The position numbers and the translations under genes are program-made. Below are positions 1 to 64,000 of a DNA stretch of 64,000 nt, in pieces. This stretch comes from Octopus sinensis. Taxonomy: Eukaryota. The notes below the pieces were generated by a model. The model was given only the letters and a program-made list of their open reading frames with translations, was not told the DNA's origin and searched no databases. The first letter of the stretch is position 1. Each line of letters begins with the position of its first letter. The DNA is taken from the NCBI RefSeq assembly GCF_006345805.1, contig NC_042998.1:172298001-172362000 (forward strand). The letters are read 5' to 3'.

Positions 1-431
1 CTCTCACACACAACAATTGATAACAAGAATATCTTTCACTTCACCACACAATTTTTTTCTGTGTGGGAAGGTATGATTAAATATATTTATCCATTGTATT
101 ACTGAAATTCGATAATAAAAACAAGTTAGTTCTTTTGGTGTTAGTGTTTAGGATTGTGTACCTCGGAATTAAATACTATAAAATGTATAATTGCTATTTT
201 GTCAACTTATGACTAGTTGGATTTTGAGATAGAAATTGAGATATCAAAATAAGTACAGTTAAAAGTTAGTCTTACTTTAATACATCCGTTATATTATTTC
301 CCATTACATACTGCATTATATGTTTATTTTGAGATGTTTTGTTACATTAATTATGGCATTAACTTCATGTTTATCAATATATGATTACCTTTGGGCTTCT
401 AAATGATCATTTTTTTTTTTTATCTTTCTAG

Positions 432-496
432 CTTAGAGATAAAACACCCGTACACAAAGATATTATTGTTGCTAGAGGAATTCCTCCGAAACGAAG
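432..496 (+). CDS. PPP1R12A: MYPT1-like exon (LRDKTPVHKDIIVARGIPPKR), phase 0 to 2, just downstream of the ankyrin region
   Basis: Poly-T tract ending ttctag as acceptor; donor AAG|gttagt. Its AG plus the first A of the next exon gives Arg in frame. LRDKTP recalls human MYPT1 KRDKKSP. Confidence 0.75.
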
Positions 497-1584
497 GTTA
501 GTTAATTATTGATTCATATACAATATGAACGTTTTTACTATATTTTCTTAATATAATTTAAACATTGTTAAAAAAAAAGTCTCTAAAAATGGTTTACTTA
601 TGTGGTTTGTAGATTTTTTTCAAGTATTATACATTCTTTTTGGCAAATCATATCAATGAACTCTCGCTGTCACCCTTCAGGATTTAATAAACAAAGTAGC
701 TGTTGAATGCTGAAATTGATCCCATTCCCCCAACATTTGTAGCCTTGTGCCAATGTCCGTATTCAGTATTATCTACAACTTGTTTGTCCTTCTGGGCAAA
801 ACTTAGTTTATAAAAATTTGGCAAAAACAAAGTCTTGTTAAATTTTCTTAAATAATGATTAAAAATTGGACAGACAAGCATTCTTGTGTAGTTGAAACGA
901 TTGCTTAGCAACTATGTGGTAATGGGTTCAGCTCCACTATGTGGCACCCTTTAACAAGCATCTACTTAGCTCTGTACTGATTAATGTTTCTGAATGAATT
1001 TGGTAGATGGAAACTCAGTGTATGTGTGTTGATTTTTGTCCTTGAAATTCATTTACGCAAAAAGGTGACCAATAAAATGTTATCATCATTTACTGTTGGT
1101 CTTTGGATGGTTTGAATGCAGCTAGTAGGTCTGGGGAGTGTGTCAAGCTCCACTGTCTGTTTTGGCCTGATTTTTATTGCTAGATGCCCTTCCTAATGCC
1201 AGCTACTTTACAGAGTGGACTGGATAGGTTTTACCTGGCACAAGTGAAGTCACCATATAGCTTGCAAGACAAGAATCCCTCAACTGAGAAAGCCAATGGT
1301 ATCAAAGGAGGTTGCTTTGTGCCTGGTGATGAGTGGTTAAGCTATGATACAGGGACAGAAAGAGGTGGGTACTCTAGTTGGAAGAAGAGAGAGAGTATGA
1401 GAGATGGTGGCAACGTGCCAAGGCACACTCCCAAGGTACATGGATGTGAATTCATCCTATGTCTTCCTGGGTTTCCTTCTTCCACAACTGTGGAAGTATG
1501 TCAAGTGCTTGCCTATGTTTTAATGATGTATGTTGGATGTTAACATCAGCAAGAAAATTGAAAATCAATGCTTTTTCAAAATAA

Positions 1585-1850
1585 CCTGTTGTAATGGATT
1601 TTCTTCACCCAGTTATATCGGCACTCCCTTGTCACTCCCATCATGGAAATTAGAACTCGTGATTAGGTCATTGAAAACACATATATCTAACATTGCATGT
1701 TAATCAATTATGGTGATCTTCAATTATTAAATGACCTATTTTGGACCAGGGTGTTATCATTTCTATAGAATGTGCATGCATATATGTATAATTGAGAATG
1801 TGTTCCTGTCTGAGTATGTGTGAATATCTATGTATGTATGTATGTATGTA

Positions 1851-1882
<32 letters not shown>

Positions 1883-2230
1883 ATATATATATGTTACATA
1901 CATACACATATATATACACATATATACACACATATAACTACACTGAACTGTCTTATAGTGTACAATTAGTGTGTCACATACTGAATTTGAGTGTGACAAA
2001 AGGACCTGGTGTGTGAGGTCTTTGCAGTTGAACAAAGCAACTCCACCATGACTCCTTTCTTTCCTATCGGTCCGTAATACAACATACTGTTGTAAGTGTA
2101 TTTCTGCATTTGCTATATCTGGTTTTAGGTGTGTTTCCATAAGTGCTATGCATAAGGTTTGATTGCATGCAACAATGTCTCAAGAAGGGATTTTTTGTCC
2201 TGTTACTAAGTGTTAACAGTCCTCTGATGT
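1585..2230 (-). mobile_element. Degenerate non-LTR retrotransposon ORF2 5' part (APE endonuclease), split by a microsatellite
   Basis: Minus frames give LLNIRGL and ETHLKPDI..AEI.LQQYVVLRTDRKERSHGGVALF, typical APE motifs, with frameshifts. Confidence 0.7.
1828..1935. repeat. Compound (TATG)n/(TG)n/(TA)n microsatellite
   Basis: Direct reading. Confidence 0.95.
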
Positions 2231-2634
2231 TCAGTAAGAGCACCGATGTGATGTGTGTGTTGTTGCCAGTGGTGCCCACCTTGGATCTATCTGCTGTGAT
2301 GGTCTTGTGTATGCTACATCAATCTGTGAGATTGATGTGGCAAGGTCTGCTGCTGTACAATCTTTTATTCCATGCAGAAAAAAGATTGTTGTTCAGCAGC
2401 TGCCCTTTCAACAACATGTTGATAGGTCTGGAGATTGCATTTTATTCTATGTGTGCTACTAGAATTTAAGGTGGCTGTTAATGATTTTGCACTGCTAGTA
2501 TTTCAATTTGATTTCATAAGCAAGAAACAACTATGTAAAATATAGAAATTATCCCCCTTGAATGTTGGGAAATTTTTTTTTTCTTTTCATTGTTTGTGAA
2601 TAAGCATTAAAAAAATTTTTCATTTACAAAACAG

Positions 2635-2795
2635 AACATCTGTTACACGAATGAGTGGAGATCAAAAGCACAATGTTGTCCTACAAACATTAGAACAAGA
2701 AAAGGCACAACTTAACAACTACAGAAAAGATGAGGAAGCCAAAAAGAGTAGTTCAAGTTCAACAAATGATGACTCCAGTTCTGAGTCAGAGACAG
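2635..2795 (+). CDS. PPP1R12A: MYPT1-like acidic-region exon (TSVTRMSGDQKHNVVLQTLEQEKAQLNNYRKDEEAKKSSSSSTNDDSSSESET), phase 2 to 1
   Basis: acag acceptor; CAG|gtatgt donor. LEQEK...KK..SSSS...DDS.SE.ET matches the human MYPT1 acidic region SLEQEKVDEEEEGKKDESSCSSEEDEEDDSESEAET (recalled). Confidence 0.9.
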
Positions 2796-3289
2796 GTATG
2801 TTTGCAACTTATTTTCATTGTTTTGAATCTAATTAACAGAGCCTTCTAGTTTCAGATATTTTATTGAGTAAAAAATAAATTCAAGACTTTGTAGGTATCA
2901 GTAAGTTTAGTAACAGTGAAGAACATAAAACCATGGCATTTTGAACTATGGTCCTTTGACAGAGCGATTAAATATATGTAGTGGGTGAGGAGTGAAAAAT
3001 TAAACTTGATTGACTGAATACCAGGGAAAGGAAAGAAGATGACGAGGGTCCAGAGTGCTGGTGGGAGCAGAGGAAGGCCAAACAGTCAATACTGTATAGT
3101 GTGGTTTAACCAGCTAGGAAAGCACAGATACTCAGTGATAGAACAAAAGCAACAAGTATTTGGTGCTAAGAAAATAATGGTGGGTCTCTGAGATGGTGGC
3201 AAATACAGTGGGTAGAATGGGAATAGTTGAAGGTGAGTGTTCATACATTAAAAGCCATTGTTCACATGTAGAAAATTACCTTTTGTAAT

Positions 3290-3605
3290 AGGTTAGTGGC
3301 TTTACACTTATGACTGTGTGATCCAGAAGGTTGCAAGTGTCTTGTACTATAGTCCTGGTCTGACCAGAGTACCTTGTGATTGAATTTGGTGGAAAGGAAA
3401 CTGAAAGCCCATCATGCATGTGTGTATGTAGTTCCCCTTCCTGACAGCTGGTGTTCGTTTGTTTACATTCCCATAACTTTGGCAGAAACAGACCAATAGA
3501 ATAATTAACAGACTTGAAAATAAGTACTAGGGACAATTTGTTGGACCGAGCCCTTTGAAGTAGTGCTCTGGCATGGGTGCAGTCCAATGACTTAAATGAA
3601 AGATT
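3290..3605 (+). mobile_element. Old tRNA-derived SINE copy within a purine-rich LINE-like remnant
   Basis: Degenerate match to the young copy at 49036-49437 (gcaagtgtctt.tactatag...; aataagtactaggg...gtgctct.gcatgg.tgcagtc.aatgact). Confidence 0.55.
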
Positions 3606-4280
3606 ATGGTTATATAGTCAGGTAGGAAAAGTCAGTACTTGTGACTTTTGTAGACCCTCCCAGACTGGTGAAATTGATGTGGTAGGTGTTCATCTTGGAC
3701 AACTTCATGGTGGTGATTGTTGGGGAAAATATGGGTTAAGAGAATACTTTACAAATTTGTAGTTCTGAGGAGAAATGATCAAGGCATGTATACAGTGCAG
3801 AGTAATGGAAATCTGAGTGGAATGAGAAGGGCAGAGGCTACTTTAGTACAATAATAATAATAATAAATGGCTGAAGCCTTTTAGTGATTGAATGTTTACC
3901 AATCAATCAAATCCTCTTTATTGCTCATTCAGTCTTGGATGGTTTGCAAGTGTTGTTGAAAAAAAATCCTTATTAACATATTGAAAGCAATATTGTCCTT
4001 GTAAACTTTAATTATAAAATTTCACATATCTCACATAAATGGCATCGTTAATTTATAAAAAGGAAAAATTTTTGTTGGTTAGTTAGGAATAATACTTCTG
4101 TCTGCTGTGCACTCATGAACTGGAGCAATATTCTCTCTCCTGGTGGAAATAAAATACTTCTCCAGTTAATCTAAAATTTTACACTAAATAAATGTTTGTG
4201 TTTATATTTTTTGTTTTTCAAGTTGTTAGATTGAGACTGTTTCATGTCTTAAACATGTATTTTTTTTTTTTTGTTATTAG

Positions 4281-4324
4281 AACGTCAGAATCTAATTAAC
4301 AAGAACACATCCATCCCCCATACG
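4281..4324 (+). CDS. PPP1R12A: 44-nt exon (ERQNLINKNTSIPHT), phase 1 to 0
   Basis: Long T tract plus ttattag acceptor; consensus ACG|gtaagt donor. It supplies exactly the phase change needed between the 2795 donor and the 9626 acceptor. Confidence 0.85.
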
Positions 4325-4435
4325 GTAAGTTTCCACAATATGTATACACACACACACACACCTCCAGGCATTTGCTTTTAATATTTTTCTTTTTCTTCTA
4401 TTTTTAAAGTATACTGTGGTACTTCTTTCTCTCTC

Positions 4436-4438
<3 letters not shown>

Positions 4439-4475
<37 letters not shown>

Positions 4476-4506
4476 TAGATATATATATATATATAGATAT
4501 ATATAT
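4439..4506. repeat. (TA)n/(GATA) microsatellite
   Basis: Direct reading. Confidence 0.95.
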
Positions 4507-5968
4507 TATTTTTGTTGCACAATAATGGAATGAATTTTAGAATTGATAGCGAAAATATATTATTGGTAGAAGTCTTAGAACACTGGACAAAATGCAGTAT
4601 AGTATTTACAGAGTTCAACTTTGGTAGAGGTTAACATACTCTTCATATTTCCATGGTTGCTAAGATATTTTACCAGTCCTGTACTGGGGTGTATTGACTG
4701 TATTCTTCCCATAAAATGTATGGCCTTGTGCTAATGTTAGAACTTGTTACTCAGAATACAAATAAGTGCAGGTATTGGTATATACCTTCTCTTGATGAGT
4801 ATGCAGCTTCCTTATTGTGTATTGAGTCCTTGTTCCTGTATTACTAATCAGACATTGTTTCACTTAAATTTTTTGTCCTATAATATCAAATTCATAGAAA
4901 TACAAGTCTATTTGTAGTTCAGAAGTCACTTTTTCATTGAATATATATAGTACATCCAGGTATCAAATTAGGGTAAATGAGTTTATTAGAAGTATATTAA
5001 ATTAGTCACATTTCTTAAACCATCTCTCAAACTGTTACTCAAGTTTCTCTTTTATTTTTTAAGTTCTTTGATATTTTAACAGTCTTCGAGATACATTTCA
5101 TATTTTGGTAGAAAATCTGATTTACCATTTCAACATGCAGCATACTGGGTTTAATACCAAAAAAAATCCCTTTAATTTCCTTAGATATTGTGCTTTCTTT
5201 TGTTTTCATTTCATGGAATAGTTCCCTGAAATTTCTTACTAAACAAAGCAGTATACTTTATAGAGTAATAGCTGATGTAGTTGTCTTGCTTTTTAAGTAT
5301 CAGTCAGATTTATAGTATCAGTTCAGCAATCAAGTTTTTGTTCTGAAAATATTTTAACATACATTTCATATTTTCCCTGGGATTTTAGTTTTGCTTCCTG
5401 ATCTTTCATTATTTTCAATTAATGTAGTATATTCTTGAACTGAAACCGAAATATCAGATAGATGATTTTGTATTATGGATGGTCAACTTCTCAGCAGTAC
5501 TTTTTTTTTTCTTTTTCCTTTTTTTTGAAGTTTAGAATTGTTTTTTTAAATATTACAAAGCTGGTTTTAAATTGAACCTGTTTTGTAATTTAGAACATTT
5601 CTGTGTATTATACTGAGGATATTTTTCTGTAAAAAAAAATTCCTTAAGCTTTCTACTGTCTAATTTAAAAGTAAGTTTTTCAACCTGCATATCATACATA
5701 AATCTAAATTTATTTTCAAGTAACTACCATTTGCATCCATTTTCTCAAAATTGTAATGGTTAATTATTTTACTTGCTTGTCTGCAAGTTTTTATTGAGTA
5801 GCTTTATACTTTTTGCCATAGCTAGTTTTATTTCTCTGTGGGTACCATTCTGTTTTTCTGTGTGGATTCTTCAATATTTTTCTTTCTAAAAAATAAAATA
5901 AAAAAAAAATGAAAAGAAGTCTTTGATTGATATTCCCTCTTCTTTGGCTTTTTGCTTGGCGTGGGAAG

Positions 5969-6145
5969 GAGGAAGATAATGCAGCTCTAGCTTCTGACAC
6001 AACAAATTCTCAGACTGAATTCTTATATGATGATGTATTTGAAGAACATGTCTCTGAGACAAATCCTGACTCTGAGTATATTAATGATAATGTCACATTC
6101 ACTCTACCTACCGATGAAACAGAGGTTCAATTTGATGAAATGGAT
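5969..6145 (+). CDS. PPP1R12A: Probable acidic cassette exon (EEDNAALASDTT...TEVQFDEMD), phase 0 to 0; 5' boundary uncertain
   Basis: Open acidic frame ending GAT|gtgagt. The pyrimidine tract precedes several AGs; the AAG at 5966-5968 gives a 177-nt symmetric exon. No recognised vertebrate counterpart. Confidence 0.6.
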
Positions 6146-9100
6146 GTGAGTATTTCACTCAAACCCAAGCAGCTGAATCGAGTTTTATGTCCGCTGTTGC
6201 TGTGCCTTTATACTAAACTGGTGATGGTTGGAACATGAACATTTTGCTTCCGTGTACATTTTGAGCTTGCATGGATTTTAACTGTGGTAACAATTCAGGA
6301 AAAAAATTATGCTTAAAGTTGTATCAAGTTTTCTTTCTGAAATCTGCTTTACTAATTGTTTTGATTTATCTCCAAATGATAGCCAAAATCTAACAATTTA
6401 CAAAATTATATTTGATATTGCAATGTGTTTTGTAATACTGCTATGGAGAAAATATTTTTTTCCTCCATTATTTCCTCTACATTAATCACATGTAGTGCTA
6501 ATAAAATTCCATTTTTAAAACTGTTTAAACCCCTAGAGTAAACTATAGAATTTAGATGAAAATAATGGCCCTCTTCATAGTTTATCTAACTGTTTCCTAT
6601 CTTGTCTTTAATTTTTGTCTAAATAGATAGTAAAATAATATCCACTGATTATATCAGAACCTAACTTCATTTTCTGTGTCTATTATTGTTTGTCTTATCC
6701 CTTATCTGATTAGTTATCTAAAATATCTACTAATAATAACTCAAATTCATGATCACCAGTGAAATTAATGTTAAAAATTGCACCTTCTTGAATCAGATCT
6801 TTAAAAATTTTTTCACAATTGCATGTATTTTTTTTTTCTTTTTGTTATTGGCATTTTCTCTTCTTAAAATGCTCTTCAGAATAATGTAATCATTCTTCAA
6901 ACATTCTTTACATATTTTTACTTCGCACCAATTCTGCAGCTATAAATGTTAAATGGAAAATTAAAAAATGTATTTTGATTACATTAAAGTCTTTGCTTCT
7001 AAAAAAAATATTTTACATTGATAATTGATAATTTGACTCACACTCTTCCAAAATAAATTTTTAACTCTGTAAGATTTAATACAAAACCTATAAAATAGTA
7101 TAACTAGATTTTAATCCATCTATAGATATGAACTTTAATGAATTTTAGCTCAATATTGAAGAAAGGATGTGAAAATAACATGAGCAATATCTAGAAGATT
7201 CTAGAGGTTTGTCCATGTAGTGAATAGAGAACAACTGTTTCCCCACTAGATAGTGCCTTGATTATCTCTCTGCCTTATTTCCATCCCAATTTCAGTATGT
7301 TTCCAGAAAGTTTCTTATTACTGGTTTCTGTATATCTTTGGATATGTTTAGCCATGTGTTTATCATTAATATCTCATGATAAATTCACGCTCTTATGCTC
7401 TTCCAAGATGCTTGTACACAAATGTACATCTACACATTGATTTCAGTTTCCTTTAACATATAAAATATTGGCTTCTCACAGTTTCCTATTGGAAAAACAT
7501 CTTTGTATTTATTTGTTGTTCTCTCGACTCCATAAAATGGAAGGATAAACGTTAGTCTCATGCTATTAAAGTCATTTGTTAGATAAAGATTTTGCATTGT
7601 GTACCACATCCATAAAAATTGTCTTCTGCTTGAGCTTGAAACCATATAGCTGAAATTTGCTTCATTATAATTTCAATGTACAATATTTTCTCAAGCTTAA
7701 ACTTTATTAGCTGTGTAAATCGTGTATTGCAAATGTGACTAATCACAAATACATTTTGCTTAAATATCACCAGCTCCTTTCATGTCTGTATATCCATGCA
7801 TTTCTAGTCCTGTAAATTATTCATTAAAAAAATCAAGTTGTATTTATTTTGTTTCTGAATGTATAAGTTATTGGATTTTATCTCCAATTTATAATAAAGG
7901 GATTTATTTGTTTGTGTTTAATTAGCTTTACAGTAACACTTCATTATTTCATTTATACTGTGTATTAATAAGAAAAGTCAATACATAGTTTTTTCCTCAG
8001 CTTCATATAGCAAAACTTTTTCTCTTTTGATGCTTTTTTTTAAAATATATTTTTACTTCAATCACAGGGGTTAAGATTAGCTTTAAGTTTTTGACTAAGC
8101 AGGACAAATCTGACTATGAAAACTTATCTGAAAATAGACACTTTTTCACTTAAGAAATGTATAATTGTCATAAGGTCATATAGGCTCCTACAAAATATGC
8201 AACCACAATTCCTGTATAATATTGATTCCACAGGAAACACATGTTGACCATTAAAGTTATAATACATAACTTCATGTTCACTAGAAACATGGTTAGGAAC
8301 TAGCAAGGAAAGATGATAAAAGAGAATTGAGGATTCATATTGTAGCTTCTGTTTATATTGATCCCAACTTTATTTTTGAATCATGATGCTTGGTTATTTT
8401 GAGTTGGTAGTACAAATAAGTTTAGGGGTATATACACACCCACTGTAAATGTTGAACCATGAAAATATTTTATTGGCAAATCATGGCTTTTTAACCATTT
8501 AAACCCAGTATATAATCTTAGAGCCTAAATGGCTAAGCTATTGCATTACCCACTCTTAGATTTGGACATCAAATATTTTTTATATTATATCCATTAGTTG
8601 CCCCAGTTCACCTTTTCATGTGTAAACTGAAATAACTTAAATCAAATTAAAATAAATTTGAAACAACAAACAAGTGTTTTGAAGTAAATCAGAATACTTG
8701 CAAAGGAAACTGTCTATTTCAATTAGATAATGCCACCCTATATATTATCCAGTGTATAGAATATACATTATGTATACAAAGTACACCATAGCCTGTTTTA
8801 AAATGGTATTATTTTATGGGAATTTGGCTGTGCTATTTGAAGCAGGCTGAGCAATGGGTTTTTCTCTTTATTGTCTCACTTTGGCAACATCATTCAATGG
8901 TCTATTATAAAAATGTTAAACCTATAATTCTCTGAAAATTTTTTAGCCAGTTGCAATAGAAAAGTCATTTGAGAGTTCCGTATTTCTAAAATTTTGTACT
9001 GACAATTGATATGTAACTTGGTATTTATCAATTTACACGTTCAGACATGCACAATGATTGAATTAGCTGATGAGGTCTTATAGGAAACAAAATGAAGGCT

Positions 9101-9625
9101 TACCTCTAGAATTTTTCTAAAAAAAAATTGTGCAGCTGTTTCAAGAAAAGCAGCTTTTATACAAACCGAGAAACATTTATAGTATAAATGTTTTATCATT
9201 TTGACAGATACATTCTGAACAGCCTATAGTAAATCCAATACAATTTGGTGTATATGCTAAATAGTTATAAATTCTTTCTTTCTTTGACTATTAAAAGGTA
9301 CAAAGAACAAAAAAAAAATGTGTATCAAATAGTTTACTCATTTCCCATGCAGCTTAAATATATTTAATGTTTACTGAATGAAAACACCTTTATGGATGAG
9401 TTTTCATTTTTTTTCTTCTGGAATATTGTTTTTTGGATTGTAAATTTATTTGTATTTTGCTGGATATATTTTTACTTTCTCAGATAACATTGAATATTTG
9501 TGAAAGCATCTATGCCATTTTGCAGCATGCCTTTTAGTTTTACACACTGCCCATTGCTTTTCCACCATTCCTTCCTGTCTTAAAGTTGCATCTCCTTTAC
9601 CTGTAATCCATTGAATGATTTTTAG

Positions 9626-9841
9626 GTGCCTTCTTCACCAAGTGGTACACAACCTTCCCTGGCAAGCACTCCCTCTGTCATTGGATCCCAAAGCAAGACC
9701 TCCACAGTCCAATCCACGAAACCAGAATTACGTAAATTTGGCAGTACTAGTACGGTTCCTAATGAGACTAATGAACATGATGCTGATGTTATTCCTCGCT
9801 CAGCTTCCACTCCTCGACTTGCATGTGATGATGATTCTATT
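9626..9841 (+). CDS. PPP1R12A: Exon with LRKFGSTS and RSASTPRL motifs, phase 0 to 0
   Basis: tttttag acceptor; ATT|gtgagt donor. The motifs align with human MYPT1 LRKTGSY (S445) and RSASSPRL (S472/S473). Confidence 0.93.
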
Positions 9842-10336
9842 GTGAGTGTGCATCAGTTTATTGCTTATTGGGAAGCAGTTAGCCCATTTATTTTCCAACT
9901 ATAACTTATTTAAAAAAAATGTTAAGCTTGTCCATTTAACAAGAAATGGAAAGCAAGCATTCTGTTCCATAGATATTGCAGAATAGGTTTTAAGTTAATG
10001 AACCCTTTTGAAACTTCTTCCCTGTGAGTGTCCCAGACTAAATTTTTGTGATTTTCCTTTTGAATTGCACAATTATTAGATTCTTTTGTAGTTAGACATT
10101 TTTGTCAGATACTACTAACTGATTTATCTTTGCTTAAAAATGGAATTTAACCACTTGTTTGGTTGTGAACTCATTTTGATCATCCTACCATTTTTATAAT
10201 TAATATTTGTATAATTTTATTTCATTTGATGTGTAGTGGGAGAAAGGCATTTTGCTCATTTAGTTTCAACCTTTTGGTTGTGATTAAGCTGGCTTTCTAT
10301 AAATTTTCTTGAAATATTCGTTTGTATTTTATTTAG

Positions 10337-10437
10337 AATAAGCCAGACTCCCAGCAAACTCCAAGCAGTGTCTCATCAGGAAATGTCACTGCTGAGTTTA
10401 CAGTGACTGCACCCCTAGAACAGCCAACAGATGACAG
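10337..10437 (+). CDS. PPP1R12A: Exon (NKPDSQQTPSSVSSGNVTAEFTVTAPLEQPTDDR), phase 0 to 2
   Basis: atttag acceptor; CAG|gtttgt donor. Open frame, phase-compatible with both neighbours. Confidence 0.85.
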
Positions 10438-12809
10438 GTTTGTGAGATTATATAAGCAATTAAATGCTAAGTGTTTATATATTTCTACATACTACTTAAT
10501 TTAAATTGTTCTAATTCTCTAATGTGCTTTTGTTTTTTTTGTTAACATTTTTACTGAAACTGTTTATATTCCTTTTAATATATACTTATAACAGTATTAT
10601 TTGTGATTAATTTGTTTCAAACAATAATTCACAATTTAATTAATTAGAATTTTATCTGTATTCATTTAGCTTTCCTAATAAGTTTTGATACATGTTTTTT
10701 TTTGTTGTTTTCGAATTTATTACTTCATATACTCAATTGTGTGTGTATGCACACACACACACACATATGCTGCTGCAAAGCCTTCAGCTTATTTATGCTT
10801 TAAAAAAATAATAGTAGCATATATCATTTATTGACTGTTTACTGAACACAAATATATTAAATATTTGAGCCAATGTGCATTACACTAACTACTTCAATGG
10901 AACTAAATGGAAAGTGCATACCAATTCCCACTTAATTTTAGTGGTTAGTGCCAAGAAAAGTTGTTCTACTGTCAGAACATCTGTTATTTAAATTTACATG
11001 TGGGTACCTATTATGGATGAATGTTCCATTTCTTATATTCCGTTTCACCCACAGAGCCATTATGAAGTATTTTAAAAAAATGCAAGCTCTTTTTCATTTC
11101 ATTAATAACATATTTCAATAAGCTGTTGTTCTGTTGAATATTGTTTGGACATTCTTGTGAATAATTTTAACTTAACACAGATTGCTTGGTTATATCAATA
11201 CTGTTACTTGAGTTCTTATTTTTTAGTATTATTATTATCAAGTATAAATTAAGTAAATGTGAAAGAACAAAGAGAAAGTTGATCAATTTTGTTTGCAAAC
11301 AATATTCCGAGAAATGAAGGCAAGTCTTTTATGATGAAAGTACAGCTGATTTATATATTGTACACGTTTATCAGTTTATTATCTTTGAATAAATTATGTC
11401 TGCATACTTTGTATATTTAAATAACTTGATGCCCCCTTTTTTGGCATGGCTCTGTAAGGATAGCATGTTCAGTGTTGTCTTTCGTTTTATATCTATTCTT
11501 CCATGTCGTCTGTGAATTATGTCTTCTGCCTATATATAACCTTAATGTGTTTATATTCCTACAATTTCCTTTGTGGCCTGCATGTAAAATGAAACCATTT
11601 TTTCTTTTCTCTTATTTTCTTTCTCCTCTAATCTGAGCACTCCATAACATTTTGGCATAAAAATTAATCAAATTTAAAATAACTCTTTGAATGTGATTAA
11701 TATACTTTTTATTGTTGATATAATATCTCAAGAGAATGTTTGCTCATCTTTAATCTGGACTTTATAGTTCTGAAGCATTTTTCTCTTTAACTTTGCAAAT
11801 TTTTCAACTTTATATCAAAAAGAACAAATTATCTATGAGTCAACTGATATTTATGTCAGTTGAATTAGCAAGTAGTCCTGTCCCAAACCTTTCTTCTCTT
11901 CCCGTTTGGTCTTGAATTGACCTGTTGCCTAACTATGTCAGCTTGCTTAACATTTTACGTACGCTTACTCCTAATAGCTAAAAAGTACTTGCACGTAATA
12001 AAAAGAATATTTCTCACAGAAAAAAGAAAAGGGATTAAGGTTGCTATCATGATGCATAAGCAGTATGGTCAGTTTGGCCATATGTTCACGTTCATTGGGG
12101 AAAATATTCTAAAATCAATTAAAAGTAGTACTCACCAAGGATTTCCTAAAAATACTTGAATCAGAGCTTATGTAAGTATATCATTATAAGTAATTGAAAC
12201 ACTCATCATTCCTTTCATCATTTTCCTGAAATAAGTTATCTCTCTCACTGCTGCTTGCACCAACCACTTCAGCGAAATTATGAGATTTATGTAATTCACA
12301 TATCATGCTACCTGAATGAAATAGGTATTTATGTAAGGGAAGTGACAGAGTTGTTTTCTTACAAACAAGAGTATCTCTTGCTTTGCTTTCCATGTCATTG
12401 CTTAACAGCATTATCCCCCTTATAAAGTGATATCACTATGTCAGCTGGTTTTGGTATTCAACAAAGTAGCTTCTAGAGGATCACTCCATTTGCTAGAAAT
12501 ATCATCCAAATTACACCTACTCCCATAATGGATGTCTGGAAAGTGTCATGATGATCAAGACTGGAATGCTTTTCATCATACATTTGTCTGATCAGGGCTG
12601 ATCTAGATAACAACCAAGTTCAATTTGACCTATTGAAGGATGGCCCCAATATGGTCCCTGAACTTGTTAGAAATATTAACCAAATGTCCTTCAGATCCTA
12701 CACTTTTCAATTAGAAAAGAACATATTAAACAGCAGTCCTATATAAACAAAAGGCAAGTTAAGATATATTACATAAACTAGGAGAAAACCAATCAGAAGG
12801 CAATGTTTT

Positions 12810-13125
12810 GCCTAGCTTGCTTCTCAACCATGTGGTTTCAAGTTAAGTCCCATTGCGTGGCACCTTCGGCAAGTGTCTTCTATAACCCTGGGCTAGCCAA
12901 AGTCTTGGGAATGGATTTGGTTAATGGAAACTGAAAGAAGCTTGTCATGTATACATGTATTTGTATGTTTGTGTATTCCTTGGCAACATGTGATGTTAAT
13001 TTCTAGTCCTAATGGAAAACATGTCTGGCCATGGAAAATATTATCTTACTTAGAAACAGATGAGGGTTGCTGACAGGAAGGGCATGTGGTCACAGAAAAT
13101 TTGCTTCAACAAATTCATCATCATC
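12810..13125 (+). mobile_element. tRNA-headed SINE copy with an RTE-like 3' part
   Basis: Same head as other copies (gtggcacct..ggcaagtgtcttcta...ggatttggt.a.ggaaactgaaagaagc), followed by gacaggaagggca. Confidence 0.65.
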
Positions 13126-14449
13126 TATGATAATTGATGTTGAGTACCATTATATAAAAAAAAACAAAACAAATTAATGAAATTCTTGGAGAGTACTGTT
13201 TAATAATGGTTTTACAATATTAATTTTAGTCTATAGTATTGACTAAATTAATCGCAGTACTTTTGTATCATGATTACTATGTAAACAGAAAATAGTTTAT
13301 ATTTATTATTGATAAACAAATAGCACTAATCATTAATAGTTAATATTTGAAGTCAACACTATATTTAGCTATATTTTGGTGTTAGTATTCTCACATTTTC
13401 TATAAAGTAATGCTTCTTTACTCAGTTATTACACATCCTAAAGTTTGATTCCATTTAGAGCTAAAACCTGAAGCTGGTTCATTAGTTTTGACTCTTAATT
13501 TTGCTTATTGTCTTGCCTGAGACTTTCACTCTTTATTTTGCACTTTAGTATATGTGTCTATTCATCTAATAGAATTTGCTTTGCTTTAAAAGTAGAATTT
13601 TATTTTCTTAACTGAATATTAAATAATTTTTTAACAATTGTTTGTTATTGTAATTTAGAAAATATTTTTTTCTGCAATAAAGAAAAAAAAAATCGTCAAA
13701 TGCTTAAGGGATTTCCCTGCTGACTTCCCTATTCTTATAGAAAGAAACAACATAAAGCCAAAGCTCTTTCTCTCTTGCCCTTCCCTCTTCAATTTTACTT
13801 TTTCTTTAGCACAAGGTTCTTCCTTCTAGTGAATACCTCACTGCCACGACTATATCTGTAGCACTACTATATCTGTAGCACTATTATATATTACCAATAT
13901 AGTTATTAAACTTCTGAAATTTCTTATTTAGTGAATTGGAATTTACATTTAGAACATACATAAAATTTAACAATATTTACATTATGCAGGTGTAATTTTG
14001 AATGTTCACAGTACCTTGAATCAACAAGTTGGACATCTTCAATTAACTCAAAGGTACTTGTTGATCCTGTAGTTGGAGAGTGAGTAAAGTGGTCATTTTG
14101 AAAACCTGTAGATCTATTGTAGACCTAAAATTTTATGTTCCTCAGGCTTTTAGAACGAGGAAATTACAGATTTAAAAAACACGAAGTAATATTGATCTAA
14201 TTCAGTTTTGCTACTATTCAAAGGCAAAGCTTTTAACTTACTTCATATAGATTAAATTCAAAGTAATATATTTATATATTAACATTCTGATAGAATAGCT
14301 GGGTTTTTCTCTCCTTATGCCCAACTTCTGAATCCAGCATTAGTTTCTTTTTGTGTGCTTCCGTGTCATCTCTCAAACACATACCTCACCGTAGTTTTGT
14401 CTGTTTGTAACCTGCATGAAGCATGTCGTGCTGCTTGCTATCCTTACAG

Positions 14450-14878
14450 ATTATCCAGCCGCTCGTCCAGCTATAGCCGGTTCTCTAGTCCCTATAGCTC
14501 CTTTACCAGACATTATGTGCCTTACTATCACAGACTTGCAGAAAAACGTACTGAAAAGCTGAAGAACTCCACTGTAGCCACAACAGCGACCATAACAACA
14601 CCGACTTCAACTACTGCACCAAGCATCAGCAGAAGTTCCCTGGTAATAGGAGATAGTTTTGGTGTTAAGAAAAATGCTGAATCAACTGATACCGATACAA
14701 AAGTGACATCATCGCTGCCTTCTCCTAGCATTACTGTAACCATTGCTAGCACTACTCCTACAAACACTCAAGCTAATACTTCAACAACCACTACTTCAGT
14801 TTCAATTTCCACACCTACTACAACTACAACAACAAGCATCACAACGGATATATCAAGACCATCATCGACAACTAAAAG
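14450..14878 (+). CDS. PPP1R12A: Ser/Thr-rich central-insert exon (RLSSRSSSYSRF...TTTTTTSITTDISRPSSTTKR), phase 2 to 2, symmetric
   Basis: tccttacag acceptor; AAG|gtatac donor; 429 nt open. SSRSSSYSR resembles human LRTSSSYTR, and a Thr-rich run precedes the inhibitory motif as in MYPT1. Confidence 0.88.
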
Positions 14879-15262
14879 GTATACTTGAGGATATATTATG
14901 CATTCTGATGGGTAGCCCTTGTTATACATTGCAACATATATTTTCTATAATTAGATGTAGTTACTTAGAGTATTGTGTTCCCTTCAGTTGTTTTAGCATC
15001 TGGAAAATGAAGGATTCAAAGCTAAGTAAAATGGACATCTACCTTGGCTCCCAACCAATCTTACATTAGTTGATGTTTTTGAAAATTTTAAATATAAGCA
15101 AGAGTTTCAGAGCTAGAAGAAAGTACATCTTAAAGACATTTGGGTTCTCTCTATTGTTCCCTATTTTGACATGACTCCCAGTTTCATAAAATTGCCACTT
15201 TTAGTCCACTTGTATAAATTTAGTCGTAAGTCATTATGCCAATATTATTATCCCACACACTA

Positions 15263-15593
15263 GTTCAATTCCACTCAGTCAATTGGTTAACTATCCGACC
15301 AACTAATCGATTGTTTGTTTAATTTGGTTAAACAGTAAGTCATTTGCTTTGTTTTTGTTTGTCAAAGCCTTTTTATTGCTACTTGCAATCTTTTCAGTGT
15401 CTTTCTTCTTAGTCCAGACTTCTTAGAACAGACTAAGAAGAAAGTCAGTGCAAAGTTTACAAGTAGCAACAAAAAAGTTTTGAGAGAAAAAAAAAACAAC
15501 AATTGACTTACTGCTTAACTGAATTAAACAAACAATTGTTTAATTGGTTGGCTATTTAACCAATTGACTAATAATAATGAGGTGGAATTGAAC
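15263..15593. mobile_element. Fold-back (MITE-like) element, arms of about 150 bp with a 16-nt loop
   Basis: Perfectly complementary blocks: gttcaattccac/gtggaattgaac, agtcaattggttaa/ttaaccaattgact, ctttcttcttagtc/gactaagaagaaag. Confidence 0.85.
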
Positions 15594-17294
15594 CAATGCA
15601 TGTGTTAATAATAATAATAATAATTAATAATAATGATGATAATGATAATGGCTCTCTCTAGACACTACAAAATTTTTCAACACAAGAATTTACATAAAGA
15701 AGCTTACAAATCGGATATTGTTCAACACAGTTTTAGCATAGTCATGGCTTACAATGACTGTAGATTCAATTTTTCCATTATTTCCTTTGTGACAAGTAAA
15801 TATATAAAGACATTGTACATATTAGGCATATAAACAGCTTACTTATAGTTTAGTTGTGAGTGTATTGCGTAACAAGTCTTTAATTTTGGATGTTTTACAA
15901 TATAGTTCTACGTTTCTGAATGTCGGGTGATATTTATTTTCACTTGACAGAAGCTTAGTTATATGATTTTATACTTTTAGAAAAAGGTTCTCCCATGTTA
16001 ATTTTTCAAGGATGCATATGTTTAAAGTATATTTAATGAAATTGTAGATGGCTATTTTAATGTGATACTGCTTCTATTGCATATAACAGATTTTTATTCA
16101 GCCAGGCAGCTATTTGCAATATTATTGTTTTGAACATGATCAACTTGTATTACATTTAAGGCATGAACAATATTTTATTATATGTTTAAATTAACTTTAT
16201 ATTATATGAATTTTATCAATTCAAAGAAAAATTGCTTTTTTTCCCCCTTGTTCCAGCTTTGCATACCTATTTTTCTTTGCCTCCCTTATCTAAAAGCAAC
16301 AAGTGTTGATGAGAAGCATACTGGTTTGACAGCTTAAAGCTGTGTGTTATGCTGTTTGTGTGTCACACTGTTTGTTTTGCATTGTTTTTTTTTTAATAAA
16401 GATATTAATACCCAAAAAAAAAAAAAAAAAATGACTTCTCAGTACTTGAAAGTGTGTAGAATTTGTTGATATTTATGTAAATGGTAATTAGTTCTAAACC
16501 ATTGGTTACCTCTTCCATTGGTGGAACAATTCTTAAAAAATAGTCACCTGATGAAAAGTGAGATATTTTCTGTTGGAAATTGCTTTTATAAAACCAACTG
16601 AGGTGAATTGTTGCTTCAATCTGTATATATTGACATTATTATAATCATCATGACATCTCATTTTCATTATGAGCATGGGTTGGCTAGGTTTGCTGTGTGA
16701 CATATTGCCATTCATCTTGATTTCATGTCATTTCGGCTGTGAGACCATGTATCCTCTCATCTAAACTGTTTGCCTTTTTCCCATGTTTTCCATGAAAATT
16801 CTCTTATATGTTTATTTTACCCTTCACTTTTAGTAGTAGAGAAAGGCAAGCTAAAAACTTACCTTGGCAGAAGCTGCTCAAATTATTTAATTTTACTATT
16901 TCTGCCATTATCTAGTTACAAAATAGTTTATCAGCACCATAGTTAATTTCATAGAGGAGTGCAAGAGTAAAAGTGGGGGAGTGAGATGTTGTGATCTTCA
17001 TGATCTTTTATGAGGTTTTGTGTTGGACATTTTGACATAAGTACAGTTAAAAATTGAATCTATGTAGTTGATTTAGTCTGTGACATATGCTTCATTAATT
17101 ACATGATTTTTTTTTCTTTTTTAAAGGAACTTTCTGAGAGTTTGCCTATGTGTGTAATCGTATATTCATAGACTGTTTGTGTCTGTTGTCACACACACAA
17201 CATATGCTTGTGTATGTATCTTCTTCACTGCACAGACTTGCCCTGTTTTGTTTATCAATGATTCATATATATACATGTGTATCTTCTTCATTAG

Positions 17295-17385
17295 AACGTT
17301 CGAACCTCCAAAACGAGATGAGGAGACTGAAACTCAGAGAAAAGCTCGAGCTAGGAAGGCCAGGGAGACCCGTCGTTCAACACAG
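17295..17385 (+). CDS. PPP1R12A: Inhibitory-phosphorylation region exon (RTFEPPKRDEETETQRKARARKARETRRSTQ), Thr696-equivalent, phase 2 to 0
   Basis: cattag acceptor; CAG|gtttgt donor. Clear match to MYPT1 RSYLTPVRDEESESQRKARSRQARQSRRSTQ. Confidence 0.97.
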
Positions 17386-17982
17386 GTTTGTTTTATCTGT
17401 ACCAATTTTTCTAGTAACACCAATGATCCAGCTTTCTATCATTTTCCTCCTCTTTTTTAAAAAATTTATTCTGCTCAATTTATCTCTCGTACCTTTCAGA
17501 CCCCACTTTCTTCAAATTTACATCTACATCTCGCAGTTGTCTTCTGGCCCATCTCACTCACCTAAAAGATAGATTACCTTCCATATCTCACGCATAGTCT
17601 TGCCTACCTCCTACTTTTTACTTTCTCATTCAGCATCACTTACTATAACCTGCTTTTCTTTCATTTTTTTTTTGTTTTTATATCACTTCGTTTCTTCTAC
17701 TGCATTTCTTTCTTTTCCCTGCTCTCTATCACAATTCCTCTCAACTTCCTTCTGTACCATCCTTCTATCTTGTTACTTGCTCACTTTCATGTTTCCTCCT
17801 AATCTCTTTCAGGTTTGCTTCATTTTCTTCTAAATGTTTACTTCATGCCTCTTTTGCTCCTCTACCTTTCTGCAAGTTCTTCTCTTAATTATACGATGTC
17901 CACTACACACAGTTTACTTAGTGTTCTTCCTCATGTAATGTTATTCCGGTCATTACTATATTTTTTCTTGATTTTCCCACAG

Positions 17983-18210
17983 GGTATCTCAACAGAAGAT
18001 ATTGCTAGAGCAAAGGCTCTGAAGCAAACTGGAACTGAAGAAAAAGAAAACAAAGAAAAAGAACAAGAATGTGATAAGGACTCTGACAAAAATGATCTTG
18101 CTAAGGACCGATTATCAAGTGAGATCAGTAAGGATGGCTTACTAGACACAACTGTTGCAAGTGATGAAGTGAACTTGAGAAGTCATCGAACATTGGAAGA
18201 ACGGAGCCAT
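17983..18210 (+). CDS. PPP1R12A: Exon (GISTEDIARAKALKQ...TLEERSH), phase 0 to 0
   Basis: ttttcccacag acceptor; CAT|gtaagc donor. Completes RRSTQ-G(V/I)(T/S)xxD as in MYPT1 GVTLTDL. Confidence 0.95.
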
Positions 18211-19815
18211 GTAAGCAGTCCTTTCCTGTGGTTTTTCTTGAATGATGGCCAGTGTTAACAAGAAACAATGTTAATGAGGTTAAGGAACTCTGCCTTGGAG
18301 TCAGAGATACAGACAAAACTGTTTGCATCAGTTGTCTTTATGGTTGTAGTTGAGCCATTAGCTTTGATTGAACAGTGATTAACAGCATTCCAGTTGTGAC
18401 TGTCCCAACTTTTTCTTATGTACTGGGAGCAATGACTTTATTATCCAACAGACATAATTCTTTAAGATGGTTTGGTGAGGATTGTTTGCTATTTCTAGCA
18501 AGTTGAATAACCACATACAATCTCCATGCCACCATTACCATTTCACAGTTAGGAATTAGCATTGCTTATAAGCACCAAAATACAAAATGACTCTCCCTTT
18601 ATGAGTTATTGATTTTCTTGACAATTGTGAATAGTGAGTTTAAGATTGCTTCACTCTTTTCCTTATTCGTACATAACTTCCCTTTTCTTTGACACTATTC
18701 ATGTAGTCTTCCAGTCACTGAAAGCCATTGATCTACAAATTTTAGGATTAACTAGCTCGACTGTTTGTAATCTAGCATCAAGTCATTTTTTTTGTTTTTA
18801 CATAATGTGTCACCTGTAGCATAAAAGTGTGTTTTCTGGTGTCTTATAGTAACAACTGGATTTATTTTACCTCTTATAAATTTTAGTTTGTGTACATGTT
18901 GCTGCTGTTGTGCACTGCAAAGTTTCAGCTGATGCCATCAGTACATGGAAAATTATTCCTGTGTTAGCAGATGGGGTGATTGATGTTTGATATTTTAAAC
19001 ATAGCAATTATCAAAATTTTTGTATGTTCTTGACTTCAGAATGCAAGTTAATCCTGCTATGAAGCTTCATTGAACTACAACAAGCATTTGATAAACATGT
19101 ACTGGATAAGCTCTGTAAGCTGGTTCGCTTGTCAAAACGATCTAATAATAAATGCCAAGTGCTACTTTTCAAACTCATTTTTAGGGTTCACTATGACTGC
19201 TGTGTCTGACAAAGTTTCATAGCAATTAACTATTGAACTTTTCTCCAGTTAGTCCCTAACACTAAAATTCATGTAAATCTAGTAATGGTACATAATTTTT
19301 GTTGTTGTTGATCATCTTGACTATAATTTCTCATTAAGCTGGTATATTATCAAAAGCATTCCTGTTGTGACTACCCTATCATTTTCTACATGTATTTTAT
19401 ATCTAGGACTACATTATTCAATGTGCTTCTACTTTTTTAAATGTACTTTTGACTGCTATTGCTTGAAAGTTTATTAACCATGCAGAGGTTCTTTTACTGG
19501 CTCATATAGTTTTTAATTTAAGAACAGCAGACTTATGTTTCTATCTTTTTTTTTTTTATACACTTTATTAATTTACTCAGTGATTTGGTATTCTGAATTT
19601 ATTTAAAAGGATACTGTGTGTGTGTGTGTGTGTATATATGTATATATGTATATATATATATATATATAATATATATATATATATATACACACACATACAC
19701 ACATGCGATGATCATTGTTTAATGTCTGCCTTCCATACTGGCATGGGTGGGGTAGCTGCAATATACTGTTGTATTTGATTACATTTTGCTAATTAATTGA
19801 GCTTCATTGTTTTAG

Positions 19816-19900
19816 AGCAACCAAGCGCCATATCGAAGACCAAGGGAGTCAGAATTATCAACCAGCAGCACACCTAATATATATTCAATAGATTCATATT
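19816..19900 (+). CDS. PPP1R12A: Exon (SNQAPYRRPRESELSTSSTPNIYSIDSY), phase 0 to 1
   Basis: ttttag acceptor; consensus gtaagt donor. Open frame that fits both neighbours. Confidence 0.87.
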
Positions 19901-19969
19901 GTAAGTTGTTTTTTCTTTTTCCTCATCATAATTATTTTAACTATTGTACTTTCTTCTTTGGTTCCGTAA

Positions 19970-20154
19970 CCCTTTAGCATTTAAACAGGTCCTATCCAAC
20001 CCAAATATTCAACTTGTTTTATGCTCAACCTTTTATGAGCTGGTCTCCAATCACATCAGTGAAATCTCGAAGCTATGAGATAATGCATGATTAATTCAAA
20101 ACAATGTGAATAAATTAGCATTACCTTTGATAGAGTAATCTGAATGCTAAAGGG
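19970..20154. mobile_element. piggyBac-like MITE
   Basis: Terminal inverted repeat ccctttagcatt / aatgctaaaggg with decayed TTAA flanks. Confidence 0.75.
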
Positions 20155-20485
20155 TTTTGATATGCATGCTCATATTTATTGAAGTTAAAGTGAGTTATTG
20201 ATTTGTTTTGTGTTTTTGCTATAAACACTAAAAAAAAAAAAATGCTTTTTACCTCTACGACTTAGTTTCCAATAGTTTAGTTTTCTGGTTTTGTCGAGTT
20301 CTTCTTGTTACTATTTTTTTGTTTATACTAACGTTTCTATGATTTTATTTTACCGATGAATTTACATAAGGATATATTTTTAAGAAATTCATCAATCTAT
20401 AAAGTCCTGTTTGTCCTGAAAATATAGTTAACAAAGATCTCATTTTTTTTTTCTTGTCTTATTCTATAGTGACTGCACTGGGAGT

Positions 20486-21250
20486 ATCATCATCGTTTAA
20501 CGTCTGCTTTCCATGCTAGCATGGGTTTGACGGTTCGACCGGGGTCTGGGAAGCCAGGAGGCTGCACCAGGCTCCAGTCTGATCTGGCAGTGTTTCTACA
20601 GCTGGATGCCCTTCTTAATGCCAACCACTCCATGAGTGTAGTGGGTGCTTTTTACGTGCCACTGGCACAGGTGCCAGGGGAGGGTGGCAACGGCCACGAT
20701 CGGTTGGTGCTTTTTATGTGCCACTGGCACGGAAGCCAGTTAGGGCGACGCTGGCATCGGCCACGTTCGGATGGTGCTTTTAACATGCCACCCGCACAGG
20801 TATCACAACTACAATTTCAGTTTGATTTTTATTTGATGTTGATGTACTTGACTCAATAGGCCTCTCCAAGCACAGCAGGTCGCCCTACGATCCAAGGTAA
20901 GCACAGCAGGCCGTCCTGTGATCCAAGGTACTATGGATGGCCTGGGGCTGCTATGTGAAGCTGGTGCAGGAAACAGCCATGAACTCACATTACTTGTCAG
21001 GTCTTCACAGTCACAGTATGTCTTCAGAGATCTCGGTCTTTCATCATTGCCTCTGTGAGGCCCAACGCTCGAAGGTCTTCCTGGGTCTACCTCTACCCCA
21101 GATTCCTTCAACTGTTTGGGAGTTGACTTCTTCACACATCTCTCCTCATCCATCTGTAGTACATGACCATACCAGTGGAATTCATTAGCTTGGACTGCCT
21201 TTGCTTGACGACACAATGTCACAGCACTGGGTGTTCCAGAGACCCTTGCT
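20486..21250 (-). mobile_element. 3' fragment of an RTE-clade LINE with (GAT)n tail
   Basis: Minus frame gives HWYGHVLQMDEERCVKK (RTE RT C-terminal motif). The 3' end is shared with copies at 40263 and 47662. Confidence 0.85.
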
Positions 21251-22083
21251 CTAAGGAATCAAGTGTGTTATGAATACACTTTCATCTGGAAGCAGTTGTT
21301 CTCCTGTGACAAAGTACAACAACGATTGTATTCACATTTGAATCTGCCAAACTAATATATTAACTATGAAACTAATTGCAAATGTAGTTTATCAATTAGA
21401 TTGAAGATGAAGACTCACAGCTTTTAAATTTGAGAACCTGTAAGAAAATGAAAGAAAACCTAAGTATTTAAATTGATCTGTTATGAAAGAAAATTGTAGC
21501 TCTTTCTTGAGCAAAGTAATTTTAGAAATTAGGATATTCTAATATTCAGCTGTGTTAAGTTATACTTACATTGATATTCTCTTCTAAGTAAATAATAGTT
21601 TATTTAAAAAAATTTTTTTTTTTATTTCACATCTGAGAAATATGCATCAACCTTCCCTCTCCTCATCAATTAGATGCAGAGATTAATTTATCCCCATGTT
21701 TTCATTTGTTGTAGTTCTTTGTAATATTACTAACTTTAGGAAACTGACGAGAGAGGGTAAATCTCTTCATAGAAACGGCTTTCTGATGTTTTTATAGCAT
21801 TGACTATTATGAAACAAGACTTCATTAAATTGATTACGCACTTTGTTGCTTTTTAGTTAAAGACCTTACAAGCATTTGAACGCATTTACTTGTTTGTGTG
21901 AGGAATTCAGAGAAAAATTAGTTATTTTAACAATTGTAGTACAATAGTAGTAATTACAATACTAAAAAAGTGTGGGGAAAAAAACTGGTTAAAGACCTGG
22001 CTAGGATCTACTTCCATACATTGTGTACCACTTTTGTGTTTCTAGCAGTTGCATTCAAAGTGAATGTTTTTTTTCCTTTCCAG

Positions 22084-22257
22084 CTCATGGTCAGCATAAC
22101 CAAAGAAATGTTCTACTAAGTGTATCTGATATTAGTAACACAGGAAATTCTACTGTTGGTTTCAACAGAACATCTTCATTTCGAAACCGATTTCGAAATG
22201 AAGAGTCAGAAAAGAAGAAAGAAGAAGAAACAAAAGACCCAAGTAAAGAAACGAAAG
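22084..22257 (+). CDS. PPP1R12A: Exon (SHGQHNQRNVLLSVSD...RTSSFRNRFRNEESEKKKEEETKDPSKETK), phase 1 to 1; alternative donor possible after 22242
   Basis: Strong ttttcctttccag acceptor; AAG|gtgcca donor, or CAA|gtaaag in the same phase. Charged open frame. Confidence 0.85.
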
Positions 22258-23096
22258 GTGCCACCTAGTTTCCTTTGAAATACTCTATTTTTTTGTCAGC
22301 CCAGTTGCAAAGAAGAAATTATTAGTTCAAAGAAATGCACAGTACTTTGACAGAAATTTAGCTTTGAAAAAAAAGCGTAACAGCCTAGGATTAAATTAGC
22401 CTTAAGAGTAGAAAGTTATGGATTGTTTATGTATTTGTTACATTATATAAGACAGAGAGATATAGGTTCCTACATGATGATAGTTAAGTCAAACAACCCT
22501 AACATGCTGAGTGGTTTAAGTTAATGGATGTCATTGTGTGAGAAGTTTCTATTTCAAATTTTCTTTAGAAACATGTTTTCCTTTCAGCATATCTTCTTAT
22601 ATCTCTGCTCAGTTTTCTTAAAGACCACCAGCCTAGATAGTGTCATACTATATCATAGGCCTTTTCAAGATCAACAAATGCTAGGTATAATAGTTTTCTT
22701 ACTTTAGTAGTTCTTCACTAAAGTACTTCAAACTGCACTTCATTTCAGCCAATTTCCTTTTTAATCTACTATAACTCTTTCTGCTATTTTATTAACTTTG
22801 TTCATCAGTTGTTCCTTTTGGGAGTATCTTGACCTTGTAGCATTTGATGTCATTGGGTATGTCATGTAGAGGCCTTTATATGGTTGCTTGACTCGCTATA
22901 AATAGTAACCAAATTACCTCAGGTAACACTCTGCCCTCCTGGAAAAGGACTCTTTAATTATATATAGTCTCAGGTCCACTGCACGAAAGGAAAAGACAGT
23001 AAGGTCATGGATGTCATGCCTTTCATTATAGGCTTAACCTCAGTGAAATGCAAAATATCTAGACATATATTATGCAAAATATTTATATGTTGTTAT

Positions 23097-23264
23097 TTAA
23101 CCCTTTCATTACCAACTCAGCTGAAACTGGCTCTGGCTCTGAGTACAAATGTCTTGCTTTCATAAGTTTTGAATTAAAATCTTCCACCAAACCTTAGTCA
23201 CAATTTATGTTCCTAACAGAAACACAGAGCATCTCAAAATAAATACAGTAACAAAAGGGTTAAT
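23097..23264. mobile_element. piggyBac-like MITE with intact TTAA target-site duplications
   Basis: TTAA-ccctttcattac ... gtaacaaaaggg-TTAA. The two TIR mismatches fit CpG decay of an ancestral ccctttcgttac. Confidence 0.8.
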
Positions 23265-24826
23265 GATGAGGGTTTTGTGCATATACAGAAAATTGGAGAA
23301 AGCATTATTTGATATAAAAATCTCATAAAAGAAAATTGCTGAACCTGTAATCTTCATTGAATTTTAAAACCTCAATAAGTAAGTGCTATCATTACATTGG
23401 AACTAATTTGTGTATTTCTATCCTTGTACTTATTCTACTTACTTTGTCAATGCCAAAGGGATTGTAAGGCGAAGTAGATGAGTAGGATTTGAACTTAATG
23501 TAATAAACCAGAAGAGATGAAACCAGGCATTTTATCAACACTAGTAACACTGCCAACTTGACTCTTTATTGATAGTAATTTGTATATTAACTTTATTTTG
23601 TGTATGGTGATCTGTTATTTATCCATAGCAGTAGCTTATTTTTGTTATGATTTGTTATTTCACAGAAATGCTTGCATGAATTGAATGGTATTTCTTCTCT
23701 TTTCTTCTATCAGATATTATTACAAGGTTTGCCAAAGATTGCATTTGTTTCTTCTTTTGCACTTTTTGTATTTTTATTTATTTACTTTCTACATGATTTA
23801 TTTCACGATTTTTAGTAAAGAGACACCTTGTTACCAAGGATTAACAAATTCTGCTATTTGTGTGATTGTATTTTTCTAAATGACTAATCTCCACATACCA
23901 ACATAAAGTGTCCTAAGTGAAGTCATCTTCCTAATAGGTAAACATCCTATCTCCCTACAGCATTTGTTGTAGCAAAAGAAGCGACGGAAGAATATGTAGC
24001 TCATGGATGTGCTGTGTTCTTTGCTTTCCTCAATTTGCCAACTTAATTACACCCAACCTAAACCTTCTTCATTTACGAGGTCCCCCCCCTACTACTACTG
24101 TTTCCTCGTTTCCCCTCTTTGTATTTATCATCCCAGATCTTTTTTTTCCTGACTATATTTTGTCTTCTGACAAAAATTATATGATTAAACTACAATAAGT
24201 AGATGATTTCTTATGAATTCCATAATGAGTGTGTTTACTTCTGAACTGACCAAACTGTTTATGGAATATTATTTGCTCAAAGTTGTAAAATATGTAATTT
24301 AAATCAGAATGAATTTAGACCTAATGAAACTGCTCATTTATTGTTTTTGAGTGGACACTCTCTCTCCCTTATAACCAAAGTCTGATCGGATAGGATGGTT
24401 CTTCACTTGAGAATAATGTTAAATGACATTGTGGGTGTTGAAAATTTTGTGAATGCTGTTGCCTATAAACACCATATAGAGTTTCTATATATGCGCATAT
24501 GTATACATCATGTCACATACTGACATGTGTACACATAACTTCGTTATAAATTGATGTATCATCAACATAAATTTCATTTTTCATCTTCCATAGTGCTGGA
24601 CATTGCTGCTGTGGTAATCAAGCCCATATAGTTTTGTGTTCTCTATTGTCCAGGTTGCTCATCTTAAATTTTTGTTTGGACTTTCTTTGCTAATCCAGAT
24701 GGAATTACTTGGTGTACTCTTTATGTGAAAATCTCAAGCAGTACAGTGTAGCTTTAGGTTTTAAATTAACCTGAACATACCATATGATTCTATGATATTC
24801 ATAGGTATTTTATTTTATTCCTGAAG

Positions 24827-24930
24827 CTGATAAAGAAAAAGATTCAGAGAGAAGAGAATCGTCCGCCTTGAAAGCCCGCCGAGCCAAGCGGGAAAGAAGA
24901 TCAACAGGAGTTATTAATTACAATCTAAAG
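24827..24930 (+). CDS. PPP1R12A: Exon with Thr853-equivalent site (DKEKDSERRESSALKARRAKRERRSTGVINYNLK), phase 1 to 0
   Basis: ttattcctgaag acceptor; AAG|gtatgt donor. Matches MYPT1 RPREKRRSTGV. Confidence 0.95.
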
Positions 24931-25721
24931 GTATGTATGTATGCTGCACCATGTCAAATTACTTAGCAGTTCCTGGGATTTTCCATTTTACTGTAACTAA
25001 AGATAATTGAGTGGGTGTTGTTCACTCCTTGTATAAGTGACTGGTTTGTTTGCTTGTAACTTCACTTACATCCATTGATATACAGAAGATTTTGTTAAGT
25101 TACTTCTGAGTATTGTAATATACAACGCTGGCAGCCGCTTCATTTACAGAGTTACCTTTGCTTATAAAAATAAAAAAATAATGAAATTATTGTATACAGT
25201 GCTCAGGTGCACCACAGCTTGTCAAAAGTGCATATAAAGTATATGCAGTAATGTACAAATGTCTGGAAAGCGAACAGTGTATGAGTCAGATACATGCTTG
25301 TGTGTGTATGGAGGGGAGAAAATCAGGTGTAGTGTCGGCGAATCTCAGGAAGCATGGAAGTTTTGATATCAGTTCTGATGATTGTATGTGCATAATTTTA
25401 TTGTATGTCCTGTCATTTTCATCTTTTAAATACAGTTAGGAGATAGTATTTACATGTGTCGGATTCTCCTTATTTATTCAGAATATTTTCTTTGATATGA
25501 TCTTAACTATTCATAAATTAGTTCTATTTTAGAGATTTCTAAATAAATTTTTCTGGTATGAAAGATTTCATCATATATTTCTCTATCATTTATTTTTCAA
25601 ATATGGAATGTCAGCATAAATTGAGCCTACTGGTAACCATCACTAATGCTAGATAGTTACTAAGCACTTGTAGTGATTATTTCTGAATCCATACTTGATC
25701 TAGTAAACTTTTTTTATACAA

Positions 25722-26090
25722 TGGCTATGTGGTTAAGTAGTTTGCCTTCCAACCACATTGTTCCAGGTTCTGTCCCACTGTGTGACACGTTTGATAAGTG
25801 TCCTTTACTATAGCCCCAGGTGACCAAAGCATTGTGAGTAGATATGGTTGATGGGAACAGAAAGGAGTTAACTGTATGTTTGTCTGCCTGTCTTCTTGTC
25901 TTAATATTGCATGGTAGTTGTAAAATGAACTTCTGTGAGAACACATCCAACCACAGGGAAATATTACCTTTGTTGCAGAACCAGTGAGGGTGACAGGAAG
26001 GGCATCTGGTTGTTGAAGCTCTGTTTCCATAAATTTTATCTGATCCATGCAAGCATGGAAGAGTGAATGTTGGTTGTGATGAACATACTA
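25722..26090 (+). mobile_element. tRNA-headed SINE copy ending about 80 nt upstream of the 26169 exon
   Basis: Head tggctatgtggttaagtag...ggttctgtcccactg; tail gcatggaa...gaatgtt shared with the RTE 3' end. Confidence 0.7.
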
Positions 26091-26168
26091 AGATGAAATT
26101 TTTCTTTGCTGTTTTTAATTCAGTAAATTGCAAGCTTCTCATTGTTTTCTTTTTTCTCCTTTTTGCAG

Positions 26169-26225
26169 AGTGATGAGGAGTCCAATTCTGTATCAAAGGA
26201 AGAGAATGAAAGTGATGACAGCACA
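26169..26225 (+). CDS. PPP1R12A: Exon (SDEESNSVSKEENESDDST), phase 0 to 0; last long-form exon found in the window
   Basis: Long pyrimidine tract plus ttgcag acceptor; ACA|gtaagt donor. Resembles the MYPT1 DSDENEQEQQSD segment after T853. Confidence 0.92.
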
Positions 26226-27889
26226 GTAAGTCTAGTTGTTTTCTCACTTCAGTATTATTGTAGTAAAATAGTATCTAACATTTGTTGGTATGCGTGTATG
26301 GGATATTTCAACTAAGTGGGTTTCTTCATTTTTTTTTCTGAACTGGACTCTGGAAAACATCTTTGTATCTTGCGATAATTTTCATTGTTAAAATATAAGA
26401 TACTGATATTTTTACGTTTTGCAGTGATTAACCAAATGAAAATAGTCATGTTTAAATCCTTGGTTTATCAGGTCTGCTTCATTATCTTTTGTATTTTTAT
26501 AAAATATCTTAAGGAATGTTTGGCATAATCTGCTTGAGCCATCTCAAAGTGTTCGCCTCTTTGAATTTGTTTATTCCTATACCTTGTTTGCAGGTATTTT
26601 GTTCTTTATTTGTTCTTAGCTTTTATGATCAAAACTTGTTTTTTATCTTTTTTGTGTTATGTCACATCTTTGCTGATATGCTAAAATGTGATTTCATCTT
26701 AGGATGAACTTCTCAGATTTTTTGACATGTCAATAAGCCAAGAGAACTTCTGTGTTTGCTCAATGCTAAATATAGCTGCTAGATTTTCCTCAAATCACAT
26801 CATTAGTATCTTAGAAAAAAAGAGATGATGCATTGGAAAATGCTATCACTGATATACAATCTAAAATATAGGATGGTTATACCTGGAATGTCTTGATTTT
26901 GGCTGACCAGAATCAAAAATGCGAAAACCTGTTAAGTCAGTCCTTTGGTTCTTGGCCCTTTTTCTATGTATTACGCTCACCTCTGACTTAGATACTTCTT
27001 GGTTCCTATCAAACTGTCCAACCCATGCCACCATGGAGCATGGATATTAAATGATGATGATGATGATGATAATTCAGATTTTTTTTTTCTTTAAATGGTT
27101 AGAAAAAGAGCTATACATGATTTACCTACCAAACCTTACCCTGGGGTTGAAATTTGCAGGAGACACTAGATGGTTTTGTAACTTCAAGAGAAACTGTTAT
27201 GGAGGGAAGTAGCCAAAATATTACCAGCATAAGGTAACCATTGTGCACATGTGAGATATATAAATAGTTACACACACACACACACACATATATATGTATA
27301 TAAAATACACAAACGGTTGTGCCCCAGCATGGCTGCAGCTTTGAGCTGGAACTGAAAAAAATACCTTGAGAGGTTGGATCAACAAAAAAAATAGAAAAAA
27401 GAAACTATCCAGTGAGATAAATATCATTTAATGTACACAGTATTTAAATATGATCTACTTTAGTATGATAACTTGGCAGATTTATATAATGTGTGTCATA
27501 TCTCCTGAAAAATTGCTTGGAGACACAAGGCATATTGTTAAAATCTGCTGAATTATTGTGTTTCCATGCCATGAAAGCATTAGTAGCTAATATTTAAATA
27601 CTGAGTATATTAAATGATATATATTGGGTGAATTGAAAGGAAATTCCAGACATGGAAGCTAAACTTAGAATAAAGAGATTTTAAGGTAAACTTAGCAAAA
27701 ATTAAGATTTTCCTAAGTCGGAAAGAAAACAGGGTCCTTCTTCAGAGAAATGGCTTTGCTTGATATTCAGAAAAGTAGTGGGTATAAACTCCATACTCTG
27801 TATTAGCTATGGACACATGAGGTGTACTGGATTCACAGGCATGTATAAGCTTTGTATGTGTTATATGCACTGGAGCTGAGAACACTGGA

Positions 27890-28400
27890 AATAGATCCTC
27901 CTACAGCCTTGGATGGTTTACTATAGAGGTAGTTGCTTGTAAAGTACAATTACCAAGGTAGGAACAAGTTGTATCATTGCTGCTGGCAACAAAAGTCTTT
28001 TATTCAGAGTGAAGGGTAGATCATATGATGCTTGTATTAGAAGTGCAATACTGCATGGTTGTAAGACTTGGCATTTGAATGTAGAGGACTTGAAACTGGG
28101 AAGAAATGAAGTGAGCATGCTCCATTGGATGTGCAGTGTAAGTGTGCTTGAATAACATGATACAAACGTGTTGAATGAAGAAAAACTGGGCATAAGATGA
28201 ACCTGATGTACTGTTCAAGAAAGAAGACTGCATTGGTACAGTCATGTGATTGTGTATGGATGAAGATAGCTGTATGAAAAAGTGGATGGAAACTCAGGAA
28301 AACATGGGATAAAGTGGTGAGGGCAGATCTTAGGACCTTGAACTGCATAGAGATGATATGAGACTGGGATGATTGGTGATATATATTTCTTGAGAAGGCC
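27890..28400 (+). mobile_element. Degenerate RTE-clade LINE RT C-terminal fragment
   Basis: Broken frames give RVKGRSYDACIRSAILHG.KTW.L..EDL..L.RNEVSMLHWMC.V and LHWY.HV..MDEDSCMKK. Confidence 0.75.
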
Positions 28401-28469
28401 CATCCAGTCCACTGAAACTAAGTCTTGGAATCCCTTCATCTGATTTCTTCCTCAAGACACTTCTACTCG

Positions 28470-28712
28470 TTAGTCTTTCATCTGTTTTTCTCACTTTCTC
28501 TCTCAACTCTCCCTTTCTCTTTTAACCTTTCTTTCTTTCTCTTCCAATCTTTTTCCTCTCTCTCCACCTCCTCCTCTCCTCTCTCCCTCATTCCTCTCCC
28601 CCTCATATCCCTCTCTCTCATCCCGCTCTCTCTCTCTTATCCTTCTCTCTCACTCTTTGATCCTTCTCTTTCTCATTCTTCTCTCTCTTTCATTCTCCTC
28701 TCTATCTCTTTC
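28470..28712. repeat. CT-rich homopyrimidine low-complexity tract
   Basis: About 240 nt almost exclusively C/T, with scattered A. Confidence 0.9.
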
Positions 28713-29974
28713 ATCAGGCATGAGAGAGGGAGAGATGGAGGTCACAAGAATATCTGGGAGAGTGAGAGATGTGAAATGGGTGAGGGGATGACTATAATGA
28801 ATGAAGAACAAGTGTTATGGGTTAACTAAGGGAAATAGGGAAGACTAGGTGACAACTGTAGAGATTTGATAGGCTTCGGATAAGGGGTAGGATTGGCCAG
28901 TTATGACATGAGGTTATAAGAATGGAGGTAACTCTATAAAGGGACGTAACTCGAACTTAAGTTCGATTTTATATCAGACTAGTTATTAGTTCAAATAACC
29001 AAGACCATTGAAGGCAGTCCTCAGCATGACCACACTGGAACCAGTTACAAAAAACAAAACAACAAAAATCTCCCCAGATATTTGTAAAAATCATCTCATC
29101 TACACATTCACTGAATAGTATTTTGGAGAGTAATGTAAGTAATAGTCAGATGGTATTTTAGTAGAATAAGGTTTACGTCATGGCTTATTACTTCGTTTGA
29201 AAATTGCTATTTGGCTTGTTTGCATCATCACCACTATCATCAGTTTTACGCCCACTTTCATGTTAGTATGTGTTGGATAGGTTACAGTTCACATAAGTTT
29301 GTATTTGTAGCTGCTGCTCAACTTTCTTGACTCATTTGTGAAAACTTTACACTAATTACTAGATGCATTTTCATAGTACTAGCTTTAGGGAGGTAGCCTT
29401 GCATATAGTTCACCAGTAGATTGACTGTTGCAGATTCTGCTATAAAACCAGCAAAGAAGATAAGGTTGCCTTGTATACTGGAAAAAAAAAATGAATAGAA
29501 CTTAGTGGGGAATAGGAGCTGGAGCAAAAGCTGTAGAAAGGCCAGGGATGGCAGCATAAGCATGTAAATGTAGAGAGTACTCAACCTATGACGTGATACA
29601 TTTGCTCTTGTGACCTAGGAAGGGATATGAAGATGGAAGCAGTAGTGGTATGATATGGAAATGTGATCAAGAAAGATAGGGTAGAGGCAAGAGCAAACGA
29701 AGCTATAGGTGAGTGATAAGGTAGAGGCAAGAGCAAATTTTGGGTCACAGAGTTGAGAAGCAGAATAGCTGGTAGTACAATATGAAACTAAGTTATATTG
29801 TTCTAAAGTAGCTTCTTGCCTGTTGGTCTAAGGAGTGGTGAGGAAGTCAGTTGAGTGAAATGGATGGTGTGGTCATGATAGTTAAGATATGGAGGGCTAT
29901 GAGTGATGAGGAGGTAGAAGACAGGAAGGGGGATAACAATTTGTAGATGACAGGAGTGTGAAAATGCAAAGGGA

Positions 29975-30090
29975 GCAGCCACATGGTTCCAGGTTCAGTC
30001 TTACTGTGTACACTTGGGCAAGTGTTTGCTACCTCAGGTTGATCAAAGCCTTGTGAGTAGATTTGGTGGGCATGTGTGTGTCTGTGCAAC

Positions 30091-30129
<39 letters not shown>

Positions 30130-30335
30130 TATGTATCTGTGTTTGTACCCTACCACTGCTTGTAACCAGTGTTGGAGTGTTTACATCCCCCTGGCAAGTT
30201 TGGTAAAAGAAACTAATAGAATAAGTACCAGGTTTAAAAAATTATTATTGGAGGTGATTTGTAGACTAAAATTCTTCAAGGCAGTGCCCCAGTATGACCA
30301 CAGTCTAATGACTGAAACAAACGAAAAGATAAAAG
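29975..30335 (+). mobile_element. tRNA-headed SINE copy with internal (TA)/(CA) microsatellite
   Basis: cacatggttccaggttcagtc head; tail gcagtgccccagtatgaccacagtctaatgactgaaac. Confidence 0.75.
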
Positions 30336-30371
30336 GTGTGTGTGTGTATATATAAATAAATATAAAAAAAT

Positions 30372-31657
30372 CATGGGATCTTTTCCTTTTGATGGATGGA
30401 ATTTCTAGTTAACTAAACAATTTGAAACTTCGTATACTGGTAGAATGTGTCAAAAGAAAACATTATTTTCACTTGGCTTTTTTGAGAAAATTGTAATTTG
30501 TAAGTTTAACGTAGTTTAATTCTTCGAATTTTAACCAATGAATTGCCAGCATTTGAGCTCAAATCATTTGCTGCGTTATCGATATTGATAAACAAACGAG
30601 GAGACGCACGCCACATACAGACACACACACACACTCACATATATTCAGATACATACACACGTACACTTGCACACACACACACACACACTCTGTCACTCTC
30701 TCAAACACATGCATATATATTTGCACAAGCACATAGTAATTAATATATAAGCGTACACACACATACAAACGGAGATATACATACACACACATACGCGCGC
30801 ACACACACACATCCGTGTTATTCATCCTTCTCTCTTCTGTCTGTCTCCGCACTTGCTGCGTTATCGATATTGATAAACAAACGAGGAGGCTAGAAATAAC
30901 AGCCATATCTCTTAAATTGATGAATTTCATCGCCCAATAAAAATATTAACGATTTTTTACCAAAAAGGCTTCTCCCATGGTTTTGAAGGGCCAAAATGTA
31001 TGCCCCAGCTTGTCGGAGGCTCTGATATAAATTGGGAAAAAAATCCTCGGCACCATTGCATAATTGGTACTTAATTTATCGACCCCGAAACGATGAAACA
31101 TTGACCCCCCCCCCATCATTTCTGGTTTATTTACCTTTTGTGCAAATTTGTTCCGGCAAGGGGCAAAACACAGAGGGGACAAAGCATGAGATACAAAAGT
31201 ATTAAGTCGATTCTATCGACACCAGTGCGAACTCACGAACGTGTATGTATGCTTGTGTGTGTATGTATATCTCCTTTTGTATGTGTGTGTACGCTTATAT
31301 ATTAATTACTATGTGCTTGTGCAAATGTATATGCATGTGTTTGAGAGAGAGACAGAGAGTGACAGTGTGTGTGCAAGTGTACATGTGTATGTATCTGAAT
31401 ATGTGTGTGTGTGTATGCGGCGTGCATCTCCTCGTTTGTTTATCGATAATGTAGCAAATGATTTGAGCTCAAATGCTGGCAATTCATTGGTTAAAATTCA
31501 AAGAATTAAACTACGTTAAACTTAAAATTTACAAATTTATCAAAAAAGCCAAGTGAAAATAATGTTTTCTTTTGACACATTCTACCAGTATACGAAGTTT
31601 CAAATTGTTTAGTTAATTAGAAATTCCATCCATCAAATGGAAAAGATCCAAATCATG
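30372..31657. mobile_element. Non-autonomous DNA element of about 1.29 kb with very long (about 420-440 bp) terminal inverted repeats
   Basis: 30372-30808 is the reverse complement of 31237-31657, including gaaacttcgtatactggtagaatgtgtcaaaagaaaacattattttcacttggc and the microsatellite-like portion. Confidence 0.88.
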
Positions 31658-33012
31658 TCTTCTAGTCACAATACAGTAATCCCTTGACTATCACAAGCGT
31701 TACGTTCCAAATCCCTCTGCAATAGGTGAAAATCCGCAAAGTAGAAACAGTACTATTTTGTGTATTTTTATTTTTATAATTTATATATATTTATTTTATA
31801 ATAAATGCAAACCAACACCTTGGAGGAATTGACATAAGCTTAAATAACAAACCTCAATAGGTGAACCGCTATATGGTGAGGGAATTTTGTACTTGTTTAG
31901 AATCCTTGTTTTGTCATGGGTGGACAAGTCTTGTGCAGTGCTGCAGAATATTACTATTCTTTGTCAAGCCTCTACTTGAAATGTGGCCTTCACCACTTTA
32001 TTTCAAGCCTTCTTTGGTCTCCTTTTCCCTCATGTTCCATTAACATGGAGTGCTTGGCACACCTGTTCAATAGTTTACTGCCATATGCATCACAACCACA
32101 TACCAACAAAACTCCCTCTCCACAAGCAAAGGTAAAATGTAATTCTATGAGAAAGAATATTTAACTCTCTAATTAAATCCATTTACATTGTGTAATTTAG
32201 TTACGAAAATTCCTTTGACATGAAATGATTCTACTTATTTCTCACCTTCTGTGCAGTTTATCAAATTTCACTCATGAAGCATTCATTGCTCAACCAGGAA
32301 CAATAGAAGACACTTGCCCAATGTATGTGTGTGTTTGTGTGTGTGTTGACACATACACAGTAACACACTTGTGTGTGTGTGTGTGAATGTATTTGAAATC
32401 TACTGTACAATTCATTTAGTCACAATTTACCATACGTATCTGCCTGCATTTGTTAAACACCATATTAGAATAATTTCACTGAAAATTATCTCTGTAGTTT
32501 GTCAGTTTAGTAAATTAGATATTTTTATGTATAATGATTTTTCTTTTATCAGTGTAGAATATATTTTGGTAAAATTTTTCAGTGTCAGTTTTTCAGTCTT
32601 ATTAAATGTTGTCTCATATTTACCCTCCCCCACTCCACCTGTCCTCATTGTGACTCAGAATACATAAACTTCACTGATTATTCTTCAGTGATTCCTTTGA
32701 TTAATCATAAATCTTTAATTTAATGATAACTGTAATAATATTAATAGCAACTTTGTTTTTGAACTCTAAATTGAACCTTTTCAGTTAACACAAAATTTTA
32801 GAATTCTTCCTTCCCAAATAGCTTTTGATTAGAACTAAGTTTTTGTAGAAAATAGCCTTTTCTTTGGATAATTGGTACTACAGAGGAAGTAGTGTATATT
32901 CATTATGTTATCAAGCAATTATCAAAATTAGTCGTTCTCAAACTCTTTATCTAAGATTAAGAACTATCCTTTTATTAATGCTTTCTACTATAGGCACAAG
33001 GCCTGAAATTTG

Positions 33013-33198
33013 TGGGGAGGAGATTATTGGTTACATTGGCTCCAGTACGTAACCGGTACTCGTTTCATCGCCCCCCCCCCCAAAAAAAAAAGATGAAAGG
33101 TAATGTTGACCTTGGCGGAATTTGAACGCAGAACGTAAAGATGGATGAAATAGCTCTAAGCATTTTGCCCGGTGTGCTAATGATTCTGCCAGCTCACC
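33013..33198 (-). mobile_element. Second tRNA-derived SINE family copy
   Basis: Minus strand reads ggtgagctggcagaatc...gttcaaattccgcc (A/B-box-like) followed by cctttcatc. Confidence 0.7.
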
Positions 33199-33384
33199 AC
33201 TTTTATCCTTTTATTAATGAAAAAGCTCCAGATAATATTATCAAAAGTTTTCATGTAAAACTTTCTTGGAGATAAGAAAAGTGACACTATGTGAATGTGA
33301 TTGATGGATGATGATGGTGGTGGTGGAATGATGTTGCTGCCAAAGGTGTCTGTGTGGCTAGTGGTATTAGTATGTTGGGTTTGT

Positions 33385-33560
33385 ATCATCATTTAATGTC
33401 CATATTCCATGCTGGCATGGATTGGCTAGCTGGACAGGATCCAGTGTATCCACGGACTGCTTCATACTCCTTTGTGGCATGATTTCTATGATTGGATGCC
33501 CTTTCTTTAATACCAAGCATTTCACTGCTTGTACTGTGTACATTTTCATGGCATCAGCAC
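33385..33560 (-). mobile_element. Degenerate RTE 3'-end / short retroposon copy
   Basis: atcatcatttaatgtcc...ccatgctggcatgg...ggatgcccttt matches the family at 40263. Confidence 0.7.
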
Positions 33561-34900
33561 TATTGCAAAAACTATGAAGCCTGAGAGATGGGTGAGGCAG
33601 TAAATATAATGAAGGAAGATGTAGGGGAAGTAGAGAAGTATAGGTGACAACCATTGAGATTGGATAGAGATAAGGAGTGGATGGATATAATGAATGGTGG
33701 ATAAGGTGGGGATGACCAATGATGCTTGGGGGTGTAGAGTAGCTGAATAACTATGATACAGTAAACAGGGAAGGGACAAGAGAGAGGGAGAGCATGAGCG
33801 AATGATGGAGGGAGATGAGTGGTTGAGTAGGTTGCAAGCATGTGGAAGAAGAAGAGGGAGGTAGATGTGGTGGTGAAGATGGTGATGTAGCTCAAGAATG
33901 GAAGTGTAAGGTCAGTGCCAGGGGTATATATCAAGTGAAATGGTTCCGGGGGGGGGGGGGTAATTAGAAAAATTAGTATTATCAAGGAAAAGCTGTTGTT
34001 AGATGAAGGGTGGGGGTGGGTGTCTGGATGAAGAAACTGAGCAAAATGCCCAGTTGTGCATGCACACACACCTTACAGAACTCAGTTTTACTGAGCAGGG
34101 TGGTCTTCTTGAGAACCCACATATCACCAGCCATTGCAGTTGCTTGTCATTTCCTCCATAAAGTTGAAGGTTTGAGATCAGCGTCATCACTATATACCAT
34201 CATAATTTAACATACATGTTTCATGAACAAGATCTTATGGCCCCAATGACTGCATTGTACACCAGTGTTTCTTTGACAAAATTTCTATTCTTCCTGATAC
34301 CAGCCACTTTACAGCATGTACTTGGTGCTTTTTTTCCATGCCATCAACACTTGTAAGGTTGCCATGGAGGTTACAAGACTATAAATCCTTATTGGAGAGA
34401 GAGGGAACTCAATGTTAGGAGAATAAGTAGAGAGAAGAGTATGAAAGAGCTGGAGCAGAATGGGGTTTCTTTTTAGAAGATTGGGTGGGTGTGGATTTGA
34501 AAAGTGATGAGGGTGTTCATGGACCTTCAGTGTATGAGGTAAGATTGAATGGGACAGGAGGTAACGGGAGTGTGTGGATGCAGTATGGAATGTCTGATAG
34601 TGCAGGTGGGGGGCAGCAAAAATAGAAATACAATAAACAGGGGGACATGTCATGCTTGTAAGTAGATTGCTGGTGGGGGGGGGGTTGTGTGTGATGAGGG
34701 TAAGATGTATGGTTGTAAAGGAAGGATAATTTGGTGGTACAGTGGAGGAGGGTGATCAATGGAAATATGGATATAGATCAGTATTAATGGATAACTAGTG
34801 AGGAGGTTCTAGAAAGAAAAAAGTGATATCAAGGAAGAACTGCAATTAGAAAGGTGATGATTAGTGGTGAGGGGGTTTATCTTAAAGAGGTAGGAAATTG
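33561..34900 (-). mobile_element. Highly degenerate LINE remnant (CR1/Jockey-like C-terminus), purine-rich on the + strand
   Basis: Strong strand skew. Minus fragments such as HDMSPCLLYFYFCCPPPALSDI loosely recall the RRDVASLSLFYRYF..CS.ELS motif. Weak. Confidence 0.3.
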
Positions 34901-36614
34901 GTTAGAAGGCCTAGTAGTGTGTGCACGCACACACACACACACACAGAGTTCTGCTGGAACAGTTTTGTCACTGTGAGCAGGGTAAAGAAAACAGTTGGAG
35001 CCCTGGGGCACTATATGTATGCATGTATTATGTATGTATACATGCATGCAATCACACATACATATATATATGTACTAGCAGTATCGCTCGGGTTTGTTTC
35101 GACCCTTTAGAATTGGAATTTTTAAGAAGTAAAAATTTTGCATTGTGTAGCTTGTTATTCTCTTTAAGTGAACATTTTTCTGGTTGAAATACATTGAAAA
35201 ATGGTGACACAGCAGTCAAAAAATTGTAAAAAATAGGGATTTTCATAGAAAAAAAATCACCTTTTTGATGTAAATAATTTTTGGTCTTAACATGGTCCAA
35301 TTTGAATTTTATCTTCTACGGAATGAAGAGCAAGCCTTCATCTATCATACTCTCAATTTTGGTCAACTTGCGCCACAGGGTCTCAGAGGAGTTAGTGTTA
35401 TTTGAAGGCTACCAAACCTGCCACACACAGACAACTTCAGCTTTATATATGTGTGCATTTATATATGTTTGTGTATATGTTTGGGCAAGAGGCATATTTG
35501 TGTTTCCCTCTCAACCATGTTTTTGGGCACATTAAGCAAGTGCCTTCTGATGTAGTCTTAGTCTGACCAAATTCTTGTGAGTGCATTTGGTAGATGGCAA
35601 CTGAAAGATTATTTTCAGTGTTTGTGTGAGGGTATTTCCCTTGTCTATACATGTGATTGTAAACAGTGACTTCACCTATGGTGTCATTTTCTTGCAGTCC
35701 ACTGTGAAAGTATATTTAGGCTTCTTAACATGTGTAATTTTTGTAAACAATTGGCTTGTTCAAATGGTGTTTTGTTTCCTGTTCACTTTATAATCATGTC
35801 TGTGTTGTTTGTTGTTTTGATGAGCTGAGAAATTATTACCTCACTTGGAAACAAGTAGAGGTTGGCAACAGGTTGAGCATCTAGCCATAGTAAACTCTGC
35901 GCTAGCATACTCTTGTCTGACTATTGCAAGTGTGGAAAAATAGATGTTGAAGCAGTAATGATATGTATTCACACACATACACTCAGATAATGTTATCAAA
36001 GTATTTATTTAAAATGAATCAAGGTATTTATTTAAAATGAATCAAAGCTCCAAATATTGTATCAGCCTGTTATTCTTATCAAGCCTTTTGCTTCATTCCT
36101 GAAAGTGTGGCTTCCATTTGTTGTTGTTTTTTTTTTATTTTTTATTTTAGCAATTAATTGAAAATACTGCATTTAGTTATCTCATTTAATGCATCAGTTG
36201 AACAGAGACTAAATTTAGTGTGGGTAAGGGAAGAAAGTACTTAAATAATTTCTGCCTGTTTTTAAGTATGACAAGTTTAATCTAGTAATGGAGTAAAACA
36301 ATTCATGTTGGACTACTTGTTGAGTACAAAGTGAATCATCACTAATGTCAGTGTTTGTGTGCTGTTGGCAGTGTAGCTTATTTCTTCGTTTTGAAAAATT
36401 CTCTTCAAATTTAGCCTTGTCTGCTCACACTTGCCCATGTGTTCTGTGGCCAGAAATAGGAAGACCAATTCATAACTTCTACTGATTGTTTTCACTGATT
36501 GTAGTAGTAGAGCTAACAATTTACCATGATAAATATTTTGTTTACTTTTTTTTAAGTGGTTATTTTCTGTTTTTATTTTTTCCCCCCACCTCTTTCCTTT
36601 CTTTTCTCTCTCAC

Positions 36615-36769
36615 TCATTCACTCACCAGTTGCAGAATACTAAAAATAGATTAATCCTTGGAAAGGAAGGTGTGTTAGACAAGCTGAGCCTTTTCAGCAG
36701 GAAGCATATGTGTTGCCTGAAACAGCAGTCATGAATTTTGCTTCTCACTCCCCTTTCCAAAATTATAAA
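36615..36769 (+). promoter_or_regulatory. Candidate internal promoter motifs: Inr-like TCATTC (36615-36620), E-box CAGTTG (36627-36632), MEF2 consensus CTAAAAATAG (36640-36649), E-box CATATG (36705-36710), TATAAA (36764-36769)
   Basis: Motifs read directly, 340-490 nt upstream of the 37105 ATG, in a stretch without recognisable repeats. Short AT-rich motifs arise often by chance here. Confidence 0.3.
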
Positions 36770-37104
36770 CTTTAAAGAACTTCCTTCTAAATTTTCTTTT
36801 TCAATGTTTATATTACTATCTCTCTAATATCTCCTTGATTGCCTGCTACTCTATCTTGTTCTTAGCTTCTTATTTGTCTGAACTGATAGAATAACTATTA
36901 TATCTTAAGCAGCTACTGGAAATTCCCCTGCTGCTGCTGTGGGCGTTATTCTAACTTTGGCCCAGACACAGAGCTCAAACAAGCAGCAGTAACATATTGG
37001 ACACAGCCACAACAACTTTACCATAACTGATAATTTATTTTATGAAAACAGTTATCTCACTGCTGTCTCTATCTATCTATCTAATAATAATAATATAATT
37101 CATT

Positions 37105-37308
37105 ATGTCATATGGATCCTATCGCTATGGATTGCCGACATCATCTTTAGGGGCTAATTCTGGGTCCTCCATTCTTGCGAAAAATGGAAATAACTATCTT
37201 GGTTCTTCACTTGGTTCCGGTTATTCCTCTCGGTCTAGTTCAACAAGCAGTCTTTCAAGTTTAAGTGGATCCACTGGTGGTATTTACCCAGGCTCTTTAG
37301 GATCACTG
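37105..37308 (+). CDS. Putative alternative first coding exon (MSYGSYRYGLPTSSLG...IYPGSLGSL) of a short C-terminal MYPT isoform
   Basis: ATG with in-frame TAA at 37096-37098 and no AG in between; 68 open codons; donor CTG|gtatgt in phase 0, the same phase as the 26225 donor. The link to the MYPT gene is inferred. Confidence 0.7.
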
Positions 37309-37626
37309 GTATGTAACTGTTCTTATGATTGGCTGACTTTTTTTTTTTTTTTTTTTTTTTTGCTGCATATATATACCAGCTGATTTATGTACTGAAACCT
37401 TTAACTTTTACATAATGGTTATTGTATATAAGTTTTCATTGGTATCTTCATTAAAATATTTCTTCTGTTTACTACTTTACCTGCTTCTTTTTATGTTTAA
37501 TTCCTCTGAATGGAAGAAAAGTGTAGAAGACATTTGATATTATTAAATATTTATGTTACATGTAATAAGTTAAAGCTGACTGTAAAGTGAAATGCAAACC
37601 TGCAATGTGTGAAGTGGATATTATCT

Positions 37627-37704
37627 TAATACTGTTTGGAAAATACATGCAATAGATAACAACAATAATACTGTTTGGAAAATACATGCAATAGATAACA
37701 ACAA
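37627..37704. repeat. Perfect 39-bp tandem duplication
   Basis: taatactgtttggaaaatacatgcaatagataacaacaa occurs twice in succession. Confidence 0.95.
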
Positions 37705-38000
37705 TAGATAACAAAATAATTTTTAGAGGCTTTGATTTATCAATATTTTATGCTAATATTTGGTTGAAATTATTGTTTTTATAGATATTTTGTGACAGAC
37801 TAATACATATTTCTATTCTTATTTGTTTTACTCTTTTTTCATTTAATTTTCTGAAGAAAAAAAAAACTTGGTCTTGAAGCATCTAAGACATTTCAATTTT
37901 CTTTATTTTTCATTGAGCATCATATTAATTACTCCTTTCTTTTACTTTCTTCTATGTTAGTCTCTGTGTTAGTTTGAAAACACACACACACATACATACA

Positions 38001-38038
<38 letters not shown>

Positions 38039-38053
38039 AAAAGAGAGAGAGAA

Positions 38054-38345
38054 ATAGGCACAGGTGTAACTGTGTGGTTAAGAAATTTGCTTCTCAATCA
38101 TATGCTTCAGGGTTCAATCTCACTATGTGCCACGTTGGGCAAGTGCTGGGTTGACTAACCTTGTGAGTGGCTTTGGTAAATGGAAACGGAAAGAAGACTG
38201 TGTGTTTGTGTGTGTTCTTGCCTTGCCATGGTATGATAGTTGTAAATGATTGTTACTGTCATACAAGCCATGTCGTCTGACCATGCAGAATATTTCTTTG
38301 TTTGGAAACAGGTGAGAGTTGGTAACAGAAAGGTCATCTAGCTGA
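38054..38345 (+). mobile_element. tRNA-headed SINE copy
   Basis: ataggcacagg.gt..ctgtgtggttaagaa...gggttcaatctcac head, as at 49528. Confidence 0.75.
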
Positions 38346-38819
38346 TACTAAAATTGTGTGTGTGTGTGTGTGTGTGATATAACCTGTTACATGATTGTGT
38401 TGTCAGTGACTAAACTGGTAATTCTACTAGGCTTACTATTTAAAACTTAGCACAAAACAAGGCCTGTCAAAAGGACAGATGAACCTAGCCTAGGGTTAAT
38501 GAATGTCAGGCAATAGTACATAGTACTCATGATGATGACTGAGCATGTTGTAAAACTACTTTAGGTGTAATAAACACCAAAACATCTCAGTCATGTAGCT
38601 ATGTTATTTTCGTATATTCAGGTTTGTACCTGAGTTGTTCTTAGGCTTATGTTTGGTACTATTAGACAAACTTTGGCAAGGGATACTTCACATTTGGTGT
38701 ATACAACATCACTGTATTAGGGCTTTGATTTCCTGTTTATCCTAGCATGTCCTGTTGTACCTGGTATGTGCCACTCTGTGGACCTGTTTGAATTACACTA
38801 TGACATGGAAAGTCGCTGA

Positions 38820-39422
38820 ATGTAATCCACTTAAAGGAATTTTAACACCATCTCCTTTGAAATAGTCACCTTGCACAACATTACACTAGTTCCAATGTTC
38901 CTGCCACTTTTGAAATTTGGCCTGTAAGTTGTTTTCTGTAAGTGAATCGTGGACCTTCTGCCGTTCACTCTTGATCTCAACAACAGTGTTAAAATGGTGA
39001 CTTTTGGGCTGCATTTTGGGGGAAGAAATGGAAGTCTGCAGGTGTTGAATCTGGCAAATAGGGCAGGTGTGGAATCAATACTATGTTGTTTTTGATGAAA
39101 AACTCATGATTGAGGAGAGCTTGGTGACAGGGTGCATCGTTTTGAAGAATCCAATTATTTGCACGCCACAGATCTGGTCAATTTCACCAAATGGCCTCTC
39201 TGAAATACTTCAAAACATTGTCGATTGTCCTCCGATGATCCTCATGCACAAGCTGATGAATTTTCTCCACATTTCCAGGATTGACACTCGTGGCAGGTCT
39301 TCTGGACTGCTTATCTTCCAGATCACTCATCGTCTTTCAAGAGTGTTCTTCCACTTTCGAAGTATCTGTGCCACTAGAAACATTGTGTATGATACATTGC
39401 CTTGTTGCTGCGAGCTTGCCAA
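38820..39422 (-). mobile_element. Internally deleted, degenerate mariner transposase
   Basis: Minus frames give WHRYFESGRT.LKDDE.SGR..RPATSVNPGNVEKIHQLVHEDHRRTI (HTH), WILQNDAP (HHDNAP), PHLPYLPDS...ADFHFFPKM (YSPDLAP region) and QGDYF.GD (C-terminus). Confidence 0.85.
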
Positions 39423-39452
39423 TGCATGTGTGTATGTATATGTGTGTATATG

Positions 39453-39490
<38 letters not shown>

Positions 39491-39742
39491 ATATGTGTAT
39501 ATATATATGTGTGTGTGTATATGTATATATATATATGTGTGTGTGTATATGTATATATATATGTGTGTGTGTGTATATATATATATGTATATATATATAT
39601 AATGTGTGTATATATATATATCTACACATGTGTACATATATATGTATATATATATATGTATGTATGTCTGTGTGTATGTATATGTGTGTATATATATATA
39701 TATGTATGTGTGTATATATATATGTATGTATATGTATGTGTG

Positions 39743-39773
<31 letters not shown>

Positions 39774-39948
39774 ATATATATATGTATGTATATGTATGTG
39801 TGTATATATATATGTATGTATATGTATGTGTGTATATATATATGTATGTATATGTATGTGTGTATATATATATGTATGTATATGTCTGTGTGTATATATA
39901 TATATGTATGTATATGTCTGTGTGTGTATATATATGTATGTATATGTC

Positions 39949-39985
<37 letters not shown>

Positions 39986-40262
39986 GTATGTATGTATGTA
40001 TGTCTGTGTGTATCTATCTATATATATATATATATGTATATGTCTGTGTGTATGTATGTGTGTATATATGTATGTGTGTATATGTATGTGTGTATATATG
40101 TATGTGTGTATATATATGTATGTGTATATGTGTGTATATATATATGTATGTATATGTATGTATGTATGCGTGTATATATATATATATATATATGTATGTA
40201 TATGTATTATATTTATTTATGTATATATATATATATATGTATGTATGCATGTGTGTATGTAT
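39423..40262. repeat. Compound TA/TG microsatellite of about 840 bp with a 30-bp higher-order unit
   Basis: Direct reading; the 10-residue period in the spurious ORF ([10 protein letters not shown]) corresponds to 30 nt. Confidence 0.95.
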
Positions 40263-40520
40263 ATCATCATCATCATCATCATCATCGTTTAGCATCCGCT
40301 TTCCATGCTAGCATGGGTTGGACGGGTCAACTGGGGTCTGTGAAGCTGGAAGGCTTCGTCAGGCCCAGTCAGATCTGGCAGTGTTTCTACGGCTGGATGC
40401 CCTTCCTAACGCCAACCACTCCGCGAGTGTAGTGGGTGTTTTTTACGTGCCACCTGCACAGGTGCCAGACAGAGCTGGCGAACGGCCACAAACGGATGGT
40501 GCTTTTACGTGTCACCGGCA
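40263..40520 (-). mobile_element. Young RTE 3'-end retroposon copy with (GAT)n tail
   Basis: catcatcatcgtttagcatccgctttccatgctagcatggg...ggatgcccttcctaacgccaacc, with CpGs retained. Confidence 0.85.
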
Positions 40521-40544
40521 CATATATATATATGTATGTATGCA

Positions 40545-40575
<31 letters not shown>

Positions 40576-40920
40576 GTATGTGTGTCTGTATGCATATATG
40601 TATGTGTGTATGTATGCATATATGTATGTGGTATGTATGCATATATGTATGTGTGTATGTATGCATATATGTATGTGTGTATGTATGCATATATGTATGT
40701 GTGTATGTATGCATATATGTATGTGTGTATGTATGCATATATGTATGTGTGTATGTATGCATATATGTATGTGTGTATGTATGCATATATGTATGTGTAT
40801 GTATGTGTGTATGTATATATGTATGTGTATGTATTATATGTATGTATATATGTGTATGTATGCATATGTGTGTATATATATGTATGCATATGTATTTATA
40901 TATGCATGTATATATATATG
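40521..40920. repeat. Compound microsatellite with a 24-bp unit (gtatgtatgcatatatgtatgtgt)
   Basis: Direct reading; 8-residue period YAYMYVCM in the spurious ORF. Confidence 0.95.
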
Positions 40921-43900
40921 AGTACTCACTTGAAGTATTTAATCACATGGTTTGTAATATTTGATATCAACATTATTGTGCGTCCCATCAAGGGTGAGAT
41001 GCTTGTGAAAACTGCAATAACTTTAAAGCCAATCTTTTACAGTTTACTAGTGTTTGGTACATTAATATTAATAATAATAAAGTTGATTTCAATTGTTTCA
41101 ACTGTTGTACTTAGATGTCTCTATAAGACTTGAAATTCAGCATTAATTCATGTGCATTCTATATTGCCATATTATTTTCTACAAAATATTCAGACCCCTA
41201 TTTTATGAGCTGTGAGAGCCTCTATATTTTTACTCTATCTTCTAGCAACATCTACCAAATTTTCCTCAAATCACTTTTACAGTCTTAACAAAAAATGGGC
41301 ATGGTTATGTTTGTACAGATTTCATCAAAAGACTAAAGAACTGCAACCCTCTTTATATGTTGGTCATTATTAGCTACAATTGATAGATTAAGAAGTAAGA
41401 ATCAGATATGTAGAAAATTGATTACCGAGTATTCATTTTTCTCCATGCAACCAAATGTTCTAACCGTATTTTTACGACACTGATCTGAATATTCAGTAAC
41501 ACAATAAAATGCCATGCCATACTCCTTTTTGTAGCTACAGGCTAATTTGTAACATTGGTTGGCGACAACACCTTGCTCTTTGGCGCCCTTGGTGGAGAGT
41601 GCTCTGTTGCAAACATTTGGACAATCTCTTCAGTCTAAGGATAATACATTTTGCTGTTTCCTAATGTACCTCTACTTAGGTTTATGCCTTCAAAGTAACT
41701 GTTAGCCTCACTGCATTGATTGTTAATGTCACCTCTGTACATGACTTGTGCAAGTTTCAAAAACCATTCTTCTACATTTAATTTTTTTAGTGATTACTGG
41801 ACTATAGAAATGATACCCTGTGAACAACTCTTTCCTGATTGACAAAGTCTAGGCAGAGTATCCCTAGTTAAGCACTTGTAAATCTTTCATTAGGAAGAGA
41901 GCATTGGTAGCACCCTGTCATGGCACATCCCTGAGTAGTGTATTATCTATGCTAATTCTCTTTAATAATCAGTTGTACTATAACTCTCTGTAACTTTCAT
42001 AACCTTGTCCAACATTTTGATGCCTCTGTAGCTATTTCGTTCTAGAACTTTACTTTTACCTTTGTAGCAGTTTACAACGATAAACTGTGTAAATTGTTGG
42101 GTATGACATCTTGTGTTGCCTGATTAACTGAGCAAGTGACTAGGATATGGACCTACTTTACCAAATATATAAGCATCCCAGTGACTATCCTTGATAGTCC
42201 AACTGCCTTTTTCCCTCTATTTTTTATCCCATTTTTGATCATTCTGCTGTCAACTCCAATGACTGATCCTTCTGTTGGGTTTACCCAAAGTGCTTCACTT
42301 CCCCAAGCATTTTGCTCATAATAATATTTATAATATTATAATACTTATAATATTTTCTATATTGCTTTTAGGCATTGTTGATGGCAAATGTGCTGCTATC
42401 ATTCTTTAAACACTTCTCTCCATTTCAGTTTTGTATATTTCTCTGCCTTACAATTTGGAACACTTTATCCCTCTAATAGTACAGAATATGTACAGACTTT
42501 TTGTTTTCTGATTCTTCCTCTTTATTAAGTACACCTGATATCTAGCTTTTTCTTAATCACCTCATATTGTTCTCTGCTGCCCCTTTTTTGTTTCAGTCTT
42601 TCCAGGCCTGTCTATTAGCTATTATGGTTCTATCTACTGTTCCACAACCATATCACCTTCATTCAATCTGGCAATAATTATGCATTAGGTTATATTGTAG
42701 AAACTTCAGGTTGTTCTTTATAAGTCTCTATTTCCTTTTTCCTTCTGTCATACACATCAGCTAGTACATCTCTGGATCCACATCTTGGTCAAGAGCTTGT
42801 TCATCTTCCATATCTTCCTTTTCCAAATTACTTTGTTGTTCTGGTCAGTCTATCTCTTTCTCTGAAGTCATTGATAATTACTGTGTTGAGTGGTATATTC
42901 TTCACCTTGGAAAGGCTTAGCGTCCATAACAATCTTTATCTCATTTCCTGGTTATTGTAAAGTATATATGGCATGTGTCTTTACTTGATAGGCAGGTGTT
43001 GCAAATAGACAGGTCACTGGTTTCACGAAATTTCAATACTTGTGATCCTTCCTTACGCCCTGTCTCATATCCATTTAAACCTGCTATCAATTACATGTAA
43101 TTGGAGCAGACAAATTGTATTTTTAAAGTTTTTAATCACAGTTATTTCTCATGTTTAGAGCAGTATATTTGCCTAAATCATTTGGGCAATTGAAAAATAT
43201 ATTAGAAAAATACAACATAAATTCTTTCTTAGCTGATTGGAATTTATCTTACTAGCATTTTGAAATTGATATCTTTCAAAACCTTTACAGCTTATAAGCA
43301 GTGATTGCACTTTACTAAATATCATTACAGCTGATCTCTTTTAACATAGTAGCATTATGTAACTCATTGTTTTTCTATATCTCTCAATGCCAAATGAATG
43401 TAAGTAACTATTTATGTCACGTTGATTCTATATAGTTCCACTCCTCTTTTATTTCTTTGTTATGAATTGCAGAAGGTTCACATCTTTAACATGATTGTAT
43501 TTGATGAATGTAAATGGCATTATGCTTTCACCTTAGAAATCTTTCAACAGAATTACCACATTTGCCTTATTTACCCTCTACCTAAATTTTATAGTACACC
43601 AAGACAAATAAACCCTGTTGTAACATACATTGTTTGGATATATTTTCAGATAGTTTTTCAAATGCATATGTTATTTCCCCACTTCAGACATATATAGATA
43701 CTCTTATTGTTCTTGTCAGTAATTTAGAATGGGAAATATCAAACAATATTTACGACTCTGTTACCGTGTTACATAGGTATTTGAATGTGTTATGTTAACT
43801 ATCTACTTTGTACTATTATGTTAATTACTATAATACCATTAATTCTGTTATTGTTAGTTATTTATTGTGGCTGTTACAATCAGTTGGTTGTTACGTAAAA

Positions 43901-45189
43901 TATAAAGAGAGTAAATGGCAGTCAGTAGAATATAAGAAGCTCAGCTGAGTGGGCAACAAATTATATAATTTCATCAATTCTGTTATGTTGGTATCCAAGT
44001 GATTTAACTCTCTAATGTCCCTGTCTATTTAACTCTAAACAGGAACAACTCAGCATTGTAAAAACAAATAGTAGGAATACATAAATTGTAGTTTGTTTCC
44101 ATAGAAGTTACAAGAATGATTATCTGTGATAAGCTGGTATCCTATCCAGAGGGTTATTTACTTCACTTAACCTGCACCAAATGAAACCATAAGTGTAACT
44201 TTTGGAGTCAATAGGATGCTGGCTTGTTAATCAATAACTTTCCTCCAGCTAACAATTGCATTGTGTTCATAGTAGGCACATAACTCTGTATATACTGAGT
44301 ATTTCTTCCATTTTATTGAGCACAACTATTGCTACTGAACATATTTAATTGTGTATAATATGCTCTTTTTGCCTAGAGATTTTTAAACGTAGAAATTAAG
44401 GGTGATTATTATACACAAAGCAAATATTTAAGATGGCATAACCAGAAGTTATAACTTGTCCCAGGTAACTGATGTGTAATGAAGAGTTTAACCCTCTAAT
44501 GTTCAGATTAATCTGTCAAATGTAATGCTTATTTGTTTGTTATTTTGAATTATTCAGGTTCAAGTGGGGTGTCCACAATATTTGCTTGTGACTTTAATTT
44601 TTTTTTGCATACAGATTTTAAATTTTGTCAGTGGGTGCTTATATACTAGTGGATTATAGTTATGTAATTTTCGCTGATTTTGCTGATTAAATATGACATT
44701 TATGGGCAAGTAAAACAGGTGTAAAAGTAATAACATTATAGTTAAATACTAAAATTGAAATTCTTAATGCATTTTACCTGTTTGATTTGTTACTAAAATT
44801 ATTCCAGTTATCAACTGCCAACAATTTTGTCACTTTTCAAGATGTGGTACATTATTTAAAATACAAGTATAATCAGTACAAGATTTTTTTCTTTCTCTAT
44901 ATTTCATTCAAACATTTTCAATGAAAATAAAGTACAAAACTCTTTTACTAGTCAATATACCATTGGCTATGTACTCTTATACAATTTAATGAATACATTT
45001 ACTTAACAGAATGTGTCTAATAAAAAAAAAAGCTCATTAACAGGTGAAGCAAAGGTGAATACAGATGTGTAACATACTGAAAATTAATATGTATTTCTTA
45101 CTTTCACTTATTATTTGTAATGAAATGAAAGGAATATATGATAGTATTACTATGAAACAGCAAAATATAGTTATGCCTCATTTCTATCA

Positions 45190-46515
45190 TGAAACTGTCC
45201 AAAGTACCCTTTACACAAGGGCACTGTGCAAAACAAACATATATATGAGGTCTCGACCTGATATCCTTTCATAGTTTTTCTTTTTTGCAGTGAGCACAGT
45301 CTGCAAATTTTTTTTCCTTCCATTTATTTTTTCCACTTTATGGAAGTCAATATTTTCTCTGTTGGCATCCACCTCAGTTAATTTTGCTTTTCTCCCAGTT
45401 CTGTGTTTTCTGGAAGAAAAGCCTTCACTTAACCGAGATGCAATGTCAACTCAAAATTTTAAATGATCATAGTCCTTTGATAGCAGAGGTACCTTGTGGC
45501 TTTTTACATAATGAATATATGAATTAACTATAGTTAGACATAACGCTGGAGATGTATGGTTCACCATACTGTGTATGAGGATTCCAGTAGTTCCACAGTT
45601 GAGGAAGCTGCTTGATACCAAACATAATGTTTATAGTAAAAAAAAAAAAGCTTGCATTTCAGCAGTATCAGTTGATTACCATAGTGGATCGGGTCTTCCA
45701 TGGATAGAAATTATACATTGAGCAGATTTATTTCCTCCGTGACAGTTTCAAAAAAACTTTTCGGTAAAATTAAAAATAGTCCAATGGTCGAGCATCGGGA
45801 GGTAGACTGTATTGTGGACTAGTCTTTACTGTGAAATCGGGAATTGTGGTTGACGTAGTATCTTCAACCATGTTGCCATAATGTTTTCAATATCATTTTC
45901 ATCACTTTCATTATCAAAATCTTCCTTGTACAATAAAAATTCATAAATTGTAGTTCAGTGAGTTGGGCGATTTTACTAAATCCATTGGAAATATTGAAAT
46001 TTGTATTTGTTGATTAGATAGTATTTTATCACTCATCAAATTAAGTTATTTAAAAAAAAATTTTTTTTCAAATCCTGTATATTTAATTGTAAGGAAATTA
46101 TTTATGAAGGCGGTGCTCCAGCATGACCGCAGTCAAATGACTGAAACAAGTAAAAGAGTAAATGTCAATGTGATTCATCTGAAGACAAATCACTGTTTTC
46201 ATTTATATTTTGTACATCATCAAGAGTAAAACCTTTGAAGTTGGAATTGCTACCTGCTGACACCATATCATTAAAAACAAAGATATACACTTCAAACATT
46301 GGAACCCCCCCCCCCCCTCCAAGAAGTCTCAAAAATTTCGCCATATTTTCCCTTGAATAAAGGTGGGAAAACTTTGAGAATTCAGTAATGTGATTTGTTT
46401 ACTTTTTTTAGCGATTTTGTAGAGGAATCAGATATGGCTGGATTTGGCTGGTTCAAATAAATAAAGGGGAATAATTTTTGGCCAGTTTTGGCTGGTCTAA
46501 AGATTAAAGGGTTAA
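45190..46515 (-). mobile_element. Internally deleted piggyBac transposon remnant (one TTAA-CCC end, N-terminal core fragment and C-terminal Cys-rich domain)
   Basis: aaaggg-TTAA at 46506-46515. Minus frames give RPLDYF, AEMQAF..INIMFGIKQLPQLWNYW...GEPYISSVM and CRLCS...ETSYICLFCTVPLCK...QFH, typical of PGBD transposases. Confidence 0.8.
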
Positions 46516-47483
46516 ACCATTATAATCTTGCATTTTATACCCATGTCAGAGATCATATCAGGCAAGGTTGTTTCCTGCTTTAGCAACACATCAAAATGAT
46601 TTAAAGTAAAATATAAAACTGAATAGAAAATTGCAAAAGGACAAATTACTCTAGTAAATAGCTACTTTATCATTGTCTGTCCATAAAGGGATGAAATAGA
46701 GCTGCCACTGACATTTGAAATTAGAATACTGAGGTACAGTATGGTTATATAATTTACTCATAAATTATAAAGCTCAATTTATACATAAATTATGATATAA
46801 AGTAATTACTAAATAAATAATGAAGTATTTTTAACTATATTATATAAGCATTTGAAAGAAATAAGTTATAACTTTGAAAATGATAGCCCTGTAAGTAAAT
46901 ATATAACAAATTTGAACCACATGTGTGTGTAAAAGATAAGTTTCAGTGCAGCGAAAATAAATTCAGGAAGTAGGTGAAATGTGTTCAGGCACTTCTAGAA
47001 TTAGGAAGTTACCAGACCTTACCTAATCCATTACATTTTGCTGTAGCTCTGTTTCGTTCAATTAAGCCCATGATGGTAGCTAGTCAAATGCTTTGCAACA
47101 ATTTCCAGTTGTGAACTACAATTTTACTCAGCATATTCAGATTTCTTTTCAAGTCCATCTTCAGCAGCTTATTAGCTCTAGACATATCAATCTTATATAT
47201 ATATGATCTGTTGAAATATACCATGTAAAACTAAACTGACATAAAACACCTGCAACAAGATTATTTATAGGCCTATTTATAGGACTGATCAAATTCATGG
47301 AGCAATACAGGTGTTTAACATTTTACTGACCATAGTCAAATGTTAAACAATAGACAGGTTATTCATGCCAAACTGCCAGGTGAATGAAAATCATGAATTG
47401 ATATTGAATGAGACTATTCTGTATTTTCCTTCAGATTAATTATCATTTGAGTTTGGCAGACTCACAACTGGATTTAAATTGAT

Positions 47484-47893
47484 TTAATCCTTTTGCTACC
47501 ATATTTGTTATAATAACACTTTGTTGTATTTAATTTTGAAAACAATGAAAAATTTGGCAAAATAACTTATTAGTCATTATTAAACTGGTGTTTTGAAATA
47601 TAAATTAGCATGAAATTTGGATGGAAGGGTTTAACTTTGATCACTTTGAAATAGGAAGATCGTGCAGGTGGCACGTAAAAAGCACCCACTACACTCACGG
47701 AGTGGTTGGCGTTAGGAAGGGCATCCAGCTGTAGAAACATTGCCAGATAAGACTGGAGCCTGGTGCAGCCTTCTGGCTTCCCAGATCTCCGGTGAACCAT
47801 CCAACCCATGCTAGCATGGAGAATGGACGTTAAACGATGATGATGATGATGATGATGTATCATACGGTGATAGGTTAGTATTAAAAAGGTTAA
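47484..47893. mobile_element. TTAA-flanked piggyBac-like MITE (similar to 23097) interrupted by an RTE 3'-end copy
   Basis: TTAA-tccttttgctacc ... gtattaaaaagg-TTAA; insert at 47662-47857. Confidence 0.6.
47662..47857 (+). mobile_element. RTE 3'-end retroposon copy with (GAT)n tail
   Basis: ggttggcgttaggaagggcatccagc...gcatggagaatggacgttaaacgatgatgatg, the reverse complement of the 40263 family. Confidence 0.85.
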
Positions 47894-48008
47894 TCATTTA
47901 TTCATAGGGAATAATCAGACAAAAATTGACTGTGAAAAACTGGATGTTTGTTGCAGGAAAGGAGTGACAGGCTAATTTTTAATATCTTCATTAGCAACAT
48001 GTGATAGA

Positions 48009-48273
48009 CATGTCATGCTTGCTTCATGTTATGAAAGTCATAATATTTGTCTCAGAAAAGAAGTATTGAGAACTTAAAATTAAATGGAAATGTTAATTTA
48101 TTGGCATTTAAATTCATTTCCATATTCTGAAGTGGTAAGCATGTCATATTTCTTATGAAAGTCATGATATTTCAGTGCTCTCTCAGAAAAGAAGTATTGC
48201 GAACTTAAATAATTTAAATGGAAATGTTTGTTAGTTTATTGGCATTTAAATTTATTCCCACATTCTCAAGTGG
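48009..48273. repeat. Diverged tandem duplication of about 130 bp
   Basis: Both copies share catgtcat...ttatgaaagtcat.atattt...ctcagaaaagaagtattg.gaacttaaa...tttattggcatttaaatt...aagtgg. Confidence 0.85.
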
Positions 48274-48359
48274 ACTGTTGACCACAATGTTGATATGGAA
48301 AAGCTGTTTATATCAGTTTTAAAATTCAGTGTACTAAAGTTTTTTGTTTTTTTTTAAAG

Positions 48360-48885
48360 TATTGGGTTGTCCAGAAAGTGTGTGCCGATTTATAGTAGTT
48401 TACATTTCGACTTATTTTAGAACATGGTTGAGTCCATAAAATAGGATTTGACTACACCTCCATTTAGAGTACAGTTTAAGCCATCTTTTCGTGGAAGAAG
48501 ATTTATGTTCCTATAACCTGTGTTAATTCTGTAACCCTTTAAAATGGAAGATAAGAAAGTTCATTTTCGGCACTTGATGCTTTGGGAATAAGACAAAAAT
48601 TGCTGCAGCTTGGCTGGGATGTGTTACCCCACCCTCCATATTCACCAACATTGCTTCTTCGGATTTCCACTTATTCAGGTCTCTGCAGAATAGTCTTAAT
48701 GATAAAAATTTTAATTCGTTGGATGATGTAAAAAGATACCTTGATGAATTCTTTGCCATAAAACCACCTCAATTCTGGGAAGAGGATATTTTCAGGTTAA
48801 AAGAAAGATGGAGACATGCAACAAAGTGGTTCATATTTGGTTCTTGCCTTTAAAAATCGGCTTGAACTTCCCAGACAACCCAATA
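48360..48885 (+). mobile_element. Mariner deletion derivative with both TIRs and TA target-site duplications
   Basis: TA-ttgggttgtccagaaagt ... acttcccagacaacccaa-TA. MEDKKVHFRHLMLWE (ATG 48544) is fused to RQKLLQLGWDVLPHPPYSP.IA.SDFHLFRSLQNSL...WEE.IFRLKERWR. Confidence 0.93.
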
Positions 48886-49035
48886 TAATATTGTTTGAGA
48901 ACAAGTTTTGTGTATATAATCCAGGTTCTCAGCCAAATGAGGGACATGAAAATAACTTGGTTCCTAGTTATTAACCACCATTCCATGGCAAGACCATATT
49001 CGTTTTAACCTTTAAGCAGTTAAACTGACTGTATC

Positions 49036-49437
49036 TCTTTCTCTCTTTCTCTTTCTCTTTTTTCAGTCATTTGACTGCGGCCATGCTGGAGCACCACCTT
49101 TAATCGAGCAAATCGACCCCGGGACTTATTCTTTGTAAGCCCAGTACTTATTCTATCGGTCTCTTTTTGCCGAACCGCTAAATGACGGGGACATAAACAC
49201 ACCAGCATCGGTTGTCAAGCAATGCTAGGGGGACAAACACAGACACACAAACACACACATACATACATATATACATATATACGACGGACTTCTTTCAGTT
49301 TCCGTCTACCAAATCCACTCACAAGGCTTTGGTCGGCCCGAGGCTATAGTAGAAGACACTTGCCCAAGGTGCCACGCAGTGGGACTGAACCCGGAACCAT
49401 GTGGTTGGTAAACAAGCTACTTACCACACAGCCACTC
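49036..49437 (-). mobile_element. Young full-length tRNA-derived SINE
   Basis: Minus strand gagtggctgtgtggtaag (A-box-like) ... ccgggttcagtccc (B-box-like); many CpGs intact; simple-repeat tail. Confidence 0.88.
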
Positions 49438-49527
49438 GTCCAAATACTAATGTTTTACGTTCAAACCAACTAGATCTGGCCTCTCACACTTATCCTACAT
49501 TGTCATTCTAAAAATAAATAACCACAT

Positions 49528-49697
49528 ATAGGCACAGGCATGCCTGTGTGGTATGAAACTTGCTTTCCAATCACATGGTTCTGGGTTCAGTCCCACTGTG
49601 TGGCACCTTGGGAAAGTGTCTTCTACTATAACCTCGGACTGACCAAAACCTTGTGAGTGGATTTGGTAGATGAAAACTGAAAGAAGCTTGTGTGTGT

Positions 49698-49755
<58 letters not shown>

Positions 49756-49938
49756 CTGTTCCCCCCCCCACCATTGCTTGGCAACTGATGTTGGTGTGTT
49801 TACGTCCCTGTAACTTAGTGCTTTGACATCAGAGATTGCTACAATAAGTACTAGGCTTACAAAGAATAAGTCCTGGGGCCAATTTGTTCATCTGAAGGCA
49901 GTGCTCCAACATGGTCACATGACTGAAACAAGTAAAAT
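49528..49938 (+). mobile_element. Older full-length copy of the same SINE, head-to-head with the previous one
   Basis: Collinear reverse complement of 49036-49437 with CpG loss and an expanded (TA)n. Confidence 0.85.
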
Positions 49939-52900
49939 AATAATATAAAAAAACATCATTGAAATATCAACATTACAAGATAATGCATTCATTCAAAAAC
50001 AATGTAAATAAATAAGCATTACATTTGAATAATCTGAATGCTAAAGGGTTAAACATAAAAATATACTTCACTTTGCTAAATTATTTCATTCTTGCTGACT
50101 TTCAAACAGTTATATGCAAATTAGCTTACCTGTTATCAGTATATTTTTATGTAGATGTAATTTGCAAGCTCCCTGTACAATGTCAGTGGACTTTGATAAT
50201 GATTTGTGTTAGAAACCATTATGGTTAATCTAACATCTATGTTGCTTAGCCATTATTCACTTCAGTATGTTTTAGTATTGTGATACAATAAATTTAACAT
50301 GAAACACTAGTTAATAGAGAAAATACTAAAAGGTGAATCTGGTTTTTCTTTTGTAATGAAATAACTAAGTCTGTTGTTCCGGTCAGTCCACTCCTAGAAT
50401 AATTACAAATTCTTGGTAACACAATTTACTGGTTTGATTTACAAAGGTTGTAGTAAATGGTTTTCACAACAGGCTGAATAATTTAGTTTAGGTTATATCA
50501 ACAACTGCTGTATAATTTCTACATGCAGTAACGTATCATATAGACTATCTTCTGATTTTATTTTTACAAATGTGTTGCTCCTGTCCAATTATGAGAAAAA
50601 TTAACATTTGATTCGAGATAAAATTTGTACCATAATAATAAGGCAAGGTATATTACAAAGGAAATTTTTTACTCCTGTTATTCATCTTTTATTTTTGTAA
50701 GGGAGTTATATTATGTTTACAGTTAGTCAATCTTACAAGGATTTTTAGAGTTTTAATCTAAAATGTTAAAACGGTAAGTTTTCCAGGGTTCAGTTAGTGT
50801 GTCCAACTCTTATTGTATTTTTTGATTTTTTTTCCTTCTTTTTTTTTTTTTGGTATGTGTTTGTGTTTAATGCTGTTGACAAATGGACATCTCTTCTAAC
50901 CAAATTTTGATGATCCTGAAGCTCCTTGTATCCCATTGATTTCTTTTAATATATATATATATTTTGGTATTTTTTTTCTCTTTCCTTGCAGGTTATTTGC
51001 AACACTGCTCCTCCACATGTTTTCTATCTTCCTCCTTTTCTAATTGTGACTACTACCCTCCTTGTAATCCCCTTCCTCACACTCATTTTATTTCTCTCAT
51101 GGTATCTACCCATTAACATTAACTAAAACTTTTTCTCTTTTACAGGATACCTCCTGCAGGCTAACTGAGCCTACTTCCAAGTTTTCTTGTGATTCCTCAT
51201 TTATTCACAATCTATCCATAGTATACCCCTTACTAATTCTACTGCTGTGTCATCTCATTTCATTTATCCTCAATTTCTTCTCCCACTAATTACTCATAAG
51301 TTCCACACTGCGATTTACTTTTTGCTAGTCATCACCAATATTTGTACTTCTTGCTGGCACTCTTCAAAATAATTGCTTTCAAATTTGGCAGATTTTTTAT
51401 TAAATCTTAAATAAATATCATCAGAAGGCTTTAGGCACTGCATTTTATAGTGCATCAAGTGATAAACATCTCAGTAAGAAAAATTTTTCAGTTTTGAAAA
51501 TTACAAATGATACCTGATTATTAATAAAACATTTCTTGATTAATGTTAATGATACTTTGTATATGTTCATCAAAAAAAAAAAGAGAAAAGAAAAGATTTA
51601 TTTATTTTATATATTAGCTTTCCTTGGACAATGTATAAAGTATTACTTTAATTAATTCTTTTTATAATGTTTCACCTGCTACCATGTGTAAATAAATACA
51701 TTTTAATCTAGATTTTAATTCAAATTTTTAATGCAGCTTCCCAATTTTTAAAATTGTTAAAGCATCTTAGTTTCTGGAGAGCTCTAATTGCATATTTTTT
51801 TTTTCTTTCAAATCTATGTTGGGTGTTATTCATGATGAAATTAAAGTTGCATTGTTAATTCGACTGGTAATTTACCTGTTCATGTTATTGGCCACTTTGA
51901 AAATATCAGCTGCTATTATACACAGTTTTAAGATATATTTGTATGGATTATCCTACTTAATCATTCTATATCTTCATCATTTTATTTTCACTTTTCCAAT
52001 ACTAACTTTATAATTGCTCAAGCATTGAGATTGCAATAACTGTGTTGTATAAAAAAAAGATATGTCAGCAGTGCATAATTCCTTCTGAAATCAACAATTA
52101 AAAACTCACTTTACATTTTTACAGTCTTTTTTTTCTAATACTGAATTTGCTTTTGGAGAAGACACAATTTGATTTTCCCATCAATAAAAATTGGAAGATT
52201 TAGACTATTTCTCCTTAAGTCATCTGTTCAGTTTGAGGGAACCATAAGTGTGCTAGGCTTGTATAATATATAGGTGTATTGCTAAGAAACACCTGAAAGC
52301 TTGCTTGATTGCCATGAAACCTGCAACTCTATTATATGCTATTAGTATGTAATGTAACATCTGATAGTTAGCATGTTAGTAAACAGATGAAATATTTTAA
52401 TTGTCAGTAACAGCAGGGAATGAACCAGATATTTTCCTTCTGTTCCATATGTTGGACTATTTTTGATTCTGCTAGCTTTTATGCATGCATTTTCTGCAAT
52501 TCAGTTGTTTGTCTCCTTTCAGTAACTGGTAATTAGTAAAAATTTAGTCGTATAAAAGACTTGCCATATGTCATTAGGGCAAGAACATGAAACCAGCAAG
52601 TGGTACTAATATTGTGGCAAATCAATTGTATGCTGTTAATTTACCAAGAACCAAATATATTCAATCATGAAATACTTTCTTTCAGTCTTTTTGTTGTGTT
52701 ACTTCTTCAACACAGTAGTGTAGCATCATTTTAGCCATTACTCAAAAGTGAAACCCCACCCACCCCCACTTAAAATTTTTTTTGTTTAATTATCTATTCT
52801 ATATCTAGTTTATGAAACAGTTTTATGTACATATCACTTTTAAGTAATGGTATAAATTTATGTTACGATCCAGTTTTTGTTACTTTTGACCTGAGGGGAA

Positions 52901-55900
52901 AATAAGGTTGTTTCTCCATATTGCCATAGATTGTAACTATATAATTTTAAACATAATGTATACTTTTGATAGAAATTTTTTTCTTGAGTCATAGATATTT
53001 TGGAAAACTTGACAAAATTCCTTGTAATACTTTTGTTATTTTGAGTTAAAATCCTGCTGGGGTTGACTTTCAGCTAACTGGACTCAGTAAAAGCCAAGAA
53101 TTCAGTTTTTTTTTTAAAGTTCTGGTTTATTTTTACTGATCAGACGTTCCAACCATAACCATCCCATTTTTGATCTTTCAGACAGTGAATCTATGGTCTC
53201 TCTCTCAGAGCTGATGGGGGCTGAAGTGAATTAAATTAGGCTATTTGGAGCAGGTTAAGGGACTATTTGAGATTCCTCATTTGGATTGTTAGTATACCAG
53301 TCAAGTGCTAAGCTTTATTAAGTAAACACACATGTATCACAAAATTTGTGGCTTTGTACCAGATTGAGAAACCCTGTTATATGTGAGGGATACTTCTGTC
53401 AAATACATTGTATGAATATTCAGTTTTTGTTAAATGACCTTCACAAATAATTTCTTTATATTAATGAAATGTATGTGCTGTACATTAGCTCACTCACTCC
53501 TCTCAAATTAACGCTACCTGAACAGGTGCACATTGCACCAAATGTCAGGTTTCACAGTGATTGCTGAGCAATATGAGATGTGTTTTGCTCAAGAACACAA
53601 TGCACTACCCAGTCCAGAAAATGAAACCACAATCTCACGATTGTGAGTACAGCGCCCTTACCATTAGGCCATGCATCCTCACTATGTTATCTGTCTATCC
53701 ATTCACAGACACACACATACACTCACAATTTGATATTCCAGTGATCTGATGAGCTAGCTTTCTTCATCTGCAATGGTTTGTGAATATACAATTGTATAAT
53801 GTGTAGCGTGCATATCAATATGGACATGTAAACAATTTATTATACACTGAAATTTATTATTGCGTTAAGAAGGCTGTGAAATGGCCAGTTGAAGAATTCT
53901 TTTTGTCTCCAAGATGATGGCAAAACAGCTGTGATGTATTAAATTCCTCATAACGTTTAGTGACCTTTTCTTTCAAGATGAAATCCAACCAAAACTGACT
54001 TTCCTTTCCAGTACACTTTAGCCAGAAATTATCAGTTATATACACTTCCCTGACAAACTTGTAATCATTTCTATACTGTAATATATGCTAATAAGTGATT
54101 TGTCAGTGTACAGTAATAATGGCAATCTTTCGGAAGAAGGAACAACACTAATGTCCAGCCTTTTTCTTTGTATTCAAAGCTTAGATCCCTTTGGAGATGG
54201 TTTTTCCTTTTATTCATGTGGAGCTTAATCAAAACAACTGTGAACATAAGATGTACTTATCCCCACCACAACACATACTAAAAGAAAGTCTCAAAAATAA
54301 TCACCCAAGGCCCTATGTAGGAAGTTGGGCCTTCTATAAGCTAATATTACACACTTTGATGCACTAAGCTCTTTTCATGAATATGCATTTCTAAAATTGG
54401 GGTGTATCTAATGTGCCTGTGTGTCTTTCATGTCATCAAATATGGTAGCTTATTTAATCAGTCACACCCTCAACCTCAGAATTTGTGGATTGGACTCCTT
54501 ATTGGAAATCATCATCATCATATAATTTGAGACCAAAACATTTAGAATAACTATTATTGTCCTTTCAGGTCACTTTGTATTTTAAGAATTTTCTAATATT
54601 TTCTTTTCAATTTTTAAAATTTTCTTTTTTTCTTTCAAGTCAATCTTTCTTGTTTATTTCTTAATGTATAGTGCAAATTTCATCTATTTCTGAATTGTTT
54701 CCGTCACTTTATTGAAAATTTTCGTCTTTGTGTACATTGAATACATTAGGAAGCAATGGAAATGAAGCTTTATCCTTTCAGCAAATGATTCATCAAAATT
54801 AATGCTTTTAGTATATTAGCTTTATATCACATAACATTGACTTCAACATGTTGAATGTAATCCAGTGTTAGAGAATTTGCATTTTTCATTTTTTTTTTCT
54901 CTTTTCTTTTACTCATGTTCAAGAAACCAAACTAACATTTTCCAGGAGATTTAAAAACGGAATTAGTTCAGTGTAGGACTCTTCCCTCAGGCTTATTGGA
55001 TTGGAGTGCTACCTATTTTTTTCATATTTATGGAAGTATTCTCCTCTTTTCAGAGAAGCTACCATTGCTCATAATTCTTTAGTGTTGCCAATTGCCCATA
55101 GCGCTTGATCTGCTGTCATCCACAAATCATATTTCATATTGAAACAAACACACACGCACACATTCTCTATCTCCCCCTCTCTCTCTTTATTGTATTTTAC
55201 ATTTTGTTCTGTAATTCTAGATTTCAATTAATCACTGAAGTAATCTTCCTAATGTTGATACACTGACATTGTCCTTATTGCTCTCTTCAAATAAATGGTA
55301 TTTGAGCTAAATCCTTCGATCAAGATAAAACTCTTAATAGCATCATGCAAATTCTTGAGGAGGTAGACGGTGTAGATTATGTATTTAATCAACCATTGCG
55401 CCTATTTCACTATCTGTATGATTATAGAATAAGTTACCTTTCACATTAGTCGACAGAATTTTATTCAAAATTAATCTTAGTAACTTTGCCAGTGATCCAG
55501 TGACATTTGCTAACTTGTTTGTTGAGTGCAACCACATAAAATATCAAATCACAGGTAATATTTAGCTGTGGCATCTCTGAAATTCTGCTTTGTCATTATT
55601 CTTGGTACTCTCTGATAGAACTTCAGTCCATGGTCCTTGACTTATATTCCAATACTTTAATATTTCCATCTTATTGCATGGGTGGGGTGGGGTTTAAGTT
55701 GTTCTGTTTTCAGTAGTCAAATTCAATCATCTTGGCAAGTAAAAATGTAAACTAGAAGTAATGGAGCAGACTATTAAATCATATGGAGAAACCAAAATCA
55801 TTTTGAAATTCATAAAGCATTTGGGCAAATAAAATCTTTTGGTAAAGCTAGCTTAAATGATATGCACTAATCTTAATGTAGTAATTTGTTCTTCTTTCTC

Positions 55901-57795
55901 ATTGGTTTAAAATATATTAATATGCAGGTTGTTTATATTCAAAAGACATATTCACCAATTTCAAAATTTATTTCTAGTTTGTCTGAGTTGTTTTAGTTAA
56001 GTCTCAATATAAACATGTACTAGACTGTTTTTTAAGAAAAATAGTTCAGTCTGCCATTTATCTATATTGGTTCATCCTTATGTTGTTAGTCATGAAAGTA
56101 TTCTTGTGTTGTGGCTATATAAAACCTATCTGATTTCTGTCTTGTGGAAAAATTTTGGAGGAAATGATTAAACCATGGCAGTTATTGTATAATGTTCTTA
56201 TGATTTGGTTGTTGTTTAACTCTCGTCTTGATTAGCTTTTGAATGCCTATGATAAAAGGTCTCCTAGCTAATATTATCTTGCTTCCCTGTCTTCCTGAAA
56301 CGTAGTATACCTGAGAGTACATTGCCTGATGCGTTTTTTCATTTATGATGGAGTGTCATTTGGTTACTATTTCTTGCAAATTTCTTTGCTGGCTCTGGTT
56401 ATGAATTTGAGAGCTAAGCGACATTGTATAATACTAGTAAGTAATAGTTTATTGTATTGAATTAGTCAGTTGTCTGTACCATCTTTACTGTATGTAATAG
56501 GATTTATGAAGAATTCTGTTGTAAAAAAAGAAAAAAAAAAGTAATTGCTTTAACTTTCATATAAAATTTTTGTTTTCCTTATTTAATTTTAAAACATGTC
56601 GTAAGGCTTTCTGGATTTAAAGAATGAGTTAGACACACGAAGGTTATTTATCATTGGACTATTATCCTTATTTCAGATGCTTCAGATTAATACCCTATAT
56701 TCAGCTGTTTCTTAGAATGCTGTTTATATATAAACTTGTGTAAACTGATACCAGAGAATAATTACATAAGAATTTAAATTTAACTCTGCAAAACATTGAC
56801 GTAAGAGTTGATTAGATTTCTCTGTTGAATATGTATCTTTGTTCAAAAAGAAACTTATACACTTGAGCATTGTTTAACAGTTTTAAGACGTGTGGGTTTT
56901 GTGTGTGTATGTGTTAAGATATATATATATATATATTTAATAGGAATTTATATTACTCTCCAAGTTAGCATTTTCTTTTATAAATATTTTGTTGGTGGAT
57001 CTTTGATCAATTGAATGATTATTTTCCCTTTTATAGTTAAAAGGGTTTCTGTGGTTATTTCATAGTCTCTCTTTTCTTCAGTTGCCCTTGTACAGTTTTA
57101 CAGATTTTTTATTTCAGTTACGTAATATACATAATATTTTTGGATAGGTATTCTCTTTAAAGAAGGAATTTAAAATGTGATATTACCTAGCTCTAGGTTT
57201 GTATATGAATACAAAAAATTAAGATAGATATTGACTTGGCATCTGAGAGGGAATGTTTCCTCATCTGGCTCAGACTGACTCTGATGTTGGATATTATTAA
57301 TAATAATAATAATGATGATGATGATAAACTTTCATTCTTGTTTTCTATGAATTGTGGGTCTGAAATAATTAAGGACTAAAAAGTAAATGCACAAATATAT
57401 GGTGCTTTAATATTTGTAATTTATTTATATTTAGAAGTAGATGAGGAATATATGGATAATTTCTTATTTTTAGAAGTTTACTCATTTAGTTTTATCAACA
57501 TCATCATATGATAATAAAAATCTTTAGAAATCAAACCTGCCATTTCCATGTGAATTGTTTCCATATGGATTGTTTTGCTCTTTTGGGCAAGACATGATTG
57601 CCAAAACTACTTCATTTTTTTAATCCTGTAACCCAAGTTTCTAATTACATTAAATTATCATAAATCACCTTTTCCAAGTATATGCCATCTGAAAGAAGCA
57701 CTTGTATGCCAAACAACCAGATCAAGAGATTTTGCATTATACAGATTTGTTATATCTCCAATTATTTAAAATTTAGAATTTTAAATATATATTGT

Positions 57796-58272
57796 TGTAC
57801 ATTATTTACAATGGATGGATAGGTGTCCTCACCTTGTTTGTTGTTGCCACATTTTAGTTGATGTACTTTCTAGTCTTCATCAGGTGTTCTGGTGGAATTT
57901 CAAACCCAGCCCTTTATTTGATTAATGGAGTACTCTGTTCTCATTCCTAAGGTATTCTGTTTTGCTGATGTTATTTCTCAAGTCCCTGCCTGGGATTGAA
58001 CTGGGATTGAAGCATAGCATGGGCTACTAACCCTCAAATTCTGAATTCAATCCCAGGCAGGGACTTGGGAAATAATATATACAGAAAAAAATAATATCAG
58101 CAAAAACAGAAACCTTAGGAACGATAATAGAGTACCCCATTAGTCAAATAAAGGGTTGGGTTTGAAATTCCACCAGAACACCTGATGAAGGCTGGAGTGT
58201 ACATCAGCCAAAATGTTGTGATAACAACAGACAAGGTTAGGACACCTATCTGTCCATTGTAAATAATGTACA
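57796..58272. repeat. Inverted pair (about 205-225 bp arms, 45-nt spacer) of a tRNA-headed element with a Penelope-like 3' part
   Basis: tgtacattatttacaatgga/tccattgtaaataatgtaca at the ends; cttcatcaggtgttctggtggaatttcaaaccca/tgggtttgaaattccaccagaacacctgatgaag internally. Confidence 0.85.
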
Positions 58273-61200
58273 TAATTCCTCATCTCAAAAATATAGACTA
58301 TAGATTGTTGTATTCTAATTTCATGTTAACCTTTATTGACATTGTTGAAATTCTGTTTTTGTTCAGTTATTTAATACATTAAGAAGAATCAGTTTTATTT
58401 TTCTAATATTTTTTTAGTTTGTTAATGCTAAATGACACGAAAAACATTAATACTATTCACCTATATTTGTCTACACATGCATACACATATTTGATTGTGT
58501 TGCTGTTTGGTTATCTATGTTTTGCATTAGCATATCTTGAATCCTTCACATAATCTTAGAGACTACAGGTGTTGCCATTTTTTCATGCTGACATGTGTTA
58601 TGATAGTTGTGTAGGTTATATATGTCCGAGTGTTGGAGCCAAAATTTAACAGTTGGATTTCTTTGTTGACCAATTCCATTCAGTGGAAGACCGGCTGAAT
58701 TCACTAACATTGACTTTTTGACTTTAGAGACAGGCTGAAAGAAATTTCAGTTGATTGCAAAATAGGCATAAATGTGAGAAAAACTTGCTTTCGGTACAAA
58801 TTTGTCTCCATGCTAAATAAGTTTTGAAACTGTTTTAGATATTTCTCTAACACATAATTTACTCACTCATTATTGTCATTGTAATTATTACAATCTCATT
58901 ATAGAGATAGTATTTGACATCAAAGTAATTTCTCATAATGAATCTATAATTTCGCCTTTTCTTTCTTTTCTTTTTTTTTTTTTTAGAAGTGGTCTCAGTT
59001 TCATTATCACAAACTGTTAATCTTTCAAATTAGCATTTGACAATCCACCAAATCTTCCTCTTTTTTTAATTTCTTTATTTTCTTACCTGCTCTGGTGCTA
59101 GGTGGCACTTACATAGAATATTCACTACCTTGCAGAGAGTACAATATCTCCCCCACCACGACTTATAATTAAAATCTCCATATATTACCATGTCTGAATG
59201 CTTGTCTTATCAAATTGATGTAGTTAAATTTATATATAAATTATGGTATTTTATATTTTCTCAATCTGAATTGACAAAAATGTAGTTTTTTTTTTTTTTT
59301 TAATCCTTTTCATAGGTAAAATTTTATTTCGAAATAAACCTAAGGGGTTGTGACCCACTAATGTAGTGCAATGAAGTTGTTTAAAAATAAACACAAAATT
59401 CACTCTAAATTCAGAAAATGATTCCCCAAATAAACTTTTTAAATATTTGAGAAAGTACTTTGAATTTCCTTAAATCTTACCTTGTTTTGCTCTTCTATAT
59501 TTTTACTATCTTTGGTAATAACATGATTTTGTTTAATCTGGTATAGACTAAATGCTTATTTCTTTTTCTTTTCTTTCCTATAAGCAGCTTAATATTAAAG
59601 AGCACACATCACATAAATTTCATTTCCTTATTCTATTCAGTTCCTGAAGAATCATTCCTCTGTGCCATTATGTGTAAATTATATACATATATATATATAT
59701 ATAAAACCTATGTCAGCACGGAAAGTGGATGTTAAATGAAGATGGTAGACATTTAGATTTTGATGTCTCTTTGTAATATTGTGGAATCCAGATTCACTTA
59801 CTTCACGTACAAGAAAATTTCTCTTGATAAGCAAATTTTTTTAAAGTCATGATAGCCTCCACTTCACTCACCTACCATCAGTTTGTTGCCTCTTTCCCTA
59901 TATAGTTGCTGCTTCTCTGAAGTTGTTTGTGCTACACTACTAAATACCTGGTACACATATATTTTCTTCCTAACGTTGTTACTCTCATTTTCTTCATCAT
60001 ACACTCTACATTAAACAGTCTTCTTAATCTTTCAACTTTCTCCTCACCCTACCTATGTGTTCACACAAAGCATTTACATAAGCATCAACTTTATCTACCA
60101 TTCTCTTGTGCAGATGTTGACTACTGTTGAATGAACATTAAAAAAGAAAATACAATTAAGTTTACTTGAGCGAGTTCAACAAATCTTATTCACTTTTCAT
60201 TGCCATACATTATGGCACTCCTTTATGTATACAAAAAGATTTCTTGAAGAAGTTTGAAGTTTCGCAGATTAATGCTTGTGTTGAAAACTTGGGCTGGTGG
60301 TGTATCCACCTGAGGAGATGGATTAAGATGTTTAAGGTGGTGTTCTGTGTGGTGTTTCGTTGTACATGGTTAGAGAGTAATGATATCAAAAGGAAGGGAA
60401 GCAAGTTCATTAGGCGGCACACTGTTTGCAATTCTGAAAGGCAGAACTGGTTTTGAAGACAGTAGAGAAGCAGTAAATCTTTGAGCTAGTGGTTATTATG
60501 AATCTTTGCTAATTAGAGGTATAGCCATGTGTGTATAGTGGTAAAACCATCTTAGATATGTAACAGGATTTTAATGTAGGTCAGTGAAGGGCTCTGCTTG
60601 AAACATTTGATATTACCTCTTTTCATGATAATACCCCTGCTTCTGCTCTTAAGCTATTGAATCTCGTAATTATAGACCATCTCTAGTCTCCTTGCGTTCT
60701 AATGAATATGTTTCACTCCCAGAATCAATTCCATCTGCCTACATACCAAAGAAATTTCATATAGCAATAACCGTCTAATAATTCTGTATATTTTGGTTTC
60801 ACGTTATTTTCTTGCTACCAACTACTTAAAAGTCTGTTGAATGAGAAAGTACCTGTAACTCTTATTAATGCCTGCTTATGTCATTAGTAATAAATAAGTG
60901 TTTCAGTATTTTACACACATAGGCTGGTAATCTAGTCAGACATAGAACTCTTCATAATTACATGTATTACTAGCATCCTTAGTAACACAAATATGAAAAG
61001 TTATGCTGATTTAATATACATTAATATTCTTTTAGGTGTGCTTTTTTTTTTTTTCTTTTAAAAAAGAACCAGAAACATAACTCATTAAATTAGAGAATAG
61101 AAATATACAGGCAACACTGATGCAGTAAGGTTAAATTAATCTCATCATTGTTTTATTTTATATGTGGCAATTGTTTGATCCTTTTGTGTCACCATGTTTC

Positions 61201-63805
61201 AAGAATTTAGGCTAGGGCTCTGATCTTAGAATAACTTTCCACTTGTATCAGAGGACTTGAAAGGGTCTTGAATATGCTTTTCTCATCTAAGAAATAAAAA
61301 AAAAAAATTACAATCTATAATTTTATTTTGCATAGTTTCTCTGGAAATCTTGTTTATTTTTCTACACTTTTTATATGCTCTTTAAAATCAATTTGTATTT
61401 TCTCTCCCACCCCTGATTCGTTTTTGTCTATTGTTTTATCAGTTTTCTATTGTGTTGTAGAAATCATGACTGTTTTAGGGTTCTGTATATGTGGATGTTG
61501 ATTAATCAGTATCAACCACTCTTAATAGGCTTCTTGTAATTTCATTCTTGTGAGGAAGGAATGGATATCTTATTGCACACTGAAATTTAAGTAGATTCAG
61601 AGCAGACTTTGAGAAGTGTGACAGGTATCTTTTGAGGGCCATCTTTAAGTATTCTTAAACGACTGCTACAGAAAGTGATCTACTGAAAGCTTTGTAAGAT
61701 CAGAAGATTGTAGTGCTCCTATGAGGACATTGTAATTTTTATCACTGTGATTTAAAAAAAAAATTAATGAAGCTGTATATCATATTGACAGTTAAGTCAG
61801 ATCCACCGAAAGTCTTTTTATTTCCATCTGTTATTTGTAGGTAAAGGATATTTAATAAACTATAGCATTGTATATGTATGCTTGCAACTTATGTTTTTTT
61901 TCCATACCTAGTTTCATTTATATTTCATCTGTAGTTTCCTAACCCTTCTATCAATACTTCAGCAATGTCACACATGCACATTTATATCATACAGCAAATG
62001 GCTTATTTGAAAGAAAAATAATCCATGTCAAGGATGATCTTTTCTTTTTGTATTTTGTTGCTTGAGACAATATTACTAACACACTCTACTTATGTATGCC
62101 AGATTATTATGAATTTTATTAAGCATAATTTACTTTTTAGTTATAAGCAAAATGTTTATACACCAGTTTGGTTCTGTTATTTGAAAATTCTGTCAGATTA
62201 TTGACTGATTCCATTGTGATGTGCATCTTCAATAACCTGCCTCATTTTCTTTTCTTTGATTTACTTTTAAAACAAGAATTTTCAGAAATTAAATGTCAAC
62301 TCTGAATGTAACAAATTCTAAATTAGCCCCCTACCTTATTTTTTTCCCCCTTTTTTAATGTTTTGTTTGAAGAAACTAATTTGCATGGGATCTCAGTTTT
62401 TTCTTTCCCGTTTTGCTAGATAAATTTATTTTGCGTGCTTCTTGATTGCTATTTGGTTCCCTCACTAACCTGTACTAAACTGGCAGCTACATGTATACAT
62501 GGTTGGTTCTCAATTACTTTTTTTTTAATGTATAAACATTGATATTTTTCAATTATTTAGTACAATTGAAATTCAAGTTGCCTTTTCCACTATTATTATT
62601 TTTTTTTTTTTAGTTTTTTTTCCTCCCCTCTTCTGTCTTTTTACCAATTTTTGTTAGTTGTCATACTTTCTCAATAATACAACTCCCTAAAATTACCATC
62701 ATTAATAGCACTTACAAAACATGAAAACTATAACCGCCTAGTCTCTATCTTTCTCCCCACTGAAATTTAATCTTAAATGCCCGAGACTTGTTGGTTACAT
62801 GGCTCAACACACTCCATCATAATCTGCCTTGGAAAATGTAGATGGATCCAATTATGCGTCTAAGATAATTTATTAATTATACAGGTTGGTATTTACATCT
62901 ATTGCTATTAATTTAAAAACAACTTGTTGAATGAATTCACAAAATCTTCAAGCTTACCCCCTGTTCTGTTAGGTTCTATTTCAAAGTTTATTAGATTAGA
63001 TTTTTAACTAATTCTCTCAAATGTTGGTTAACTAACATATCTTGTTCTTGATAAAATGTAAACTAGTTTAAAATATTAATTAAAGGAGCTTTCTCTTAGA
63101 TTAACACAATGATTCAAACTACTTTTTGCCACAAGGAGAACAAGTTCTCTTTGAAATAAAAGTATTTTTTCATTAAGTTCTTTTGGAATTTTTGTTTGTT
63201 AATTTTTCTCATCTTTTGATTGGTTCATATATTTTTATACTCCAGTATTTTAAAATTGTATTAGTTTAGCATATTGTCAGTCTTTTGAAAAGAGATAAAC
63301 AAATATTTACCCAGCAAAGCGCTGATAATAAGCAGAAGAAACATAGCAAGGCAACATCTTTTTTTTCCCTTATAGTCATTTTGTCTGTTTGTTTGATTTG
63401 CTAACAAATATTAATCCTATGTGTGTCAAGTAGGTCATAGTGTTATAAAACTTTTCTCTGTTTAAAATGTTACTAATATTTGTGGTATAAACTTTCAACT
63501 GTTTTTTTTTTTTTTCCTTTTGTGAAACTGAAGTTCCAGCATTTAAGATGGAATTTTTGGATTCATATACTTTGTTCCTTGGGTTTTACCAATGTTAGGA
63601 AAATATAACAGTATATCATTATATTTAATCAATCTTCATATAAAACCTGTTAACTTTTCTAGACAACCAGCTGCTGAGGTTGTAATTTAAATCTTAGTAT
63701 TTTCTTCAATAAAAGTAAGATGGGTGTGCAAACATTCATCTATATAAAGTATGACTTAGGACAGTAACCTTTCTGCAAATCTTTTTAATAAATATTACCT
63801 ACATC

Positions 63806-63853
63806 CACTGTCATCTTGCAGATGTCCATGCCGACGTCTGCAAGATGACAGTG
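63806..63853 (+). other. Near-perfect 21-bp hairpin with a 6-nt loop
   Basis: cactgtcatcttgcagatgtc-catgcc-gacgtctgcaagatgacagtg: 20 Watson-Crick pairs plus one G-U. Confidence 0.9.
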
Positions 63854-64000
63854 TGGACATTCTAAAATCTCTACAAAGCTTTTCTCTTGGACAATCCTTT
63901 TCATTGATTGTCAGTTTTAAGCGAAATTTATGTGAACTTTATTTCTAAACTGATTTATAAAAAAAAAAAAAATTTTTTTTAAATGATACCTCCTCAGTGA

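What the first reader, a model, noticed from the sequence alone, without database searches (positions are those of the whole stretch)
37096..37320. Intronic start exon suggests an M20/HS-M21-like short myosin-phosphatase subunit in a cephalopod
Seen: about 11 kb after the last long-form exon lies an ATG (37105) with an in-frame TAA 9 nt upstream and no intervening AG. It opens 68 Ser/Gly/Tyr-rich codons and ends at a good donor (CTG|gtatgt) in phase 0, the same phase as the 26225 donor, so both could splice to the same downstream coiled-coil exon. All three frames from the upstream AG at 36912 are closed, so this is not an internal coding exon. Known: vertebrate PPP1R12B (MYPT2) uses an internal promoter to make the small M20/HS-M21 subunit, which lacks the PP1-binding and ankyrin N-terminus but keeps the C-terminal coiled coil/leucine zipper. 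Inference: an equivalent, ancient or convergent, small regulatory subunit exists in this mollusc. It would lack both Rho-kinase inhibitory sites.
Basis: partly seen in the sequence, partly recalled or inferred. Interest (0 to 1): 0.8.

Follow-up and report, generated by a model that had tools for sequence, protein, structure and literature searches.

The report
Possible start exon for short MYPT
Inside a long intron of a cephalopod-like myosin-phosphatase targeting-subunit (MYPT) gene lies a 68-codon serine/glycine/tyrosine-rich exon that looks truly coding and can only be read from its own ATG, so it may start a short M20-like protein, but no transcript or cross-species data could be reached to prove it.

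Summary
TAA is at 37096-98, ATG at 37105-07, and 68 open codons run to CTG|gtatgt (exon end 37308, phase 0). No AG lies between stop and ATG. The last recognisable long-form exon (26169-26225) also ends in phase 0.

The host gene is a MYPT/PPP1R12 homologue (PDB 2KJY, E=2.9e-8). Both inhibitory-site motifs (RRSTQ about 17.38 kb, RRSTG about 24.9 kb) lie upstream.

The ATG-ORF-donor layout alone is not beyond chance: 5 such loci on the + strand, 1 on the - strand. The segment does look coding:
- 3-base periodicity is reached by only 2 of 3519 control windows, both in a microsatellite.
- GC is 43% against about 25% in the flanks.
- Ser codons come from both families, and the other five frames are closed.
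- The composition holds from the ATG to the donor.

With a strong candidate mini-exon at 36630-36669 (phase 0 to 1), or with phase-1 donors upstream, it could put most of the exon into the long form.

No coiled-coil exon is in the window, and no homologue, transcript or promoter evidence was obtainable.

Verdict: probably a real exon, about 0.5 that it starts a short MYPT isoform. M20 equivalence is untested.

The parts
37105..37308 (+). Candidate coding exon: ATG plus 67 codons, Ser/Gly/Tyr/Leu-rich, ending in phase 0
   Evidence: GC is 43% against 22-28% just outside. Ser codons are TCA6 TCC6 TCT6 AGT4 AGC1, and the other five frames are closed. Periodicity chi2 is 25.8, reached by 2 of 3519 control windows. 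No repeats.
37096..37098 (+). In-frame TAA 9 nt upstream of the ATG. It closes the frame to any upstream acceptor.
37309..37314 (+). Donor gtatgt (CTG|gtatgt), followed by a T24 run at 37338-37361
   Evidence: PWM score 7.44 bits, 98th percentile of + strand GT sites, with 81 sites as good or better. T run. In-frame codon-usage score falls from +0.05 to -1.07 bits per codon across the donor.
37149..37150 (+). AG inside the ORF (catcatctttag|GGG). Possible phase-1 acceptor giving an internal exon 37151-37308.
   Evidence: Acceptor score -0.36, within the range of this gene's real acceptors E1, E3 and E5. Against intron status of 37105-37149: its peptide matches the composition of the rest of the exon, and only 0.023% of 51,630 control windows score as high.
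36630..36669 (+). Candidate 40-nt mini-exon (LQNTKNRLILGKE plus one extra base, G), phase 0 to 1. An alternative start at 36636 keeps the frame.
   Evidence: The 70 nt upstream are 86% pyrimidine, rank 3 of 3312 AG sites. Donor AAG|gtgtgt scores 9.4 bits, 99.3rd percentile. Only frame 0 is open, and it ranks 3rd-4th among + strand exon candidates by splice signals. However, the - strand null gives similar scores at 2-3 loci, and the codon score is unremarkable.
37042..37098 (+). Upstream in-frame ATG and 18-codon uORF ending at the TAA. AG at 37050-51 is a possible 5'UTR acceptor that would remove this uATG.
36900..36995 (+). GC-richer island (44-58% GC) with CTG and CAG runs, closed in all frames. 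Possible 5'UTR or promoter-proximal sequence, function unknown.
   Evidence: The window 36891-37094 also shows high periodicity (21.6).
26169..26225 (+). Last recognisable long-form exon in the window (SDEESNSVSKEENESDDST), phase 0 to 0, donor ACA|gtaagt
24827..24930 (+). Exon with the second inhibitory-site motif (RAKRERRSTGV, T853-like), phase 1 to 0
17295..17385 (+). Exon with the first inhibitory-site motif (RKARETRRSTQ, T696-like)
   Evidence: With the next exon it matches PDB 2kjy_A (PPP1R12A) at E=2.9e-8.

Best explanation
Positions 37105-37308 are a genuine protein-coding exon of the MYPT gene that is read from its own ATG.

Proposed mechanism:
- A transcript begins inside the roughly 38+ kb intron that follows exon 26169-26225. 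It starts either just upstream of the ATG, or at a non-coding exon spliced to the AG at 37050-51.
- Translation starts at 37105 and makes a 68-residue disordered Ser/Gly/Tyr-rich head.
- The phase-0 donor at 37308 joins the same downstream exon that the long form reaches from the phase-0 donor at 26225.
- The product would be an N-terminally truncated MYPT. It would lack the PP1-binding and ankyrin part and both inhibitory Thr motifs, and would keep the C-terminal coiled coil.
- By analogy with vertebrate M20/M21, it would pair with the coiled coil of full-length MYPT or with myosin.
- The 3' two-thirds of the exon (37151-37308) may also be used as an internal exon of long forms.

Shown: exon anatomy, coding character, phases, and the position relative to the two phosphorylation motifs.

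Inferred: the transcription start, the splice partner, the protein's existence and its function.
For: - Anatomy verified.
- Host gene is MYPT. Both RRST motifs are upstream.
- Coding character:
  - periodicity chi2 25.8 against a 99th percentile of 17.2, reached by 2 of 3519 windows, both in a microsatellite;
  - second most Ser-rich open stretch of both strands, using both the TCN and AGY Ser codon families as the true MYPT exons do;
  - a GC step at both exon ends;
  - codon score drops to -0.73 before the ATG and -1.07 after the donor;
  - no repeat covers it.
- Start-exon character:
  - the 14 residues between the ATG and AG 37150 share the composition of the rest, with only 0.023% of 51,630 control windows as high, while the true intron 3' ends of this gene all score negative;
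  - the other frames of the same DNA do not share this composition;
  - no phase-0 acceptor exists inside the ORF, and every upstream AG lies before the TAA.
- Donor phase 0 equals the phase of the 26225 donor.
- Precedent: M21 arises from an internal transcription start in Ppp1r12b (PMC4552530; PMC10851227).
Against: - No transcript, CAGE or peptide data could be consulted.
- No orthologous sequence was reachable, so conservation is untested.
- The ATG-ORF-donor layout alone recurs by chance in this window.
- The codon-usage model trained on the gene's own exons gives only 0.05 bits per codon, below every true exon.
- There is no CpG island or recognisable core promoter.
- An in-frame uATG/uORF sits at 37042 if transcription starts further upstream.
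- The coiled-coil exon is outside the window, so the join is inferred from phase alone, a 1-in-3 coincidence.
- The peptide shows no similarity to the vertebrate MYPT C-terminal half.
- An internal-exon reading exists (AG 37150 plus the mini-exon).
Confidence: 0.48

Rival explanations
1. Internal cassette exon only. The real exon is 37151-37308, entered at AG 37149-50 in phase 1. It belongs to long MYPT isoforms by one of two routes:
- 26225 to mini-exon 36630-36669 (phase 0 to 1) to 37151, giving ...DDST|LQNTKNRLILGKE|G-ANSGSS...
- Directly from the phase-1 donors of E7 (22257) or E6-short (18118), skipping the second RRST site.

On this reading the ATG and the TAA are intronic coincidences.
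For: - The AG at 37150 has an acceptor score within the range of this gene's true acceptors.
- The phases fit exactly.
- The mini-exon has the third most pyrimidine-rich 70-nt upstream tract of 3312 AGs and a 99.3rd-percentile donor.
- Its single open frame is the one needed.
- A Ser/Tyr-rich stretch at this position is part of the long form in vertebrate MYPT1 (my recollection of the human sequence, a lead only).
Against: - The 45 nt upstream of AG 37150 do not look like an intron 3' end. They continue the exon's frame-specific composition (0.023% of controls) and its GC level.
- The mini-exon's codon score is ordinary (16th percentile from the top).
- Comparable splice-signal scores occur at 2-3 loci on the - strand.
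Confidence: 0.13
2. No current function. The segment is a chance or decaying open frame in low-complexity intronic DNA, for example a relic of an ancestral Ser/Tyr-rich MYPT exon. It is neither spliced nor translated.
For: - The layout recurs by chance.
- There is no homologue in any searchable collection.
- The codon-usage score is weak.
- There is no promoter signature.
- Ser-rich frames can arise from T/C-rich DNA, as at 28.4-28.8 kb.
Against: - Periodicity is far above the intronic null without any tandem repeat.
- The Ser codon families are mixed.
- The compositional domain is bounded exactly by an ATG and a good donor.
- It lies on the sense strand, at the position where MYPTs carry a Ser/Tyr-rich linker.
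Confidence: 0.27
3. Start exon of something else. The exon opens a separate transcript nested in the MYPT intron, or one that ends on exons unrelated to the MYPT C-terminus. The product would then not be an M20-like protein.
For: - The splice partner is unseen.
- The head resembles generic Ser/Gly/Tyr-rich low-complexity heads found in many protein families (my knowledge).
- It shows no similarity to MYPT.
Against: - It is on the same strand and inside the gene.
- The donor phase matches the long-form donor.
- No convincing further exon, and none of the MYPT C-terminal motifs or charged stretches searched for, was seen in 37.3-64 kb of the + strand.
Confidence: 0.1

Closest known systems
Vertebrate M20/M21 (HS-M21) small subunit of myosin phosphatase, made from an internal transcription start in PPP1R12B (MYPT2)
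   Same: A start site inside a MYPT gene, downstream of the ankyrin/PP1-binding part and of both inhibitory Thr sites. The predicted product is the C-terminal part only (PMC4552530; PMC10851227).
   Different: - Here nothing is shown beyond one exon. The join to the coiled coil, the promoter and the protein are all inferred.
- The 68-residue head shows no detectable similarity to vertebrate MYPT C-terminal sequence.
- The host is presumably the unduplicated invertebrate MYPT gene, not a MYPT2 paralogue.
- No M20 has been identified in Drosophila (PMC3723691), so shared ancestry is not expected a priori.
Cassette-exon splicing of MYPT1 (central insert, leucine-zipper plus/minus exon 24)
   Same: Alternative exons in the disordered central and C-terminal region of MYPT change the regulatory properties (PMC5754374; PMC5087845). 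The rival reading (37151-37308 with or without the mini-exon) would be of this kind.
   Different: The vertebrate cassettes are internal exons. This one carries its own ATG behind an in-frame stop, with coding-like sequence between the ATG and the internal AG.
Telokin / kinase-related protein from an intronic promoter of the smooth-muscle MLCK gene (my knowledge, not checked here)
   Same: This is another contractile-regulation gene in which an internal promoter expresses the C-terminal, myosin-binding part as an independent small protein.
   Different: It is a different gene family. Telokin's sequence is entirely shared with the long form, whereas the present exon would add a unique head.

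Membership tests
MYPT / PPP1R12 (host gene) | Central inhibitory phosphorylation motif R-R-S-T-Q-G within the conserved basic stretch | tested here: met
   RKARARKARETRRSTQ|GISTEDIARAK (17295-17385 plus 17983 onward) matches PDB 2kjy_A PPP1R12A, E=2.9e-8.
MYPT / PPP1R12 (host gene) | Second ROCK-site motif (RRSTGV, T853-like) followed by an acidic Ser-rich stretch | tested here: met
   RAKRERRSTGV at 24827-24930, then SDEESNSVSKEENESDDST at 26169-26225. This rests on reading and on my recollection of the vertebrate motif.
MYPT / PPP1R12 (host gene) | N-terminal RVxF motif plus ankyrin repeats, and C-terminal coiled coil/leucine zipper | not testable with these tools
   Both lie outside the window. 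No coiled-coil or LZ motif is found in any + frame of the window.
M20/M21-type small subunit | mRNA initiated at an internal promoter of a MYPT gene | not testable with these tools
   No transcript or CAGE data were available. Sequence shows no CpG island or clear core promoter. The exon can only be translated from its own ATG.
M20/M21-type small subunit | The protein consists of the MYPT C-terminal coiled coil/LZ without the PP1-binding part and the inhibitory sites | tested here: inconclusive
   The exon lies 3' of both RRST motifs and its donor phase (0) equals that of the 26225 donor. The acceptor exon is not in the window.
M20/M21-type small subunit | Sequence similarity to M20 or to the MYPT C-terminal region | tested here: inconclusive
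No M20 sequence was available. The part expected to be similar, the coiled coil, is not in the window.
Alternative first coding exon (generic) | ATG preceded by an in-frame stop with no usable acceptor between, open to a functional donor, and coding character from the ATG on | tested here: met
   Caveat: an AG at 37149-50 allows additional internal use.
Conserved protein-coding exon | Orthologous ORF under purifying selection in related species | not testable with these tools
   No cephalopod sequence was found in any collection. The only related locus, L001, shares just the RRSTQ exon.

The most novel reading that the evidence does not exclude
A mollusc makes an M20-like small myosin-phosphatase subunit from an internal start site of its single MYPT gene. 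Expressing the MYPT coiled-coil tail on its own would then either be older than the vertebrate MYPT1/2 duplication, or have evolved twice. The exon may also be dual-use: a first exon for the short form, and an internal exon via AG 37150 and the mini-exon for the long form.
Probability: 0.3. Interest if true: 0.55.

Novelty: new member of a known kind. Interest (0 to 1): 0.35.

Why it matters
M20/M21 is an accessory subunit of vertebrate myosin phosphatase whose function is still poorly understood. No counterpart has been identified in Drosophila (PMC3723691).

A cephalopod counterpart made the same way would show that a free MYPT tail is a recurrent or ancient solution. It would also offer a second, independent system for asking what the small subunit does in muscle.

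If the exon is instead an ordinary cassette exon, or a dead ORF, the finding is only a routine point of gene annotation.

Tried and rejected
Searches for relatives of the 68-residue peptide:
- Word-indexed search of 5.8 billion proteins: none.
- Full HMMER search of 1.84 billion representatives: none.
- JGI metagenomes: one spurious low-complexity hit, L002.
- GTDB genomes: none.
- IMG/VR viral contigs: none.
- PDB: none.
- Pfam: none.

Attempts to find a related MYPT locus:
- Searching with MYPT exons found only P0001/L001. This is a 903-kb ENA contig of a distant relative that shares just the RRSTQ exon, at 76% nucleotide identity. Its homologous region lies beyond the 10 kb that can be fetched.
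- A concatenation of E7 through the candidate exon found nothing.
- An exact look-up of the 92-aa ORF found nothing on record.

Other checks:
- Similarity of the peptide to the human MYPT1 C-terminal half and to the gene's own Ser-rich exon: none after composition adjustment.
- A repeat or transposon origin is rejected.
- RNA genes: none.
- CpG/GC promoter signal: none.
- The comparative paper on myosin phosphatase subunit diversity (Dippold and Fisher 2014) is not held.
- Intermediate-filament-head and FUS-like readings of the peptide were considered. They were dropped because the screens run on 37.3-64 kb (charged-residue screen, tblastn with the MYPT1 C-terminus, MYPT motif regexes) showed no charged coiled-coil-like stretch there. 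Those screens targeted the MYPT tail and would not detect an RNA-binding domain.

Full report
**1. What is there**

The window is AT-rich (about 33% GC), repeat-laden eukaryotic DNA. I read the + strand between about 2.6 and 26.2 kb as a chain of exons of a MYPT/PPP1R12 gene:
- 2635-2795
- 9626-9841 (contains RSASTPRL)
- 14450-14878
- 17295-17385 (RKARETRRSTQ)
- 17983-18118 (alternative donor at 18210)
- 22084-22257
- 24827-24930 (RAKRERRSTGV)
- 26169-26225 (SDEESNSVSKEENESDDST)

The phases run 0 to 1, 1 to 1, 1 to 0 and 0 to 0 from 17983 onward. The identification does not rest on memory alone. The 17.3/18.0 kb peptide matches PDB 2kjy_A, PPP1R12A, at E=2.9e-8.

**2. The observation**

The coordinates are exact:
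- TAA at 37096-98
- ATG at 37105-07
- 68 codons
- CTG|gtatgt with the exon end at 37308, phase 0

No AG lies between the stop and the ATG. Every upstream AG (G at 36909 to 37051) lies 5' of the TAA, and all three frames from 36913 are closed.

The first is an AG at 37149-50 inside the ORF (catcatctttag|GGG), which is a phase-1 acceptor that preserves the frame. The second is an in-frame uATG at 37042, whose 18-codon uORF ends at the TAA.

**3. Is it more than chance?**

The layout alone is not.
- A first-ATG ORF of at least 60 codons reaching a donor at least as good as this one (7.4 bits) occurs at 5 loci on the + strand and 1 on the - strand.
- 81 GT sites on the + strand score as well as this donor.

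The sequence itself is unusual.
- Codon-position nucleotide asymmetry is chi2 25.8. The null has a median of 5.0 and a 99th percentile of 17.2. Only 2 of 3519 non-exonic windows reach it, both in the 40.6 kb microsatellite. True exons of the gene score 3.7-81.
- No tandem or dispersed repeat covers the segment.
- It is the second most Ser-rich open stretch on either strand. The first is a CT repeat that uses TCN codons almost exclusively (31 of 32 Ser codons). The candidate mixes TCN and AGY as the true MYPT exons do, and its other five frames are closed.
- GC is 38-48% inside, 22-28% just upstream, and 20-30% just downstream.
- The in-frame codon score drops from +0.05 to -0.73 before the ATG and to -1.07 after the donor.

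A codon-usage model trained on the gene's mostly Lys/Glu/Asp-rich exons scores it only 0.05 bits per codon. That is rank 5 among 182 ORFs and below all true exons, so this line of evidence is weak.

**4. Start exon or internal exon?**

No phase-0 acceptor exists inside the ORF, so the 26225 donor cannot enter it directly. The AG at 37150 could be used in phase 1. Its score (-0.36) is within the range of true acceptors of this gene.

Phase-1 donors exist at 18118 and 22257. There is also a striking candidate mini-exon at 36630-36669:
- The 70 nt upstream are 86% pyrimidine, rank 3 of 3312 AGs.
- Its donor AAG|gtgtgt scores 9.4 bits.
- Only frame 0 is open.
- It converts phase 0 into phase 1. 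That gives the path 26225 to 36630-36669 to 37151, reading ...DDST|LQNTKNRLILGKE|G-ANSGSS...

This path is self-consistent. However, the - strand yields comparable splice-signal scores at 2-3 loci, and the mini-exon's codon score is ordinary.

One observation argues against an internal-only reading. The 14 residues between the ATG and AG 37150 (SYGSYRYGLPTSSL) have the same frame-specific composition as the rest of the exon. Only 0.023% of 51,630 open control windows score as high. The 3' ends of the gene's true introns all score negative.

The compositional domain thus runs from the ATG to the donor. That is what a translated first coding exon looks like. Dual use, as a first exon and as an internal exon, is possible.

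**5. What could not be shown**

- The coiled-coil/leucine-zipper exons are not in the window, so the splice partner is inferred from phase alone.
- No promoter signature was found.
- No cephalopod sequence exists in any searchable collection.
- The only relative, L001, is distant and covers only the RRSTQ exon.

Conservation and transcription, the two decisive tests, remain open.

**6. Comparison with what is known**

M21 mRNA starts at an internal site in Ppp1r12b (PMC4552530). The C-terminal region of PPP1R12B encodes M20 (PMC10851227). [quoted passage not shown] No M20 has been identified in Drosophila (PMC3723691).

The octopus-type exon would work like the M20 start. Membership of an M20 family is untested.

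**7. Verdict**

- Probably a real coding exon: about 0.75.
- Starts a short MYPT isoform: about 0.5.
- Internal-only cassette exon: about 0.13.
- Non-functional ORF: about 0.27.
- Start of an unrelated transcript: about 0.1.

Interest is modest. If true, it is a new member of a known kind in a new phylum.

Noticed in passing
window 36556-36669: A pyrimidine tract of about 74 nt (82% C/T) is followed by cag|TTGCAG, a 40-nt open stretch and a strong donor (AAG|gtgtgt). This candidate mini-exon sits 435 nt upstream of the ATG. Its phase (0 to 1) would link the 26225 donor to AG 37150.
   Followed up: partly
window 17983-18210: The exon after RRSTQ has two good donors: 18118 (8.3 bits, phase 1) and 18210 (8.1 bits, phase 0). 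Only the first is in frame with the 22084 exon. The second would fit phase-0 exons such as 26169-26225, so alternative splicing that skips the second RRST site is possible.
   Followed up: partly
window 5969-6145: A probable additional acidic exon (DNAALASDTTNSQTEFLYDDVFEEHVSETNPDSEYINDNVTFTLPTDETEVQFDEMD, donor GAT|gtgagt). It has the best codon score of all untrained ORFs (0.43 bits per codon) and very strong periodicity (chi2 57.9). No Pfam match.
   Followed up: partly
window 39400-40960: A large compound (TG/TA)n microsatellite produces artefactual ORFs of up to 414 aa made of C/V/Y/I/M.
   Followed up: no
window 30376-30584 and 31441-31649: An inverted repeat with 209-nt arms, 96% complementary and 856 nt apart. 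It coincides with the highest CpG observed/expected of the window (about 1.2 at 30.3-30.9 kb). It looks like a foldback-type mobile element.
   Followed up: no
window 12817-12949, 25742-25876, 35526-35621, 38087-38205, 49289-49697: A dispersed short repeat family (about 130 nt, 60-88% identity, both orientations) that looks SINE-like. A second family lies at 20486-20677, 40365-40468 and 47662-47857.
   Followed up: no
window 48555-48811 (+): Broken frames read ...HPPYSPTLLL.../...SDFHLFRSLQNSLNDKNFNSLDDVKRYLDEFF...FWEEDIFRLKERW. From memory this resembles the C-terminus of a mariner-type transposase. Pfam gave no hit.
   Followed up: partly
L001 10088-10180 (ENA ERZ25071447 ctg87168, 903 kb): A large eukaryotic contig in a metagenome assembly carries a MYPT RRSTQ exon (84% aa and 76% nt identity to the window). 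No other window exon is found within 10 kb on either side, so it is a distant relative with longer introns.
   Followed up: partly
window 36891-37094: The non-coding stretch just upstream of the ATG has raised GC (up to 58%), CTG and CAG triplet runs, and high 3-base periodicity (chi2 21.6), although all three frames are closed. It could be 5'UTR.
   Followed up: no
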